Shown: positions 1 through 64,000, counted from the first letter of the stretch. The stretch: DNA of 64,000 nt from Thermodesulfovibrionia bacterium (GCA_947259645.1 CAMYND010000004.1:698-64697), one strand, 5' to 3'. The notes: a model not told the origin generated them from the letters alone. Program-made: numbers and translations.

Positions 1-335
1 ACAAGTCATTTATTGATGCCTTAAAGGGTGCATATCCATTAGCCAAACAGCCTCGTCCGGATGCAATGCGTGTTCGGGTTGCTATCCTCAATGTAGTTCC
101 ATCAATACAGGATGATTCGTCTAATGTTCCCGTAAGTTTAGGAGGGGCCTCGATGAGAGCGGAATTTCTTGATTCAATGACGAATGAAAGGCTCGGCGCA
201 GTGATGGACACAAAACTGGGTTATAAAAACAAAGCTCTGAAAACAGGGGACGAGTGGGAGCAAACAAAAGATGTCTTTAAATTCTGGGCATACAGACTGC
301 GGAACTGGCTAGATACAACCCATGGGAAAAAATAG
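1..335 (+). CDS. C-terminal part of a DUF3313-like envelope (lipo)protein; the 5' end lies outside the window
   Basis: The frame is open from base 3 with no stop until 333-335, so the ORF-track entry 66..335 is only the internal-Met part. The tail '...GGASMRAEFLDSMTNERLGAVMD...FKFWAYRLRNWLD' resembles DUF3313 proteins from memory. Confidence 0.45.
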   Translation, partial: KSFIDALKGAYPLAKQPRPDAMRVRVAILNVVPSIQDDSSNVPVSLGGASMRAEFLDSMTNERLGAVMDTKLGYKNKALKTGDEWEQTKDVFKFWAYRLRNWLDTTHGKK

Positions 336-368
336 ATTGTGCTTTTTTAAAGTAACAGGAGAATAAAC

Positions 369-714
369 ATGAATAAATTGATTGGCATCCTCGTCGTAAC
401 ACTTATAAGCTTACTACCCTATCAGCTTGCAGCTGCTGATACTGAAGAATCATCGGCATTACTTTGTGCTGTAATTGAGGTCTTTGAGTGCAGCCTCGAT
501 AATGACTGTTCCGACTTTGCCCGAAGGAAGCGAAGAAAAGAGGGAATCTTTAATTAAGAACATTGAACGTAATAGCGAAACTATCATTCTACAGGGAATA
601 GAACATGGCCGTGCCTGGAGCATTGCAATTTCTGAGGACACAGGGAAAATGACAGGGACTGCCTCTGAAGGTGAGGGAGGATTCGTTGTATTCGGGGCAT
701 GCGTACTGGATTAG
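369..714 (+). pseudogene. Small secreted protein apparently split by a +1 frameshift (ORFs 369..557 and 475..714)
   Basis: ORF1 has a signal peptide (MNKLIGILVVTLISLLPYQLAAA) and stops at 555-557. ORF2 overlaps it in the next frame and continues to 714 with no start or RBS context of its own. Joined, they would give a Cys-containing protein of about 115 aa. Confidence 0.35.
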
Positions 715-751
715 GAATTTTTTGTAAATCAGGTCAGATGGAGGCAGCGCT

Positions 752-1360
752 ATGAAAAGTAATAAAAAATGTTTTTTGGCCCTCTCTTTAATTGTTGCCC
801 TCACGATTATTTCATGTGCTTCAACATCATTGACCTCTGTATGGAAAGACGACAATTATCAGGGTAACATCAAAAATGTCTTAATTATAGGGATAAGCAA
901 GGAGGTTGCTAAAAAAAGATATTTTGAGGATGAGTTTGCCAGGCAACTGGAAGCTTATGGAGTCCGTGCAGTTGCGAGCTATAAATATTTCCCTTCCGAG
1001 GAAATGTTGCCGATAGATGCTGTTGTATCTAAAGTCGGAGAGATGAATATCGATGCCGTTCTTATTACAAGAGTAGTTGATAAAAAAATAGTGGAGACCT
1101 ATGTTGGAAGAGCGGATTACTATAGGCCGCCAAATTATCATCGTGGCTGGAGAAACTATTATACAAAGAGTTATAACCAGGGGTATGTGGTTAAAGATGA
1201 AGTCGTTGTTCTTGAAACGAACTTGTATGATGCAGAAACTGAGAAAATCATCTGGTCAGCTATGTCCGAGACGTTTAAAAATGGGGCTGAAGAGGGATTG
1301 ATTAAGGAATATGTCGGGCTTTTAATAAAAAATATGTCTGAAAAAGGGCTTCTTAAATAA
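752..1360 (+). CDS. Lipoprotein of unknown function (DUF4136-like)
   Basis: 202-aa ORF. A signal peptide with lipobox (LTIISC) follows the start, and the sequence has no other hydrophobic segments. The family assignment is from memory only. Confidence 0.6.
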   Translation: MKSNKKCFLALSLIVALTIISCASTSLTSVWKDDNYQGNIKNVLIIGISKEVAKKRYFEDEFARQLEAYGVRAVASYKYFPSEEMLPIDAVVSKVGEMNIDAVLITRVVDKKIVETYVGRADYYRPPNYHRGWRNYYTKSYNQGYVVKDEVVVLETNLYDAETEKIIWSAMSETFKNGAEEGLIKEYVGLLIKNMSEKGLLK

Positions 1361-1441
1361 ATCTGAAAAGAAAATACTACTGTGAAGGTCCTGTTCTTAG
1401 ATACTCAATAGGGTAATGGCAGAATTGAAAAGGAGAGCAGC

Positions 1442-2237
1442 ATGAAAAAATCAGGAATAATAATTGTTTTAATTTTAGTGGTAGCAGTTTTAATGGGATG
1501 CGCACACACTAACGGCAGCAGTACAAAGGTGTCCGCTTCACCGGTGCTCGATCGAATATTACAAAGAGGTGAACTTGTTATGGGTACAGCAGGCAGCATG
1601 CCTCCCCTTAATATGACAACTAAAGATGGAAAAGTAATAGGCCTTGAGCCTGACATAGCGAAAGCCATTGCTAATGCTATGGGTGTAAACCTGAGACTTA
1701 AGCCCATGCCATTTTCTGAGTTGCTGCAGTCACTTGAAAATGGTGACGTTGATATGATTATGTCCGGGATGACAATCACGTCCAGACGAAACCTGAAAGT
1801 AGCTTTTGTTAACGAAAATAAAAACAATAGCTGATACAGATGACGCTGCGGTAATAAACAGTCCGAATACTAAACTTGCAGCACTGAAAGGCTCAACAAG
1901 TCAGCTCTTTGTCGAAACAGTGCTTTATAACACTACGCTTGTGCCTGTCAGTGATTATGATGAAGGTGTTGATATGGTTATTCGCGATGAAGTCCATGCC
2001 CTGGTAGCAGATTATCCCATATGTATAATATCAGTTGTTCGCTATCCGGACAAAGGATTAATGTCCGTAAATACTCCATTAACATATGAGCCGTTGGGAA
2101 TAGCCCTCCCTGCAAATGATCCGCACCTTATCAATTGGATGGACAATTATCTCAACTCACTCATGGGAAGCGGGGCATTAGAAGAGCTGAAAAAGCGCTG
2201 GTTTAAGGATAGTTCCTGGTTGAATAAATTACCTTAG
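1442..2237 (+). pseudogene. Family-3 (amino-acid type) solute-binding lipoprotein, frameshifted
   Basis: ORF 1442..1834 carries a lipobox (LMGC) and SBP_bac_3 N-lobe motifs (GLEPDIAKAIANAMGV, DMIMSGMTITSRRN). ORF 1806..2237, in another frame, supplies the rest (ALVADYPICI, YEPLGIALP, LKKRWF). The break falls in the A-rich tract gaaaataaaaacaatag. Confidence 0.6.
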
Positions 2238-2288
2238 CGAAACAAATGGTTTGAAATTGACCAGTGAAATGGCAGAAAGGAGATTAAA

Positions 2289-2597
2289 GTGAAATTAGCT
2301 CTAGTCACTATACTGTGCATGGTTTTATTAATCACTCTTGAAACAGCATATGCCTGTTCTGTTCTGAATAAGCAGAAGGCCAAACTGGGTGTGAGTAAAG
2401 GTTTCCGGGGGGAATGTTCAAATAATGGAACGGAAATAACCTGCGTATTGGAGCAGGGGGCATGGGTGAACTGTTCTGGTATCGGAGGATCCCGTTCTGG
2501 CTCTAACCTGAACTCTCTGATTTTCTCAATCTGCCGCTGTACTGCGCAGGAAGAAAGACAGAAAAAATTGGAAGATCAGATGTTTATTGATCGATAG
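2289..2597 (+). CDS. Small secreted Cys-rich hypothetical protein
   Basis: GTG start preceded by aggag. It has a signal peptide and 6 Cys in the mature part. I recognise no family. Confidence 0.45.
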   Translation: MKLALVTILCMVLLITLETAYACSVLNKQKAKLGVSKGFRGECSNNGTEITCVLEQGAWVNCSGIGGSRSGSNLNSLIFSICRCTAQEERQKKLEDQMFIDR

Positions 2598-2637
2598 GAC
2601 TTACTAAGGTTATCTTTGATAATCCGAGGGAGGATAG

Positions 2638-4050
2638 ATGCACCGGAAGAATGCAGTCCTGGCTGGAGTAATAGCGCTGCTGGTCATATATTTAGCTTTG
2701 TCAATTCCCGGAGGTAATGCCCCTCAGACAGTTGGAGCTGGCAATACGTCATTTGCGTGGGACCAGGACCAGATGTGGGAGTCGCTGGAAGCCGGGTTCA
2801 GGGAAGCCCGTGCTGCCGGGTGTACCTCAGTAAATCCTCAGGTCAGTAAAGGCCTTCTGGAAGGAAGGCGGCATCTTACGATGTTAGCCGGGCGGGAGTT
2901 GGACCCTTCTGACACTCTTTTTGACAATATAGAAGCGAATCTCTTCGGGCTGGGCCCCCCTGTTGCAGCGTGCCCTGAAAATTTAGCAGAATACAGCAGC
3001 CTCGTTACCTCATTGAGAGATGAGGTCAAGCTGCTGTCAAGATTCTGGGATGTCCGCGACAGGATGGTACGCGACCGCCTGTACCGTCTTCTTTATGGAG
3101 GGAGGGCCGCACTTGAGGAAGTTATGCTGCAGGCGCCGGATGATTCATCTCCTGCAATCCTGAATGGGACGCAGGAGGCCCCCACTTCTGCCCTGATTGC
3201 GCGGGGCAATGATTATCCGGGAAACTTCTCCCACATAGCGCTCCTCTACGTTGATGAGGAAACAGGCACCCCGAGTGTTATTGAAGCACACATCGAGCAG
3301 GGCGTGGTCATTTCATCACTCGAGGAATATTTAAAGGATGTGAAACTGCGTATTATGGTTCTCCGGGTACGGTCAGATCATCCGCTTTTGATACATGACC
3401 CCATGCTTCCCCATCGTGCTGCGAAAATGGCCTATGATGAGGCAGGGATGCAGCATATCCCCTATGACTTTGAAATGGATTATCATGAGCCCACGAAAAG
3501 ATTCTGTTCTGAGGTAGCATCGCATGCGTATGCCTCCTTCGGGGTAACCCTCTGGAACATTATTACAACCATGTCGTCGCCCGGTGTAGTGGACTGGCTG
3601 GGAGATTTCGGCGTCCGAAGTTTTACAACTCAGGCCCCTGCTGATCTGGAGTATGATCCCCAGCTTGTTGTGGTTGCTGAGTGGCGGGACAGGGAGGCAC
3701 TCTGGGACGATCACGTGGATAATGCCATCATCGAGGTCATGCTGGAAGGAGCTGATAAGGGTGACCGTATCTCCTATGACTGGTATCTCCTAGCGCCGGC
3801 GCGGCTTCTTAAAGCATATAGTGCGGTGCTGAACCGCCTGGGCATAGTGGGCCCGGTACCTGAAGGAATGAGTGCTGTGAGTGCCGTGAAAAGCCAGTGG
3901 CTGGATAAAATGCATAAGCATACAAAACAAAAGGTCCTGGCAGCTGCCGAGTCATTTGAGAATGAAAACGGATACCGCCCTCCCTACTGGGACCTGGTGA
4001 ATATAACCCGGGATGTATATGACTTCCATAGGAGACAGAAGCGGCTATGA
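2638..4050 (+). CDS. Membrane-anchored protein with a C-terminal YiiX/YaeF-like permuted papain-fold (NlpC/P60 superfamily) domain
   Basis: 470 aa with an N-terminal TM helix (AVLAGVIALLVIYLALSI). 'NFSHIALLYVDEETG...VIEAHIEQGVV' and 'RFCSEVASHAY' resemble the His and Cys regions of the C92/DUF830 family. The stop overlaps the next gene's ATG (ATGA at 4047-4050). Confidence 0.5.
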   Translation: MHRKNAVLAGVIALLVIYLALSIPGGNAPQTVGAGNTSFAWDQDQMWESLEAGFREARAAGCTSVNPQVSKGLLEGRRHLTMLAGRELDPSDTLFDNIEANLFGLGPPVAACPENLAEYSSLVTSLRDEVKLLSRFWDVRDRMVRDRLYRLLYGGRAALEEVMLQAPDDSSPAILNGTQEAPTSALIARGNDYPGNFSHIALLYVDEETGTPSVIEAHIEQGVVISSLEEYLKDVKLRIMVLRVRSDHPLLIHDPMLPHRAAKMAYDEAGMQHIPYDFEMDYHEPTKRFCSEVASHAYASFGVTLWNIITTMSSPGVVDWLGDFGVRSFTTQAPADLEYDPQLVVVAEWRDREALWDDHVDNAIIEVMLEGADKGDRISYDWYLLAPARLLKAYSAVLNRLGIVGPVPEGMSAVSAVKSQWLDKMHKHTKQKVLAAAESFENENGYRPPYWDLVNITRDVYDFHRRQKRL

Positions 4051-6350
4051 TCCCGCCAATGTTCAGAAACTATGAATGGGGGAATACCATGAATGACCAG
4101 AAGACTTTCTTCAGATGTGATGAAGTACAAAATACTATTCCCGGGAAGATGCTCGTCGCCTTCTTCATCATCATCTTAGCCATTGCGGGATGGACATGCC
4201 CGGTTAGTGCAGCATCTTCAGCACCGAAAAAGCCGGACCGTCCTAAAATCGGTCTTGTACTCGGCGGCGGAGGAGCTAAAGGTGCCGCACATATCGGGGT
4301 ATTGAAAGTGTTGGAGGAGCTGAAGGTCCCGATTGACTACATTGCGGGCACAAGCATGGGTGCTATCGTTGGAGCCCTCTATGCATCGGGCTTTGCTGCC
4401 GATGAAATCGAAACTATTATTACCTCAATTGACTGGGCCGATGTCTTTTCAGGAAATCCTGCGCGCAAGGATATTGACTTCCACAGGAAGCGTGAGGACT
4501 TTGAAATTCTCTCCGGCCTTACGCTTGGAGTAAAAGATGGCAAGATACGCCTTCCCAAGGGTCTTGTTAAAGATCAGAAGGCGAATGTTCTCTTCGAGGT
4601 TATGATGCTCCATACTGTAGAGATTGATGATTTTGACAAGCTTACGATCCCCTTTCGTGCAGTGGCGACTGATCTTGAAACAGGAGAGGTTGTTGTACTT
4701 AGAAAAGGGCGTCTCGCTGATGCGGCACGGGCAAGTATGTCGGTGCCTGGTGTCTTCCCACCTATTGAACTGAACGGCCGCATACTTATCGACGGCGGCA
4801 TTGTCCGGAACGTACCTGTAGATATCGTACGCGATATGGGCGCAGACGTCATTATCTGTATTGATGTGGGAAAACCAATGAAAACTCGTAAGGACCTTGA
4901 AGGGCCACTTGCGATCATGAACCAGATGATTGACATCATGATGAAAAAGAATATCAAAGCACAGATCGACAGCCTTGGTTCGAAGGATACATACATTAAC
5001 CCCAAGCTTGGTAAACTCGACTCCGGAGATTTTGACAAGGCCGCTGAGATCGCCGATATCGGGGAAAAAGCTGCTCGTGAAAATATTGATGCGCTCTCAA
5101 AATATTCTGTTTCGGATGCCGAATACGCCGCGTTTACTAAAAACCATCACCGGGACCGGATAAAAGAGGTGAAGATCGCTTCAGTCAAGATCGATATGGA
5201 GGGAGAAAGCGGAATTCCTCCTGGGATGGTGGCGAGCAGACTTGAGGTCAAAGAAGGCGATACCGTTGATCTAGAGGATTTGCAGAACAACGCGGGACGG
5301 GTCTATGGCTTGGAAGATTTCGAACGTGTTGATTTAAATATGAGAAGAGAGAGAGACGGATATGACCTCGTTGTGAAAGCAAAGGAAAAGGAATGGGGAC
5401 CGAATTATCTTCGATTTGGTATGGCACTGGAGAGCGACTTCGAAGGGGCAAGCAGCTACAATATCCTTGTTGATTACACAAGGCGGTGGATAAACTCTCT
5501 TGGGGGTGAATGGAAAACCCAGATTGATATCGGCTCTCCCAGCGGCATTTACTCGGAATTCTATCAGCCGTTGACAGCAAGCAGGCTGTTTTTCATAGAC
5601 CCGCATGTTCAATGGAAACAGAGAAACGTAGCTATCTATAATGACAACGACAGGAGCGCAGAGTACCGGGTATCCGGATATGAACTCGGACTTGATGTTG
5701 GAATCCAGCCGTGGATGTATGGTGAGGCAAGGGTCGGGCTCCTCTTTGGCAGGGACAGGGCATCATTGAGGACAGGAAGCTTTGATCTGCCCGGTGAAAG
5801 GTTCGACAGGAGAGGCATTATCGTACGGGCAGCACTTGACCAGCTTGACAATGTGAATTTCCCCAATGACGGGTATTTCGCGCGGATCAACTATTTTTCC
5901 TCCATAGAGGATATGGGCTCAGATCAAAGTTACAATAAAATCGAAGGGTCAGTCCTGGGTGCATTCACCTATAAAAAGCAGACCGTTCTTGCGAGTTTCA
6001 AGGGAGGTTCACATTTCGGCGGAGACCTCCCTTTCTATGATGAGCTGCAACTGGGTGGGTTTCTCGACCTTTCGGGTCTCCATGAAAATCAGCTCCGCGG
6101 GCAGTATATGGCCCTTGGCAAGATTGTCACCTACCACAAAGTCGGCACGTCCTTTATCGGTGATTTCTATCTGGGTGGGTCGTTGGAAACAGGAAATGTA
6201 TGGCAGGAGGATTTCGATTTTGATGATCTTCAGTTAGCCGGGAGTGTCTTTTTGGGGTACGATACGATTCTGGGGCCGCTCTACCTTGGGTTAGGATATG
6301 TAGATCAGGGACAGGCTGCGGGTTATTTCTATCTTGGAAGGACGTTTTAA
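4047..6350 (+). CDS. Patatin-like phospholipase fused to POTRA plus an Omp85-type beta-barrel (PlpD-like type Vd autotransporter)
   Basis: It has the oxyanion motif GGGGAKGAAHIGV, the nucleophile motif GTSMGA and the catalytic DGG (LIDGGIVRNVP). A POTRA-like segment (IASVKIDMEGESGIPP...VDLNM) and a beta-rich C-terminus ending in ...YFYLGRTF follow. The start may instead be Met15 (4089). Confidence 0.85.
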   Translation: MIPPMFRNYEWGNTMNDQKTFFRCDEVQNTIPGKMLVAFFIIILAIAGWTCPVSAASSAPKKPDRPKIGLVLGGGGAKGAAHIGVLKVLEELKVPIDYIAGTSMGAIVGALYASGFAADEIETIITSIDWADVFSGNPARKDIDFHRKREDFEILSGLTLGVKDGKIRLPKGLVKDQKANVLFEVMMLHTVEIDDFDKLTIPFRAVATDLETGEVVVLRKGRLADAARASMSVPGVFPPIELNGRILIDGGIVRNVPVDIVRDMGADVIICIDVGKPMKTRKDLEGPLAIMNQMIDIMMKKNIKAQIDSLGSKDTYINPKLGKLDSGDFDKAAEIADIGEKAARENIDALSKYSVSDAEYAAFTKNHHRDRIKEVKIASVKIDMEGESGIPPGMVASRLEVKEGDTVDLEDLQNNAGRVYGLEDFERVDLNMRRERDGYDLVVKAKEKEWGPNYLRFGMALESDFEGASSYNILVDYTRRWINSLGGEWKTQIDIGSPSGIYSEFYQPLTASRLFFIDPHVQWKQRNVAIYNDNDRSAEYRVSGYELGLDVGIQPWMYGEARVGLLFGRDRASLRTGSFDLPGERFDRRGIIVRAALDQLDNVNFPNDGYFARINYFSSIEDMGSDQSYNKIEGSVLGAFTYKKQTVLASFKGGSHFGGDLPFYDELQLGGFLDLSGLHENQLRGQYMALGKIVTYHKVGTSFIGDFYLGGSLETGNVWQEDFDFDDLQLAGSVFLGYDTILGPLYLGLGYVDQGQAAGYFYLGRTF

Positions 6351-6390
6351 TCCAGACATCAAGAATTATATATAAAGGAGACACGTTGTT

Positions 6391-7191
6391 ATGTGGAAAA
6401 TAATTATTAGACCGGCCTTTGCTATGTTGACAATGTTCATCTTCAGTAGTTGTGCGACAACTGAACATACTCCAGCTGTTGAATCGCGTCAGCAAAAGCT
6501 GCTTCGTGTCGGAGTGACGCTCAATTATCCCCCCGTAATTTTTAAGCAGGGTGGAAAAATTGCAGGTGTTGAAGCTGATCTGGCACGCTTGCTTGCTGCG
6601 AAACTTGGCAAGTCAGTCAAATTTGTAGAATTACGATGGGACGATCAGATTCCATCCCTTATGGAAGGCAGAACCGATATTATTATGTCGGGCATGAGTA
6701 TCACACGGGCAAGAAGTGTGCGGATTAAGTTTACTGATCACTACCTGAAAAGCGGTCTTGTGGCCATGATGCGTATCGAAGATTCCCAGACATACAATTC
6801 AATTGAAAATGTTATACAGAGTTCTTCAAATGTCGGAGTAGTCGCAGGCACAACGAGTGATGTATTTGTAAGAAAAAATTTCCCAAATGTGTTCGATATT
6901 ATCGCATTACAGGAGGCGGATGACGCACCTGCCGCACTTGACAGAAGATCAATTGATATTTTTGTGCATGATGCTCCGTCCATTATCTGGCTTGTCTCAG
7001 AGAATGAATCGGATATTTCGGGCCTATGGGAGCCTTTAAACGAAGAATATCTTGCATGGGGAGTACGTCGGGGCAACGAGGAACTTTTCATGAAGGTCAA
7101 CACAATTCTCAGCGATTGGAAGAAAGACGGAACATTGCATAAAACCCTCCTGAACTGGATTCCCTCACAATATTTTGATCGAATTAAATGA
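6391..7191 (+). CDS. Family-3 solute-binding lipoprotein (amino-acid ABC type); no permease or ATPase gene is adjacent
   Basis: Lipobox FSSC and SBP_bac_3 motifs (GVEADLARLLAAKLG, DIIMSGMSITRAR, LAWGVRRGN). Confidence 0.8.
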   Translation: MWKIIIRPAFAMLTMFIFSSCATTEHTPAVESRQQKLLRVGVTLNYPPVIFKQGGKIAGVEADLARLLAAKLGKSVKFVELRWDDQIPSLMEGRTDIIMSGMSITRARSVRIKFTDHYLKSGLVAMMRIEDSQTYNSIENVIQSSSNVGVVAGTTSDVFVRKNFPNVFDIIALQEADDAPAALDRRSIDIFVHDAPSIIWLVSENESDISGLWEPLNEEYLAWGVRRGNEELFMKVNTILSDWKKDGTLHKTLLNWIPSQYFDRIK

Positions 7192-7706
7192 AACCCCCGG
7201 GATAACCAGAGAAGAGAATGGGCATGGATATTGAACAAGATTCTATTTTAAAGAACTTTGAGGACTCTCATAGTGTGCTGGCGACAACTACTTCAGACTG
7301 TAGTGGAATGTAAATTGTACCAGAATGCATCGGAATGGACAGAATATATGGGAACGGATAGGATAGGGCAGAATCCCGTGAAGTTATAAAAATCATCAAG
7401 TTAACAAAAAACTCAGGCCAGAGGCCAACTTACGAGTTATCTCTCTTTCGACTTCCTAATCCTGTTGTCGCGTGTTAGATCAGCACAGTAAGCGCCATTT
7501 TTGCAAAATGTTAGGCTATATTATCTAGAAATAGCATTAAGTCAAAATCTTCGATTGTACCAAAATTGTACCAGGTCTCAGTAGCTATTCGCTTGAATTA
7601 ACTTACTCAGGTAACGTCAACAGAATTATTTCTTCTGTGCTTTTATTAATTGTATATATTCTATTCATTATTAGATCGCCATTTGTACCCTTAATCATCC
7701 CAGACT

Positions 7707-8057
7707 ATGTGCAAGAATTGTAATTGCGCCCAGCAGCTACTTGCTTATCGGGACCTTCTCCAGGCCTCTTCACTATTTTATTGGGCATGCGAAGCACGAA
7801 ACAGCAGTGCGGAAATCGACTATGTTATTCCATATTGTTCATCTGCTTTGCCAATTGAACTTAAGGCAGGTAAAACAGACACGTTACGAAATATGCACAT
7901 ATATCTTGAGAAGTATCATTTGCCTGCAGGCATAAGAATTTCTCAGCTGTTTTTCAATAATTCACTGCCAATTGTTTCTTTACCGTTCTATTCGATAAAA
8001 AAGATTTCTCAATCTTCTCCTGAGATGGCTTCCTACTCAAAATCTGGAAAGCTATAA
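7707..8057 (+). pseudogene. C-terminal remnant of a DUF4143-containing AAA ATPase
   Basis: '...QQLLAYRDLL..SLFYWACEARNSSAEIDYVIPY..ALPIELKAGKTDTLRNMHIYLEKY..AGIRIS' matches the C-terminal DUF4143 module (YWR..AEVDFVI..IPIEVKSGK). The roughly 300-aa AAA part that should precede it is missing, and the upstream 500 bp has no ORF. Confidence 0.55.
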
Positions 8058-8076
8058 GTAGACTGAAAAAAACAAT

Positions 8077-10425
8077 ATGGGATATAATGCCTGCATGTTA
8101 ATGAAATTCAAGTTCAAGCTTATCTCGACAAGCTCACATCATGAAGTTGCTATTCGTTTTATAGCAATCATTATTGCGCTTTTTGCGGTTACGTGTCTTA
8201 TTTCAGATCAAAGCTATGCTCAACAGGAAGCATCCACAGTAACAACAGAAAAAAAGGATACTCCAGGGACAGACTCCGATCGGATTGAGAGCAGGTTAAA
8301 AGAAATCAGGGAGTTATTAAAAGTTGCTGAAGCTGCTGAAAATGAACAGAGCGCCAGTCAACTTGGTACCACACTGGAGGGTCTGAAGGCGAGAAATGAT
8401 CTCCTGAGAAATCTGAGCGCTGTGTACATGCGCCTTATTTCGTCTCTGAAGAAACAAACCTCATTGAAGAAAGAGGAGGAAAGTCTGGGGCAGGCTTCTG
8501 AATCTGAAAGAGAGAGCCTCATCTCAGAGTCTCCGCCATTCTCGTTAACGGTCTATGACAAGTATCTCGACGGGCTGAATGAAGCAACACAGAACAGGGA
8601 ATCGGCAATTACTATGTCCGCTTTTTATAAGAGTCATGTGGAAGATACACTTTCAGAAGTCGATCAGGCCAAAAAGCAGCTCCGTCTGTTAAAAGAAGAT
8701 GTCGAATCATACGGTGCAAAGGAAGTTCCCTCTTCCCTGAAGTGGAAGCATGAATTTGCAGGTGTTGAAAAAGATCTGAAACAGGCTATGCTGGATCTGG
8801 CACGGATTGACTTCGATAATGCACTTACTGCGCAGCGGCATGCAGATTTAAAGATTGATATTGCGCGGAAGCAGGTACAGTGGATAAAAGAACGTCTGAC
8901 CTTTGATGAGAATGACCTGCAGAAGCGGCTCCAGGCAGTTGATGAACGCCAGCAGGTACTGGAAAAGCGTCTCGCCTCCCTGAAGACAGAAAAGAGCGCA
9001 GTTGATGCCAGGTGGGTGGAGGCGGAGCGGGCTTTTGATGAGGCCCAGAATGCCGGGGAGCTCGTGAAGAAGCGGGCCGAAGCATATCTCAAGGCCCGTG
9101 AAGCCTGGCGGGATACTTACCAGAGAGTCTTTGACCAGAGTCAGATGCTGAATCAGATAATGAGCAGGGAAAAACAGTTGTGGCAGCAGCGATATTCAGT
9201 ACTGCGGAATGAGATAGAGGGAGCTGAGCTCGATTCATGGAGAAAAGAGGCACATTCCTTCATAGCGAAAGTCGAGAGTGGCCTGGAAGTGATGCAGAAT
9301 TATCAGATTAATCTGCAGTCCCAGATTGCATCTCTGAAATCCCGGTTATCCGATGAAACTCTGGACCCTGTTGTCAGGGAACATATAGAAATACGCCTTC
9401 AGGCCCTTCAGAAATCAACGGAACGGGACCTGGAGCTTGTCTCTACTGTACTTGGACTTCGCGAGCTTGACCAGAGGCTTGTTAATGAAATTAACGAACG
9501 GCATAAGGCCGTCCCGGTAAAGGAAGCGCTGCGGGGACTTGGTGACAGGATACAGTCATTGTGGGACTTTGAGTTGTGGGTTATTGACGATCGCGGAGTT
9601 ACGGTCAGAAAAGTTGTTGTCGGCCTTGCCATTTTTATCATTGGACTGGTTCTGGCACGGGTCTTCACCAGGTTCATCAGGAAGCGTCTTTCCACCTCTG
9701 ATAGTTTTGATAGGACAGCAGTTTCAGCAATCGAGAAAATGCTCTATTATTTTATTTTATTGATCCTCCTTCTTTTTGCCCTTCGAATAGTTAATATCCC
9801 TCTTACGGCATTTACGGTATTTGGTGGTGCCATTGCAATCGGAGTGGGCTTTGGGGCGCAGAACCTGATCAATAACTTTATCAGCGGATTTATTCTGATG
9901 ATAGAACGGCCGGTCAAGATCGGTGATTTAATAGAAGTGGATAACAACTACGGTGTTATAGAAGAAATCGGCAGCCGGTGTACCCGTATACGCACCGGCG
10001 CAAACATACACATACTCGTACCGAACAGCAGCTTTCTGGAAAAGAACATCATTAACTGGACTCTTGCCGACCAGAAGATCCGCACCCATCTCTCAGTGGG
10101 CGTTGCATATGGATCAGACACACGCCAGGTAAAGCAGCTGATGCTTAAGGCAGCCGGTGAACATGGCAAGGTGCTGAAAGATCCGGAACCCTACGTCCTT
10201 TTCAATGATTTCGGGGACAATGCCCTTACATTTGAGCTCTATTTCTGGATAAGCATCCAGCGGCTCATGGACCGCCGGGTGATCGAAAGCGATCTCCGTT
10301 TTATCATTGATGAGCTTTTCCGTGAAGCAGACATTGTTATTGCCTTTCCTCAGAGAGATATACACATTGATACTACGAAACCTCTTGATTTGAGAATAGT
10401 GAAGGATCAGGATGGCGAAAGCTAA
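8077..10425 (+). CDS. MscS-family mechanosensitive channel with a long N-terminal coiled-coil domain (MscK/KefA-like)
   Basis: It has a signal or TM segment followed by about 450 aa of heptad-rich sequence. The MscS core follows (GGAIAIGVGFGAQNLINNFISGFILMIERPVKIGD), then the beta-domain and C-terminal domain. Confidence 0.85.
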   Translation: MGYNACMLMKFKFKLISTSSHHEVAIRFIAIIIALFAVTCLISDQSYAQQEASTVTTEKKDTPGTDSDRIESRLKEIRELLKVAEAAENEQSASQLGTTLEGLKARNDLLRNLSAVYMRLISSLKKQTSLKKEEESLGQASESERESLISESPPFSLTVYDKYLDGLNEATQNRESAITMSAFYKSHVEDTLSEVDQAKKQLRLLKEDVESYGAKEVPSSLKWKHEFAGVEKDLKQAMLDLARIDFDNALTAQRHADLKIDIARKQVQWIKERLTFDENDLQKRLQAVDERQQVLEKRLASLKTEKSAVDARWVEAERAFDEAQNAGELVKKRAEAYLKAREAWRDTYQRVFDQSQMLNQIMSREKQLWQQRYSVLRNEIEGAELDSWRKEAHSFIAKVESGLEVMQNYQINLQSQIASLKSRLSDETLDPVVREHIEIRLQALQKSTERDLELVSTVLGLRELDQRLVNEINERHKAVPVKEALRGLGDRIQSLWDFELWVIDDRGVTVRKVVVGLAIFIIGLVLARVFTRFIRKRLSTSDSFDRTAVSAIEKMLYYFILLILLLFALRIVNIPLTAFTVFGGAIAIGVGFGAQNLINNFISGFILMIERPVKIGDLIEVDNNYGVIEEIGSRCTRIRTGANIHILVPNSSFLEKNIINWTLADQKIRTHLSVGVAYGSDTRQVKQLMLKAAGEHGKVLKDPEPYVLFNDFGDNALTFELYFWISIQRLMDRRVIESDLRFIIDELFREADIVIAFPQRDIHIDTTKPLDLRIVKDQDGES

Positions 10426-10549
10426 GCTCTGTTGTAATGGTAAACTCGGATTAAAAGACGCATATCCAATTCAGAAACTATGATGTTTATTGACGGGATG
10501 ATTACGGAACAGGGTCTGTAATAAAATCTCGAATAATTAATGTAAGCTT

Positions 10550-10606
10550 TAGGGGCAATTAATGAATTGCCTCTACTACATAATTCGACTTTCGATATTC
10601 GTAGTT
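10550..10606. repeat. Left copy of a ~55-bp hairpin-plus-TTCGAYATTCGTAGTT repeat flanking the HEPN-MNT pair
   Basis: TAGGGGCaattaatgaattGCCtctac...TTTCGATATTCGTAGTT. Compare with 11474..11523. Confidence 0.6.
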
Positions 10607-10731
10607 CTCCAGCCCGTTGTATTTCGCGGAATGAATAATATAAAAAAGGCCAAGTTTGCGTATGTCGGCAAGATTTATATTGCTAAAGCAGATATGTTCA
10701 TTTAAAATAAACTAATTAAAGAGGTGATTAA

Positions 10732-11085
10732 ATGCCCATGCCAGCTATGAAAGTAATAGAACCACCCGTTAGAAAATCTTTAATGAATACAATATTAAAG
10801 CGTTTGGTTGCAAATCTTGATGTTGTTAAGGTAATACTCTTCGGATCATATGTGTCAGGCAAGGCAAATAAAGACAGCGATCTTGATCTTCTGATAATAA
10901 TAAATACCAAGGAGAAAGGGATAAAACGCTACGCAATGGTCAGTGAACTTTTGGAACCGAGAAAAATACCGATGGACATAATCGTAAAAACACCTGAAGA
11001 GTTACAAACCAGATCAAAGATGTTCGATCCCTTCATAAGAAATATTCTTAAAACCGGAAAAGTCCTTTATGAAAAACCCGCCTGA
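10732..11085 (+). CDS. Minimal nucleotidyltransferase (MNT) of a HEPN-MNT toxin-antitoxin pair
   Basis: Carries the pol-beta NTase motif LFGSYVSGKANKDSDLDLLII. It overlaps the downstream HEPN gene by 17 nt. Confidence 0.8.
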   Translation: MPMPAMKVIEPPVRKSLMNTILKRLVANLDVVKVILFGSYVSGKANKDSDLDLLIIINTKEKGIKRYAMVSELLEPRKIPMDIIVKTPEELQTRSKMFDPFIRNILKTGKVLYEKPA

Positions 11086-11455
11086 TGTCCTTGAATGGAT
11101 ATCAAAAGCCGAGCAGGATTATCAGACTGCAGAAACAATGGCTCGAAAGAGAAAGAATACTGTTCCAGATATTGTTGGATTTCACAGTCAACAATGTATA
11201 GAAAAATATTTGAAGGCATATCTTGTTTTATCAAAAACAGATTTTCCAAAAACACATGATCTGGTTGAACTCCTCGAGCACGCTGTTGTAAAAGATCCTC
11301 TGATAGAAACTTACAGAACAGACCTGAGAATGTTGAACCCTTTTTCTGTACAGTTTCGATATCCCGGGGATAGTGCAACACCTGAAGAATCTAAGATTGC
11401 TTTAAAGACAATGCGCAGAGTAAGGAGATTCTTCAGAGAGAAATTTGGACTTTAG
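11069..11455 (+). CDS. HEPN-domain protein (partner of the MNT)
   Basis: 128 aa and helical. 'KTHDLVELLE' and 'FRYPGD' are typical of HEPN (PF05168-like) partners of MNT. Confidence 0.75.
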   Translation: MKNPPDVLEWISKAEQDYQTAETMARKRKNTVPDIVGFHSQQCIEKYLKAYLVLSKTDFPKTHDLVELLEHAVVKDPLIETYRTDLRMLNPFSVQFRYPGDSATPEESKIALKTMRRVRRFFREKFGL

Positions 11456-11473
11456 AACGAAAAATGAACCATG

Positions 11474-11523
11474 TAGGGGCTTATTGCAATACGCCCCTAA
11501 ATTGTATTTCGACATTCGTAGTT
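11474..11523. repeat. Right copy of the flanking repeat
   Basis: TAGGGGCttattgcaatacGCCCCTAaattgtaTTTCGACATTCGTAGTT. The 17-nt tail is identical to the left copy at 16 of 17 positions. Confidence 0.6.
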
Positions 11524-11525
11524 AA

Positions 11526-12236
11526 TCAGTCTTTGACTTCCTGATTTTGCCCCTCATCAAATTTCCATGGTCCTTTACGGTCTGGAGCCTGAAGGGCATC
11601 TTTGAGCTGGACAAGGAATTTGGTTCGGGGTATTTCACTGGCGCCAAAGGTCTTGAGGTGCGCAGTAGGTATCTGGCAGTCAATCAAAGAAAAGTCCCAG
11701 GCAAAAAGTTGTTGTGCAACTGTTATAAAGGCGACTTTCGAGGCATTGCTTTTCTTCATGAACATGGACTCACCAAAAAACGCTGAACCAAGGGCAACGC
11801 CATAGAGACCGCCGGCCAGTTTCCCCCCTGACCACGCTTCTACTGAATGGGCATAGCCGGCGTGATGAAGACGGATATACGCATCGATCATTTCTTCGGT
11901 TAACCATGTGTCTCCAGCTTTTTTCCTGTTCACAGAAGCGCAGTTCATGATGACTTCTTCAAACGCATTGTCGAGAGTGACTTTGTAAACATTTTTGTTT
12001 ATGCTTTGTTTGAGACTCCGGGAAATACGTAATTCATGAGGGAACAGAACAAGGCGGGGATCAGGTGACCACCATAAGATAGGATCCCCCTGGGAGTACC
12101 AGGGAAATATTCCCATTGAATAAGCGAGCAGGAGCCTGTCTTCGTTTAAATCACCACCGACAGCGAGAAGGCCGCTGCTTTCAGCCAGTTCCGGGCTGGG
12201 AAATATATTATCATCGGGAAGCCTGAAGATACTCAT
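11526..12236 (-). CDS. aat: Leucyl/phenylalanyl-tRNA--protein transferase
   Basis: 'GLLAVGGDL..RLLLAYSMGIFPWY..GDPILWWSPDPR' and 'GGLYGVALGSAFFGESMF' are Aat signatures. Confidence 0.9.
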   Translation of the reverse strand: MSIFRLPDDNIFPSPELAESSGLLAVGGDLNEDRLLLAYSMGIFPWYSQGDPILWWSPDPRLVLFPHELRISRSLKQSINKNVYKVTLDNAFEEVIMNCASVNRKKAGDTWLTEEMIDAYIRLHHAGYAHSVEAWSGGKLAGGLYGVALGSAFFGESMFMKKSNASKVAFITVAQQLFAWDFSLIDCQIPTAHLKTFGASEIPRTKFLVQLKDALQAPDRKGPWKFDEGQNQEVKD

Positions 12237-12320
12237 TGTCGAGAATACTTATAGCCATGCCTTCTTGGTTGTAAGAACGCACGTGCATGTGAAATGAATT
12301 TAGCCTATAGGTTATTAATA

Positions 12321-14570
12321 CTATGAGTAATCAAACGATAATCTGTTATTTGCTACGTCTATATGGACCGTGCCGCCCCTGAAGAGTTTACCGAACAGGA
12401 CCTCTTCAGAAAGCACATCTTTGATTTCAGTCTGTATGAGCCGTCCAAGGGGCCGTGCGCCGAACTGGGGATCATACCCTTTTTCAGCGAGCCAGGTCCG
12501 CGCTTTGTCTGATAGAGAGATTGTAACTTTCTTCTCTCCAAGCTGTTTCTGAAGTTCAAGAATGAACTTACTGACAACCTGTTTCATAATATCAGGAGTG
12601 AGAGGATTAAAAGTGATTGTACTGTCAAGACGGTTTCTGAATTCAGCACTGAACAGTTTCTTGATCGCATCAGTACCCTTTGACCGGGTATCACCGCTCC
12701 TGTCTCCAAAGCCGATTGTCTCTTTAGACATTTCACCGGAACCGGCGTTTGAAGTCATGATCAATATGACATTTCTGAAGTCCGCCTTTTTGCCGTTATT
12801 ATCCGTTAATGTGGCGTAGTCCATGACCTGCAGCAGGATGCTGAAGATGTCCGGATGAGCCTTCTCTATCTCATCCATCAGCAGCACGCAGTAGGGATGT
12901 TTCCGCACTGAATCGGTCAGCAGGCCGCCCTGGTCAAAACCAACATAACCCGGCGGTGCGCCTATGAGGCGTGCAACTGTATGTTTTTCCATATACTCAC
13001 TCATGTCAAAACGAATAAACTGGATGCCCAGGACAGAGGCGATCGTCTTCGACGCTTCTGTCTTACCCACGCCCGTCGGCCCGGTAAAGAGAAATGATCC
13101 AATTGGCTTATCAGGTGAGCCGAGTCCGGCACGGGCCCGTTTAATAGCTGATGCCAATGAATGAAGAGCCTCATCCTGCCCAAAGACGGTTTTTTGTAAC
13201 TCGCCACTAAGCTCCCTCAGCCGGTCCATGTCAGATGTGGAAATATTTCGCTTTGGAATCCGCGCGATCTTTGCGATAATGGATTCGATCTCTTTCGTTC
13301 CGACCGTCTTCTTTCGACTGAAATTTGAAGAAAGCTTCAGTCGGGCCCCTGCTTCATCTATTACATCTATTGCCTTGTCAGGGAGAAACTTGTCATTAAT
13401 GTATTTGGAAGAAAGCTCTGCAGCTGTTCTAAGCGCTTTGTCCGTATACTTGATTCCGTGATACTCCTCATAATATGATTTTAACCCCTTCAGGATATGG
13501 AACGTCTCCTGCGTATCAGGTTCATGGATATCAATTTTCTGGAAACGTCTTGAAAGGGCCCTGTCTTTCTCAAAATAATTTTTATACTCTTCGTATGTGC
13601 TGGCCCCGATACAGCGCAGCTTGCCAGAGCTGAGGAGGGGCTTTAATATGTTGGATGCATCCATGGAACCGCCGCTTGTTGCTCCGGCCCCGACGATTGT
13701 GTGTATTTCATCGATGAAAAGGATTGAGTCAGGTATGGCTTCGAGGCTTTTCATTGTAGATTTCAGACGGGCCTCAAAATCACCCCTGTATTTTGTTCCT
13801 GCCAGTAAAGCTCCCATATCGAGCATATAAATATGCGAGTTCTTCAGTAAATCAGGAACCTCTTTGTTGTAAACTCTCAGAGCGAGACCTTCGACTATGG
13901 CAGTCTTCCCGACTCCCGGTTCCCCCACAAATACAACATTATTTTTTCTTCGTCTGCTTAACACCTGAATTGTACGTTTGATTTCCTTGCTTCTTCCAAC
14001 AAGAGGATCAATGCCACCTTCAGCAGCTTTCCTGATGAGGTCGACGGTAAATTGTGTTAATTCGTCCTTCTGCGTGCCTTCCTTCTTGCCGGGGGCCTCT
14101 TTTGCATCAGGAGATGGATCTTCCAGCAGGCCGCTGGCTCCTTTGGATATGCCATGGGAGATATAATTCAGTACGTCCAGGCGTGTGATTCCTTCTGAGT
14201 AGAGAAAATGAACAGCATGAGAATCTTTTTCCTGAAAGATCGCTGACAGGATATCGCCGGCGTCTGCCTCAGGTTTTTCTGACGACTTCACATGGTTTAC
14301 CGCTGTCTGAAAAACTCTGCGAAAAGCGATTGTCGGCTCAGGGTAACTATCAGACTCATCCGGGACCTTCGGGGTATGTTTCTCAAAAAACCCTTCCAGG
14401 TGTGCCTTCAACTTGGCGATATTGCCCCCGCAGTTGGTAATAATGTCAATTCCCCACTCATCATGTATGATCGCAAAAAGGATATGTTCAACAGTCAGGT
14501 ATTCATGCCGGCGGGACTCAGCGTCCCTGATTGTTGCTTCTATGGATATTTCCAGTTCTTTGTTGATCAT
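12321..14570 (-). CDS. clpA: ATP-dependent Clp protease ATP-binding subunit ClpA
   Basis: It has a Clp N domain and two AAA modules (GEPGVGKTAIVEG; GPTGVGKTE). I place the start at Met7 of the ORF-track entry because it forms an ATGA overlap with the clpS stop. Confidence 0.95.
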   Translation of the reverse strand: MINKELEISIEATIRDAESRRHEYLTVEHILFAIIHDEWGIDIITNCGGNIAKLKAHLEGFFEKHTPKVPDESDSYPEPTIAFRRVFQTAVNHVKSSEKPEADAGDILSAIFQEKDSHAVHFLYSEGITRLDVLNYISHGISKGASGLLEDPSPDAKEAPGKKEGTQKDELTQFTVDLIRKAAEGGIDPLVGRSKEIKRTIQVLSRRRKNNVVFVGEPGVGKTAIVEGLALRVYNKEVPDLLKNSHIYMLDMGALLAGTKYRGDFEARLKSTMKSLEAIPDSILFIDEIHTIVGAGATSGGSMDASNILKPLLSSGKLRCIGASTYEEYKNYFEKDRALSRRFQKIDIHEPDTQETFHILKGLKSYYEEYHGIKYTDKALRTAAELSSKYINDKFLPDKAIDVIDEAGARLKLSSNFSRKKTVGTKEIESIIAKIARIPKRNISTSDMDRLRELSGELQKTVFGQDEALHSLASAIKRARAGLGSPDKPIGSFLFTGPTGVGKTEASKTIASVLGIQFIRFDMSEYMEKHTVARLIGAPPGYVGFDQGGLLTDSVRKHPYCVLLMDEIEKAHPDIFSILLQVMDYATLTDNNGKKADFRNVILIMTSNAGSGEMSKETIGFGDRSGDTRSKGTDAIKKLFSAEFRNRLDSTITFNPLTPDIMKQVVSKFILELQKQLGEKKVTISLSDKARTWLAEKGYDPQFGARPLGRLIQTEIKDVLSEEVLFGKLFRGGTVHIDVANNRLSFDYS

Positions 14571-14884
14571 TCTTTCTCCATAATGCACTTGAGCGGGAAT
14601 CCATTCAACTGGGCCATTTCATGAACAGCTGCTATTTTGGTCTCGGCAATTCCCTTAGTATAAACACCGGCCAACCCCTTGCCGTTTTTGTGGACATGAA
14701 GCATTATTTGAGAAGCCTTTACCGTGTTTATGTGAAATATTTTTTCCAATATGTGCACCACAAACTCCATAGTTGTATAATCGTCATTCAATAGATAAAC
14801 CTTGAACATGGGAGGACGTTTTACTTCCTGCCGTTCTTTTATCTTAATACGTTCATCTGTATGTGTGCCGCTCTGGTCAGTCAT
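14567..14884 (-). CDS. clpS: Clp protease adaptor ClpS
   Basis: 105 aa. 'PPMFKVYLLNDDYTTMEFVVHILEKIF' is the canonical ClpS core. The gene lies immediately upstream of clpA. Confidence 0.9.
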   Translation of the reverse strand: MTDQSGTHTDERIKIKERQEVKRPPMFKVYLLNDDYTTMEFVVHILEKIFHINTVKASQIMLHVHKNGKGLAGVYTKGIAETKIAAVHEMAQLNGFPLKCIMEKE

Positions 14885-14984
14885 ATTCCTTACTGGTATT
14901 TTACTCTGAACAAAACCTTAAATCAAAGCCGTAATATGTATGATTTAAAAACAGGTCCCGGAGAAGGGCCGAAAGAACCATAAT

Positions 14985-15012
14985 GTAGGGGCACGGCATG
15001 CCGTGCCCTTAC
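14985..15012. terminator. Near-perfect 28-bp palindrome (GTAGGGGC-type hairpin) downstream of ribF
   Basis: GTAGGGGCACGGCATGCCGTGCCCTTAC has one mismatch. It lies between the ribF stop and the clpS start and shares the GTAGGGGC head with the repeats at 10550 and 11474. Confidence 0.5.
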
Positions 15013-15035
15013 AGGTTTGTCAGGGCAATTCATGA

Positions 15036-15959
15036 TTACAGATCGGTCAGAACGCCCCTTATGGCTGTAATATCTTTTGTTAACTGAAGGGCCAGGGCGT
15101 CTGCAGAGGGAAACTTCATTTCATCTCTAATTCGTTTAATAAAGTAAATACGTATTGTCTTTCCCAGAAGATCTCCGTCAAAGTCCAGGATATGGGTTTC
15201 AAAGCTGAACTTGCCACTGTCAAAAGTTGGGTTGTACCCGATATTGGAAGCACCACCGTAGAGGTTACCCTCCAGTTCAACCTGCACCGCGTAAACACCA
15301 TTCTTTGGAAGCAGCTCGTTAATCGTTGAAAGGTTGGCTGTAGGGGTGTTTAAGAGATTTTTACCTCTCTTGGCCCCCTCAACAACAACGCCTTCAACAG
15401 AATAGTGTCTTCCAAGATACCTGTTTGCTTCCTCAATACGTCCGTCAGCAACCAGGTCACGTATCAAGGAACTGCTGATGGTAATGTCACCTGATTTGAT
15501 CGCCTCTACAACAGTGACGGTAAAGCCGCATTGCTTACCCAGTTTTCTCAGCAGTTCAGGTGAACCCTCCCGTCCCTTTCCAAAGAGATAGTTGGACCCG
15601 ATAAAGATCTCTTTTGCTTTAATGGTCTTGCATAAGACGGTGTGCACAAAGTCTTCAGCGGAAATACTGGCGAATTCTTTTGTGAATTTCGTACATATCA
15701 CAACATCAATGCCGCATTTTTTAATCAAGTCGATCTTGTCTTTATAATTTGTCAGAAGCCGGGGGGCATTATCAGGCGCAATTACTTTTAAGGGATGTGG
15801 AATAAACGTAAAAACAATCGGAGTGCCCTTCATTTCCTTGCTGCGCTCTTTCAGTTTCCTGAAAATGGACTGATGTCCAAGGTGGACACCATCAAAGTTG
15901 CCGAGGGTCAGAACCGGGTAGGGGAACTGTTCTTCATTGTGTATCTGTTCTGATGACAT
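15036..15959 (-). CDS. ribF: Bifunctional riboflavin kinase / FMN adenylyltransferase
   Basis: 'LGNFDGVHLGHQ' belongs to the FAD synthetase N-domain. 'GASNIGYNPTF' and 'ETHILDFDGDLLGK' belong to the riboflavin kinase C-domain. Confidence 0.9.
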   Translation of the reverse strand: MSSEQIHNEEQFPYPVLTLGNFDGVHLGHQSIFRKLKERSKEMKGTPIVFTFIPHPLKVIAPDNAPRLLTNYKDKIDLIKKCGIDVVICTKFTKEFASISAEDFVHTVLCKTIKAKEIFIGSNYLFGKGREGSPELLRKLGKQCGFTVTVVEAIKSGDITISSSLIRDLVADGRIEEANRYLGRHYSVEGVVVEGAKRGKNLLNTPTANLSTINELLPKNGVYAVQVELEGNLYGGASNIGYNPTFDSGKFSFETHILDFDGDLLGKTIRIYFIKRIRDEMKFPSADALALQLTKDITAIRGVLTDL

Positions 15960-16319
15960 GTTCAGGCATGGCCTCCCATAAAAATAAAACTTGGTACACA
16001 GCGTACATTGTCACGCAACATAAGAAAGCCATTGAGGCTTCTGTTCAGTATAATCGCTTTTATCATAAATAGTTACCTTGACAATTCACTGCATTCTGAC
16101 TAAAATCATGTATTCACCTATCAATATTATATAAATCAACCAGTCTGAATCCTGATAATGACTAAACTGCATTGCGACTAAAAATGCTGTTCAAATTGTT
16201 TACGGTTGATTGTAAAATAAATAAGGTTTATACTATAGCAATAGACTCTTATTTACGACCTTGTTTCAGATTCAAAACCAGTTATCCCTTCGAAGCCTGT
16301 TAAAGGGGGTGTTATTGCA

Positions 16320-17900
16320 GTGTCAAAACTAGAGTTATCTATTTTAGTCGCAGACAGCAGCCCACCTGATCTTAAATCAATCAAATCATTCTTAGTTGAC
16401 GACAAAGATGTTAAGTATAACATAGAAACATCGTTATCAGGCAAAGATGCCCTTGAGAAAGCCACCATGGACCACGTTGATCTATTGCTGATAAATGATG
16501 ACCAGGACGGCTTTCAAGGCGTGAAAATACTTCAGGATGTTATTAAGAAAAAGATAGGCGTGCCGGTAATTATGATCGTTGCTGAAGGTGCAGAGACCCA
16601 CGGTGTAAAGGCCATGGATAAAGGGGCATATGACTTTTTGACTAAAAATGAGGCGAAAACAAACGCCCTGAGCCGGTCTATTCGAAGAGTTATGCAGAGG
16701 CAAAAGCTGGAAAATGATATTAAAAAATCACTTGAAAAAATGGAGAAACTTGCCATTAGAGATGGTCTTACCGGGGTGTATAACAGGCATCACTTCAAAG
16801 ATGTCATAAAAAAAGAGTACAAGAAAGCCCAGAGGCATGTGCAGCCGCTGTCATGCATAATGCTCGATCTTGACCACTTTAAGAATACAAATGATACTCA
16901 TGGACACCAGTTCGGAGATGCGGTTCTGGTCCAGGCCGCAAAAATCATGAAAAAGCTGGTGAGAGACACAGACTTTGTTGCACGCTACGGTGGGGAGGAG
17001 TTTTTTATAATCCTGCCAAACACCGAATTAAATGGAGCATATATTCTTGCAGAGAGAATGCGGCTGGCATTTGCCAACAATATATTTAAAAAGGACGATA
17101 TCTCTGAAATTGTGACAGTCAGTATTGGTGTGTCTACCGCGGCAGATGAAAATATCGTAAGTGAATATGACCTGATTGCCAACGCTGACAAGGCGCTGTA
17201 TCAGGCTAAATGGAGAGGCAGAAACAATGTCTGTTCTTATGAAGAGACAACAATAAAAGAAACGAACAGCATCAGTGAAGACAGCGGGAAGATAGAAGAT
17301 TTTCATGATAAACTGAGAAATCTTCATGAGAACATCAAAGAGAACTGTATAGAGTCAGCCCACGATATTCTGCGTGAAATTGAAAAGGGATGGGACTACT
17401 TTAATGAACATTCAATACGAGTCGGACGTTACGCGGAAAGACTCACAAAAGAGCTGTCCCTTTCAGATGAAGAGATCAGAACAATTCGTCATGCTGCGCT
17501 TCTTCATGATATTGGAATGGTGGGCATCAGCTCGAAGATTCTGAAGAAGAAAAGCAAGCTTTCCAGCGATGAATATGATGTAATCAAGAGGCACTCCAAC
17601 ATCGGGGTAAAAATTGTTAATAAAACAAGACTCTTTGAAAAAGAACTTCCGCTGATCCTCTATCATCATGAACGATACGATGGTTCAGGCTACCCGCACA
17701 GGCTTAAAGGTGATGCAATACCCTTTGGAGCGCGAGTTCTCGCAGTTGCAGAAGCATATGATGCCATGATGAACGGCACGAGATACAGAAAAGCCTATTC
17801 TTCAAAGGAGGCTATTTCAGAACTGAAACAGTGTTCAGGTACGCAATTTGATCCTCAGATGGTGGATGCCTTCATCACTCTGATACACAGGTCAAAATAA
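16320..17900 (+). CDS. Receiver-like domain + GGDEF + HD-GYP protein (c-di-GMP synthesis and hydrolysis domains in one chain)
   Basis: GTG start. The GGDEF domain has RDTD-x5-GGEEF. The HD-GYP domain has HAALLHDIG and HHERYDGSGYP. The N-terminal REC-like domain has atypical conserved positions. Confidence 0.85.
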   Translation: MSKLELSILVADSSPPDLKSIKSFLVDDKDVKYNIETSLSGKDALEKATMDHVDLLLINDDQDGFQGVKILQDVIKKKIGVPVIMIVAEGAETHGVKAMDKGAYDFLTKNEAKTNALSRSIRRVMQRQKLENDIKKSLEKMEKLAIRDGLTGVYNRHHFKDVIKKEYKKAQRHVQPLSCIMLDLDHFKNTNDTHGHQFGDAVLVQAAKIMKKLVRDTDFVARYGGEEFFIILPNTELNGAYILAERMRLAFANNIFKKDDISEIVTVSIGVSTAADENIVSEYDLIANADKALYQAKWRGRNNVCSYEETTIKETNSISEDSGKIEDFHDKLRNLHENIKENCIESAHDILREIEKGWDYFNEHSIRVGRYAERLTKELSLSDEEIRTIRHAALLHDIGMVGISSKILKKKSKLSSDEYDVIKRHSNIGVKIVNKTRLFEKELPLILYHHERYDGSGYPHRLKGDAIPFGARVLAVAEAYDAMMNGTRYRKAYSSKEAISELKQCSGTQFDPQMVDAFITLIHRSK

Positions 17901-18022
17901 GTTTCTTTTATATCGATGTACAATCCTGCTCAAATATTATTGCCATAGCATGCGTGCTGGATCTGCATGCCTCTCCGGTTCAGATATGATACTATATAAT
18001 AAAAAAAACAGAGGAAGAGAAG

Positions 18023-18598
18023 ATGAAGATAACAGCTTTTAACAGCAGCCCCCGTAAAAACGGCAACACACATCTGTTACTGCAGGAAACAGTCAAGGGA
18101 ATTGAGGAATCCGGTTTTACGGTGAATACATTCAATTTAAATTTAATGAATATCAAGGCATGCCAGGACTGCGGGGGATGCAATGAGACCGGGGTCTGTA
18201 TACTCGAGGATGACATGAACCTGGTCTACGATGCGATCAGAACTTCAGACCGCATTATTCTGGCGTCGCCGATTTTTTTCTTTTCTGTGAGTGCCCAGGC
18301 AAAACTCATGATAGACAGGTGCCAGAGCTTCTGGTGTGAGAAGTACCTTCTTGAGAAACCGGTCAAGGGAGGGAAGGCGGGCCGCAAGGGCCTGTTAATG
18401 CTGGTCGGAGGAATGAAAAAAGATATTGGAATACAGTGTGCCGAGGCCTGCGCCAAGGCGTTTTACCGGACCATTAGTGTTCCAGAGCACAGCACACTGT
18501 CATACCTGGATATTGACGCTAAAGGAGATATTCTTCATCATCCGTCTGCCCTGAAAGAAGCGTACAGTGCAGGGAAGAAACTGATTGCAATAGATTAG
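18023..18598 (+). CDS. Iron-sulfur flavoprotein (Isf-like, NADPH-dependent FMN reductase fold)
   Basis: Has the flavodoxin-like start 'FNSSPRKNGNT' and the compact Cys cluster C-x2-C-x2-C-x5-C (CQDCGGCNETGVC). Confidence 0.7.
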   Translation: MKITAFNSSPRKNGNTHLLLQETVKGIEESGFTVNTFNLNLMNIKACQDCGGCNETGVCILEDDMNLVYDAIRTSDRIILASPIFFFSVSAQAKLMIDRCQSFWCEKYLLEKPVKGGKAGRKGLLMLVGGMKKDIGIQCAEACAKAFYRTISVPEHSTLSYLDIDAKGDILHHPSALKEAYSAGKKLIAID

Positions 18599-18623
18599 TA
18601 CACGTATTATGAGATTTATTTAA

Positions 18624-18656
18624 CACAGAGGCACAGAGACCCAGAGACACGGAGGG
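18624..18656. repeat. Short intergenic CACAGAG-type iterated motif between convergent genes
   Basis: cacagaggcacagagacccagagacacggaggg consists of imperfect 7-8-nt units. Confidence 0.4.
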
Positions 18657-18712
18657 TAAATAATAGTTAAAAAATTAATTCTTTTTTTTGCGAAATTATA
18701 ATTTCTCGATTG

Positions 18713-19795
18713 TCAGGCATCGTGCATAGCTTTTAACTGTCCACATGCCGCTGATATATCTGCCCCTTTACTCTTTCTTATTCGTGTAATGATTCGTGCA
18801 CTGTGCAATATCTCCTGGAACTTAAGCACGCTTTTTTCTGTGGGCTTTTTGAAAATAAGTCGTGGCTTTTGATCGCCTTTTTCTGACCCGGATATGCCGG
18901 CGGCATTGTATGGTATTAAATTAACTTTTGCCTTTACTCCCTTTAACAGTTTTACCAGCCTGAAAGCGTCTTCTTCAGTATCATTGACTCCTTTGAGCAT
19001 TACATACTCAATAGTCATGCTTCTGTTGGGTTTCAGGGGATACTTCCTGCACGCTTTCAGGAGTTCGCGTACAGGATATTTTTTATTTATCGGCATGATC
19101 AGGTCTCTCGAGTTATCCGTAGTCGCGTTTAACGAGACAGCAAGATTAATATCAGGCCCATGTTCTGCGAGCCGCTGAAAACCGGGGACAACTCCTGAGG
19201 TTGAAACAGTTACCCTCCTTTTAGAGAAACCCATCGGACCGGTAAGAATCCAGAGAGACTGAATAACTTCTTTGATATTCATAAAGGGTTCTCCCATTCC
19301 CATGAAGACGATGTTCGTTATTGACGGTACAGATCTGTTTGAACGAGATTCCAGAAATCCCATGGCAGCCATAACCTGATCATATATTTCAAATGCCTTC
19401 AGGTTCCGCTTCAGCCCGATACTGGCGGTCCTGCAAAATTTACAGCCCATGGAACAGCCAACCTGTGATGAAATACAGATTGTGTAGGAATTGTGGCCCA
19501 GGCTGTTTGGGATGAGAACACTTTCTACTGTTTCTCTGTCATCAAGTTCCAAAAGAAGCTTGCAGGTTCCGTCCTGCGACACACGGCTCTTGCGAACAAT
19601 CAGGCTGCTGATACAGGCAATACTACTGAGGTGGTCCCTTAATGACCGTGAAAGATCGGTCATATCATCAAATGATACAGCCCGTTTTCGATATATCCAG
19701 TTGATAATTTGTCTTGCCCTGTATGGCTTAAGCCCCTGTCTTTCAATGAACTGAGTTATTTCTTCGGGGCCCATCTCTTTTAAGTTATTCTTCAT
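18713..19795 (-). CDS. rlmN: 23S rRNA/tRNA adenine-C2 methyltransferase RlmN (radical SAM)
   Basis: 'YRARQIINWIY', the radical-SAM motif 'CSMGCKFC', 'GMGEPFMN' and C-terminal 'ACGQL' are all present. Confidence 0.9.
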   Translation of the reverse strand: MKNNLKEMGPEEITQFIERQGLKPYRARQIINWIYRKRAVSFDDMTDLSRSLRDHLSSIACISSLIVRKSRVSQDGTCKLLLELDDRETVESVLIPNSLGHNSYTICISSQVGCSMGCKFCRTASIGLKRNLKAFEIYDQVMAAMGFLESRSNRSVPSITNIVFMGMGEPFMNIKEVIQSLWILTGPMGFSKRRVTVSTSGVVPGFQRLAEHGPDINLAVSLNATTDNSRDLIMPINKKYPVRELLKACRKYPLKPNRSMTIEYVMLKGVNDTEEDAFRLVKLLKGVKAKVNLIPYNAAGISGSEKGDQKPRLIFKKPTEKSVLKFQEILHSARIITRIRKSKGADISAACGQLKAMHDA

Positions 19796-19958
19796 AATTG
19801 CCGATCAATGAGCTAAAGGGTGAACATTTTAACCCTTGTATTATATAGCTTTGGCGGTAAGTTGACAAAATAGCAGATATTAATAATACTGGATTACCGG
19901 GCCTCTAAATGGAAGCATGATGATGAACATGTTTTCCCGGAAGTAGATAATCAGTGTA

Positions 19959-20330
19959 ATGATAAAGAAAATCCTCATAGTTGACGACTCATCTGTCGCA
20001 CGAAAAATGCTCAAGAGCTGTTTACCCAAGGACAAGGGGTATGAATTTCACGAGGCGGCTGATGGTAGTGAAGGCGTTGAGAAATATATAGAAGTAAACC
20101 CGGATGTTACATTTATGGACCTGAACATGCCTGTTATGAACGGATATGAAGCGGTACGTACTATCACAGGACAGGACAAAGATGCCCTTATCATCGTTGT
20201 TACTGCTGAAATACAGATGAAATCAATAAAGGATGCACTGGCAGCAGGAGCCTATATGGTACTGAAGAAGCCGTTAAAGCGGGAAGAGATCAACAGTGCG
20301 CTCTTGAAGGCTGAAGATTCATTGCGTTAG
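19959..20330 (+). CDS. Single-domain CheY-like response regulator
   Basis: 123 aa with 'ILIVDDSSVARKML', the acceptor context 'VTFMDLNMPVMNG' and 'LKKP'. Confidence 0.85.
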   Translation: MIKKILIVDDSSVARKMLKSCLPKDKGYEFHEAADGSEGVEKYIEVNPDVTFMDLNMPVMNGYEAVRTITGQDKDALIIVVTAEIQMKSIKDALAAGAYMVLKKPLKREEINSALLKAEDSLR

Positions 20331-20465
20331 CATGATCATCTCTTAATACCTGCCAAAAAAGATATTTTCCTGTTGCAAATTATATTTCTTGTCCTCAAAA
20401 AATAAAAGGTGCCGGGCTTCTGTCAAAGTGTTGACGTCGCCGCATTATTATGGCAATATAGTCAT

Positions 20466-21857
20466 ATGCATCGGATACTTGTTGTGGATGATGAAGAGTC
20501 AATTCGTGATCTCTTGTCTGATTTCCTTAAAGGACAGGGATTTGAGGTATCAACTGCCAAGGACGGAGAATCCGCTCTTTCCCTCTTAAAGGAAGAGAAG
20601 TTTGACCTTTTTCTGCTTGATCTCATGATGCCCGGTATGAGCGGTATCGATGTTCTGAAAGAGACCTCTTCCGCAAAAATCACTATTCCCTCGATTGTAA
20701 TAACTGCCTACGCGAGCGTACAGACAGCTGTTGAAGCAATGAAACTGGGGGCCTTTGATTACATTAACAAACCATTTGTCCTGGATGATGTTCATATTGC
20801 GATCAAACGGGCCCTCGATGTATCACGCCTGCAGGAAGAAAACTCACGGTTGAAAAAAGAGTTAAAGAAAAAATTCGGCTACCACAAAATAATAGGAAAT
20901 TCCCGGGAAATTCAGGGAGTCATTAATTTTATCGAAAAAATCGCTGACACAGACAGCACGGTACTGATCACAGGAGAAAGCGGAACCGGAAAAGAGCTTG
21001 TGGCCAAGACTATTCACTACAACAGCTCGCGGTCAAAAAAGCCCTTTGTCCCTCTGAATTGTGCTGCAATTCCAAAGGATATCCTTGAGTCAGAGCTGTT
21101 TGGCCATGAAAAAGGGGCCTTTACAGGGGCAATCTCCTCAAGGCTGGGTCGTTTTGAACTAGCTAATAACGGCACTCTTTTTCTCGATGAAATTGGCGAA
21201 CTCGCACCTTCACTACAGGTAAAACTTCTGCGGGTACTTCAGGAAAAGGAGTTTGAAAAAGTCGGAGGCATTAAAACGATTAAAGTTGATGTGCGTATTC
21301 TGGCAGCAACAAACAGGGACCTTGAGAAGGCCGTGAAGGAAGGGTTGTTTCGCGAAGACCTGTATTACCGCCTGAATGTAATACCTCTGCACCTTCCTCC
21401 GCTGAGAAAAATGAGAGAAGACGTTCCTCTGCTCGTTGATCATTTTATTGCTGATATAGCAAAAAGAAAGAAAAGAACCGCACCGGTGATATCAGATGAA
21501 GCTATGAGCTGCTTCATGAATTATCGGTGGCCGGGCAATGTTCGCGAGCTTGAAAACCTCGCTGAAAGGCTTATTATTCTGAAAGAAGGCGATGATGTCA
21601 GACCTGATGACCTCCCGGACAGGTTACGTGAAAGTCATCCTGTCGAGGCTTCTTCAGTCAAGAGTCAAAGACTGTCTTCTGATGGTGTTGATCTGAATCT
21701 AATGCTCGATGAGATAGAAAATAACATGATACTGCAGGCCCTTGAAATTTCAAAGGGCGTAAAAAGCAAGGCAGCAAACCTGCTGGGATTAAACAGAACA
21801 ACCCTTATTGAAAAAATGAAGAAAAAGGCGATAGAATTCAATGCAGCCCCTAAATAG
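20466..21857 (+). CDS. NtrC-family sigma-54-dependent response regulator (REC-AAA+-HTH)
   Basis: The REC domain has 'DLFLLDLMMPGMSG'. The AAA+ domain has GESGTGKE and GAFTGA, and a Fis-type HTH sits at the C-terminus. The start is moved from 20409 to the ATG giving 'MHRILVVDDEE'. Confidence 0.9.
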   Translation: MHRILVVDDEESIRDLLSDFLKGQGFEVSTAKDGESALSLLKEEKFDLFLLDLMMPGMSGIDVLKETSSAKITIPSIVITAYASVQTAVEAMKLGAFDYINKPFVLDDVHIAIKRALDVSRLQEENSRLKKELKKKFGYHKIIGNSREIQGVINFIEKIADTDSTVLITGESGTGKELVAKTIHYNSSRSKKPFVPLNCAAIPKDILESELFGHEKGAFTGAISSRLGRFELANNGTLFLDEIGELAPSLQVKLLRVLQEKEFEKVGGIKTIKVDVRILAATNRDLEKAVKEGLFREDLYYRLNVIPLHLPPLRKMREDVPLLVDHFIADIAKRKKRTAPVISDEAMSCFMNYRWPGNVRELENLAERLIILKEGDDVRPDDLPDRLRESHPVEASSVKSQRLSSDGVDLNLMLDEIENNMILQALEISKGVKSKAANLLGLNRTTLIEKMKKKAIEFNAAPK

Positions 21858-21969
21858 CGATCTTTCCCGGATATCTGTACTTCCCTCATCAGTCCCCCTG
21901 GGATAGCCCTGCTGTCAGTTTAATGACACTTCCTGCTTTCCAATTCCTTTAAAAATCAACGTATTAAGT

Positions 21970-21985
21970 TGGCACAGTTATTGCT
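21970..21985 (+). promoter_or_regulatory. Sigma-54 (-24/-12) promoter of the AMIN/TPR-kinase-EBP operon
   Basis: TGGCAC-AGTTA-TTGCT is a full match to TGGCAC-N5-TTGCW. Confidence 0.6.
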
Positions 21986-21996
21986 TTTTAAGAGGC

Positions 21997-24375
21997 ATGA
22001 ATTATGTACGCGGCTTAATCTTACTGCTCTTCATGACCTCTACCCTTATCATTGGTATTGGGCATACCGCCACTCAGCAGAGCAGCCCGACAACGCTCAA
22101 GGTACGAACAGGCAGCCATGATGCCTATCACAGAATAGTATTTGAGGGGCCCCAGTCTGTTATTACAAAGGGGAGAGTCAGTCAGAATCAGAATAAACTC
22201 GTTGTTGAATTCGGTGGCTCTGAATTTAGCGTTGATCAAGAAAAAGTCCTTCTCAAATATAAAGCAGACAAAAAAAGCATTACCTTTATTCTGGACAAAC
22301 CCGGATCTCTGAAGAGCTTCTTTCTTAAGGATCCCAGCCGGTTTGTGATGGATATTTCCTCTCCTGATAAGAAAGATATCGCGACGAAAGATACAAAGAA
22401 AACCGCTGCTGAAAAGAAAGAGAAGGACAATATAAAGGAACGACATGCGGCCCGGGTAAAAAAGGCAAAGGTGATCGAAAATAAGGACGAAACAAAGGAA
22501 ACAAAGGAAACAAAGAAACCTGAGAAAGTTCAGAAAAAGAAGCTCTCTGTAAAAAAAGAGCGGCCACTCGCGAAAAAAAGGGTTATTGCTGCCAGGAAAA
22601 AAAGTCTGAGCAGTGATGCTCCATTTGTGCCGGATCAGTACAAAAGTTTATGGAATTTGCTCCAGGCCGGAAACTTTTATACTGTTTTAAAAGAGCTTCC
22701 TAATTTCAAACCGCAGGACCTGAAGTCACTTGCTGCATACCATTATATGTATGGTGACGCATATAAAACCGCACAAAAATATCTGGATGCGATTAAACAC
22801 TTCAGGCTTGCCTATATTTATGCGACAGATGAATCATTGAAGGAGATGGCACTGTTTGACAGGGCAGAGCTCTATAGAAGGCTCAAGCTCCATAATGAGG
22901 CGATGGCAAACTATAAAGTCTTCATTAAAACGTTTCCCTCTTCTGAGCGTCTCCAGGAGGCCCACCTTGGTCTTGCTAAAACTCTTTCAGTCATGCGCAT
23001 CTACGGTGAAGCTGTAGAGCATTTCAAAAAGGCCGGAAATTCAGCGGAAATAGCATTCAGTACAGCCAATGTTCTCCAGAGAATTGGGAAGGTTGTGGAA
23101 GCGCGGCAAGCATATGCTGAAGCGCTTGCCATTGACAGTAAATATCCATCCCGCTCCGCGGAGACCTATTTCCTTATTGGTGAAAACATGCGCCTCCTTG
23201 GTGAGTTGGAAGAAGCGGACAGGCATATGAAACAGGTCAGTTATGGAGAGTATGCTGATGAAACCCGCTTGAGTCTCGGGTATATAGCAATGGAGAAGTC
23301 AGATTTCGGGGAAGCCATAACAAATTTTAAAGTTGCCTCCATGTCCGGCAATCACGATATCAGAACCAAAGGTCTCTTCAACCTTTCCAAAGCCTATCAG
23401 AAGGCGGGCAAGCTCACAGAGGCCATATCAAGCCTGGAAGTTATTCGACACAAATATATAAATTCCGCCCTGTATAAGGAAACGCTGTTTGAACTAGCCC
23501 AGCTGTACAGAAAAGAGGGTAAGCGAAATAAGTCTGTTTCACTGCTCAAAGAGCTCATGTACGGGAAGATGACTCCGAGTAAAACCTTTGATGAACTTGA
23601 AAATATTCTGCTGGAGGCCAGTGAGAGCAAAAACCAAAGCACCTCAGATGAGTTGAAATTTGTTTCACTGTGGGATGAAATCGGTCAGTGGATGATAGAC
23701 GAGAGCCGGGAAGACTTCCTCATAAAAATAAGTTCAAAGCTCAGACATGAAGGGGTCTCTTTTATAGATCTTACTACATGGATTGTTGATCATGGATCAA
23801 AAGAAGCCCGGGTAAAGGCTGCAATTGATCTTGCAGATTACTATATCGGAATTGGGAGTGTTGATGAAGCCGGAAGATATATGGATATAGTCCATGACTC
23901 CAAAATAAGCAGTGACGCAGCATTAAGGGTCGAAGCAAAAATAGACCGGGCGCTCGGAGAGTATGAGGAAGGACTGAAAAAACTCATGGCCATTCAGCAG
24001 TTGGAATCTGCTGATCTTGACCAGGTTGGAATCGTTATATCGGATCTGAAAGATTCAGAAGTTCGGCTGAAAGCCATTGCTTTCTATGAAAGTATCTTAA
24101 ACAGCAAAGAGTGGGACTCTGATAAATACAACAAAATGGCTGATATGCTCTACAGGAGTGACGAAAAGAAACGTGCTTTAACGTATTACAGAATCGCCCA
24201 AAAAAAGAAGCCTGATGATGAGTGGGCAGCATACAGGATTGGATCAGGGGGTGAAGAAAAAGAGTCGGAGAAGATGTTCGAACTCCTGGGAAAAGGAGAC
24301 ACTCTGTTAAGCCGCCTTGCAAAGTCAAAATTGATCGAAATAAACCTTATGAATAAAGTAGACGAGGTGTTTTAG
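21997..24375 (+). CDS. Envelope protein with an N-terminal hydrophobic segment, AMIN-like domain, Lys-rich linker and multiple TPR repeats
   Basis: The AMIN-like block runs 'LKVRTGSHDAYHRIVFEG...PSRFVMDI'. A K/E-rich low-complexity stretch and TPR-like repeats (AAYHYMYGDAYKTAQKYLDAIKHF etc.) follow. Confidence 0.7.
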   Translation: MNYVRGLILLLFMTSTLIIGIGHTATQQSSPTTLKVRTGSHDAYHRIVFEGPQSVITKGRVSQNQNKLVVEFGGSEFSVDQEKVLLKYKADKKSITFILDKPGSLKSFFLKDPSRFVMDISSPDKKDIATKDTKKTAAEKKEKDNIKERHAARVKKAKVIENKDETKETKETKKPEKVQKKKLSVKKERPLAKKRVIAARKKSLSSDAPFVPDQYKSLWNLLQAGNFYTVLKELPNFKPQDLKSLAAYHYMYGDAYKTAQKYLDAIKHFRLAYIYATDESLKEMALFDRAELYRRLKLHNEAMANYKVFIKTFPSSERLQEAHLGLAKTLSVMRIYGEAVEHFKKAGNSAEIAFSTANVLQRIGKVVEARQAYAEALAIDSKYPSRSAETYFLIGENMRLLGELEEADRHMKQVSYGEYADETRLSLGYIAMEKSDFGEAITNFKVASMSGNHDIRTKGLFNLSKAYQKAGKLTEAISSLEVIRHKYINSALYKETLFELAQLYRKEGKRNKSVSLLKELMYGKMTPSKTFDELENILLEASESKNQSTSDELKFVSLWDEIGQWMIDESREDFLIKISSKLRHEGVSFIDLTTWIVDHGSKEARVKAAIDLADYYIGIGSVDEAGRYMDIVHDSKISSDAALRVEAKIDRALGEYEEGLKKLMAIQQLESADLDQVGIVISDLKDSEVRLKAIAFYESILNSKEWDSDKYNKMADMLYRSDEKKRALTYYRIAQKKKPDDEWAAYRIGSGGEEKESEKMFELLGKGDTLLSRLAKSKLIEINLMNKVDEVF
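22489..22515 (+). repeat. Perfect 3 x 9-bp tandem repeat (GAAACAAAG) inside the AMIN/TPR gene
   Basis: It encodes (ETK)3 within the Lys/Glu-rich linker. Confidence 0.8.
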
Positions 24376-25571
24376 TGGAACAGGTCAGCAAATTAAATGA
24401 AGCATTTCATGACTTTACCCAGGCCTCAAAAAGTCTGGAACTCTATTATGAAAAATTAAGCACGAGAGTTCAATACCTTACAGAGGAGCTGGAAAAGAAG
24501 AATTTCCAGCTCAAGAACGCTGTACTTGAACTTGGAGAATCAAAGGACTATCTGCAGACTGTTCTGCAGAGTATTGGAGAAGTTATTATTGTGCTTGACC
24601 AGGAAAAAAAGATCACTATGGTCAATAAGGCGGCAGAAATGCTCTGCCGCATTGATGCACGCGATGTTAGAGGAATGTTATTCAGTGACCTTGATATCCG
24701 TTTAATGAACACAAGTTCAGGGACAGTGATGACTGTTCAGGGAAAAAAGTCCGAGATCATATTTTCACAGTCAGAGGTGACTGATCCCAAGGGTACGATC
24801 AGGGGTTATGTAGTCTTAATTAAGGACATAACAAGAATCAAGGATCTTGAACGGCAGAACGAAAGAAACCAGAGGCTCATATCAATGGGTGAGATGGCCG
24901 CAAAAATAGTACATGAGATTCGAAGCCCCTTATGCAGCATTGAACTATTCTCGAATATGCTCTCAAAGGACCTGGAAGGCTCAAAACATTCAGAAATGGC
25001 AAATGGAATCTCTTCCGGCATAAAGAGTCTCAATAACATCCTGACGAACATGCTGTTTTTTGCAAAGCCTCAAAAGCCATCTTTTAATCAGGTACGCTTA
25101 TCTGATGCTCTCAATGATTCCATAAAAATCCTTGCTCCTCTGATCGAAGTAAGGGGGATAAAAATAAGCACGCTGATAAATGAGGAGATAATTCACGGCG
25201 ACTCTGAACTGCTGAAGCAGGTATTTATGAATATCATCCTGAACGCCTGTCAGGCAATGGTCAGCGAGGGCAGCCTGGAAGTAGTCATGGGGAGTGAGGG
25301 GGGCTTTGCCACCGTATCAGTCATTGACCAGGGCGAAGGCATTGAACCTGATATTATTGAAAAAATATTTGACCCTTTCTTCAGCACCAAGGACAAGGGA
25401 ACAGGGCTGGGTCTCGCGATAGCCCATAAAATAATGCAGAGCCACGGAGGATTTATAAAGGCATACAGAAATGATGATACCGGCAGCACTTTCTGCGCGT
25501 CCTTCCCAAAAATAAATAAAACAGAAAGCGAAGAGATACAAGAAACCTTATATGAAAAAGCAGGTAAATGA
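24375..25571 (+). CDS. Soluble PAS-domain sensor histidine kinase (FlrB/FleS-like by position)
   Basis: The GTG start overlaps the upstream stop (TAGTG). It has a PAS-like region, H-box 'HEIRSPL', N-box 'NIILNACQA', and G-boxes 'DQGEGI' and 'GTGLGL'. No TM segments are present. Confidence 0.85.
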   Translation: MEQVSKLNEAFHDFTQASKSLELYYEKLSTRVQYLTEELEKKNFQLKNAVLELGESKDYLQTVLQSIGEVIIVLDQEKKITMVNKAAEMLCRIDARDVRGMLFSDLDIRLMNTSSGTVMTVQGKKSEIIFSQSEVTDPKGTIRGYVVLIKDITRIKDLERQNERNQRLISMGEMAAKIVHEIRSPLCSIELFSNMLSKDLEGSKHSEMANGISSGIKSLNNILTNMLFFAKPQKPSFNQVRLSDALNDSIKILAPLIEVRGIKISTLINEEIIHGDSELLKQVFMNIILNACQAMVSEGSLEVVMGSEGGFATVSVIDQGEGIEPDIIEKIFDPFFSTKDKGTGLGLAIAHKIMQSHGGFIKAYRNDDTGSTFCASFPKINKTESEEIQETLYEKAGK

Positions 25572-26880
25572 CATGAAAGAAACTACCAAATCAATACTTG
25601 TTGTTGACGATGATCTGCAGATGAGGGCTGCCCTGAATGAGGCAGTGGTTCGAATGGGATACAACGCGGTGCTCGCTGAAGACCCGGAGGAAGCCCTGAA
25701 TAAACTGAAAGAGAAAGCTGTATCAATGATAGTGACGGATATGAAGATGCCTAAAATGGATGGTCTGGATTTTATAAAGACTGCCCGGGAAAAGATAGGG
25801 AGTCTTCCAATTCTTGTAATAACCGGTCATGCAACGGTAGAAAATGCCGTGGAAGTGATGAAAGAAGGTGTCTGCGACTATTTAATGAAGCCATTCTCCT
25901 TTGACGCGCTTACCGGCACAATCGAATCGATAATGTCACGGTCAACTCACAATGGCAATGAAATCCTGACCAAAAATGAGAAAATGGAAAAGCTGGTCCA
26001 GCTTGCCCAAAGTGTTGCTCTGAGTGACATGACAGTCCTTATAACAGGTGAGAGCGGGACAGGCAAGGAACTGCTTTCACGGTATATCCAGAAGTCGAGC
26101 CGCCGGAGCACGAAACCCTTTATAGCGGTAAACTGCGCGGCAATACCTGACAACCTCCTGGAGTCAGAACTGTTCGGTTTTGAAAAAGGCGCATTTACCG
26201 GGGCACATGAGAAGAAAATCGGTAAGTTTGAGCTTGCCAACGGGGGTACGATTCTGCTGGATGAAATAGGTGAAATGTCATCAACTCTTCAGGCAAAGCT
26301 CCTGAGGGTTCTCCAGGAAAAAGAGATTGATAAGATCGGGGGCAAACATCCTGTTCCTGTTGATGTGAGAGTTATAGCCACTACAAACAGAGACTTACAG
26401 GAAGAAATTAATGCGGGTAATTTCCGCGAGGACCTCTACTTCAGGTTAAGCGTTTTTCCACTTCAGATCCCCTCTTTACGCGAGAGACCTGAGGACATAC
26501 AGTTTATAGCAGAGCATTACGCGAACAAGTTTTCTCTGGAACTCAATAAACAGGTAACAGGTTTTACCGCTGATGCTGTTGAGTTTCTCATCTCGAGACA
26601 GTGGAAGGGCAACATCAGGGAGCTTGAAAATGCTGTACACAGGGCAGTACTGATTGCGCAGTCTGAACGTATCAGTATTGATGATTTTCTGCTCGAGGGG
26701 ACTGAGCTTCAGGCCCCCATGAACAATGGAAGCATCAGAAACATGGAGATGGACATGATTATGAAGACCCTGGAAGATACCAATGGGAATAAGACCAAGG
26801 CTGCAAAGCTGCTCGGAGTGAGTGTGAGAACCATACGGAATAAATTGAACGGGTATGGGAAAAATATTCCTACTGTATAA
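25552..26880 (+). CDS. Sigma-54-dependent response regulator (FlrC/FleR-like by position)
   Basis: The REC domain has 'MIVTDMKMPKMDG', the AAA+ domain has GESGTGKE and GAFTGA, and there is a C-terminal HTH. An alternative start at 25573 (MKETTK...) lies just after the kinase stop. Confidence 0.85.
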   Translation: MKKQVNDMKETTKSILVVDDDLQMRAALNEAVVRMGYNAVLAEDPEEALNKLKEKAVSMIVTDMKMPKMDGLDFIKTAREKIGSLPILVITGHATVENAVEVMKEGVCDYLMKPFSFDALTGTIESIMSRSTHNGNEILTKNEKMEKLVQLAQSVALSDMTVLITGESGTGKELLSRYIQKSSRRSTKPFIAVNCAAIPDNLLESELFGFEKGAFTGAHEKKIGKFELANGGTILLDEIGEMSSTLQAKLLRVLQEKEIDKIGGKHPVPVDVRVIATTNRDLQEEINAGNFREDLYFRLSVFPLQIPSLRERPEDIQFIAEHYANKFSLELNKQVTGFTADAVEFLISRQWKGNIRELENAVHRAVLIAQSERISIDDFLLEGTELQAPMNNGSIRNMEMDMIMKTLEDTNGNKTKAAKLLGVSVRTIRNKLNGYGKNIPTV

Positions 26881-27094
26881 ATATGATACGTCACAATATT
26901 GACAGTTTCTTGATTGATTATTTTCTGAAACAGCGAAGCAACAGGATTGCGACAGCATTGGAATTGCTGAAGAGAAAATTGCCAGAAATGCATGTGAGTA
27001 ATTTATCATTAAAATTCAATATATTAGCGGATAGATTCATGGGAATGATAAAAAATGTTCCGTTAGAACTGGGAATGTTTCCGGTTGTTTTACC

Positions 27095-27109
27095 TGGCAT
27101 GGTATTTGT
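27095..27109 (+). promoter_or_regulatory. Sigma-54-like promoter upstream of flgB
   Basis: TGGCAT-GGTAT-TTGT, with -12 GT instead of GC. It lies 38 nt upstream of the flgB ATG. Confidence 0.4.
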
Positions 27110-27146
27110 TAATACTCAGTCTGGACGAATAAAAGGGAGATAACAT

Positions 27147-27515
27147 ATGGACAAGAACTTTACGGTACTTCATAAAATATTGCAGGCATCTTCTACGCGG
27201 CAAAAGGTGCTCGCCTCAAATGTTGCCAATGCTGAAACTCCCGGTTATAAGAGCAAGGATGTAAAGTTCAGCAATTTCCTCGGAAAGGAAATGGAGTTAA
27301 AGGCAACAAACTCCAAGCATATAAAAAGTAAAAACAGCGGCAGTAACGGTAATGTAGTAGTCAGGGAAAACCCTTCCTGGGGTGATGGAAACAATGTGGA
27401 GCTCAATGCTGAAGTCGGAAAGATGCAGGAGAACTCACTGACTCACAATGCCGCCATAAAGATTATAAATTCAAAAATCGGAATGTATAAAAGCGCTATC
27501 AAGGGCGGGAGGTAA
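27147..27515 (+). CDS. flgB: Flagellar basal-body rod protein FlgB
   Basis: 'VLASNVANAETPGYKSKDV' is the rod N-terminal motif. RBS gggag. It is the first gene of the flgBC-fliE block. Confidence 0.9.
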   Translation: MDKNFTVLHKILQASSTRQKVLASNVANAETPGYKSKDVKFSNFLGKEMELKATNSKHIKSKNSGSNGNVVVRENPSWGDGNNVELNAEVGKMQENSLTHNAAIKIINSKIGMYKSAIKGGR

Positions 27516-27522
27516 TTAGCAC

Positions 27523-27930
27523 ATGGATATATTTAAGGTAAGCGCGTCTGCACTGGATGCCAACAGGGTGAGGATGAACACAATCGCATCAAACATGGCA
27601 AATGCGCAATCAACTGAGACTGAAGAAGGAGGGCCTTACACAAAGAAAAATGTTGTCTTTAAAACGGTTCTTCTTGGACAGGACAGATCTGCTCCTCTGG
27701 AAGGGGTTAACGTTGCGGGAATTGTTGAAGACTCAAAGCCTCCCCTTGTAATTTATGACCCTGGTCACCCTGACGCAGACGAAGAGGGGAATGTACTGAT
27801 GCCGAATATCAATGTAATTGAAGAGATGGTAAATATGATGATGGCCCTGAGATCATATGAAGCAAATGTCAAGGCCTTTAATATATCCAAGGGGATGTAT
27901 CAGAAAGCCCTTGAGATCGGGAGGGTATAA
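27523..27930 (+). CDS. flgC: Flagellar basal-body rod protein FlgC
   Basis: 'RMNTIASNMANAQST' and C-terminal 'EEMVNMMMALRSYEANV'. Confidence 0.9.
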   Translation: MDIFKVSASALDANRVRMNTIASNMANAQSTETEEGGPYTKKNVVFKTVLLGQDRSAPLEGVNVAGIVEDSKPPLVIYDPGHPDADEEGNVLMPNINVIEEMVNMMMALRSYEANVKAFNISKGMYQKALEIGRV

Positions 27931-28226
27931 TGTCTGACATACCGATTAACAACATTGGCAGCATTAATGGCCCCGGCGAAATATCAAAGACAAACTCCGT
28001 GAACAATGAAAAGGGGAATTTTGAATCAGTCATCAATGAGGCATTGAACAAGGTCTCCCAGGTACAGGAAGATGTGGATAAAGCAGTGAATGAGCTTTCC
28101 TCAGGTGGGGACATTACGAGCGCAGTCCTTGCTATAGAAAAAGCTGACATGACTTTTCAAATGATGGTTGAGGTCAGAAACAAACTTATCAGTACCTATC
28201 AGGAAGTCATGAGGATGCAGGTATAG
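27930..28226 (+). CDS. fliE: Flagellar hook-basal body protein FliE
   Basis: 98 aa with C-terminal 'MVEVRNKLISTYQEVMRMQV'. TAATG overlap with flgC. Confidence 0.85.
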   Translation: MSDIPINNIGSINGPGEISKTNSVNNEKGNFESVINEALNKVSQVQEDVDKAVNELSSGGDITSAVLAIEKADMTFQMMVEVRNKLISTYQEVMRMQV

Positions 28227-28327
28227 CGAACCGCTGAAATAATCAAACGAGCCGGGTTTAATAAAGCAATCAGGATAGACATGGTAACTGATGTTCAACT
28301 AATAACTATATCGCACGAGAGGGTACA

Positions 28328-29881
28328 ATGGCTGCCATTAACAATGTCCTGGACAACTTAAAAGAGATGCCAGCAGGCAAGCAGTTTGTTTTGCTTGCTG
28401 TAATTATCATAAGTGTGGCGGGAATGCTGCTCTTCTATACATGGATTCAGAAGGCTGACTATCAGGTTCTGTATACCAATCTTTCTGATGCGGATGCAGG
28501 CAGTATCGTCCAGGAGTTACAGGCCAAGAACATCCCGTATCAGATTGGTGATGGCGGGGCGGTTCTCGTTGCCTCAGACAACGTCCATAGTGCAAGACTT
28601 CAGCTGGCTTCAGAGGGCCTTCCTCAGGGAAGCGGAGTTGGCTTTGAGATCTTTGACAATACCAGTTTTACCACAAGTGAATTTGTACAGAAACTCAATT
28701 TCCGGCGTGCCCTCGAAGGAGAGCTGTCGAGAACGATCAGAACTCTCAATGGAGTAAGTCAGAGCAGGGTTCACCTGGTTGTCCCTGATAAATCAATATT
28801 CGCATTGTCGGACAGCAGCTCCAAAACAACGGGAGCGGTATTCATTACACTGGCGCAGGGGCGAAAACTGAGCAGCTCAGAAGTTCAGGGAATAGTGCAT
28901 CTTGTTGCAAGCAGCGTTGAAGATCTCGCAGCAGAACAGATCACTGTCATAGACAATAAGGGGGAACTGCTGACAAAACCCTCTGATGGCGGGGTAATGA
29001 GTCTGAGCGGGACACAGATGGAATATCAGACCGCCTTTGAAAAAGGTGTGATGGCAAAAGTCGTCAGCATTCTTGAGCCTGTCGTTGGCAAGGGTAAGGT
29101 CAATGCCAGAGTATCAGCGGAGTTTGATTTCACGAGAAGTGAGCGCACGGAAGAGACATATGATCCCGAAGGAGTCGTCGTGAGAAGTGAACAGAAGACA
29201 ACGGAAAAATCATCATCAGGATCACCGGGGTCAGGCATTCCAGGGGCATCAGCGAATTTGCCCGGAGCAGCAGGCGGCGGGTTCTCCTCATCTCAGGGGC
29301 AGTCCCAGAAGCAGGACGAGATGATAAATTATGAAACAAGCAAGACAGTAACACATATCATTGAATCCCCCATATCACTGGAGCGTCTTTCTGTGGCAAT
29401 ACTTCTCGACGGTATATTGCCGTCTCAAAAAGATACAGTAGACAATGCGGACAACTATATTGTGAGATCTGAAGAGAGTATTAAGGGGTATGAAGACATT
29501 ATAAAGAAGACCATTGGCTTTGACGAAGACAGGGGCGATGAAATAAGCGTATCAGTAATGCCTTTTGAACTGGCTGTGATCGTTGAAGAGGAGGAAGTTC
29601 CAATAGACTATATGGCAATTGCCATGACAGTGTTGAAGTATATTGTGCCGTTGATCGTAGCTTTGCTGTTCTTCCTTATAGTGATGCGTCCATTGATGAA
29701 GTCGCTTACAGCGCCTGTTCCGGTCCGCGCAGTTTCACCACCAGGTGGGGTTGAGGGACGCGGGGCTCTTGAGGAGCCACTACAGACAAAACAGATACCC
29801 ATGGAGAAACAGGTTACAGACTGGGCGGCAAATAACCCCCAGCAGGCAGCTGGACTGGTAAAGGGATGGCTGGAGGAATAA
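28328..29881 (+). CDS. fliF: Flagellar MS-ring protein FliF
   Basis: 517 aa with an N-terminal TM, 'FRRALEGELSRTI', a second TM near the C-terminus and a FliG-binding tail. Confidence 0.9.
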   Translation: MAAINNVLDNLKEMPAGKQFVLLAVIIISVAGMLLFYTWIQKADYQVLYTNLSDADAGSIVQELQAKNIPYQIGDGGAVLVASDNVHSARLQLASEGLPQGSGVGFEIFDNTSFTTSEFVQKLNFRRALEGELSRTIRTLNGVSQSRVHLVVPDKSIFALSDSSSKTTGAVFITLAQGRKLSSSEVQGIVHLVASSVEDLAAEQITVIDNKGELLTKPSDGGVMSLSGTQMEYQTAFEKGVMAKVVSILEPVVGKGKVNARVSAEFDFTRSERTEETYDPEGVVVRSEQKTTEKSSSGSPGSGIPGASANLPGAAGGGFSSSQGQSQKQDEMINYETSKTVTHIIESPISLERLSVAILLDGILPSQKDTVDNADNYIVRSEESIKGYEDIIKKTIGFDEDRGDEISVSVMPFELAVIVEEEEVPIDYMAIAMTVLKYIVPLIVALLFFLIVMRPLMKSLTAPVPVRAVSPPGGVEGRGALEEPLQTKQIPMEKQVTDWAANNPQQAAGLVKGWLEE

Positions 29882-29890
29882 CAGGCTGAT

Positions 29891-30871
29891 ATGACTGGAT
29901 ATGAAAAGGCAGCTATATTCTTAAGCTCAATAGGAGAGGACATTGCAGCTCTGATATTGAGGAATCTGGAACAGGATGAAATCAGTAAAATATCTTCCTG
30001 CATGGCAAAACTCAAATCTTCTGATCGTGATAAGAAAGAGGATGTATTTAAAGAAACACTGGACAAGGTAACCAGTGGTGATCTTCAGGTTGGCGGTGAG
30101 GATTATGTTAAGAATATGCTCACAAAAGGGTTTGGAGGTGAAGATGCTCAAAGGATCCTTGAAATGGTGTCAAAGGAGAGTCCATTAGAATCATTGAAGA
30201 TGGTCAATTCGAAGACATTGTCAAACTATTTGATTGCAGAGCATCCCCAGACTATCGCTCTGGTACTCTGCCTGCTCGAGTCTGATCAGGCGGCTGACGT
30301 CATGAATAATCTTCCTGAAAGCATGAGAAATGAAATCGCTGTAAGGGTAGCCGCAACTGAACGGATTCCGGAGAACGCATTGGAGGACATAGAAGCGGTG
30401 CTTAAAGTCCAGCTGGAAGCGGACACCGGCAGAGAGAGCACAGAGTTTAACGGAACAAAAGCGATTGCCGAAATATTAAACAAATGTGAACGGGATACAG
30501 AACAGGAAATTCTTGATCAGCTTGATGAAAATAATGCTGAACTGGCAGACGCAATCAGGGAACTGATGCTTGTATTTGATGATCTGGAAAAGATCGATGA
30601 CAGAGGCATTCAGATGATATTGAAAGAAGTGAACACAGAAGAGCTGTCTATGGCATTAAAGTCAGCAACTGATGAGCTGAAGGATAAAATATTTAATAAT
30701 ATGTCTCAGAGAGCGGTCAAGCTTCTGAAAGAAGATATGGATTCAAAGGGGCCGGTCAAAGTATCTGATGTGGAAAATGCCCAGAAAAGTATTGTTAAAA
30801 TTGCGCGTAAACTCAGTGATGAAGGATTAATCATGATAGCGGGCCGAGGCAAGGAGGAAATGATTGTTTAA
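29891..30871 (+). CDS. fliG: Flagellar motor switch protein FliG
   Basis: 'GYEKAAIFLSSIGEDIAA', 'EHPQTIALVL', 'MLVFDDL' and 'LSMALK' are present. Confidence 0.9.
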   Translation: MTGYEKAAIFLSSIGEDIAALILRNLEQDEISKISSCMAKLKSSDRDKKEDVFKETLDKVTSGDLQVGGEDYVKNMLTKGFGGEDAQRILEMVSKESPLESLKMVNSKTLSNYLIAEHPQTIALVLCLLESDQAADVMNNLPESMRNEIAVRVAATERIPENALEDIEAVLKVQLEADTGRESTEFNGTKAIAEILNKCERDTEQEILDQLDENNAELADAIRELMLVFDDLEKIDDRGIQMILKEVNTEELSMALKSATDELKDKIFNNMSQRAVKLLKEDMDSKGPVKVSDVENAQKSIVKIARKLSDEGLIMIAGRGKEEMIV

Positions 30872-31517
30872 CAACAAAATTATTAAGCGGGGTGATGCCG
30901 CCCTGTTTGACATGCCCTCTCTTGATTGCGGAGGAGAGAGCATAGCGAATGCTGAGGAAGTGGAGAAGAGGTCCTATGAAGAAGGGTTCGCTTCAGGAGA
31001 AAAGGCCGGTTTTTCCGAGGGATCACAAAAAGCAGCTGTCCTGAGCGACCGGCTTGAGCTGATATTAAGAGATTTAGCGGCCTTCAGGGACAGTTATGTT
31101 AATGATGTCGAGACCAAGGTCGTAGATCTTGCCGTGGCTATTGCACGGAGGATTATCATCGAAGAGATCAGTATGAAGCCGCAGATTATCGTCTCTATGG
31201 TTAAAGAGGCTCTGAAAAGGCTGGAGAGGGTAGGTAATATCAGGATCAAAGTAAACCCCGCTTTATATGATATGTTTATGAGTAAAAGACCTGAACTCAT
31301 TGAAATTCATGATGATATAACCTTTGATGTTGATTCAAGCGTTCCTGTAACTGGTCCCCTTGTGATAAGCGCGATAGAGGAGGCTGTCACTGATGTTGAT
31401 TCAATGCTAGAGAATATTCTGGAAGAGTTAAAAACAACAGAGAGCGGGCAGGGACAGGCCGACTGCCAGTGCCCTGAAATTGATGATCAGGGAAAAGCCG
31501 AACCAAAGGAATATTGA
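30864..31517 (+). CDS. fliH: Flagellar export ATPase regulator FliH
   Basis: TTG start 6 nt after aaggagg. 'YEEGFASGEKAGFSEG' is FliH-like, and the gene sits between fliG and fliI. Confidence 0.75.
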   Translation: MFNNKIIKRGDAALFDMPSLDCGGESIANAEEVEKRSYEEGFASGEKAGFSEGSQKAAVLSDRLELILRDLAAFRDSYVNDVETKVVDLAVAIARRIIIEEISMKPQIIVSMVKEALKRLERVGNIRIKVNPALYDMFMSKRPELIEIHDDITFDVDSSVPVTGPLVISAIEEAVTDVDSMLENILEELKTTESGQGQADCQCPEIDDQGKAEPKEY

Positions 31518-32854
31518 TGGTTATGGGGGCGATTGATCTCGATAAATACATATCCCGTGCTGAACATTCGGAACCGTACAAGGTTTACGGCCGCATAGTA
31601 GAAATAACAGGGATCACTATCAAGGCAACCGGTCTCGATGTGTCCATTGGAGAATCATGCAAGATATACTCGGACCATGCTGAACCTGTTGATGCTGAAG
31701 TTGTGGGATTCAAGGAGGGAAAGGTCGTACTTATGGCTACCGGGGAGATGTCAGGCATACGGCACGGGAGCAGGGTCATGTCGATGGGCAAGAACATATC
31801 CATAAATGTAAGTGAAAACCTTATCGGAAGGGTCATTGATGCTGTTGGAAATCCTATTGACGGTAAGGGTCCGATAGATGGTGATCATTACCCGCTCTTC
31901 GGGTGTTCACCCAACCCTTTGACACGGCAGAGGATAACAGAACCCATGGATATCGGTATCAGATCCATAAATGGTCTGCTAACATGCGGCAAGGGGCAGA
32001 GAGTCGGCATTATGGCGGGATCCGGTGTCGGAAAAAGTATTCTGCTCAGTATGATTGCCAAGTATTCTGAGGCTCCTGTTAATGTTATTGCCCTGATAGG
32101 GGAGAGGAGCCGGGAAGTAAGAGAGTTTGTAGAACAGAATCTTGGGGAAGAAGGATTAAAAAAATCCATCGTTGTCGTATCAACATCAGATAAAGCGCCG
32201 CTGGCTAAGGTAAGAGGGGCCTATACAGCTACAGCAATAGCCGAGTATTTCAGAAATCGCGGACAAGATGTCATGCTTCTGATGGATTCGCTCACACGAG
32301 TCGCGATGGCACAGCGGGAAATAGGACTGGCAATCGGTGAGCCGCCAACCTCCAGGGGATATACACCTTCAGTGTTCGCGCTTCTGCCTAAACTGCTTGA
32401 AAGGGTGGGAACTTCGGAGGGTGACGGCAGCATTACCGGCATCTATACAATTCTTGTAGAAGGTGATGACATGATGGAGCCTGTCGCTGATATGTCAAGA
32501 TCGATTCTTGATGGGCATATCGTGCTCTCGAGGGAGCTCGCAATGGAAAATCACTATCCGTCAATTGACATCCTTCAGTCAGCAAGCAGAGTCATGCCCC
32601 ATATAATTAATGACAGGCACAAGAGTAATGCCGGAAAATTTGTTGAATCACTCTCTACGTATAGAAAGTTTGAAGATATGATTAACCTCGGGGCATATAA
32701 GCCGGGATCAAACCCACGGGTAGATTACGCGATAAAGATCCATGACAGGTTAAGGGAATATTTAAAGCAGGATATGAATGATACGATAGACTTTGCCGAT
32801 TCATTACAGGGGCTGTATTTAGTCTTTGATGAAATGGAGAAAGAGAATGCGTAA
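31517..32854 (+). CDS. fliI: Flagellum-specific ATP synthase FliI
   Basis: Walker A 'GSGVGKS' and 'LLMDSLTRVAMAQREIGLA'. The ATG overlaps the fliH stop. Confidence 0.95.
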   Translation: MVMGAIDLDKYISRAEHSEPYKVYGRIVEITGITIKATGLDVSIGESCKIYSDHAEPVDAEVVGFKEGKVVLMATGEMSGIRHGSRVMSMGKNISINVSENLIGRVIDAVGNPIDGKGPIDGDHYPLFGCSPNPLTRQRITEPMDIGIRSINGLLTCGKGQRVGIMAGSGVGKSILLSMIAKYSEAPVNVIALIGERSREVREFVEQNLGEEGLKKSIVVVSTSDKAPLAKVRGAYTATAIAEYFRNRGQDVMLLMDSLTRVAMAQREIGLAIGEPPTSRGYTPSVFALLPKLLERVGTSEGDGSITGIYTILVEGDDMMEPVADMSRSILDGHIVLSRELAMENHYPSIDILQSASRVMPHIINDRHKSNAGKFVESLSTYRKFEDMINLGAYKPGSNPRVDYAIKIHDRLREYLKQDMNDTIDFADSLQGLYLVFDEMEKENA

Positions 32855-33287
32855 GAAAAACACGATATCAAAAATACGCAAACTAAAGGAAACGAGAAAA
32901 GAAGAAATTGAAATTGAGGTTAAGGAAGCCGCTGACAAGCTTGATATTGAAAGAGATAAATTGATTGCAATTGAGAAAAACTATGAGGAAAAACTCAGCT
33001 GTTTTAACACCAACAATGCTGATGGTACCCTGGATGTGAACAGAATAAAGTCATATTATGAGTATTTCACACATATAGACGGAAAGATCAAAGAGCAGAA
33101 AGATGTAAACTCGCAGTGTAAAAAAGACCTGAACACACTGAAAGAATCCCTGGTGCTTGCCCATCAGGACCAGAAAATGTTTGAGATAATGGAAGATAAA
33201 ATTGATAAAAAGAACCTGAAAGAAAAAGCGCAATCTGAACAGAAGGAAGCGGACTTCTTTGTGCTTGCAAGGAGACTGAAACCGTGA
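32847..33287 (+). CDS. fliJ: Flagellar export chaperone FliJ (assigned mainly by position)
   Basis: A coiled-coil protein of about 146 aa directly after fliI. The start is moved to the ATG at 32847, which overlaps the fliI end. Confidence 0.65.
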   Translation: MRKKNTISKIRKLKETRKEEIEIEVKEAADKLDIERDKLIAIEKNYEEKLSCFNTNNADGTLDVNRIKSYYEYFTHIDGKIKEQKDVNSQCKKDLNTLKESLVLAHQDQKMFEIMEDKIDKKNLKEKAQSEQKEADFFVLARRLKP

Positions 33288-33727
33288 GGTCTTTATCTAT
33301 ATTAATTATTGTTATTATGATGGTGCTGAACGCCTATGCCGAGGATGACATTTTTATAAAGGTCGAGGAGCAAAGTAAGGAACTTGCGCAAAAAGAAGAA
33401 ATTATAAAACAGGAAATGGCAAGGCTGGAAGCATTAAAAAAAGAAGTGGAAACAGATATCGTAAAATATACTGATCTGCTAAAGCAGATCGACAAGTCTC
33501 TGAAGCTGGCTGAAGAAAAGGGGAATAAGAGGTTAAAGCATATTTCCAAGGCATATGAGGCAATGCCCCCGGAGGACGCGGCATCACGACTCTCCGGGCT
33601 TGATGAAAAGACCGCTGTTGAGATACTGCTGAAGATGAACAGTAAAAAAGCAGGGCTCGTCATAGGTATGATGGAAGCCAAAAAGGCTACCCTGTTAACT
33701 AAGAAGATTGCGAAGTTAAAGAAGTAA
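33284..33727 (+). CDS. MotE/YlxF-like flagellar protein (MgtE-N-like domain)
   Basis: Signal or TM segment, coiled coil, then 'AYEAMPPEDAASRLSGLDEKTAVEILLKMNSKKAGLVIGMM'. It occupies the same slot as ylxF in the Bacillus fla/che operon. Confidence 0.6.
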   Translation: MRSLSILIIVIMMVLNAYAEDDIFIKVEEQSKELAQKEEIIKQEMARLEALKKEVETDIVKYTDLLKQIDKSLKLAEEKGNKRLKHISKAYEAMPPEDAASRLSGLDEKTAVEILLKMNSKKAGLVIGMMEAKKATLLTKKIAKLKK

Positions 33728-33938
33728 ACCGACTAGTCTCTTCACACCTTAGCTGTGAATTAGCACAGCATTTTCACTGAAAACCATTTCTTACCTTTAA
33801 TATGCCTGGTTGTGTCGAGCATACGGATGGAAAAACTTTCCCCAGTAGGAAACAAAGGTGTTCATAATCCCCTCATTAATTGACCTCCGAAACATAATTA
33901 CTGTTAATATTCAATGATATAAGAGTAACCTGGCAAAC

Positions 33939-33954
33939 TGGCACGCCAATTGCA
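33939..33954 (+). promoter_or_regulatory. Sigma-54 promoter upstream of fliK-flgD-flgE
   Basis: TGGCAC-GCCAA-TTGCA is a full consensus match. Confidence 0.6.
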
Positions 33955-33965
33955 ATATGTCGGGC

Positions 33966-35918
33966 ATGAAGATTTTCGAATCAAACATTATGAACCTGGC
34001 AGGGATAAAAAAGCCGGACTTCAATGATATAAATATTGGCACTCACAGTGGCCAGGGTAAACAGCACTTTGATACCCTCCTGAGCAGTTTACAAAACGCC
34101 AGGTATGAAAAGAATGTCCAGTCTCATGAAACCTCTGATAGTCATGAAGACAGAAGAGAACAGGTATTTGAAAAACCAGTGAAGGCCGTGAGAAATACCG
34201 GTTATGATGACAGGCCATCTGAAACTCAGAAACGGGAACCTATTTCTGAGAATAAGACAGCGACTGATAATAAATCGGAAACCAATAATGATGAAAAGGG
34301 AATGATATCAAAAACAGACAATAAGCAGACTGAGCAGACTGAACTCACTGATCACACTAAACAGTCCGAGCAGACCGAGCACACTGAAAAGAATGTACAG
34401 AATGACCAAAATGAACAGACAGCTGAAGTGGTAAAAAATATTGATCAGGAACCGACAAATATGGCTGCGCAGCAAACAGAAGAAAACATTAAGCCAGAAC
34501 TCAGTTCTCTGGTTGATAACGCGCAGGGAAATACTATTCAGGTACAGTCACTCGTTGAAATGGAAATCAGTAAAGGAGAAAATAACACTCCCCAGGGTGA
34601 GGTTAGTACTGTGAAGACACCAGCATCGGAAACTATAGAGAATACGGAAGAGGTGCTGCCTGAGATGGCCAAGGTGATTTCTGAAACGAAGATCACTGTT
34701 GATACAGTCCTGTCTGGAATCGTGAAGGGTAATGGCAAGATATCTGCTGACAATATATTAATGAATGATGAAGGCAGTAAACAGATCAATCAGAAGTTAG
34801 AGGCAGATACTGCAAACGTTAAAGTAGTCAAAAAAGGTGATGAACTGTTTAAAGCCAATGAGCAGGGAATCAGTGCATCAACAATAAAGACAACCGAGCA
34901 GGGGATTGAAGGGGAGAAAATCCTCCGTTCCATGACGTCTTTATCTGAGGGGATGATTACAAAATCTGCAGAAACTGATGATCCTGATGGGCTCCCCGTG
35001 AATAAGCAGGATAATTCACTATCCGTGAATAAGGATAATAACAAAACTGAGATACAGAAGAATATCACTGAGATGCCTGAGATAATAAAGAAGGAGGGCA
35101 AAGATAATAACACCGATGCCGCTTTAAACAGCACTATCAAGTCAATTAAACCTGAAGAAGAGAACAGAAACACAAAAATTGAAGACCTCCTGAGCCGCGT
35201 GAACAAAAATAGTGGAGATGAGCAAAAAACAGAGATTAAGCAGGATCATATCAGGCAGGTAAAGGCCCAGGAATATGTGGAAGAGAAATATCTTACGCAG
35301 GGTAGTTTTAAGTCTGATGGAGCTCTTAACAGGGTAGTGCCGGAATTTGCTGAAAAGTTCTACCGTGAAAACGGATTCATCAGGAATACAGAACATACTC
35401 CAAAACCGGTTCGCATCAACACGGAAAATAATCATATATCAATGGTGGCTGAAACAGATGCTAAAGGACTTGAAGGCAAGATGAACGGACCATCGCTTGC
35501 TTCCAGTGTAACCAGATCTTCAGGTTTTACTGAAGTGGTGAATAAAATTGTATACGCTGCCAAAGGAGAGAGAAGCCTTGGCGTAACTGTTGATCACAAA
35601 GACCTTGGCAAACTCAATATAAAACTGAGTCTTGAAAAAGGTATGGTCCATGTTCATATAAACACTGCGGACAAAGCTGCACGGGAATTTGTAGAGAGCA
35701 ATATTCAGCAGATCGTTGAATCCCTCACCAAAAATGGTGTCAGTGTGGGAGGATTCTCGGTGGGGCTGAGAAACCATCAGAATAACGCCGGGTATGATAA
35801 TGGAACTGCCAACCAGGGAAATAAAGAGTTTAGCATTGACAGGGCAGCAGAGAAAGAATATGTAAGAGCAGCAACAAATGTATATGGAAATAATGGCCTT
35901 GTTAATGTATTTGCATAA
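33966..35918 (+). CDS. fliK: Flagellar hook-length control protein FliK
   Basis: A long polar, acidic and partly repetitive N-region precedes the C-terminal Flg_hook domain 'LGKLNIKLSLEKGMVHVHINTADKAAREFVESNIQQIVESL'. The start is uncertain. The track gives 33957, but that ATG lies inside a sigma-54 promoter motif, and 33966 is the next ATG. Confidence 0.75.
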   Translation: MKIFESNIMNLAGIKKPDFNDINIGTHSGQGKQHFDTLLSSLQNARYEKNVQSHETSDSHEDRREQVFEKPVKAVRNTGYDDRPSETQKREPISENKTATDNKSETNNDEKGMISKTDNKQTEQTELTDHTKQSEQTEHTEKNVQNDQNEQTAEVVKNIDQEPTNMAAQQTEENIKPELSSLVDNAQGNTIQVQSLVEMEISKGENNTPQGEVSTVKTPASETIENTEEVLPEMAKVISETKITVDTVLSGIVKGNGKISADNILMNDEGSKQINQKLEADTANVKVVKKGDELFKANEQGISASTIKTTEQGIEGEKILRSMTSLSEGMITKSAETDDPDGLPVNKQDNSLSVNKDNNKTEIQKNITEMPEIIKKEGKDNNTDAALNSTIKSIKPEEENRNTKIEDLLSRVNKNSGDEQKTEIKQDHIRQVKAQEYVEEKYLTQGSFKSDGALNRVVPEFAEKFYRENGFIRNTEHTPKPVRINTENNHISMVAETDAKGLEGKMNGPSLASSVTRSSGFTEVVNKIVYAAKGERSLGVTVDHKDLGKLNIKLSLEKGMVHVHINTADKAAREFVESNIQQIVESLTKNGVSVGGFSVGLRNHQNNAGYDNGTANQGNKEFSIDRAAEKEYVRAATNVYGNNGLVNVFA

Positions 35919-35950
35919 AATAATTATCTGTATGAGTGAATGGAGGAATA

Positions 35951-36604
35951 ATGGAATTACAGGGAATAAATAATATTAATGCTGGTGCAGGTAATGACAC
36001 ATTCGGAAAATCAGTGCTCGACCAGGAAGACTTTATGCAACTGCTTCTGGAAGAACTTGCTCATCAGGACCCTATGAACCCCATGGACAGTAAAGAATTT
36101 ACTGTGCAGCTTACGCAGTTCAGTTCTCTTGAAGGGATCAAGGAAATAAATAATAATCTGAATGACCTTCTTTCTCATCAGCAGTCCATGCAGAACGCGG
36201 CTGTTGCAAATATGATCGGCAAATCAGTCATAGTGGATGGAAACAGTGTGAATTTAAATGGATCAGCTACCATGAGCTATGACCTTGGAAATGACGCGGC
36301 CTTGGTCAAAGTCATTATCAGAGATGCCGGAGGAAGAATCGTCCGGTCCGGAGATACGGGACCACAATCAGCAGGTAATAAAAACTACCTGTGGGACGGC
36401 AAGGATGACCTTGGAAACCCCCTTGCTGATGGCCCCTATACATTCGGAATTGAAGCAGTAGATTCCAGGGGTAATCCTGTTGCCGCATCAAGCCTCTCTT
36501 CAGGATATGTCACAGGCGTTACTTTTGATAGCGGGGCTGCATACCTTGTTTTAGATGGACGCAGGAACGTAAATATGGCTGATATAAAGTCAATAGTGGA
36601 ATAA
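35951..36604 (+). CDS. flgD: Flagellar hook capping/assembly protein FlgD
   Basis: 'QEDFMQLLLEELAHQDPMNPMDSKEFTVQLTQFSSLE' with a FlgD Ig-like C-domain. The ATG follows ggagga. The track ORF starts at GTG 35936. Confidence 0.85.
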   Translation: MELQGINNINAGAGNDTFGKSVLDQEDFMQLLLEELAHQDPMNPMDSKEFTVQLTQFSSLEGIKEINNNLNDLLSHQQSMQNAAVANMIGKSVIVDGNSVNLNGSATMSYDLGNDAALVKVIIRDAGGRIVRSGDTGPQSAGNKNYLWDGKDDLGNPLADGPYTFGIEAVDSRGNPVAASSLSSGYVTGVTFDSGAAYLVLDGRRNVNMADIKSIVE

Positions 36605-36683
36605 ATGTAGTAATTTACAGTAATGAGACTGATTAAATTATGACTGTATATTTAATAAAAGGAATTCAAAAGGAGGAAATGTT

Positions 36684-38045
36684 ATGAGTATTACTTCAAT
36701 GTTTACCGCTGTCAGTGGAATGAATGTTAACCAGAAAGGGCTTTCGGTCGTGGGTGACAATTTAGCCAACATGAACACTCACGGATTTAAGTCAAGCTCC
36801 GTTGTCTTCGGAGACATCGTCACACAATCCATAGGGTCTCTCGGAGTGGGGCGGGGTGCTGTATTGAATGCAATTACTGATGAGTTTTCACAGGGAGCCT
36901 TTGAGAGCACCTCCAGTGTCCTCGATCTGGCCGTTGATGGCGATGGTCTCTTTGTGGTCGAGAAAAATAACCTGACGGCATACACCAGGTCCGGGGCCTT
37001 TGGCGTTGACAAAGACGGTCTCATATCCAATCCTGACGGTTATGTTATGCAGGGTTATATGTATAACGCAACAGGCACACTTGCAACCGCAACCAGTGAC
37101 GTCAGTATTGCGGGACAGAGCAGTTCGCCGAATCCTACATCAACAGCAACCATCTCTTCAAATATTGACTCACGATTGACCGCACCCGCTGCTTTTGATG
37201 TTACTTCACCTGCGGCTACTTCAAATTACACCAGTGCTGTCACAATGTATGATTCCCTTGGAAATGCCCGTACAGTTAATATTTACTTCCGCAAAAACCA
37301 GGCGATTACCGTTGCTGGCACCCCCGCCAATTCAGGAACAGCTTATGGAGGCGGAGCAACATGGCCGGTGGGATATGCAGCAGAAGGCGGAACAGAATGG
37401 GAATGGTACGCGGTTACCAGCGGTGCTGACAATGCAAACAGCAGTAATGACCAGATACAAGCCCAGGGTAGACTGGAGTTTAACACAAATGGAGCCCTCT
37501 ATTATGACGAAACCCTAACTTCGCCAACAGGAGGCTTTGATTTTGCGGGCGGTGCTACGCTAAATCAGGCGATAGCCTTCAACTTCGGAGACAATATAGC
37601 TGCTGACAGTGCAAATGGACTTGAGGGGACAACCCAGTTCGGATCTGCATCTGCCACAACTTTTCTTAACCAGAACGGATATGCTGCGGGTACGCTCAAG
37701 ACATTAACGATAGACGATGCCGGTCTCATGTCCGGTGTTTATTCTAATGGCCAGACCAAGAACATCGCCCAGATTGTCCTCGGGAAGTTCATCTCCCAGG
37801 AGGGGCTGACAAAGTTGGGCAATAGTCTCTACGCTCAGTCAAATGAATCGGGGCAGCCGATTATTTCCAGTCCTCAAACGTCAGGCCTTGGCAGTATCCT
37901 GGCAAGTTCTCTTGAACTGAGTAATGTAGATATTGCCGCAGAATTCGTCAAAATGATCATCATGCAGCGTGGATTTCAGGCAAACTCAAGAATGATATCA
38001 ACATCAGATGAATTATTGCAGGAGCTTGTTAACCTCAAGAGATAA
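36684..38045 (+). CDS. flgE: Flagellar hook protein FlgE
   Basis: 'MFTAVSGMNVNQKGLSVVGDNLANMNTHGFK' and C-terminal 'SNVDIAAEFVKMIIMQRGFQANSR'. Strong RBS aaggagg. Confidence 0.9.
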   Translation: MSITSMFTAVSGMNVNQKGLSVVGDNLANMNTHGFKSSSVVFGDIVTQSIGSLGVGRGAVLNAITDEFSQGAFESTSSVLDLAVDGDGLFVVEKNNLTAYTRSGAFGVDKDGLISNPDGYVMQGYMYNATGTLATATSDVSIAGQSSSPNPTSTATISSNIDSRLTAPAAFDVTSPAATSNYTSAVTMYDSLGNARTVNIYFRKNQAITVAGTPANSGTAYGGGATWPVGYAAEGGTEWEWYAVTSGADNANSSNDQIQAQGRLEFNTNGALYYDETLTSPTGGFDFAGGATLNQAIAFNFGDNIAADSANGLEGTTQFGSASATTFLNQNGYAAGTLKTLTIDDAGLMSGVYSNGQTKNIAQIVLGKFISQEGLTKLGNSLYAQSNESGQPIISSPQTSGLGSILASSLELSNVDIAAEFVKMIIMQRGFQANSRMISTSDELLQELVNLKR

Positions 38046-38082
38046 TATCGATTAACCTGGGGACAGGAATTGGGTTTACTTG

Positions 38083-38160
38083 CCTCCCCCCCTGATGGGG
38101 GAGGTTAGAGGAAGGGAGAAAGTAGCGGTTCTCCCTTCCTCTTCCCCTTTCTTTTGTTTG
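38083..38160 (+). terminator. Tandem hairpins ending the flgE transcription unit
   Basis: Hairpin 1 is CCTCCCCC(38083-90)/GGGGGAGG(38097-104). Hairpin 2 is a perfect 13-bp stem, GAGGAAGGGAGAA(38108-20)/TTCTCCCTTCCTC(38129-41), followed by the T-rich tract ttcccctttcttttgttt. Confidence 0.7.
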
Positions 38161-38198
38161 GCTGATCTAATACAGGATCACAATTAAGTATCAGGCGC

Positions 38199-38230
38199 AA
38201 AAAAAAAGCATCAGGTTATCAGCCTGAAGC
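38199..38230 (-). terminator. Rho-independent terminator of the minus-strand two-CW gene
   Basis: The minus strand reads GCTTCAGGctgataaCCTGATGC followed by T9 (the A9 run at 38199-38207 on the + strand). Confidence 0.5.
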
Positions 38231-38254
38231 CTTTAATTTGATTATTAGTTTTGA

Positions 38255-38566
38255 TTACTTTGTAGAAGTCTGGTACACCTGGCCTGGTTTGAGCAGGACA
38301 AAGTTGTCAATACCTTCTTCATCCTTGATCTTTTTAAAGACATCGCATGACATACAAGATACGGATTTCTGTGCAAAATCGCCCTGAACCTTTCCCCCGC
38401 AGAAAGTTCCCGCTATTGCCCAACAGATTCGACCTGCACTCGTACCGTTGTTTACACCGGTACAGGAAGTTTCCTTGGCAGCAGGGCATACCCCAAACTC
38501 AGAGACATTTTTACCATTTGGTTCTCTCCCGCACATTTTCAATTCCCAGCAATTTTTTATCGACAT
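38255..38566 (-). CDS. Stand-alone Cys-rich 'two-CW'-type domain protein
   Basis: 103 aa, 8 Cys, with two CW motifs: 'NCWELKMCGREPNG' and 'GRICWAIAGTFCGG', then 'CMSCDVF'. RBS gggagg. It has its own terminator and a candidate sigma-28 promoter. Confidence 0.6.
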   Translation of the reverse strand: MSIKNCWELKMCGREPNGKNVSEFGVCPAAKETSCTGVNNGTSAGRICWAIAGTFCGGKVQGDFAQKSVSCMSCDVFKKIKDEEGIDNFVLLKPGQVYQTSTK

Positions 38567-38644
38567 TTAGTTCCTCCCTTACAGATTAGTTATATAATAA
38601 TCCTTACTCATCACTTGAATTCAACATAAACTGTACTTTAATTC

Positions 38645-38671
38645 ATATCGGATTATCCTGGCTGCATTTCT
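38645..38671 (-). promoter_or_regulatory. Candidate sigma-28 (FliA) promoter for the two-CW gene
   Basis: The minus strand reads TAGAAATG-N12-TCCGATAT. The -10 matches GCCGATAA/T at 7 of 8 positions. The -35 is weak. Confidence 0.3.
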
Positions 38672-38714
38672 ATTCATCATCCAATAATAACCATTTCATC
38701 AATTGTGAATATAT

Positions 38715-39758
38715 TTATACTGCATTAATCAGTTCACCCGCAATCTCAGTCAGGGGGATAATTTTATCAGCACATCCGGAATTAATAACAGCGCGGGGCA
38801 TTCCATAAACAATGCACGATTCTTCACTTTCAGCAATGGTTCTTCCCCCTTTGTTCTTTATCTCTTTCATTCCCTTTGCACCATCATTCCCCAGTCCCGT
38901 CAAAATAACTCCCAGTACATGACCTGAAAAAAACTCTACGACAGACTGCATTAAAAAATCTACAGATGGCTTGTATATATATTTTCCATTATCTTTCACT
39001 ATTTTTATGGTGGTTTTTGTGAGCCGGTCCTGAGCAATACCCATGTGGCATCCACCGGGAGCGATATACACATGACCCTCAGAGATGGCTTCACCATCTT
39101 CAGCCTCTTTTACACTTACCGCACTCAAATGGTTCAGCCGTTCAGCAAAAGGACCTGTGAATGAAGCCGGCATATGCTGCGCTATGAGAACTGGTACCGG
39201 ATAGTTCTCGGGCAAAGAGCTTATTATACTCTGCAAAGCCCTGGGGCCTCCTGTTGAAGAGCCGATTGAGACAATTCCAACTGTTCTTCGGGATGAATAG
39301 GTTTGTGTCTTTTGCTTGATATCCAAAGGCCTGGAGGGCAGGAGAACTCTCTTATGACCATTGCCGTTTCTGCAGATGTTCTTTATTTTCTCTATTAACA
39401 CCTCTTTAATCTTTACAATGTTAATGGAGAGGTCTGAAAGGTTTTTTGGTATAAAATCAACCGCTCCGATATCGAGGGCGTCCAGCGTTACTTCTACCCC
39501 TTCAGTTGTAAGCCTGCTTACCATAATAACCGGCACAGGGGTTTTCTCCATAATCAGTTTCAGGGCTTCGATACCATTCATGCGCGGCATTTCAACATCC
39601 AGCGTAACGATATCTGGTTTAAGCTCAGCAACTTTATCAACAGCTTCTACTCCGTCCCGTGCGGTACCGATAATCGTTATTTCCGGATCACTTGAAATCA
39701 TGCTCGAGAGAGCATTTCTCATGAATGCAGAATCATCTACAACTAATACATTAATCAT
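38715..39758 (-). CDS. cheB: Chemotaxis response regulator protein-glutamate methylesterase CheB
   Basis: REC domain ('VLVVDDSAFMR', 'IVTLDVEMPRMNG') plus esterase domain ('GSSTGGPRAL', 'HMPASFT', 'GLGNDGA'). Confidence 0.9.
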   Translation of the reverse strand: MINVLVVDDSAFMRNALSSMISSDPEITIIGTARDGVEAVDKVAELKPDIVTLDVEMPRMNGIEALKLIMEKTPVPVIMVSRLTTEGVEVTLDALDIGAVDFIPKNLSDLSINIVKIKEVLIEKIKNICRNGNGHKRVLLPSRPLDIKQKTQTYSSRRTVGIVSIGSSTGGPRALQSIISSLPENYPVPVLIAQHMPASFTGPFAERLNHLSAVSVKEAEDGEAISEGHVYIAPGGCHMGIAQDRLTKTTIKIVKDNGKYIYKPSVDFLMQSVVEFFSGHVLGVILTGLGNDGAKGMKEIKNKGGRTIAESEESCIVYGMPRAVINSGCADKIIPLTEIAGELINAV

Positions 39759-39785
39759 ATTCCGCTACACTCTGACATATTCGCT

Positions 39786-40253
39786 TCACAGGGTAACTCC
39801 CTTACCCATAAGTTTATCCAGCTCAATCAGTATGATAAGCCGGTTATCAAGCTTTGCGATACCGCTGATAAAGTGACTGTTAAGTTCAACTGACATGGGA
39901 GGTGTGTCTTCAACAGAGTCTAAAGGAATTCTCAACACTTCCAGCACTGAGTCAACAACCAGCCCGTTTGTCACTCCCTGTATTTCCACTATGATAATCC
40001 TTGAATTATCATCTGTGACTTTCTGTTCGAAATTAAATTTCCTCCTGAGATTTATGACAGGTATAACTTTCCCCCTGAGATTGATCACACCCTCCACATA
40101 GTCTGGAGAATTCGGGACTTTGGTAATCTCTGTTATCCTGTTTATCTCCTGCACATTCAGAATATCAATGGCGTATTCCTCAGTGCCCAGGGTAAATGTG
40201 ACAAGCTGCAGGATCTCTTTACTTTCTGATAATGATACCGTAGTATTTGCCAT
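39786..40253 (-). CDS. cheW: Chemotaxis coupling protein CheW
   Basis: 155 aa with 'LVTFTLGTEEYAIDILNVQEI', 'GVINLRGKVIPVINL' and 'GLVVDSVLEV'. Confidence 0.9.
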   Translation of the reverse strand: MANTTVSLSESKEILQLVTFTLGTEEYAIDILNVQEINRITEITKVPNSPDYVEGVINLRGKVIPVINLRRKFNFEQKVTDDNSRIIIVEIQGVTNGLVVDSVLEVLRIPLDSVEDTPPMSVELNSHFISGIAKLDNRLIILIELDKLMGKGVTL

Positions 40254-40320
40254 TTATCGTGTTCCTCCTCTTTGCCGCTTATGGCCCTTAACAGGACGCA
40301 TGCATAATGGCCCGGGCATG

Positions 40321-41577
40321 CTAAAATCCAAATTCATTTAGGAGGGACTCCACATCAGACTGTGAAATGCTCTCCCTTGGTTTTTCTCCTGTCCCGACAT
40401 TACTCTGATCTACTGGAGTGCCAACGGAACAGCTCCCTGTTTGCATGCTAAACCTCGATATCAGTTTCAGGAGTTCGGCCTCTACACTGTTCACCAGGTT
40501 AATAACCCTTATTATCGTTTGACCAGTTATGTCCTGATATTGCTGAGCGGTAAGTATTTCAGTCATATTATGATCAAGAGCTTCTTTGAACACTTTCAGG
40601 TATGCCTTTGAGTCATCATGCCCCTGGAGTCTATCAATATGTCTGCTGAAATCGCTGCTCTCCTGAAAGTATCGCTCTACACAGGACAACGTTCTGTTTG
40701 CCGAGAGCTCGTTTTTTGAGATAACAAGGTGAAGGCTGTCAACAGCCTGGGGCACATCATTATCAGTTAATTGTTGAAGGCCATCTTTAATGTCACTATT
40801 AAATGTTTCAAGGGAATCATGTATTTTCCTGGTTATTTTTCCAACTTCTGTGAAAATGTCATTGTCTGATGTTTTGACAAGATCAGAAATTAACTGATCA
40901 ATCTGCTGAAACTGACCTTTTGAGAGTGCGTCCATAAAGTCAAGCATCAGATCGAAAAAAGTATGATGTGCACTATTATTATCAAATCTACCCTTCATGT
41001 ACTCCCTGGCTTCTTGCAGTGTATCTGTACTGCGCCTGAGCAGTGAGGGATCTTTCTCCCCATCATTGGTTAAGGGTGTCGAAGTTACAGCGTTAGCCGT
41101 AATATCATTTAAGGTGTTCAGATGCTTCCGTGGCAGTAAATTGTATGTATCCAGCAGTATGATAAGATTATCATTCAACTTTGCTATACCTGCAACTGTG
41201 GCGACTTCGCTGTTTGCAATGTTCTCAATTCTGTCAACTTCTGAATCCTGCACCTTAATTACACCTGTGATCCCGTCAACAATAATGCCGAATGTTGTTG
41301 AGCCCGTTGTGAGGACAATAACCGTATCGCCCGATTCTTCATCGACTGAACTGTTTAGAAGGATGTTCAGGTTTAGCAGGGGAACAATAGCTCCTCTGAG
41401 GTTTGTTATTCCCCGTATGCAGGAAGGGAGGTCAGGAAGAGCGGTCACCAGAGGTGTGCTGATAATTTCACGAACATCTAATATCGGGACCATGTACTCA
41501 ACAGAGTTTACATTAAACCCTATATACTGCTGGACAGGACTTTTGCTGAGGCATTGTGGCGCTTCTGCTATATTCAT
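40321..41577 (-). CDS. CheW-domain / CheZ phosphatase fusion protein
   Basis: The N-terminal ~150 aa are CheW-like ('YIGFNVNSVEYMVPILDVREII', 'IRGITNLRGAIVPLLNL', 'GIIVDGITGV'). The C-terminal part carries the CheZ active-site helix 'AQQYQDITGQTIIRVINLV' and a CheZ-type C-terminal peptide 'SDVESLLNEFGF'. Confidence 0.8.
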   Translation of the reverse strand: MNIAEAPQCLSKSPVQQYIGFNVNSVEYMVPILDVREIISTPLVTALPDLPSCIRGITNLRGAIVPLLNLNILLNSSVDEESGDTVIVLTTGSTTFGIIVDGITGVIKVQDSEVDRIENIANSEVATVAGIAKLNDNLIILLDTYNLLPRKHLNTLNDITANAVTSTPLTNDGEKDPSLLRRSTDTLQEAREYMKGRFDNNSAHHTFFDLMLDFMDALSKGQFQQIDQLISDLVKTSDNDIFTEVGKITRKIHDSLETFNSDIKDGLQQLTDNDVPQAVDSLHLVISKNELSANRTLSCVERYFQESSDFSRHIDRLQGHDDSKAYLKVFKEALDHNMTEILTAQQYQDITGQTIIRVINLVNSVEAELLKLISRFSMQTGSCSVGTPVDQSNVGTGEKPRESISQSDVESLLNEFGF

Positions 41578-41580
41578 ACA

Positions 41581-43413
41581 CTATCCCTTTGCAATTTCAA
41601 AAAAGTTCCGCGACATGCTGTTGACATCAAGAATAAATACAACTTTGCCATCCCCTGTTATTGTCGCACCGAGCACATATGTTGAAGAAGTATCAATACC
41701 ATCGAGGGCCTTGATTACGACTTCTTCCTGTCCCAGGAGATTGTCTACGGCTACGCAGAACCTTTTTTCCCCCATCGAGATAACCACAAGATACTTTTGC
41801 TCTGAATCTTCTTTACCATTTCCATTGCCATTTTCACCGAGGAGATTCTTTAGTTCAAAAAGAGGGCAGACCCTGTCTCGTATTACTATGACTTGCTGGC
41901 CATTCACGTTCTTGATTTGAGCGCTTGACACTTGAAGCGTTTCCTCTATGGGGGAGAGGGGTATGGCGTACTTTGATCCTGAAACCTCGACCATTAAAGC
42001 CTGAATAATAGCCAGTGTCAGAGGTATGCAAATTCTGAATGTAGTGCCGCGATCCCGATCTGATCTTACCTCTACATACCCATTTAACAGGGAAACATTG
42101 GTTTTCACCACATCCATGCCTACGCCACGGCCGCTTAACTCGTTTGCAGTATCTCTCGTTGAAAAGCCCGGCATGAATATGATATCCGAGGCATTATCGT
42201 CGGTCATCTTATCTGCCTCTTCCATGCTGAGAATACCTTTTTCAATAGCCTTCTGCTTCAACCTGTCTGTATCAAGTCCTTTGCCGTCATCTGATACATC
42301 AATAACCACCTGATTCCCTTTTTGATAAATATTGATAAGAATATTACCGGCAGGAGATTTTCCTTTGGCAGATCTTTCATCTGGTGATTCTATTCCATGA
42401 TCAATGGCGTTTCTCAGTATATGTGTCAGAGGATCACTAATATTCTCGATCACGGACTTGTCAACTTCTGTGCCTTCTCCCTTGATGTGCAGTGCCACGT
42501 CCTTGTTTAGTGAAGCAGACATGTCCCGCACAAATCTCGGAAATTTACCGAGTATTTTATTAATGGGCTGCATTCTAATTTTCATTACCGCAAGTTGCAT
42601 GTCAGACGTTACCCTGTCAAGGAATGAAACAGATTCCATAAGTGTTTCTGTAAGTGGATCATCTGAATATTTTTGATTAAAATAATGCGATATATTCATA
42701 AGTCTGTTTCGCACAAGAACTACTTCACCTGCCAGGTCCATGACTTTGTCGATTCTGTTGACGTCTACTCTGAGGTTTTTCGCAATTTCTTTATTAGTTG
42801 CAGGAAGTTCACAGGATGCCTGTTCATCTGCCAGGGATCTTTGAGCCGTCGCAGCTTCCCCTGATTGCAGTAATGAATTATCATGACCAACCTCTTTTTC
42901 ATGGATGTTCTCATCTACTTGTTTTTGAGAAGAGATTTCCTCCCCATTACTGATATCTGCTTTGCTATCAACACTCTTCTCTTCAGCAGGTTCATCTGTA
43001 GCAGAGGGGGAGGGAACAGGCTGTTCAAGAGCTTTTTGAAGGACACTTTCAAGATCATTGATCAACCCGCTGATATTTTCTTCAACACCGTCTTTTGCCT
43101 GCTGATGGCCAAGGAGCAGTCTCAGCATATCAATAGACTTAAGTATGACGTCTATCAGCTCCGTTGAGAGAGAGATGTCCCTGTCCCGAAGCTTTTTCAT
43201 GATATTCTCTGAAGAGTGAGCTACATCAACAATAGATTGAAAACCCAAAAAACCGGCAGCTCCCTTGATCGTATGCATTGATCTGAATATTTCATTTACC
43301 AGGTCTGCGTCGTGGCCTTTCTTCTCCAGTTCTACAAAGAGCGGTTCGATTTTATCAAGAGATTCCATAGCCTCTGTGATAAACTCGTTTATGATTTCGT
43401 TCATGTCATCCAT
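41581..43413 (-). CDS. cheA: Chemotaxis histidine kinase CheA
   Basis: Hpt 'FRSMHTIKGAAGFLGF', dimerisation region 'LRVDVNRIDKVMDLAGE', HATPase 'HILRNAIDHGIE' and 'GRGVGMDVV', and a C-terminal CheW-like domain. The P1-P3 linker is acidic and low-complexity, with no obvious P2 domain. Confidence 0.95.
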   Translation of the reverse strand: MDDMNEIINEFITEAMESLDKIEPLFVELEKKGHDADLVNEIFRSMHTIKGAAGFLGFQSIVDVAHSSENIMKKLRDRDISLSTELIDVILKSIDMLRLLLGHQQAKDGVEENISGLINDLESVLQKALEQPVPSPSATDEPAEEKSVDSKADISNGEEISSQKQVDENIHEKEVGHDNSLLQSGEAATAQRSLADEQASCELPATNKEIAKNLRVDVNRIDKVMDLAGEVVLVRNRLMNISHYFNQKYSDDPLTETLMESVSFLDRVTSDMQLAVMKIRMQPINKILGKFPRFVRDMSASLNKDVALHIKGEGTEVDKSVIENISDPLTHILRNAIDHGIESPDERSAKGKSPAGNILINIYQKGNQVVIDVSDDGKGLDTDRLKQKAIEKGILSMEEADKMTDDNASDIIFMPGFSTRDTANELSGRGVGMDVVKTNVSLLNGYVEVRSDRDRGTTFRICIPLTLAIIQALMVEVSGSKYAIPLSPIEETLQVSSAQIKNVNGQQVIVIRDRVCPLFELKNLLGENGNGNGKEDSEQKYLVVISMGEKRFCVAVDNLLGQEEVVIKALDGIDTSSTYVLGATITGDGKVVFILDVNSMSRNFFEIAKG

Positions 43414-43449
43414 AATGAAAACTCTTTGTCCCCCGGAAAAAATAGATAG

Positions 43450-43839
43450 CTATATATTCACTTTATCAAATATATTCTCGATCTTTTCTTTCAGGATTTC
43501 TCCGGTAAAGGGCTTAACTACATAATTATTTACTCCTGCCTGTATTGCGGCGATCACCCTCTCTTTTTCTGCTTCAGCAGTAACCATAAGTATCGGGATC
43601 TCTTTCAGGTCCGGATCGCTCCTTACTTTCTTTAACAGGTCCAGGCCATTCATGTTCGGCATGTTCCAGTCGCTGATAACAAGACCGAATCCGCCGTTCT
43701 GAAGCCTTGAATATGCCTGGGCTCCATCCTCTGCCTCTTCAACATTCTCATAGCCGATCTGCCGTAGAAGGTTTTTCACTATTCTCCTCATAGTGGAGAA
43801 GTCATCAACAACCAGTATCTTCATATTAGGGTCTGACAT
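43450..43839 (-). CDS. cheY: Chemotaxis response regulator CheY
   Basis: '[15 protein letters not shown]', '[21 protein letters not shown]', '[11 protein letters not shown]' and 'YVVKPFT' closely parallel E. coli CheY. The start is moved to the ATG preceded by aggaga (MSDPNMKIL...). Confidence 0.9.
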
Positions 43840-44224
43840 TATTTGTTTCTCCTGTGGCAAACATTTGTTTAATTATAGACTTGATGTTTTGTGCTATCGC
43901 ATCTCCTGTTACAGGTTTAACCAGATATCCGTTTGCCCCTGAACTGAGTGCCTTCGCTCGCTCTTCTTCATCATTTTCTGTTGTCACCATCAGGACAGGG
44001 ATTTCACTTAACTGGGGGTCTGCCCGTAGTGTCTTGATCAACTCCATTCCGTCCATGTAGGGCATGTTCAGGTCGGTCATCACCAGGTTAACGGTTTCAG
44101 TTCCGAGTTTTTCCAGCGCATCAAGACCATTTTCGGCAAAGACCACAGTATACCCCCTGGTTTTAAGGTAATGGCCTAAGAGCTTCCTTGTTGTCTGGCA
44201 ATCGTCTACGATCATAATATTCAT
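43826..44224 (-). CDS. Second CheY-like single-domain response regulator
   Basis: 132 aa with '[14 protein letters not shown]', '[13 protein letters not shown]' and 'YLVKPVT'. Confidence 0.85.
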
Positions 44225-44288
44225 ACTCTTACCCCTTAAATGTAAAAAATAAAGTGAATGTTTAATAATGTTTCAATCATATTCATAG

Positions 44289-45110
44289 TTACTCTTTCCT
44301 GTACACAATTACTTTATTTATAACGATCGGTCTGAACGCGCGTGTTACGCTTCTAAGGCTTTCAGATGAGCCGATAATTAGATATCCCCCCGGGACAAGG
44401 CTGTCATAGAGACCGGAAACCACTTTCTGTTTGGCTTTGGTATCAAAGTAGATAAGAACATTCCGGCAAAAAATAATGTCCATTCCCCGAAGAGGTTTTG
44501 TGCTGGTTTCGTCAATCAGGTTTGCTTTCTTGAAGTCAACACTGTTCTTGATTGGATCGCATAGCGTGTAAGAACCCCCGCTGCTCGTAAAATACTTTTC
44601 CAGATAGGGCTTTGGAACATTACGGATGGCATAGTTATTATAAACTGCTCTCTTTGCCGTAGACAGGGCCCCTACGCACAGATCAGATCCGAATATTTCA
44701 ACATTTTGATCAAGGTTTTTATCTTTAAGCAAGAGTGACAGCGTGTAGGGCTCTTCTCCGGAAGAGCATGCTGACGACCAGATTTTTATTATTTGACCTG
44801 ATTTCTTTGTTTCCAAAATATTGCGAAAAACAGAATCGATAAAAACATCAAGCTGAAGCGGCTCCCTGAAAAAATAGGTCTCATTCGTTGTGACCGCATC
44901 AAAGAGCCGTGTCAATTCATTTCCGTTAGAACTTGTTTTGATTACGCTCAGGTATTCATCAAAAGTTGTTAACTTTTTTTCCTGAAGAATACGGGAGAGC
45001 CGGTTTTCGATGAGGTATTTCTTTGTGTCAGCTATAAATATACCGCTGTTATCATAGATATAATCTCTGAGACCCTTAAACGCTGAATCTGAGAGCGGTA
45101 TTTTTAGCAT
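44289..45110 (-). CDS. cheR: Chemotaxis protein methyltransferase CheR
   Basis: 'TNETYFFREP', 'IWSSACSSGEEPYTLSLLL' and 'DIIFCRNVLIYFD'. Confidence 0.9.
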   Translation of the reverse strand: MLKIPLSDSAFKGLRDYIYDNSGIFIADTKKYLIENRLSRILQEKKLTTFDEYLSVIKTSSNGNELTRLFDAVTTNETYFFREPLQLDVFIDSVFRNILETKKSGQIIKIWSSACSSGEEPYTLSLLLKDKNLDQNVEIFGSDLCVGALSTAKRAVYNNYAIRNVPKPYLEKYFTSSGGSYTLCDPIKNSVDFKKANLIDETSTKPLRGMDIIFCRNVLIYFDTKAKQKVVSGLYDSLVPGGYLIIGSSESLRSVTRAFRPIVINKVIVYRKE

Positions 45111-46528
45111 GCAGCCTCCGGTGTTGAACCTGACATATGCAGTGAGACTCTTTCCTGTATTTTTGTGTCATATTGATCGAGTCGAGACAGAAAAAGCGTA
45201 GAGTTCATATTCATCAAAGACGTAATGTACTCATCAATTACATCATCGTACTCTTCCTTGTGCAGCATATTCATAAGATCTTCCAGAACAGTTGCTGCAC
45301 TGATCTTGCCGAGCGCTATGACGGCTGATTTCCTTACATGACTATCTTCATCTGACATAACCTCCAGGAGACATTCCCGTGACACTTCACTGTCAATCTT
45401 TCCTAATGATTCTATGGATGACCTCCTGACATCTCTGTATTTGCTTTTCAGCAATTCAATGAGCAGAGGTGCAGATTCTGAACACTGCAGGTCGCCTGCC
45501 AGTTCCGCGGCGATCGATTTACTTCTGTATTTGCAGGTATCATCAGTAAGGACATTCAGGAGCTGTTCATTGCACCCAAAATTCTTAATCGATTCCTTTA
45601 TCAGGTAAATCCTGTCCTCATTATCCGGCTCTGAGGGATCGAGGGAGCCCGTGAGGTCGAGCATATCACCTATGGCCTCAGTTTCATTGAGCAGCACGAG
45701 CCCTTTTATGGCTATCATCTTATCGTCCCAGTCATCTTCAGAGAGCATTTCGCGCAAAGCCTTCGAGACGCCAGATAAAGGCGGCATACTTCCTATCTGT
45801 GCAAGGCTTTTTATGATAGTCTTTTTTTCGAACTCATTTGCTTCCGGTATATGGTCAACAAGGGGCTGAGTTACTTTTGGGGAGCAGATATTGCCCAGTG
45901 CTTCAATTGCGGCAAACCTCGTTGTCTCTGATGGGCTTTTCAATAATGAAACTATTGGATCAAGGGCACTTTCGTCTTTCAGCTCAGTGAGCGCTTCCAG
46001 TGCTGAAAAACAGACCCACTCTTCATCAATAAGCGCCCGGATCAAATGGGGAGTACCCTCTTTGTACTGGAGTCTTCCTAAGGCCTTGGCAGCGGCAGCG
46101 CGCACATTCGCGTTGGGATCGCCCGTAAGCATCTCTACCAGCTTATCCGGGTAATCGCAAAACTCTATTTCATAAATAAGATCAAGGGCAAACTTCCTTA
46201 CATCATCATCCTTGTCACTCAGGAGTACATAGAGGAGAGGGATGACAATTTGACCAAGATCTTTAAGTATGATCAACGCGGTGTTTCTCAGAAATGAATT
46301 TTCCCTGAGCAGCGGGAGAACCATGTATGCGGCAGACTCAGTACGTATCTCCATGAGTGATCTCATGGCCGCGTCCTGCACTCCGAGGTTATCATCTCTT
46401 AACGCTTTTATCAGCGGATAGACCGCGCGTTCATCGCCTTCTGCCAATCCTTCTACAGCGGAACGTCTCACAGAAGGATCTTCGTCATTCATCTGGTCCA
46501 GATACTTATGCAGTTTTTCTGTTTGCAC
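45104..46528 (-). CDS. HEAT/PBS-lyase-like repeat protein, first gene of the che operon
   Basis: 474 aa with at least 7 repeats of the type 'D.D..VR..A..ALG' (DEDPSVRRSAVEGLAE, DPNANVRAAAAKALGR, DEDSHVRKSAVIALGK...). It overlaps the cheR start by 7 nt. Confidence 0.75.
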   Translation of the reverse strand: MQTEKLHKYLDQMNDEDPSVRRSAVEGLAEGDERAVYPLIKALRDDNLGVQDAAMRSLMEIRTESAAYMVLPLLRENSFLRNTALIILKDLGQIVIPLLYVLLSDKDDDVRKFALDLIYEIEFCDYPDKLVEMLTGDPNANVRAAAAKALGRLQYKEGTPHLIRALIDEEWVCFSALEALTELKDESALDPIVSLLKSPSETTRFAAIEALGNICSPKVTQPLVDHIPEANEFEKKTIIKSLAQIGSMPPLSGVSKALREMLSEDDWDDKMIAIKGLVLLNETEAIGDMLDLTGSLDPSEPDNEDRIYLIKESIKNFGCNEQLLNVLTDDTCKYRSKSIAAELAGDLQCSESAPLLIELLKSKYRDVRRSSIESLGKIDSEVSRECLLEVMSDEDSHVRKSAVIALGKISAATVLEDLMNMLHKEEYDDVIDEYITSLMNMNSTLFLSRLDQYDTKIQERVSLHMSGSTPEAAC

Positions 46529-46631
46529 TGTTAACCTCTTTTGATACGTATGTCTATCTTCAATTCAGTCAAATTATCAGATCTCCCTCAACAAAAATTA
46601 CCAGAGAACCGGATTAAATCTCCATGCATAA

Positions 46632-46659
46632 TTATCGGAAGATTGAAGAGATTACTTGA
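46632..46659 (-). promoter_or_regulatory. Candidate sigma-28 promoter of the che operon
   Basis: The minus strand reads TCAAGTAA-N12-TCCGATAA, about 100 nt upstream of the HEAT-protein ATG. Confidence 0.35.
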
Positions 46660-46685
46660 GTGCAGGCAGTAGAGGGCCTGAAGTA

Positions 46686-48017
46686 TCAGGTTCTCATAAT
46701 GTTCAGTTCGTCATTATCGCTGTGGGTCGGAGAGTTTTGCTGCTCTGTAACGTCCTCTTCTGTCAAGACCTTGTTTCTTCCTGACCGCTTGGCCATGTAT
46801 AGTGCGCTGTCTGCTCTTTCAAATACAGTGCTGGTCGTATCTCCCTTCCTGAACAAACTGATACCTACACTGATAGTGAGAGGGATTTCCTGGTTTCTGT
46901 AGGAAAATATGGATTCGTCGATAAAAGCCCGTAAGCTTTCTCCTACTTTCTGTGCTCCATCCAGATCTGTATGAGGCAAGATGACTGCAAACTCCTCACC
47001 CCCGTATCTGAACGTGAAATCATTGATCCTGAGTCTCTCTTTTAATAGCGAGGCCAGCTTTTTCAGGGCAAGGTCTCCCACCTTGTGGCCGTTGTTGTCA
47101 TTGATTTTTTTAAAGAAATCAATGTCGCATAAAACCAGCGAAGCTGTTACATTGTATCGCGTTACATCAGCGAGGACTTCTTCAATTTTCTGGTCATATG
47201 CCCTTCGATTCTGCAAACCTGTCAGGCTGTCCTGGTACACTTCGTATTGAATCTCTTCGGATTTTCTTCGTATTTCATCGGCTTCACGCTTAATCTCCGA
47301 CATACGTTTGCTCATTTCCTCAATGGTATCTTCTGTTTTTTTCAATCGTATTGAGTCGTCCTGCTTCTTACTGTTTATGACTTTATTTATGCGGTCTATT
47401 TTATCCTTAATCGCGACCTTGATTTTGGCAAGATTTCCCGGCTTGTCAATATCAGTGCATATGGTGGTTATGTCAGACGTTAAAGTGCTCTCAAAAATCC
47501 GGTCGCTTTTATATTGCTCCTGTTGAGTTGAGAGTCCGGTTGTCATCTGAACTTCAGTTATTTCAAGGCAATCCATCGTCTGTTTCATCAGATCTTCCAG
47601 CTCTGCCTTCTGAACAGAAATATAGTCAATGTATTGTTTTATCAGTTCAATCGGGGTGTTTAACCAGTCAGTAGAGGTGACGTCAGGGATGTTTTCGTGT
47701 ATCTCTTCCCTCAGGTTGCTGAAGTTGTCCGAAATGTGGGACGGTATGAGAACAGTAAATTTATCAAGTATTTCATTTGAAATACCTTTGAGCGCTACAG
47801 GGTCTATGAAAGATTTCCCTGATTTTCCGGCAGGAAAGGCGAGCGCATTTTTTACGGATTCATTCCAGACCATTTTATCAGCTATTGTTTTGCTACTGAT
47901 TTTCTGTTTGTTTTCCCTGGAAAGTTCTTTCAAGATATTCAGTACTTCATCTGCAATAACGTAGACTTTTTCCTGAAACTCCTCATTTGCGTCAGTTAGA
48001 TCAACTTTCTGAACCAT
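46686..48017 (-). CDS. Diguanylate cyclase (GGDEF) with an uncharacterised ~270-aa helical N-terminal region, paralog 1
   Basis: 'LTGLQNRRAY', the I-site plus A-site 'RINDFTFRYGGEEF', and 'DSALYMAKRSGRN'. No TM segments. Confidence 0.85.
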   Translation of the reverse strand: MVQKVDLTDANEEFQEKVYVIADEVLNILKELSRENKQKISSKTIADKMVWNESVKNALAFPAGKSGKSFIDPVALKGISNEILDKFTVLIPSHISDNFSNLREEIHENIPDVTSTDWLNTPIELIKQYIDYISVQKAELEDLMKQTMDCLEITEVQMTTGLSTQQEQYKSDRIFESTLTSDITTICTDIDKPGNLAKIKVAIKDKIDRINKVINSKKQDDSIRLKKTEDTIEEMSKRMSEIKREADEIRRKSEEIQYEVYQDSLTGLQNRRAYDQKIEEVLADVTRYNVTASLVLCDIDFFKKINDNNGHKVGDLALKKLASLLKERLRINDFTFRYGGEEFAVILPHTDLDGAQKVGESLRAFIDESIFSYRNQEIPLTISVGISLFRKGDTTSTVFERADSALYMAKRSGRNKVLTEEDVTEQQNSPTHSDNDELNIMRT

Positions 48018-48123
48018 GTATTCCCCCCTATATTAAAAACATTCAGCTATCTACAGTTCCAGCATCTGAATCGAAACTGTTCATACTCCAAATTGTCAAA
48101 AAACCGAGTAACCCTAAGATATA

Positions 48124-48150
48124 TTATCGGACAATTCATGAATAACTTTA
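48124..48150 (-). promoter_or_regulatory. Sigma-28 (FliA)-type promoter of GGDEF paralog 1
   Basis: The minus strand reads TAAAGTTA-N11-TCCGATAA. Against the enterobacterial consensus TAAAGTTT-N11-GCCGATAA this is 7 of 8 plus 7 of 8 with exact spacing. Confidence 0.6.
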
Positions 48151-48323
48151 GCTTATCAATTCATAAGAAACGAAAATGCATGATTTGCACCATCACGGGG
48201 GAGCATATCTTTATATAAGAGAGAAGAAAGACCTGTGGAACCGTACAATGAAATTGTTTTCTTTTAGGTAAATCAGATATGCATTTCCCGGTTTCTCACA
48301 GGCGTATTACCGGGTTATTGGGG

Positions 48324-49676
48324 TCAGGTTGTAACAGACTTATTTCCGAGCACACTGCCTTCCCGGATAACATCCTGTTCAGTCCGGACTGTATTTCGAC
48401 CGGAATTTTTTGCCAGATAAAGGGCGCTGTCCGCCCTTTCCATAACAGATTCAGCAGAGTCGTCTTTTCTGAATCCGCTTATGCCTATACTGATTTTGAG
48501 TGCTATGTCCTGATTCTTATAGGAGAATTGTGCTTTATCAATGTAGAGCCGGAGAGCTTCTCCTGCTTTCTGAGCTTCACCCAGGGTGGTATGGGGGAGA
48601 ATTATGGCGAACTCTTCGCCCCCGAACCTTGAGATAAAATCATTTACTCTCAATTTTTCCTTCAGTAGTGCAGAGAGCTTTTTCAGTGCAAGGTCGCCCA
48701 CTGTGTGGCCGAATGTGTCGTTTATTTTCTTAAAGAAGTCAATGTCGCAGAACACAAGTGCTGACGGTACGCCGTACCTGTTGAGGTTGGCAATTGTTTC
48801 ATCCACTTTCTGGTCGTACGCCTTCCGGTTATAGAGGCCTGTCAGTCTGTCGCGGAGAGACTCCATTTCCAGTTCCTCGGCTTTCTTCCTTATATCGTCG
48901 GCTTCTTTTTTGATGCCATGTATCCTGCTTCCCATAGAGGCAAGTGTCTGTTCAGTTTCTTTTAAGCGATTAATATCCTGCTCTCTTTTCCTGTCAATAG
49001 CGTTGTTAATATTACCGATCTTACCGAGCACGGCTTTCTTGAGGTTCTGAAAGCCATCTGTTACAGAACCGGAGGACACAAAATTATCAGTGATCAGATT
49101 CATGTTTACAGATATGCTTTTTTCAAATTCCCTGTCTTCATTAAATTTTGTCTGATGAAGGGAAAGCTCTGCAGCGATATGTTCTTCTGTTTCTTGCAGA
49201 TACCGAACCGTCTGCTGCATGAATTCTTCAAGTTCCTTGTTTTTAAGATACAGGGCATCAAAATATATCTTGATATATTTCATCAGAGAATCCAGCCTGC
49301 TGGCCGTACTTTCGAATGAGTCCCTGTCATGGAGCTGTTTTTTGAGTTCAAGGATCTCCTCGGTCAGCATATCAGGCGCAAGGTCTGAGAATTTGTCAAG
49401 AAAAGATGATGTAATCTCTTTCAGGCGGTTCAGCTCCTTTTTTGATTCCTGATTAAGCGGGTCATCACTGCCTTGCTGACCCGGTGTTGGATCAGCCAGC
49501 ATTTTCTTTACTGTGTCACGAACTGCCATGCGTTCTGCTATTGACTTGGAATTGAGCTGTTTTTTGTTGTCATGTGACAGCTGCTTGAGAATATCCAGAA
49601 CTTCGTCTGCTATAACATATATTTTTTCTTCCAGTATGGAAGAAATCCCGTCTTTAGCTAAAGGTTTCTTATCCAT
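48324..49676 (-). CDS. Diguanylate cyclase (GGDEF), paralog 2 with the same architecture
   Basis: 'LTGLYNRKAY', 'RVNDFISRFGGEEF' and 'DSALYLAKNSGRN'. The N-terminal region is colinear with paralog 1 ('EKIYVIADEVLDILKQLS' vs 'EKVYVIADEVLNILKELS'). Confidence 0.85.
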   Translation of the reverse strand: MDKKPLAKDGISSILEEKIYVIADEVLDILKQLSHDNKKQLNSKSIAERMAVRDTVKKMLADPTPGQQGSDDPLNQESKKELNRLKEITSSFLDKFSDLAPDMLTEEILELKKQLHDRDSFESTASRLDSLMKYIKIYFDALYLKNKELEEFMQQTVRYLQETEEHIAAELSLHQTKFNEDREFEKSISVNMNLITDNFVSSGSVTDGFQNLKKAVLGKIGNINNAIDRKREQDINRLKETEQTLASMGSRIHGIKKEADDIRKKAEELEMESLRDRLTGLYNRKAYDQKVDETIANLNRYGVPSALVFCDIDFFKKINDTFGHTVGDLALKKLSALLKEKLRVNDFISRFGGEEFAIILPHTTLGEAQKAGEALRLYIDKAQFSYKNQDIALKISIGISGFRKDDSAESVMERADSALYLAKNSGRNTVRTEQDVIREGSVLGNKSVTT

Positions 49677-49754
49677 TAATATGGTTCTATCCTTTCAAAA
49701 TAGCGAATGCTCGGCAGATAGCATCTTTACCTGATATAAAACTGCCTCTTCTAT

Positions 49755-49781
49755 CTATCGGAACTCTCACACATTTCTTTA
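49755..49781 (-). promoter_or_regulatory. Candidate sigma-28 promoter of GGDEF paralog 2
   Basis: The minus strand reads TAAAGAAA-N11-TCCGATAG. Confidence 0.45.
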
Positions 49782-49904
49782 GAATCGTGCTGCGGAATAT
49801 TAGATCAGACGACCACTGTCACCATAACAACAGTATCTGCAGGGACGTCATTAAATTGACGTATTTAAAAAGTAATTAAAGGTTAATTAACAGGGAGTTA
49901 TGTC

Positions 49905-49919
49905 AGGCATGGTATTTGT
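49905..49919 (+). promoter_or_regulatory. Sigma-54-like promoter upstream of fliL
   Basis: AGGCAT-GGTAT-TTGT. The 14-nt core GGCATGGTATTTGT is identical to the flgB upstream motif. Confidence 0.35.
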
Positions 49920-50021
49920 ATATTAAAGAACGTTTTCGTTGCAGGTTAATTGTTATTCGCAAGAAAACAGAGAACGAAGAACAGCTAACTTTGAACGATT
50001 AAATAAGGGAGGAAATGAGTA

Positions 50022-50516
50022 ATGGCAGAAGAAAAAGACGAAGTTCAGGCAGATTCATCTGAACCGCTCAAAAAGAAAAGCAACAAAATGCTGCTCATAA
50101 TCATCATTGTTCTTACGGTGGTTCTTGGGGCTGGAGGATTTGTTGGCTACAAGCTGATGGCCAGTAAGGGCACGGAGGAAGAGTCAGCACACGACAAAGC
50201 GGAAAAGAAGAAACAAAGTGCTATATTTCCGCTTGATCCCTTTGTCCTCAACCTCGGTGATCATGGTCGCTACCTGAAGGTATCTATTCAGTTTGAGGTC
50301 ACTGATGAGTCCATGAATGAGTTTGTCAAGTCCAAAACCCCGATGCTGAGAGATACAATAATAACACTTGTAAGCAGCAAATCATTGAGTTCCATATCAA
50401 GTCCGGAAGGGAAATTTCAGCTGAAAGATGAAGTCCTTTTCAGGGCCAACCAGATTATGGGTCTGGAAAAGGACATTTTTAAAAACCTTTACTTTACTGA
50501 ATTTGTAATGCAATGA
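50022..50516 (+). CDS. fliL: Flagellar basal body-associated protein FliL
   Basis: Single TM segment, 'LDPFVLNLGDHGRYLKVSIQFEV' and 'FTEFVMQ'. RBS gggagg. Confidence 0.85.
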   Translation: MAEEKDEVQADSSEPLKKKSNKMLLIIIIVLTVVLGAGGFVGYKLMASKGTEEESAHDKAEKKKQSAIFPLDPFVLNLGDHGRYLKVSIQFEVTDESMNEFVKSKTPMLRDTIITLVSSKSLSSISSPEGKFQLKDEVLFRANQIMGLEKDIFKNLYFTEFVMQ

Positions 50517-51487
50517 CAGACAAGATTCTCTCACAAGATGAAGTCGATGCACTTCTTAAAGGGGTGGCATCAGGTGATATCGACACTGAAGAAGGTGAAG
50601 AGTTCAAGAATCCTGACGCAGCTGTCTACGATTTTACGAGCCAGGAGCGCATTATACCCGGTAAGATGCCCGGCCTTGAGATGGTCAATGATATTCTTTC
50701 CAGAAAGCTGAATAAGTCGATTTCCTCTTTTATCGATAAAAATGCTCAAATCGCGATCCAAAACATCGACACCATGAAATACAGCGACTTTATGCGAACG
50801 GTCCCAATGCCGTCCAGCATCAACATATTTACCCTGGAACCTCTGAAAGGATATGCCCTCCTTGTAATGGAAGCACCTCTTGTTTTTGCCTTTATCGAGT
50901 TCTTTTTCGGTGGTAATAATGTCCAGTACATAAAATCCGAGGGCAGAGAATTTACAGAGATTGAACAGCGGGTAATTCAGAAAATAGTAAACATAACTCT
51001 GAATGATTTATCCAGCTCCTGGAAGATCCTTATGCCGGTAGAACATAAGTTAGCGGGTGCAGAGATAAACCCTCAGTTTGTTACTATTGTTACCCCTGCA
51101 GACATCATATTAAAGATCGACGTAGATATTGAAATAGAGGAATTTGCCGGGAAAATGACATTTTGTATTCCCTACACAATGTTAGAGCCGATCAAGGAAA
51201 AACTTTACTCTGGCATACATGGCGACAAAGTTGTAACAGACACGAGCTGGGCAGAAACGTTAAAGTTTTCTCTCTATGAAACAAAGGTCAGCATGTCTGC
51301 TGAACTGGGAACAATGGTCCTGCCCCTGAGAGACATTATGAACTTTGAAATCGGGAATATTATTAACCTTGATAATTCAGTTACCAGCGACATGGTTGTC
51401 AAGGTTGAGGGCGAGCCAAAGTTTCGTGGTAAGCCAGGCATTAGCCGCGGTAGTCAGGCGATACAGGTGACCGGTCATATTGAGTGA
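50513..51487 (+). CDS. fliM: Flagellar motor switch protein FliM
   Basis: N-terminal CheY-P binding motif 'ILSQDEVDALL', with 'FERIIP'-like and C-terminal SpoA-like regions. Confidence 0.9.
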   Translation: MTDKILSQDEVDALLKGVASGDIDTEEGEEFKNPDAAVYDFTSQERIIPGKMPGLEMVNDILSRKLNKSISSFIDKNAQIAIQNIDTMKYSDFMRTVPMPSSINIFTLEPLKGYALLVMEAPLVFAFIEFFFGGNNVQYIKSEGREFTEIEQRVIQKIVNITLNDLSSSWKILMPVEHKLAGAEINPQFVTIVTPADIILKIDVDIEIEEFAGKMTFCIPYTMLEPIKEKLYSGIHGDKVVTDTSWAETLKFSLYETKVSMSAELGTMVLPLRDIMNFEIGNIINLDNSVTSDMVVKVEGEPKFRGKPGISRGSQAIQVTGHIE

Positions 51488-51575
51488 TACAAATTATTCT
51501 GATTGGGCCATGAATAATAGCCTGAAACATATGGAAGCAGTTTCAATTCAACATACTTTGTGAGAAAGGAGAATC

Positions 51576-51920
51576 ATGGAAGAGCAAAATACACAACAGG
51601 CAGACCCCCTTCAAAATCATGAGTTTAATGATTTGAAGGATGAGAATAGTAATGGCATGTCAAGAGACATCGATTTTCTTCTTGATATTCCGGTTGAGAT
51701 CAGTGTTCAGCTCGGCAAATCAAGGATGCTTATTAAGGAATTGCTTCAGCTCGGGCAGGGATCTGTGATAGAGCTGGAAAAGATTGCCGGTGAACCAATG
51801 GAGATATTAGCCAACCACAGGTTAATTGCACGGGGAGAAGTTGTTGTCGTGAATGAGAAGTTTGGTGTCAGACTTACTGATATTATCAGCACGAAAGAAA
51901 GGTTAAGCAGTTTAAAATGA
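51576..51920 (+). CDS. fliN: Flagellar motor switch protein FliN
   Basis: SpoA domain 'LLDIPVEISVQLGKSRMLIKELLQLGQGSVIELEKIAGEPMEILANHRLIARGEVVVVNEKFGVRL'. Confidence 0.9.
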   Translation: MEEQNTQQADPLQNHEFNDLKDENSNGMSRDIDFLLDIPVEISVQLGKSRMLIKELLQLGQGSVIELEKIAGEPMEILANHRLIARGEVVVVNEKFGVRLTDIISTKERLSSLK

Positions 51921-52228
51921 CAGGAACATATATACAGGCCGCGGCAGCCCTTGCTTTTGTTGTGATGTTGATACTAGGGGCAGGCTACTTCATGCGGAAA
52001 AAGCAGACCGGAACAGGGTTCATGAATATTATCAGTTATCAGCCCTTTGGCCCTAAAAAAGGAGTAACAGCCTTGAAGGTCGGGAAAGAGATCCTTTTGC
52101 TTGGTGTGACGCCCAATGACATACGTCTCCTGAAGACCTTTAAGGAAGATGAACTTGACCTGCCCGAAGCTGATGGCTTCCAGAGTAAACTGGAGAAATT
52201 TAAAGCAATTGGAGCCCAGAAAAATTGA
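51917..52228 (+). CDS. fliO: Flagellar biosynthesis protein FliO
   Basis: A 103-aa single-TM protein between fliN and fliP. The call rests on position and topology. Confidence 0.6.
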   Translation: MTGTYIQAAAALAFVVMLILGAGYFMRKKQTGTGFMNIISYQPFGPKKGVTALKVGKEILLLGVTPNDIRLLKTFKEDELDLPEADGFQSKLEKFKAIGAQKN

Positions 52229-52953
52229 AAACTGCTAACTCAAGAATAATTATTACATCTATCGCGGCTCTGATATTGTCTTTGACCGGACTGGCCTCTC
52301 AGGCCCATGCCCTTGATTTCAGGGAAATAGACAACCCTCTGATAGAGGTATTTCTTATTATAAGCTTCCTTTCTTTCTTACCAGCTGTATTAATAATGTT
52401 TACCTCCTTTACCAGGATTGTTGTTGTAATGGGTTTTTTGCGGCATGCATTTGGTGGGCAGAACACTCCGCCGACCATGGTTATCATGGGACTATCTCTC
52501 TTTCTCACCTTTTTTGTCATGTCACCAACAATAAACGTTATTAATGAAAAGTCAGTGACACCCTATATTCAGGAAGAACTCGGCTTTGGTGAGGCTATAG
52601 AAGAGGCGGTTTCACCATTAAAGACATTTATGCTGAAACAGACACGGCAGAAGGACATCGCGCTCTTTGTTAACCTTTCAAAAAAGAAACTGCCAGAATC
52701 CACACAGGACCTTTCAATGAGTGTGCTTGTCCCGGCATTCGCGATAAGTGAACTTAAAACAGCGTTTGAAATAGGGTTTCTGCTCTTCCTTCCTTTTCTT
52801 GTTGTGGATATGGTCGTTGCGAGTATTCTTCTGAGCATGGGAATGATGATGCTGCCGCCTGTAATGATATCTTTGCCTTTTAAGCTTCTGTTATTTGTAC
52901 TGGTAGATGGATGGAACCTTATAGTCGGATCTATGATGGGGAGTTTTCAATGA
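52225..52953 (+). CDS. fliP: Flagellar export apparatus protein FliP
   Basis: TTG start, with 'FTRIVVVMGFLRHAFG' and 'FEIGFLLFLPFLVVDMVVASILLSMGMMMLPP'. Confidence 0.9.
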   Translation: MKTANSRIIITSIAALILSLTGLASQAHALDFREIDNPLIEVFLIISFLSFLPAVLIMFTSFTRIVVVMGFLRHAFGGQNTPPTMVIMGLSLFLTFFVMSPTINVINEKSVTPYIQEELGFGEAIEEAVSPLKTFMLKQTRQKDIALFVNLSKKKLPESTQDLSMSVLVPAFAISELKTAFEIGFLLFLPFLVVDMVVASILLSMGMMMLPPVMISLPFKLLLFVLVDGWNLIVGSMMGSFQ

Positions 52954-53219
52954 CAATAGAGATGGTAAACGGGATATCAGCAGATGTATTCAGGACTGTT
53001 CTTTATGTGGCGGGACCGCCGCTTATTGTAGGGCTGGTAATAGGCCTTCTTGTCGGCTTTTTCCAGACAATAACCCAGATTCAGGAATTTACCCTGACCT
53101 TTGTACCGAAAATGGTCGGAGTATTTGCGAGCCTTTTCATTCTCATGCCCTGGATGTCTGAGAAAATTGTATCATTTACCGCAAACCTAATTAAGGGTAT
53201 ACCGACGTATATAAAGTAG
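52950..53219 (+). CDS. fliQ: Flagellar export apparatus protein FliQ
   Basis: 89 aa from the ATG that overlaps the fliP stop (ATGA). 'GPPLIVGLVIGLLVGFFQTITQIQEFTLTFVPK'. Confidence 0.9.
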   Translation: MTIEMVNGISADVFRTVLYVAGPPLIVGLVIGLLVGFFQTITQIQEFTLTFVPKMVGVFASLFILMPWMSEKIVSFTANLIKGIPTYIK

Positions 53220-53222
53220 AAA

Positions 53223-53999
53223 ATGAATGAATTTATCTTAAACAACGCGGGCGCATTCTCTCAGAATTTTACTAATTTTCTGTTCATCCTTTTGAGGGTA
53301 AGCATAATGATAAGTTTTCTGCCTGTCCTGGGAGGCAACCAGAGTCCCATGCAGTTCAGGATAGGACTGGCTGTTTTCATCTCACTTCTTTTGACGCCAG
53401 TTGTAGATTTTAAGATTGCGGAAAACCATATTCCGATGATGATAGTGAAAGAGATGTTTATGGGGATGGCTCTTGGATTAACTATCAGATTCATTTTCCT
53501 TGCAGTCAATATGGCCGGGGCATTCATCAGTCAGACTATTGGAATGTCAATTGCAACTACCTTTAATCCTGAGGTAGGGCAGTCTACTCAGATTGCTGAA
53601 ATATACGGGACATTCGCGCTTCTTTATTTTCTTGTGATGGATGCCCACCATGACCTTATCGTGGTTTTTGTCAAAAGTTTTGAACTGCTACCTGCCGGAA
53701 TGGTGAATATCAATGCACTCATTCCAAAGATACTGTCCATGGGCAGCAGTCTCTTTGTACTTGCGATGAAGCTCAGCGCGCCTATTGTTGTAGGTTCGTT
53801 AATTACGTACCTGCTGTCCGGATTTCTGTACAAGGCTGCGCCACAGCTGAACATATTTTTTATTGTCATGCCCCTCAACATATTTCTTGGATTCATTATG
53901 ATGATTCTGAGCATACCGGTATTTGAGTATGTCCTGGGTATTGAGTTCAGCAATGTAAAAAATGAAATGATACGAATAATCGCAATGGCGAAAGGTTAA
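53223..53999 (+). CDS. fliR: Flagellar export apparatus protein FliR
   Basis: A 258-aa polytopic membrane protein following fliQ, with a 'FLFILLRVSIMISFLPVLG' type N-terminus. Confidence 0.85.
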   Translation: MNEFILNNAGAFSQNFTNFLFILLRVSIMISFLPVLGGNQSPMQFRIGLAVFISLLLTPVVDFKIAENHIPMMIVKEMFMGMALGLTIRFIFLAVNMAGAFISQTIGMSIATTFNPEVGQSTQIAEIYGTFALLYFLVMDAHHDLIVVFVKSFELLPAGMVNINALIPKILSMGSSLFVLAMKLSAPIVVGSLITYLLSGFLYKAAPQLNIFFIVMPLNIFLGFIMMILSIPVFEYVLGIEFSNVKNEMIRIIAMAKG

Positions 54000-54054
54000 T
54001 GAATAACTGAAGAGGTGCCTCACAGGAGCTCCTTACATACTAAAGGTATAAAGA

Positions 54055-55095
54055 ATGGCAGACGATAGTTTTCAGGAAAAAACAGAACAGGCGACACCGC
54101 GAAAAAAAGAAAAGGCAAAAGAAAAGGGTCAGGTAGCGCGGAGCAAAGACCTTACTTCCATGGCCTCCATGAGCGGCATTGTGATGCTGTTATATTTCGG
54201 AGGGGGATACATTATATCGAGATTGGCGGCAATGACCGGAGGAGTTCTCAGTATGAGCTATGGAAGCAACCCGGGGGATGTATCCAGAGTTGTCGTTATC
54301 GAGGGGTTTCAGATACTGGCTCCCTTTTTCCTGGCGACGATGGTACTGGGTATATTAGTGAGCGTAGCCCAGGGCGGTTTTGTGAAAAAAGAGATGAAAC
54401 TTGAGTTTGAAAAACTCAATCCTGTAAAGGGGATAAAAAATCTTTTTTCATTAAAAAGCGTAAATGAGTTCATGAAAAGCCTCTTGAAGTTTACCGTTGG
54501 CGGATTTATCACCTATTACATCATTAAAAAGGACATAAAAGTCCTGCCGACGCTCTCGGCAATGGAGATGCCTGAAATGTTAAGGGTTTCCGGTAATATG
54601 CTGATTGATGCGCTGTTAACGGCCTTTGCATTTTTTATGATCATAGCGGTATTCAGTTATTTTCTGGACAAAATACAGCATGAACGTTCCCTGAAAATGA
54701 CTCAGCAGGAGATCAGGGAAGAGCACAAGGAATCCGATGGTGATCCGATGATCAAACAGAGGATCAGGACCATCCAGAGAGAAGCAGCCAGAAAACGCAT
54801 GATGCAGGAAGTCCCGCAAGCCACTGTTGTTATTACGAACCCGCAGCACCTGGCGATCGCGGTTAAGTATGATGATAAAGATATGCATGCTCCGAAAATT
54901 GTTGCTAAAGGTGCAGGCACAATCGCTGCAAAAATCAGGGAAATTGCTGCTGAGCACGGTGTCCCGATAGTGGAAAACAAACCTGTTGCACGGGCCCTGT
55001 TCCAGCAGGAGCTGAACACCTATATCCCGGAAGAACTCTATGTGGCGGTAGCGAAGATACTCGCTTATATATATCAACTTAAAGGGAAGCTATGA
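54055..55095 (+). CDS. flhB: Flagellar export switch protein FlhB
   Basis: 'EKTEQATPRKKEKAKEKGQVARSKD', and the autocleavage region 'ATVVITNPQHLAIAVKY' (an NPTH-type site, here NPQH). Confidence 0.9.
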   Translation: MADDSFQEKTEQATPRKKEKAKEKGQVARSKDLTSMASMSGIVMLLYFGGGYIISRLAAMTGGVLSMSYGSNPGDVSRVVVIEGFQILAPFFLATMVLGILVSVAQGGFVKKEMKLEFEKLNPVKGIKNLFSLKSVNEFMKSLLKFTVGGFITYYIIKKDIKVLPTLSAMEMPEMLRVSGNMLIDALLTAFAFFMIIAVFSYFLDKIQHERSLKMTQQEIREEHKESDGDPMIKQRIRTIQREAARKRMMQEVPQATVVITNPQHLAIAVKYDDKDMHAPKIVAKGAGTIAAKIREIAAEHGVPIVENKPVARALFQQELNTYIPEELYVAVAKILAYIYQLKGKL

Positions 55096-57128
55096 AATAT
55101 CTCTTAATGATGCAGGAAAGACAGGACATCGCCGTTGCTTTATCAATGGTGCTCATAATCGGTGTGATGCTCCTGCCGATGCCTCCGTTTCTTCTTGATA
55201 TTCTGCTGACAATGTCTATTTCCCTTTCACTGACAATACTGATAACTTCCATATACATAAAAAAGCCGCTGGAGTTTTCAGTTCTGCCTTCAATATTGCT
55301 GATGTCAACTCTCTTCAGGCTGTCACTGAACGTTGCAACTACACGGTTAATTCTCTTGAAAGGCAGTGAGGGGGTTGATGCGGCCGGCCAGGTCATTAAG
55401 TCATTCGGAAATTTTGTGGTTGGAGGGAATTATGCTGTCGGGATCATTATATTCCTGATACTGGTAATCGTTAATTTTGTGGTTATAACAAAAGGTTCAG
55501 GTCGAATAGCTGAAGTCGCCGCGCGGTTCACATTGGACGCGATGCCGGGTAAACAGATGGCAATCGATGCTGATCTGAACAGTGGTCTGATAAATGAGGC
55601 GCAGGCCCGGATGCGGAGGGACGAGATATCCCAGGAGGCTGACTACTACGGTTCAATGGATGGTGCGAGCAAATTTGTCCGGGGAGACGCGATTGCCAGC
55701 CTCATTATAACCGCCATAAACATAATCGGGGGACTTGTAATAGGCACGCTGCAGAAAGGAATGTCAGCAGTTGACGCTGCAACGACATATACGATTCTCA
55801 CCATAGGGGATGGTCTGGTATCACAGGTGCCGGCGCTCCTGATATCAACTGCTGCCGGTTTAGTTGTTTCCCGCGCCGGCTCTGACAGTGACATTGGAAA
55901 GGAAATAGGAAAGCAGATCCTGCTGAACCCGAAAGTTCTCTTTACTGTTGCTGGTGTTTTAATGACGTTTGGAATGGTTCCCGGACTTCCGCATATTCCA
56001 TTTTTCCTCGTCTCTGCTGTATCCGGCGGGATGGCCTATGTCTTAAAACAGGACGCCGCCACTGAAGATGAAATTGTGGAGACGATCCCGGGAGAAGAAG
56101 CATTGTTGGAGCCAAAAATAGAATCCTTTCTCGAACTGGATCCGCTGAGCCTGGAAATCGGATACGGTCTAATTCCCCTGGTTGACGAAAGCAACGGAGA
56201 GTTGCTTGGCAAGATAAAGGCTATGCGGAGACAGCTCGCTTCAGATTTTGGATTTGTCGTTCCTCCTATCCATATCAAGGACAATCTTCAGCTGAGACCA
56301 CACGAATACACCTTTCTGATTCGGGGTATTGAGATAGTAAAGGGAGAGGTTATGATGGGTCACTGGCTTGCTGTTGATTCAGGCAATGCTGAGAGAATCG
56401 AAGGTATTCCGACAAAGGAACCTGCCTTTGGTCTTCCTGCCTACTGGATAGATGAGAAAAATGTGGACAAAGCCCAGGTTGCAGGGTATATGGTAGTTGA
56501 TATTGCCACTGTCATAGGCACGCACATTACTGAACTTATACGGGAATTTTCATGGGAGCTTCTTACACGGAGCGAGACACAAAGTCTGCTTGACAACATT
56601 TCAAAGACTTATCCGAAGATCGTTGAGGAGCTCACACCGGCCAACCTCACGCTCGGTGTCATTCAGCGCGTACTCCAGAACCTCCTCAAGGAGAGGGTTC
56701 CGATCAAGGATATTATGGCTATATTCGATGCGTTGCTGGACCACTCTCCCAACGTAAAGGACCCTGAACAGCTTACAGAGTATGTAAGGCAGGCCCTTTC
56801 AAGAACGGTAACTAAGCAGTATACCGATGAAAACGGCAGGATTCCTGTTTTTACCATGGATCCGACATTTGAACGGATGCTGTCACAGGCTGAATCAGGA
56901 AATATTAACCCCGATGCAATAAACAAAATAGTGAAGAGCATAGAGGGTGTTCTTGCGTCAGGCAACCTGCAGGGTGCGCAGCCCATTATTCTCTGCTCTC
57001 CCGGCATAAGAAGACTGCTCAGGAAAATAGTAGAAAGAATTTCATCAACAATAGTAGTGATCTCGACAGCGGAAATAATACCAACAGCAAATCTTGATAT
57101 TAGAGGGATGGTCAAGTATGAGAATTAA
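55092..57128 (+). CDS. flhA: Flagellar export gate protein FlhA
   Basis: 'RFTLDAMPGKQMAIDADLNSGLI' and 'GASKFVRGDAIA', with a large cytoplasmic C-domain. Confidence 0.95.
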   Translation: MKYLLMMQERQDIAVALSMVLIIGVMLLPMPPFLLDILLTMSISLSLTILITSIYIKKPLEFSVLPSILLMSTLFRLSLNVATTRLILLKGSEGVDAAGQVIKSFGNFVVGGNYAVGIIIFLILVIVNFVVITKGSGRIAEVAARFTLDAMPGKQMAIDADLNSGLINEAQARMRRDEISQEADYYGSMDGASKFVRGDAIASLIITAINIIGGLVIGTLQKGMSAVDAATTYTILTIGDGLVSQVPALLISTAAGLVVSRAGSDSDIGKEIGKQILLNPKVLFTVAGVLMTFGMVPGLPHIPFFLVSAVSGGMAYVLKQDAATEDEIVETIPGEEALLEPKIESFLELDPLSLEIGYGLIPLVDESNGELLGKIKAMRRQLASDFGFVVPPIHIKDNLQLRPHEYTFLIRGIEIVKGEVMMGHWLAVDSGNAERIEGIPTKEPAFGLPAYWIDEKNVDKAQVAGYMVVDIATVIGTHITELIREFSWELLTRSETQSLLDNISKTYPKIVEELTPANLTLGVIQRVLQNLLKERVPIKDIMAIFDALLDHSPNVKDPEQLTEYVRQALSRTVTKQYTDENGRIPVFTMDPTFERMLSQAESGNINPDAINKIVKSIEGVLASGNLQGAQPIILCSPGIRRLLRKIVERISSTIVVISTAEIIPTANLDIRGMVKYEN

Positions 57129-58182
57129 GAAGATACAGGCTAAAAGCTTCAGGCAAGCGCTTTCTCTGGTTAAAAAAGAGCTTGGACCTGATGCTGTGAT
57201 ACTCTCCTCAGAAGACAGAAAAGGGAGCAGTCCATACGTAGAAGTCACCGCAGCCATAGATGAAAAAATTGAAACAGCGAGCCTTGAAAATTATGCTCCG
57301 GCGGTATCAAAGATCCAGAGCGAAAGTAACAATGAAGTTGCAGAACTGAGAAATGAGATGAAAAGCCTGAGAGAATCGATTGAGTCTATGAAAAACAGTG
57401 TCTATGAGCCGCAACTTCCCGAGGCTCGAAAGAACATGTTTAATTTTCTAAAAGGGAGAGCCATAAAAGATGAATATGCCATAAGACTCATTGAAAAGGC
57501 GCGTGATACGTCCGAGTTAAAAGCCCAGATTTATAATGACTTGTATTCGCTTACTGCAGGTGTTAAATCAGAGGGGTTCATGGATGGGCGTGATAAAAAG
57601 GTGATCATGCTTATTGGTCCGACAGGGTCAGGAAAAACAACAACCATTGCTAAACTCGCATCACAGGCAATCAGAGAGGGGAAAAAGGTCGGATTAATCA
57701 GTATGGACACCTTCAAGATAGGTGCGACAGAGCAGATAAGGATATACGCGAGAATGATAGGAATCCCTCTTGCTATTGTTGGAGACACAGCCAGCCTCGT
57801 CAAGAGCATACAGAACTATACTGACAGGGATGTAGTGCTGATTGACACGACGGGTCAGAATCCGGGAAATGATGACTATATTTCAGGGCTTAAGAATATT
57901 TATGAAACAGGGGTGCCCGTTGAGACCCAGTTGTTATTAAGCACATCCAGTGATAATGATTTCCTGATGGAGTCACATAAACACTATAACTTACTTCCCA
58001 TCAATTATGTGGCCTTCACAAAAACCGATGAGGCCGTAAAACTGGGTTCCATATACAATCTCTGCAGCCTTTACCAGCGTCCTGTTGCCTACATAACGAA
58101 CGGACAGAGAGTGCCGGGAAACATTGAGTACGTTGACAGCAATAAATTGACAAATCTTATTCTTAGAACGGGGAGCGCATAA
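57118..58182 (+). CDS. flhF: Flagellar placement GTPase FlhF
   Basis: SRP-type GTPase motifs 'GPTGSGKTTT', 'LIDTTGQN' and 'TKTDE'. The start is moved to 'MRIKKIQAKS', overlapping the flhA end. Confidence 0.85.
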   Translation: MRIKKIQAKSFRQALSLVKKELGPDAVILSSEDRKGSSPYVEVTAAIDEKIETASLENYAPAVSKIQSESNNEVAELRNEMKSLRESIESMKNSVYEPQLPEARKNMFNFLKGRAIKDEYAIRLIEKARDTSELKAQIYNDLYSLTAGVKSEGFMDGRDKKVIMLIGPTGSGKTTTIAKLASQAIREGKKVGLISMDTFKIGATEQIRIYARMIGIPLAIVGDTASLVKSIQNYTDRDVVLIDTTGQNPGNDDYISGLKNIYETGVPVETQLLLSTSSDNDFLMESHKHYNLLPINYVAFTKTDEAVKLGSIYNLCSLYQRPVAYITNGQRVPGNIEYVDSNKLTNLILRTGSA

Positions 58183-59003
58183 TGAAGACGGTAGACAGGA
58201 AAATGGTGAGAACCATTGCGGTAGCAAGCGGAAAAGGGGGTGTTGGCAAGACAAACATCACAGCGAGTCTGGCAGTTGCCTTGCGGAAACTTAACAAGAA
58301 GGTGCTTATATTTGACGCTGATCTCGGTCTCAGTAATATCGATGTTATTCTGAATCTCGCGGCAAAATACAACATCGACCATCTCTTTAAAGGAGATAAG
58401 AAGCTGAAGGACCTTATCATAGAAGGTCCTCACGGCATAAAGGTCCTCCCTGCGAGCTCGGGAATTCAGGAGCTTACAACGTTGGATGAATTTCAGAGAT
58501 TAAGACTGATCGAGGAATTTGAATCTTATGACGACAACATCGACTATCTGCTTATCGATACATCATCGGGTATCTCATCAAATGTAGCATTCTTTTGCAT
58601 GGCTGCCCAGGAAATCGTAATTGTCACATCACCTGAACCAACAGCACTAACTGATGCATACGCACTTATAAAAGTACTATTTACAAAATATCAGGAAAAG
58701 AACTTCAAGGTTCTTGTAAACAACGTACAGGATCGAAAAGAGGCGGTTGAGATTTACAACAGGCTGTCTACCGCAGCTGAAAAATTTTTGAGCATTTCTC
58801 TCGAGTATATCGGACATGTGACACACGACATTTCAGTCAGAAAGGCCGTGAGGCAGCAGAGGGCCTTTATGGATCTTTATCCGGACACCGCCGCATCCAT
58901 AAACCTGATGGAAATTACAGAGAAACTCAATAAAGACAATAATCATACTATCAAGGGTTCACTTCAATTTTTTCTGGGAGGGCTATTAAATTCACCATGC
59001 TAA
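58182..59003 (+). CDS. flhG: MinD/ParA-type flagellar number regulator FlhG (FleN/YlxH)
   Basis: Deviant Walker A 'ASGKGGVGKTN', directly after flhF. Confidence 0.85.
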   Translation: MKTVDRKMVRTIAVASGKGGVGKTNITASLAVALRKLNKKVLIFDADLGLSNIDVILNLAAKYNIDHLFKGDKKLKDLIIEGPHGIKVLPASSGIQELTTLDEFQRLRLIEEFESYDDNIDYLLIDTSSGISSNVAFFCMAAQEIVIVTSPEPTALTDAYALIKVLFTKYQEKNFKVLVNNVQDRKEAVEIYNRLSTAAEKFLSISLEYIGHVTHDISVRKAVRQQRAFMDLYPDTAASINLMEITEKLNKDNNHTIKGSLQFFLGGLLNSPC

Positions 59004-59728
59004 AATACAAGAAAAAAATAAGTGAAAAAAAGAAGGAAGAAATAATCAATGAGTTCCTGCCGTATATCAAGTATACGGCATACCGGCTTTCGTGGAAGCT
59101 TCCCCATCACATAACCATCGATGACCTTATAAGTGTCGGTCTCATGGGCCTCATGGACGCGCTCTCACGATTTGAGCCGGGCAAAGTTAAGTTGAAGACA
59201 TACGCTGAACTCAGAATCAAAGGAGCGATGATCGATGAACTGCGGGCCACCGCATGGATTCCACGGTCTATGAGGAAGAAGATCGAGACCATCAATAAAG
59301 CCCGTGCGGTGCTGGAGAGAAAGCACGGGAAAAAGCCTGATGATATCGACGTTGCCAAGTCTATGGGTATGCCTCTGAACCAATACTTCAAGACACTCCA
59401 GTATGCAACATCATCAAGTCCGATCAGGCTCGAGGATTTTAAAAACAACAAGTATTCAGACAGTGATCTTAATATTACGGAATGTATCGCGGATCCGAAG
59501 GCAAAAAGTCCGTTTGAAGTGCTCCAGGAGAAGGACACGAAAGAGCAGCTATCTGAGCTCATAGAAACATTGCCTGAGAAAGAGCGACTCGTACTGGCGC
59601 TTTACTATTACGAAGAAATGACTATGCAGGAAATCGGAAGGGTTCTCAGTATTACGGAGTCCCGTGTCTGCCAGGTGCACAGTCAGGCCCTGGGAAAGTT
59701 AAAGAATAAGCTTCAGAAGGTAACATAA
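58997..59728 (+). CDS. fliA: Flagellar sigma factor FliA (sigma-28)
   Basis: Has a sigma-70 region 2 ('LISVGLMGLMDALSRFE', 'ELRIKGAMIDELR') and a region 4 HTH ('MQEIGRVLSITESRVCQVHSQAL'). Confidence 0.9.
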   Translation: MLKYKKKISEKKKEEIINEFLPYIKYTAYRLSWKLPHHITIDDLISVGLMGLMDALSRFEPGKVKLKTYAELRIKGAMIDELRATAWIPRSMRKKIETINKARAVLERKHGKKPDDIDVAKSMGMPLNQYFKTLQYATSSSPIRLEDFKNNKYSDSDLNITECIADPKAKSPFEVLQEKDTKEQLSELIETLPEKERLVLALYYYEEMTMQEIGRVLSITESRVCQVHSQALGKLKNKLQKVT

Positions 59729-59748
59729 AAGGGTTTTGTGGGTTAGCC

Positions 59749-59916
59749 ATGGCCATAGAAGGATTACATAATCTTTACCGGGTGCCAATTATCAAGAAAG
59801 ACAAATTGCCGGACGATGAACGTGAAAAAAGAAAGAAAAAGAAGGATGAAGACGGAAAAGAAGATGATGCACACAAACAGAAACAGAAGAAAGGGATAGT
59901 TGATATTCGAATATAG
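59749..59916 (+). CDS. Candidate 55-aa highly charged small protein (below the ORF-track cutoff)
   Basis: ATG 59749 to TAG 59914-59916 translates as MAIEGLHNLYRVPIIKKDKLPDDEREKRKKKKDEDGKEDDAHKQKQKKGIVDIRI. There is no clear RBS, and no family is recognised. Confidence 0.3.
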   Translation: MAIEGLHNLYRVPIIKKDKLPDDEREKRKKKKDEDGKEDDAHKQKQKKGIVDIRI

Positions 59917-60058
59917 GGAACAGTTTTTCCCATTAGGAAAATAATTCCCGATTTACATTGCGAGACCATATACATGATAAAAATAAGAAATCATAATAAA
60001 GACCGTGTAATTAAGGCATTGCAGGACTTGCTGTGCCCTGATAAATTATTTACCACAG

Positions 60059-60074
60059 TGGCATCAAGATTGCA
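60059..60074 (+). promoter_or_regulatory. Sigma-54 promoter upstream of flgF
   Basis: TGGCAT-CAAGA-TTGCA. Confidence 0.5.
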
Positions 60075-60086
60075 AAGGATACCAGT

Positions 60087-60788
60087 ATGAACAAAGGTAT
60101 TTACATCGCACTTTCAGGGGCAATCCAGAAATCCAGACAAATGGACCTCATTGCCCAGAACATAGCAAATGCAAGCACGCCGGGATATAAGAAAGACAGA
60201 ATTTCATTCAGGGATCATTTGGTCAGGGGAGACAATCAAATTTCTGTTGAAAGCGCTGGAAGAGTCATGACTAAAAAGTCAGAGGAGGTTACTGACTTTT
60301 CAGGCGGGGCATTGAAGAGAACCGGAAATTCCCTTGATGTTGCTATTAACGGTGATGGTTTTTTTGCTCTTGAGAACGGCAAATATACAAGAAACGGAAA
60401 CTTTAAACTGGACGGGGAGGGCAACCTTGTCAACCAGAGTGGACTGAAGGTACTGGGTGATGGCGGACCACTGACCATTCAGGGATCAAAAATAGATATT
60501 ACTCCATCGGGAGAAATACTCGTTGATAACATATCATCCGGCACATTACAGGTAGTGGATTTTCCTGACAAAAATGTTCTTGTGAGACTCGACGGAGGTG
60601 TCTTTACAACAGAGGAGACTGGAGAGGAAATTGATTCGGCAATAAGCCAGGGATTTCTTGAAGAATCTAATGTAAATGCGGTCAGGGAGCTTGTGAATAT
60701 GATCAACTCACAACGGGAGTTTGAGACATATCAGAAGATGATACAGTCCTTCGATGAAGCGGCCGGGAAGTCTATAAACAACATGTGA
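60087..60788 (+). CDS. flgF: Flagellar proximal rod protein FlgF
   Basis: 'MNKGIYIALSGA...IAQNIANASTPGYKK' parallels the E. coli FlgF N-terminus. C-terminal 'ESNVNAVRELVNMINSQREFE'. Confidence 0.85.
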   Translation: MNKGIYIALSGAIQKSRQMDLIAQNIANASTPGYKKDRISFRDHLVRGDNQISVESAGRVMTKKSEEVTDFSGGALKRTGNSLDVAINGDGFFALENGKYTRNGNFKLDGEGNLVNQSGLKVLGDGGPLTIQGSKIDITPSGEILVDNISSGTLQVVDFPDKNVLVRLDGGVFTTEETGEEIDSAISQGFLEESNVNAVRELVNMINSQREFETYQKMIQSFDEAAGKSINNM

Positions 60789-60840
60789 TGATAGTATTAT
60801 GAAATTAAATATGAATAAACAGAAACAGAGGGAGAACTAA

Positions 60841-61629
60841 ATGCAAAGGTCGTTATTTATAGGTGCAACAGGCATGGAGGCGCAGAGGCTGAACATAGAT
60901 GTGGTCTCAAACAATCTTGCCAATGTAAATACAAATGGATTTAAAAAGAGCAGGGCTGATTTTCAGGAACTTCTCTATCAGGGGATAAGAGCACCCGGCG
61001 CATCTTCAGGTGACGGGACAGAAGTCCCTACCGGAATCCAGGTTGGTATGGGCGTTAAACCTGCGGCAGTTCAAAAAATGTTTCAACAGGGTGATTTTGC
61101 CTCTACCGGAAACCCTTTGGATATGGTAATCGAAGGTGATGGGTTTTTTCAGGTTTCCACTCCTGACGGAGATATCGCATACACACGTGCAGGTGCCTTT
61201 AAACTTGACAGCAGCGGCAACATAGTAAATTCTGATGGTTATCAGATGGAGCCGGCAATCACATTGCCATCAGACACACTGGATATCACGATCTCTTCAG
61301 ACGGTACCGTATCTGTGTTGCAGCCCGGAAGCGTAACCCCTTCACAGGTTGGGCAGATAGAGATTGCCTCATTTGTAAACCCCGGCGGTTTACAAGCCCT
61401 TGGTAAGAATCTCTTTATGCCAAGCGGTTCTTCTGGAGCAGCGACTACCGGAACTCCTAATTCAGAGGGTCGGGGTTCAATTAACCAGGGGTTTCTTGAG
61501 CTGAGTAATGTCAATATTGTTGAGGAAATGGTGAACATGATAGTCAGCCAGCGTGCATATGAACTTAACTCAAAAGTTGTTCAGACATCTGATGAAATGC
61601 TTCAAATGGCCAATAACTTAAAGAGGTAA
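60841..61629 (+). CDS. flgG: Flagellar distal rod protein FlgG
   Basis: '[33 protein letters not shown]' and '[25 protein letters not shown]'. Confidence 0.95.
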
Positions 61630-61674
61630 ACAGGATATGATGGATTATAAGTTGCGTCAGGAGGCATCAGATAA

Positions 61675-62367
61675 ATGATAAGTCAGGAGATCGCAAAAAA
61701 AATTACTCTTGCCTCAATTCTTCTGCTTTTATTAGCGGCAATCACTGTTTCTTCTGACAGGGTGTCCGCTGCCTCATGGGACCCTGAGGAGGTCATTGAG
61801 TCATATCTGAAATCAGAGTACCCCTGGAATGACATAGAAGTGAAAAATGTCACGGTTAAGGGGAACGTCAGGACAGATGAGCCGGACAAAATAATAGTAG
61901 AGAAAGGCCCCCTTGGCAGGGCTGTTTTTACATTCCTTTTTACAGATGAGGAGAGATCACGGGTAACTGCCAGCGTAAGGGCCTTTGACAGTGTAGTCAA
62001 AAGCAAAAGACCATTCAAGAAGGGTCATGTCATTAATTCAGAAGACATATATGAATCAAAAATGGATATCAGAAAAATGCCGAACAGTGCTGTAACGAAT
62101 GCCGAAGAAGTTCTGGGCAAATACCTCAGGAGGTCCCTGTCTGCAAATGTGCCGATTGTGGAGAACATGCTCGAATTGTCGAAGGTTGTAAAGCGCGGCA
62201 AGAGAGTCCGTCTCGTGATCAGCAAAGGGGCTCTTAGTATAACCGCATCAGGAAAGACCAGGGAAAAAGGGTATGTTGGAATGCCTGTCAAGGCTATGAA
62301 CCTGTCTTCGAAAAAAGAGGTTATGGGGGTGTTGGTAGATGAACACACAGTCAGGGTGGACCTGTAA
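61675..62367 (+). CDS. flgA: P-ring assembly chaperone FlgA
   Basis: Signal peptide, a SAF-like region ('VVKSKRPFKKGHVINSEDI') and C-terminal 'SGKTREKGYVGMPVKAMNLSSKKEVMGVLVDEHTVRV'. Confidence 0.75.
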   Translation: MISQEIAKKITLASILLLLLAAITVSSDRVSAASWDPEEVIESYLKSEYPWNDIEVKNVTVKGNVRTDEPDKIIVEKGPLGRAVFTFLFTDEERSRVTASVRAFDSVVKSKRPFKKGHVINSEDIYESKMDIRKMPNSAVTNAEEVLGKYLRRSLSANVPIVENMLELSKVVKRGKRVRLVISKGALSITASGKTREKGYVGMPVKAMNLSSKKEVMGVLVDEHTVRVDL

Positions 62368-62368
62368 G

Positions 62369-63154
62369 ATGAACATCACAGGCATAGACATGAATGACAG
62401 CAGAACAAAGGAAGGCTGCGGACAGAGAAATATATTGTGTAGGTCATCAGCCTGTTATCTGATATCAATAATATGTGTTGTCTTTTTTATCGGCTGCGCA
62501 ACACCGGCGGCAAAGCTTCCTCCTCCTCCTGCAAAATATGTCTCCAATCTGGAAGTCAGTGAGCCTGATCTGACTGCCAACTCTTTGTGGAGTGACAGGG
62601 TCAATATATTTGAAGACCGCAAGGCAAGGAGGCTGAATGATCTGGTGACGATCAATGTCTCTGAAAGTTTGTCCGGATCAGGAAAAGCTGACACAGACAC
62701 AAGCCGTGAATCTACCCTTGATTATGAGTTGACGAAAATACTGGGTATGAATCCGGACTTTAATCTCCAGAACGCCCGTTTTCTGAAAGACCTCTATAAG
62801 GGAGGAAATATATTTGAACCATCAATTGAAAGTTCTTCGTCATCAGAATTCAAGGGTTCGGGAGACACAAACAGGGAAGGATCGTTGATTGCTACGATCA
62901 CGGCAAAGGTGGTAGAGGTATTGCCAAACCGCAACCTCATCCTTGAAGCAAGAAAAGAGATAACCATAAACAATGAAATGCAGATACTTGTCCTGACCGG
63001 AATGGTAAGGCCCGATGATATCAACTCAGACAACATTGTTATGAGCAACAAGATTGCGGATGCTAAGGTCTATTATGTAGGAGATGGAGTCATCCAGGAA
63101 AAGCAGAGCCCGGGATGGTTTGTGCGGGCGCTGGATTACGCGTGGCCATTTTAG
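62369..63154 (+). CDS. flgH: Flagellar L-ring lipoprotein FlgH
   Basis: Lipobox 'FFIGC', with 'SLWSD...IFEDRKARRLNDLVTINVSE', 'TITAKVVEVLPNRNLILEARKEI' and 'LTGMVRPDDI'. The start is moved to the ATG just after the flgA stop. Confidence 0.9.
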   Translation: MNITGIDMNDSRTKEGCGQRNILCRSSACYLISIICVVFFIGCATPAAKLPPPPAKYVSNLEVSEPDLTANSLWSDRVNIFEDRKARRLNDLVTINVSESLSGSGKADTDTSRESTLDYELTKILGMNPDFNLQNARFLKDLYKGGNIFEPSIESSSSSEFKGSGDTNREGSLIATITAKVVEVLPNRNLILEARKEITINNEMQILVLTGMVRPDDINSDNIVMSNKIADAKVYYVGDGVIQEKQSPGWFVRALDYAWPF

Positions 63155-63221
63155 ACAGGCATAATCAGTAAATAAAATAAATGAGGGATATGAGTTGTAC
63201 GGTAAAAGAAAAGGTAAAAAT

Positions 63222-64000
63222 ATGAAAAGAAAAATACTGTATATGTTTCTGGCAGCACTCTGGTGTCTGCTGTCAACAGATGTCAGTGCAGAGCGCATCA
63301 AGGACATCACAAGCTTTGAAGGTGTGCGGGAGAACCAGCTGATCGGGTACGGCCTCGTTGTAGGGCTTGACGGAACAGGAGATAAAGGAAGAGCCGCGAC
63401 CCAGAGTATTGTAAACATGCTGGAGAGAATGGGGCTGACGCTAAACCCCAATGATATCAGCTCAAAAAATATAGCCTCAGTTGTGATTACGGCAACATTG
63501 CCGCCATTCGCAAAGCCCGGAATAAAACTGGATGCCCTTGTTTCAACTATTGGTGACGCAAAGAGCCTGCAGGGAGGGACTCTCCTTCTTGCCCCTCTGA
63601 AAGGACCGGACGGTAAAGTATATGGTCTGGCCCAGGGACCTGTATCAATCGGAGGATTTGCAGCTGAGGGGGAGGCTGCCTCGATCCAGAAAAACCATCC
63701 TGCCGCAGGGAAAGTACCCGAAGGGGTGACCATAGAGAGAGAACCTCTTTTTACGCTGGGAAATGGCAATGACATACGACTCTTTCTTCACAAAGCTGAT
63801 TTCGCAACGGCAGATGGAATAGCAAAGGCAATTAATCGCGCCTTTAATGGAAACTATGCTTTCCCGGCAGACCCCTCATCAGTCAATGTGCTGATTCCGG
63901 AGGAATTCAGGGGTAATGTAGTCACAATGATATCAAAGATAGATATGCTCAATGTCAAGGTCGACATACCGGCAAAAGTTGTCATAAATGAAAGGACCGG
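63222..64000 (+). CDS. flgI: Flagellar P-ring protein FlgI (3' end outside the window)
   Basis: It is not in the ORF track because no stop falls within the window. The translation MKRKILYMFLAALWCLLSTDVSAERIKDITSFEGVRENQLIGYGLVVGLDGTGDKG... is canonical FlgI. Confidence 0.9.
   Translation, partial: MKRKILYMFLAALWCLLSTDVSAERIKDITSFEGVRENQLIGYGLVVGLDGTGDKGRAATQSIVNMLERMGLTLNPNDISSKNIASVVITATLPPFAKPGIKLDALVSTIGDAKSLQGGTLLLAPLKGPDGKVYGLAQGPVSIGGFAAEGEAASIQKNHPAAGKVPEGVTIEREPLFTLGNGNDIRLFLHKADFATADGIAKAINRAFNGNYAFPADPSSVNVLIPEEFRGNVVTMISKIDMLNVKVDIPAKVVINERT

Follow-up and report, generated by a model that had tools for sequence, protein, structure and literature searches.

Organization of the chemotaxis locus

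The window, the whole 64,000-nucleotide stretch of DNA analysed here (Thermodesulfovibrionia bacterium, GCA_947259645.1, CAMYND010000004.1:698-64697), carries on its minus strand a chemotaxis cluster in the order HEAT-repeat gene, cheR, cheY-like, cheY, cheA, cheW-cheZ, cheW, cheB and a gene for a two-CW domain protein (Table 1). A flagellar regulon surrounds the cluster, with fliK, flgD and flgE on one side and fliL, fliM, fliP, fliR, flhB, flhA, flhF, flhG, fliA, flgF, flgG, flgA and flgH on the other.

Table 1. Chemotaxis genes of the window and parts of the cheW-cheZ fusion gene, with the evidence for each assignment
Feature	Position	Strand	Evidence
cheW-cheZ fusion gene	40321..41577	-	Single ORF; Pfam CheW and CheZ above gathering scores; >160 full-length homologues of the same architecture
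CheW-like domain, residues 17-149	41131..41529	-	Pfam PF01584, E=7.9e-27
Inter-module linker, ~residues 150-185	41023..41130	-	AF2 pLDDT <50 at 162-183
CheZ module, residues 186-418	40324..41022	-	Pfam PF04344; AF2 secondary structure
CheZ catalytic motif Q348-D349-I-T-G-Q353	40519..40536	-	Alignment to 1kmi_Z residues 131-169
C-terminal putative CheY-binding peptide, residues 405-418, ISQSDVESLLNEFGF region	40324..40365	-	Alignment to E. coli CheZ C-terminus SQDQVDDLLDSLGF
cheB, REC and methylesterase	38715..39758	-	Pfam
Stand-alone canonical cheW, 155 aa	39786..40253	-	Pfam CheW, E=2.8e-41
cheA: Hpt, dimerisation, HATPase_c, CheW/P5	41581..43413	-	Pfam
cheY, enteric-type	43450..43860	-	phmmer E=2.9e-52 to Salmonella/E. 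coli CheY, full length, including the 1kmi CheY sequence
Second single-domain response regulator, cheY-like	43826..44224	-	Pfam Response_reg, E=8.9e-30
cheR	44289..45110	-	Pfam CheR and CheR_N
HEAT-repeat protein gene, 474 aa	45104..46528	-	Pfam HEAT_2, E=2e-57; 7-nt overlap with cheR

The enteric-type CheY is the likely substrate of the fusion protein. In the cheA product, Pfam gives no match to a P2/CheY-binding domain, and the linker between P1 and P3 (residues ~100-213) is of low complexity and differs between relatives; P2 is a domain often missed by HMMER (PMC10542144), and its absence from this CheA is likely.

Several neighbours recur in related genomes. The HEAT-repeat gene is the first of the cluster and syntenic in nearly all related loci and in all clades examined, including L031 and L033; we know of no chemotaxis role for its product. 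Just downstream of cheB (38255-38566, minus strand) lies the gene for a Cys-rich protein of 103 aa, a two-CW domain protein by NCBIfam (NF045718, E=2.9e-30) with no Pfam match, which occupies the same position at ~70% identity in most related loci, a pattern that suggests an accessory role in this chemotaxis system, not yet characterised. Directly upstream of the cluster stand two genes for GGDEF diguanylate cyclases (46686-48017 and 48324-49676, both minus strand), the nearer one syntenic in many related loci, and further off (16320-17900, plus strand) is the gene for a REC-GGDEF protein that has an additional region at its C-terminus, which hints at c-di-GMP signalling linked to motility control. 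In seven related genomes (L002, L006, L008, L010, L013, L023, L027), ~1.5 kb missing from the window separates cheA from the fusion gene; the only such insertion inspected (L002, 4361-6028) encodes what by appearance is a putative transmembrane chemoreceptor of 555 aa.

A single gene between cheA and cheW

The fusion gene is one uninterrupted ORF of 418 codons plus stop. Its ATG lies 3 nt past the cheA stop codon with a Shine-Dalgarno-like sequence (AAAGGGA) upstream, and the stand-alone cheW that follows it has a strong ribosome-binding site of its own. The preliminary description, made from the DNA alone, had placed a 418-aa ORF between cheA and a canonical cheW; its coordinates and length prove exact, the Pfam assignments of both flanking genes uphold the placement, all the peptide strings it quoted are found in the translation, and the strand, which it left unstated, is minus. 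It had further recognised a CheW fold at residues ~17-150 and CheZ in the C-terminal ~230 residues, with the catalytic Asp and Gln conserved and an extreme C-terminus parallel to the CheY-P-binding peptide of E. coli, and the HMM matches and alignments given below bear out each of these readings. A candidate internal start, the ATG of M195 with AGGGAG 3 nt before it, might have yielded free CheZ in analogy to CheA-short; it was dropped, as M195 is not conserved in relatives.

The CheW module

The N-terminal domain scores 94 bits with PF01584, against a cut-off of 23.5, and searches of PDB sequences match it to E. coli CheW (2ho9; phmmer E=2.9e-18) and also to Thermotoga CheW. In the AF2 model, strands run through residues 15-142 and build the two-subdomain beta-barrel fold of CheW (barrels at 15-147), which superposes on the CheW of the E. 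coli core signalling unit (6s1k_C; Foldseek E=2.6e-14, TMt 0.79) and on T. maritima CheW (2ch4_Y; Foldseek TMt 0.85). Residue conservation, here and below, was counted over 166 fusion proteins. E37, I38, G56, R61 and G97, which correspond to E38, I39, G57, R62 and G99 of E. coli CheW, are invariant in all 166, and the equivalent of E. coli G63 is replaced in 21 of them by D, E, Q or S. The Glu38-Arg62 salt bridge of E. coli CheW is dispensable for assembly and binding and needed for the signalling geometry of the receptor- and kinase-binding sites (PMC3828127); it is from the strict retention of both equivalents that we argue for a domain sitting in the lattice as a working CheW, and the pattern suggests a genuine lattice protein and not a degenerate tag. 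A recent duplication of the adjoining cheW was rejected as the origin of the domain, which is only ~30% identical to the product of that gene, as it also is to E. coli CheW; it is an old, separate lineage.

The CheZ module and the inter-module linker

The remainder of the protein matches PF04344 with E=7.4e-30 and 104.8 bits, against a cut-off of 30.7, in two stretches of which the better covers residues 332-418; like that of the CheW domain, this score cannot be put down to chance. A PDB sequence search with the whole protein also matches E. coli CheZ (1kmi_Z). Its parts are an N-terminal helical extension (~186-237), a hairpin of two long helices (240-316 and 321-377, at pLDDT 70-85 in an AF2 model of the monomer only; in CheZ such a hairpin builds a dimeric four-helix bundle), a flexible linker (376-404, disordered in the AF2 model) and a C-terminal helix (406-415). 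Three short helices are predicted within residues 177-237, and this region is best assigned to the CheZ module and not to the linker, because it is at the short-helix extension that P0154 and P0183, two stand-alone members of this CheZ subfamily, begin. Foldseek gave no significant PDB match for the helical CheZ half, as is usual with long helices, and this half was assigned by HMM and sequence alignment.

With the C-terminal half as query, D349 and Q353 align with the catalytic D143 and Q147 of E. coli CheZ (1kmi_Z), and at the very end of the protein SQSDVESLLNEFGF aligns with SQDQVDDLLDSLGF of E. coli, over the predicted helix at 406-415. The catalytic Asp is present in every one of the fusion proteins (166/166) and the catalytic Gln in all but two (164/166); in the C-terminal peptide, Q406 and L413 are likewise universal (166/166) and F418 nearly so (157/166). 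Since the catalytic pair is as conserved as the peptide, phosphatase activity clearly appears to be under selection. Neither module reaches the cut-off of the NCBIfam equivalog model of its enteric counterpart, with 70.9 against 260 bits for CheW (NF007903) and 64.1 against 257 bits for CheZ (NF008368); both are distant subfamily members, below the level of orthologues of the enteric proteins, and because these scores lie so far below the cut-offs the behaviour of the protein is not simply transferable from E. coli.

The linker between the two modules is the least conserved stretch of the alignment of fusion proteins (A1). Relatives keep in it the motif E[IV]DT[IS]GGK[VI]T[VI]KEL, modelled by AF2 in a typical member (P0007) as a low-confidence beta-hairpin, and the window protein has unrelated sequence there. 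Full-length AF2 models, built as monomers, reach a pLDDT of 67-72 (66.8 for the window protein) and a pTM of ~0.36. Within its own cluster, the window fusion is the most divergent component.

Spread and gene order of the fusion family

Among 5.8 billion proteins searched, 402 are relatives at E<1e-5; the 120 best matches all have both Pfam domains, a length of 397-420 aa and 44-52% identity to the window protein. Those of the 120 that carry names are mostly called 'protein phosphatase CheZ' and come from Nitrospirota/Nitrospirae MAGs, or bear a JGI double name. Species-representative genomes contributed 30 loci, from records titled as Nitrospirota lineages except for two Deferribacteres and one unclassified bacterium, and tblastn with the window chemotaxis proteins found the order HEAT-cheR-cheY-cheY-cheA-[cheW-cheZ]-cheW-cheB kept in ~27-28 of the 30; the loci with the conserved order belong to the Nitrospirota, class Thermodesulfovibrionia. 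The window gene belongs to this family: it adjoins cheA in a flagellar che cluster, encodes CheW and, C-terminal to it, CheZ in one uninterrupted frame, and its product is 45-52% identical to other members. Among the proteins of the cluster the fusion evolves fastest, at 45-59% identity compared with 60-85% for its neighbours. One truncated fusion, in L026, was set aside as the product of a run of N in the record and not of biology.

Beyond these close relatives, a profile search of 1.84 billion representatives recovered the full architecture in at least 17 clusters formed at 50% identity, ten of them confirmed by Pfam, which share 25-50% identity with one another and nearly all of which keep QDxTGQ and the C-terminal peptide. 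Distant members come from a Thermodesulfobacteriota MAG (MFQ5328947.1) and a Deltaproteobacteria MAG, and a further one is a protein attributed by UniRef to the cultured species Thermodesulfovibrio aggregans. Four proteins of 552-554 aa (P0306-P0309) combine an N-terminal CheW with a ~230-residue spacer and a region that resembles CheZ weakly, with a score under the Pfam cut-off and a match that does not extend to the C-terminal peptide of the profile; these proteins may represent the fusion in a more divergent or decayed form. Once the fusion family is exhausted, the matches are dominated by multi-CheW proteins: many proteins of 500-770 aa in the profile-search list match the CheW part three to five times, and the two that were scanned with Pfam (P0133 and P0296) consist of three tandem CheW-like domains.

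Gene order varies outside the clade of the window. Thermodesulfovibrio-type loci (L031 and L033) read HEAT-cheR-cheY-cheY-cheA-[cheW-cheZ] followed by cheB, and there is no separate cheW within these two clusters. In the deltaproteobacterial MAG the fusion gene stands between cheY and motAB, the usual cheY-cheZ position, and further copies adjoin flagellin genes or a chemoreceptor gene. In the window's clade the chemotaxis cluster has an inverted orientation with respect to its flagellar neighbours, and in Thermodesulfovibrio-type loci it comes after flhF-flhG-fliA and runs the same way as these genes.

This distribution bears on whether the ORF could be an artefact of assembly or annotation, in which a collapsed stop or a frameshift would have made one gene of an adjacent cheW and cheZ. 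An unfused state is biologically possible, for P0154 and P0183 are CheZ proteins of this subfamily that stand alone. The ORF is nevertheless uninterrupted, and the same single ORF, with the linker region conserved, recurs in hundreds of independent assemblies (NCBI, JGI, ENA, Logan), among them complete MAG chromosomes and the sequence attributed to the cultured T. aggregans. Because so many independent assemblies encode it, a collapsed stop or frameshift is excluded, the probability of an artefact is negligible, and the single gene proposed in the preliminary description is genuine.

A proposed phosphatase tethered in the receptor array

What the sequences display directly is a two-domain architecture, its conservation together with that of the functional residues of both modules, and its position in a flagellar chemotaxis operon. 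We consider it probable that the protein is bifunctional and that its own CheW domain anchors a CheY-P phosphatase in the receptor-kinase array, and array tethering is the most economical reading; array binding, dimerisation, catalysis and the CheY substrate are here inferred. The N-terminal CheW domain would take up places in the lattice of chemoreceptors and CheA-P5 that CheW ordinarily fills, and a flexible linker of ~35 residues would join it to a complete CheZ module, which would presumably dimerise via its long helical hairpin. The C-terminal peptide would then capture CheY-P for dephosphorylation through D349 and Q353. CheA-short is the adaptor that links CheZ to the array in E. coli. 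The fusion would dispense with this adaptor and still have CheY-P destroyed at the site of its production.

Some observations count against this explanation: in the window's clade a canonical cheW adjoins the fusion gene, the fusion evolves faster than any other protein of the cluster, and the window protein has lost the linker motif. The substitutions at the G63 position, the only moderate confidence of the full-length AF2 models, the lack of a Foldseek match for the helical half and the low equivalog scores also weigh against it. With a canonical cheW next door, the fused CheW domain in this clade could be redundant or a loose tether. Taken to its end, this argument makes the CheW domain a passive anchor that merely concentrates CheZ near the arrays, at spare receptor tips or at the array edge, and neither holds lattice positions nor controls the kinase, so that all coupling falls to the adjoining CheW. 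The retention of that cheW in the window's clade, the ~30% identity and faster evolution of the fused domain relative to it, and the predicted disorder of the linker (AF2) are all compatible with such a passive role. We nonetheless regard it as rather unlikely, for not one of the 166 fusions departs from the equivalents of E38 and R62, whose salt bridge in E. coli is needed for signalling and not for binding (PMC3828127), and the Thermodesulfovibrio-type clusters have no separate cheW.

The CheA of the window suggests another role for the phosphatase half. The C-terminal peptide of CheZ binds the same surface of CheY as P2 does. A tethered CheZ peptide might therefore serve mainly to recruit CheY to a CheA that lacks P2, raising the rates of both phosphotransfer and dephosphorylation, and the very strong conservation of the peptide would fit this, as would the missing Pfam match to P2 and the low-complexity, unconserved linker between P1 and P3. 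Yet the majority of CheA proteins have no P2 and function with nothing in its place, and P2 is prone to escape HMMER in any case (PMC10542144); moreover, the catalytic Asp and Gln of the fusion are conserved as strongly as its peptide. A docking function of this kind thus seems highly improbable as the main purpose of the fusion.

A bolder version of the tethered phosphatase would make it a stoichiometric structural element of the array, with the fusion acting as the coupling protein in Thermodesulfovibrio-type systems, the CheZ dimer cross-linking two CheW positions, and phosphatase activity or access following the state of the receptors. Were this so, kinase and phosphatase would form a reciprocal switch within a single lattice. 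We hold this version to be doubtful and quite improbable as a whole, and allosteric control of the phosphatase by receptor state in particular is unlikely because the linker is flexible.

Implications for signal termination

Bacteria differ in how they localise the destruction of CheY-P, and the solutions described include both CheA binding, by which E. coli CheZ reaches the arrays non-covalently, and separate polar determinants (PMC7750401). The site of CheY-P destruction relative to that of its production shapes the intracellular signal gradient and the speed of the response, a principle established for E. coli, for example by simulations (PMC1447658). A covalent CheW-CheZ fusion would be the simplest possible solution to localisation, with the ratio of phosphatase to array fixed genetically, and it points to an uncomplicated plan for synthetic chemotaxis circuits. 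The family is a good experimental target because Thermodesulfovibrio-type clusters have no separate cheW beside the fusion, and Thermodesulfovibrio species, which are cultivable, together with the fusion attributed to T. aggregans, would offer a natural test of the effects of a lattice-embedded phosphatase on array structure and signalling.

Comparison with known systems

The preliminary description took the architecture to be uncharacterised, and this stands to the extent that the literature searched yielded no analysis of, or experiment on, a natural CheW-CheZ fusion, only engineered FRET fusions, a description in subscription literature outside that search being possible. The architecture has not gone unseen, however: NCBI and JGI pipelines automatically annotate such proteins as 'protein phosphatase CheZ', and Vass, Branscum, Bourret and Foster (bioRxiv 10.1101/2022.05.07.491035) mention CheW-like plus CheZ in one sentence as a rare Pfam architecture of CheW domains, which they left unanalysed at fewer than 40 sequences in RP35. 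Theirs is the same architecture, of which the window protein is a divergent member, and spread, synteny, conservation and function are not addressed there. Nor does the presentation of the fusion as unfamiliar survive the database survey, in which it emerges as the standard arrangement in the chemotaxis clusters of Thermodesulfovibrionia. The fusion family to which the window gene belongs, as a divergent member, is widespread, known to databases and unstudied experimentally, and the novelty of the gene is modest.

Compared with CheW of E. coli (2HO9/6S1K) and T. maritima (2CH4), the window protein has the same two-barrel fold and the same E38, I39, G57, R62, G99 and V108, and differs by ~270 additional C-terminal residues. 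With E. coli CheZ (1KMI; PF04344) it shares the D143/Q147 motif (QDxTGQ), the predicted long hairpin, the flexible linker and a C-terminal helix ending in GF, and its likely partner is likewise an enteric-type CheY; its own additions are the CheW domain at the N-terminus and a helical extension that is ~50 residues long and specific to the subfamily, and its hairpin is ~21 residues shorter by pairwise alignment.

In design, CheV and the CheA-CheC/CheX fusions of Leptospirae come nearest to the window fusion. CheV joins a CheW-like domain to a receiver and shares with the window fusion the logic of placing a second phospho-signalling module in the array beside a canonical CheW, whereas the window fusion appends a phosphatase and not a phosphorylatable receiver, no REC domain being found in it by Pfam. 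In the Leptospirae fusions (PMC10542144) a CheY-P phosphatase is likewise covalently joined to an array component, but that phosphatase belongs to an unrelated family (CheC/CheX) and is attached to the kinase and not to a CheW domain.
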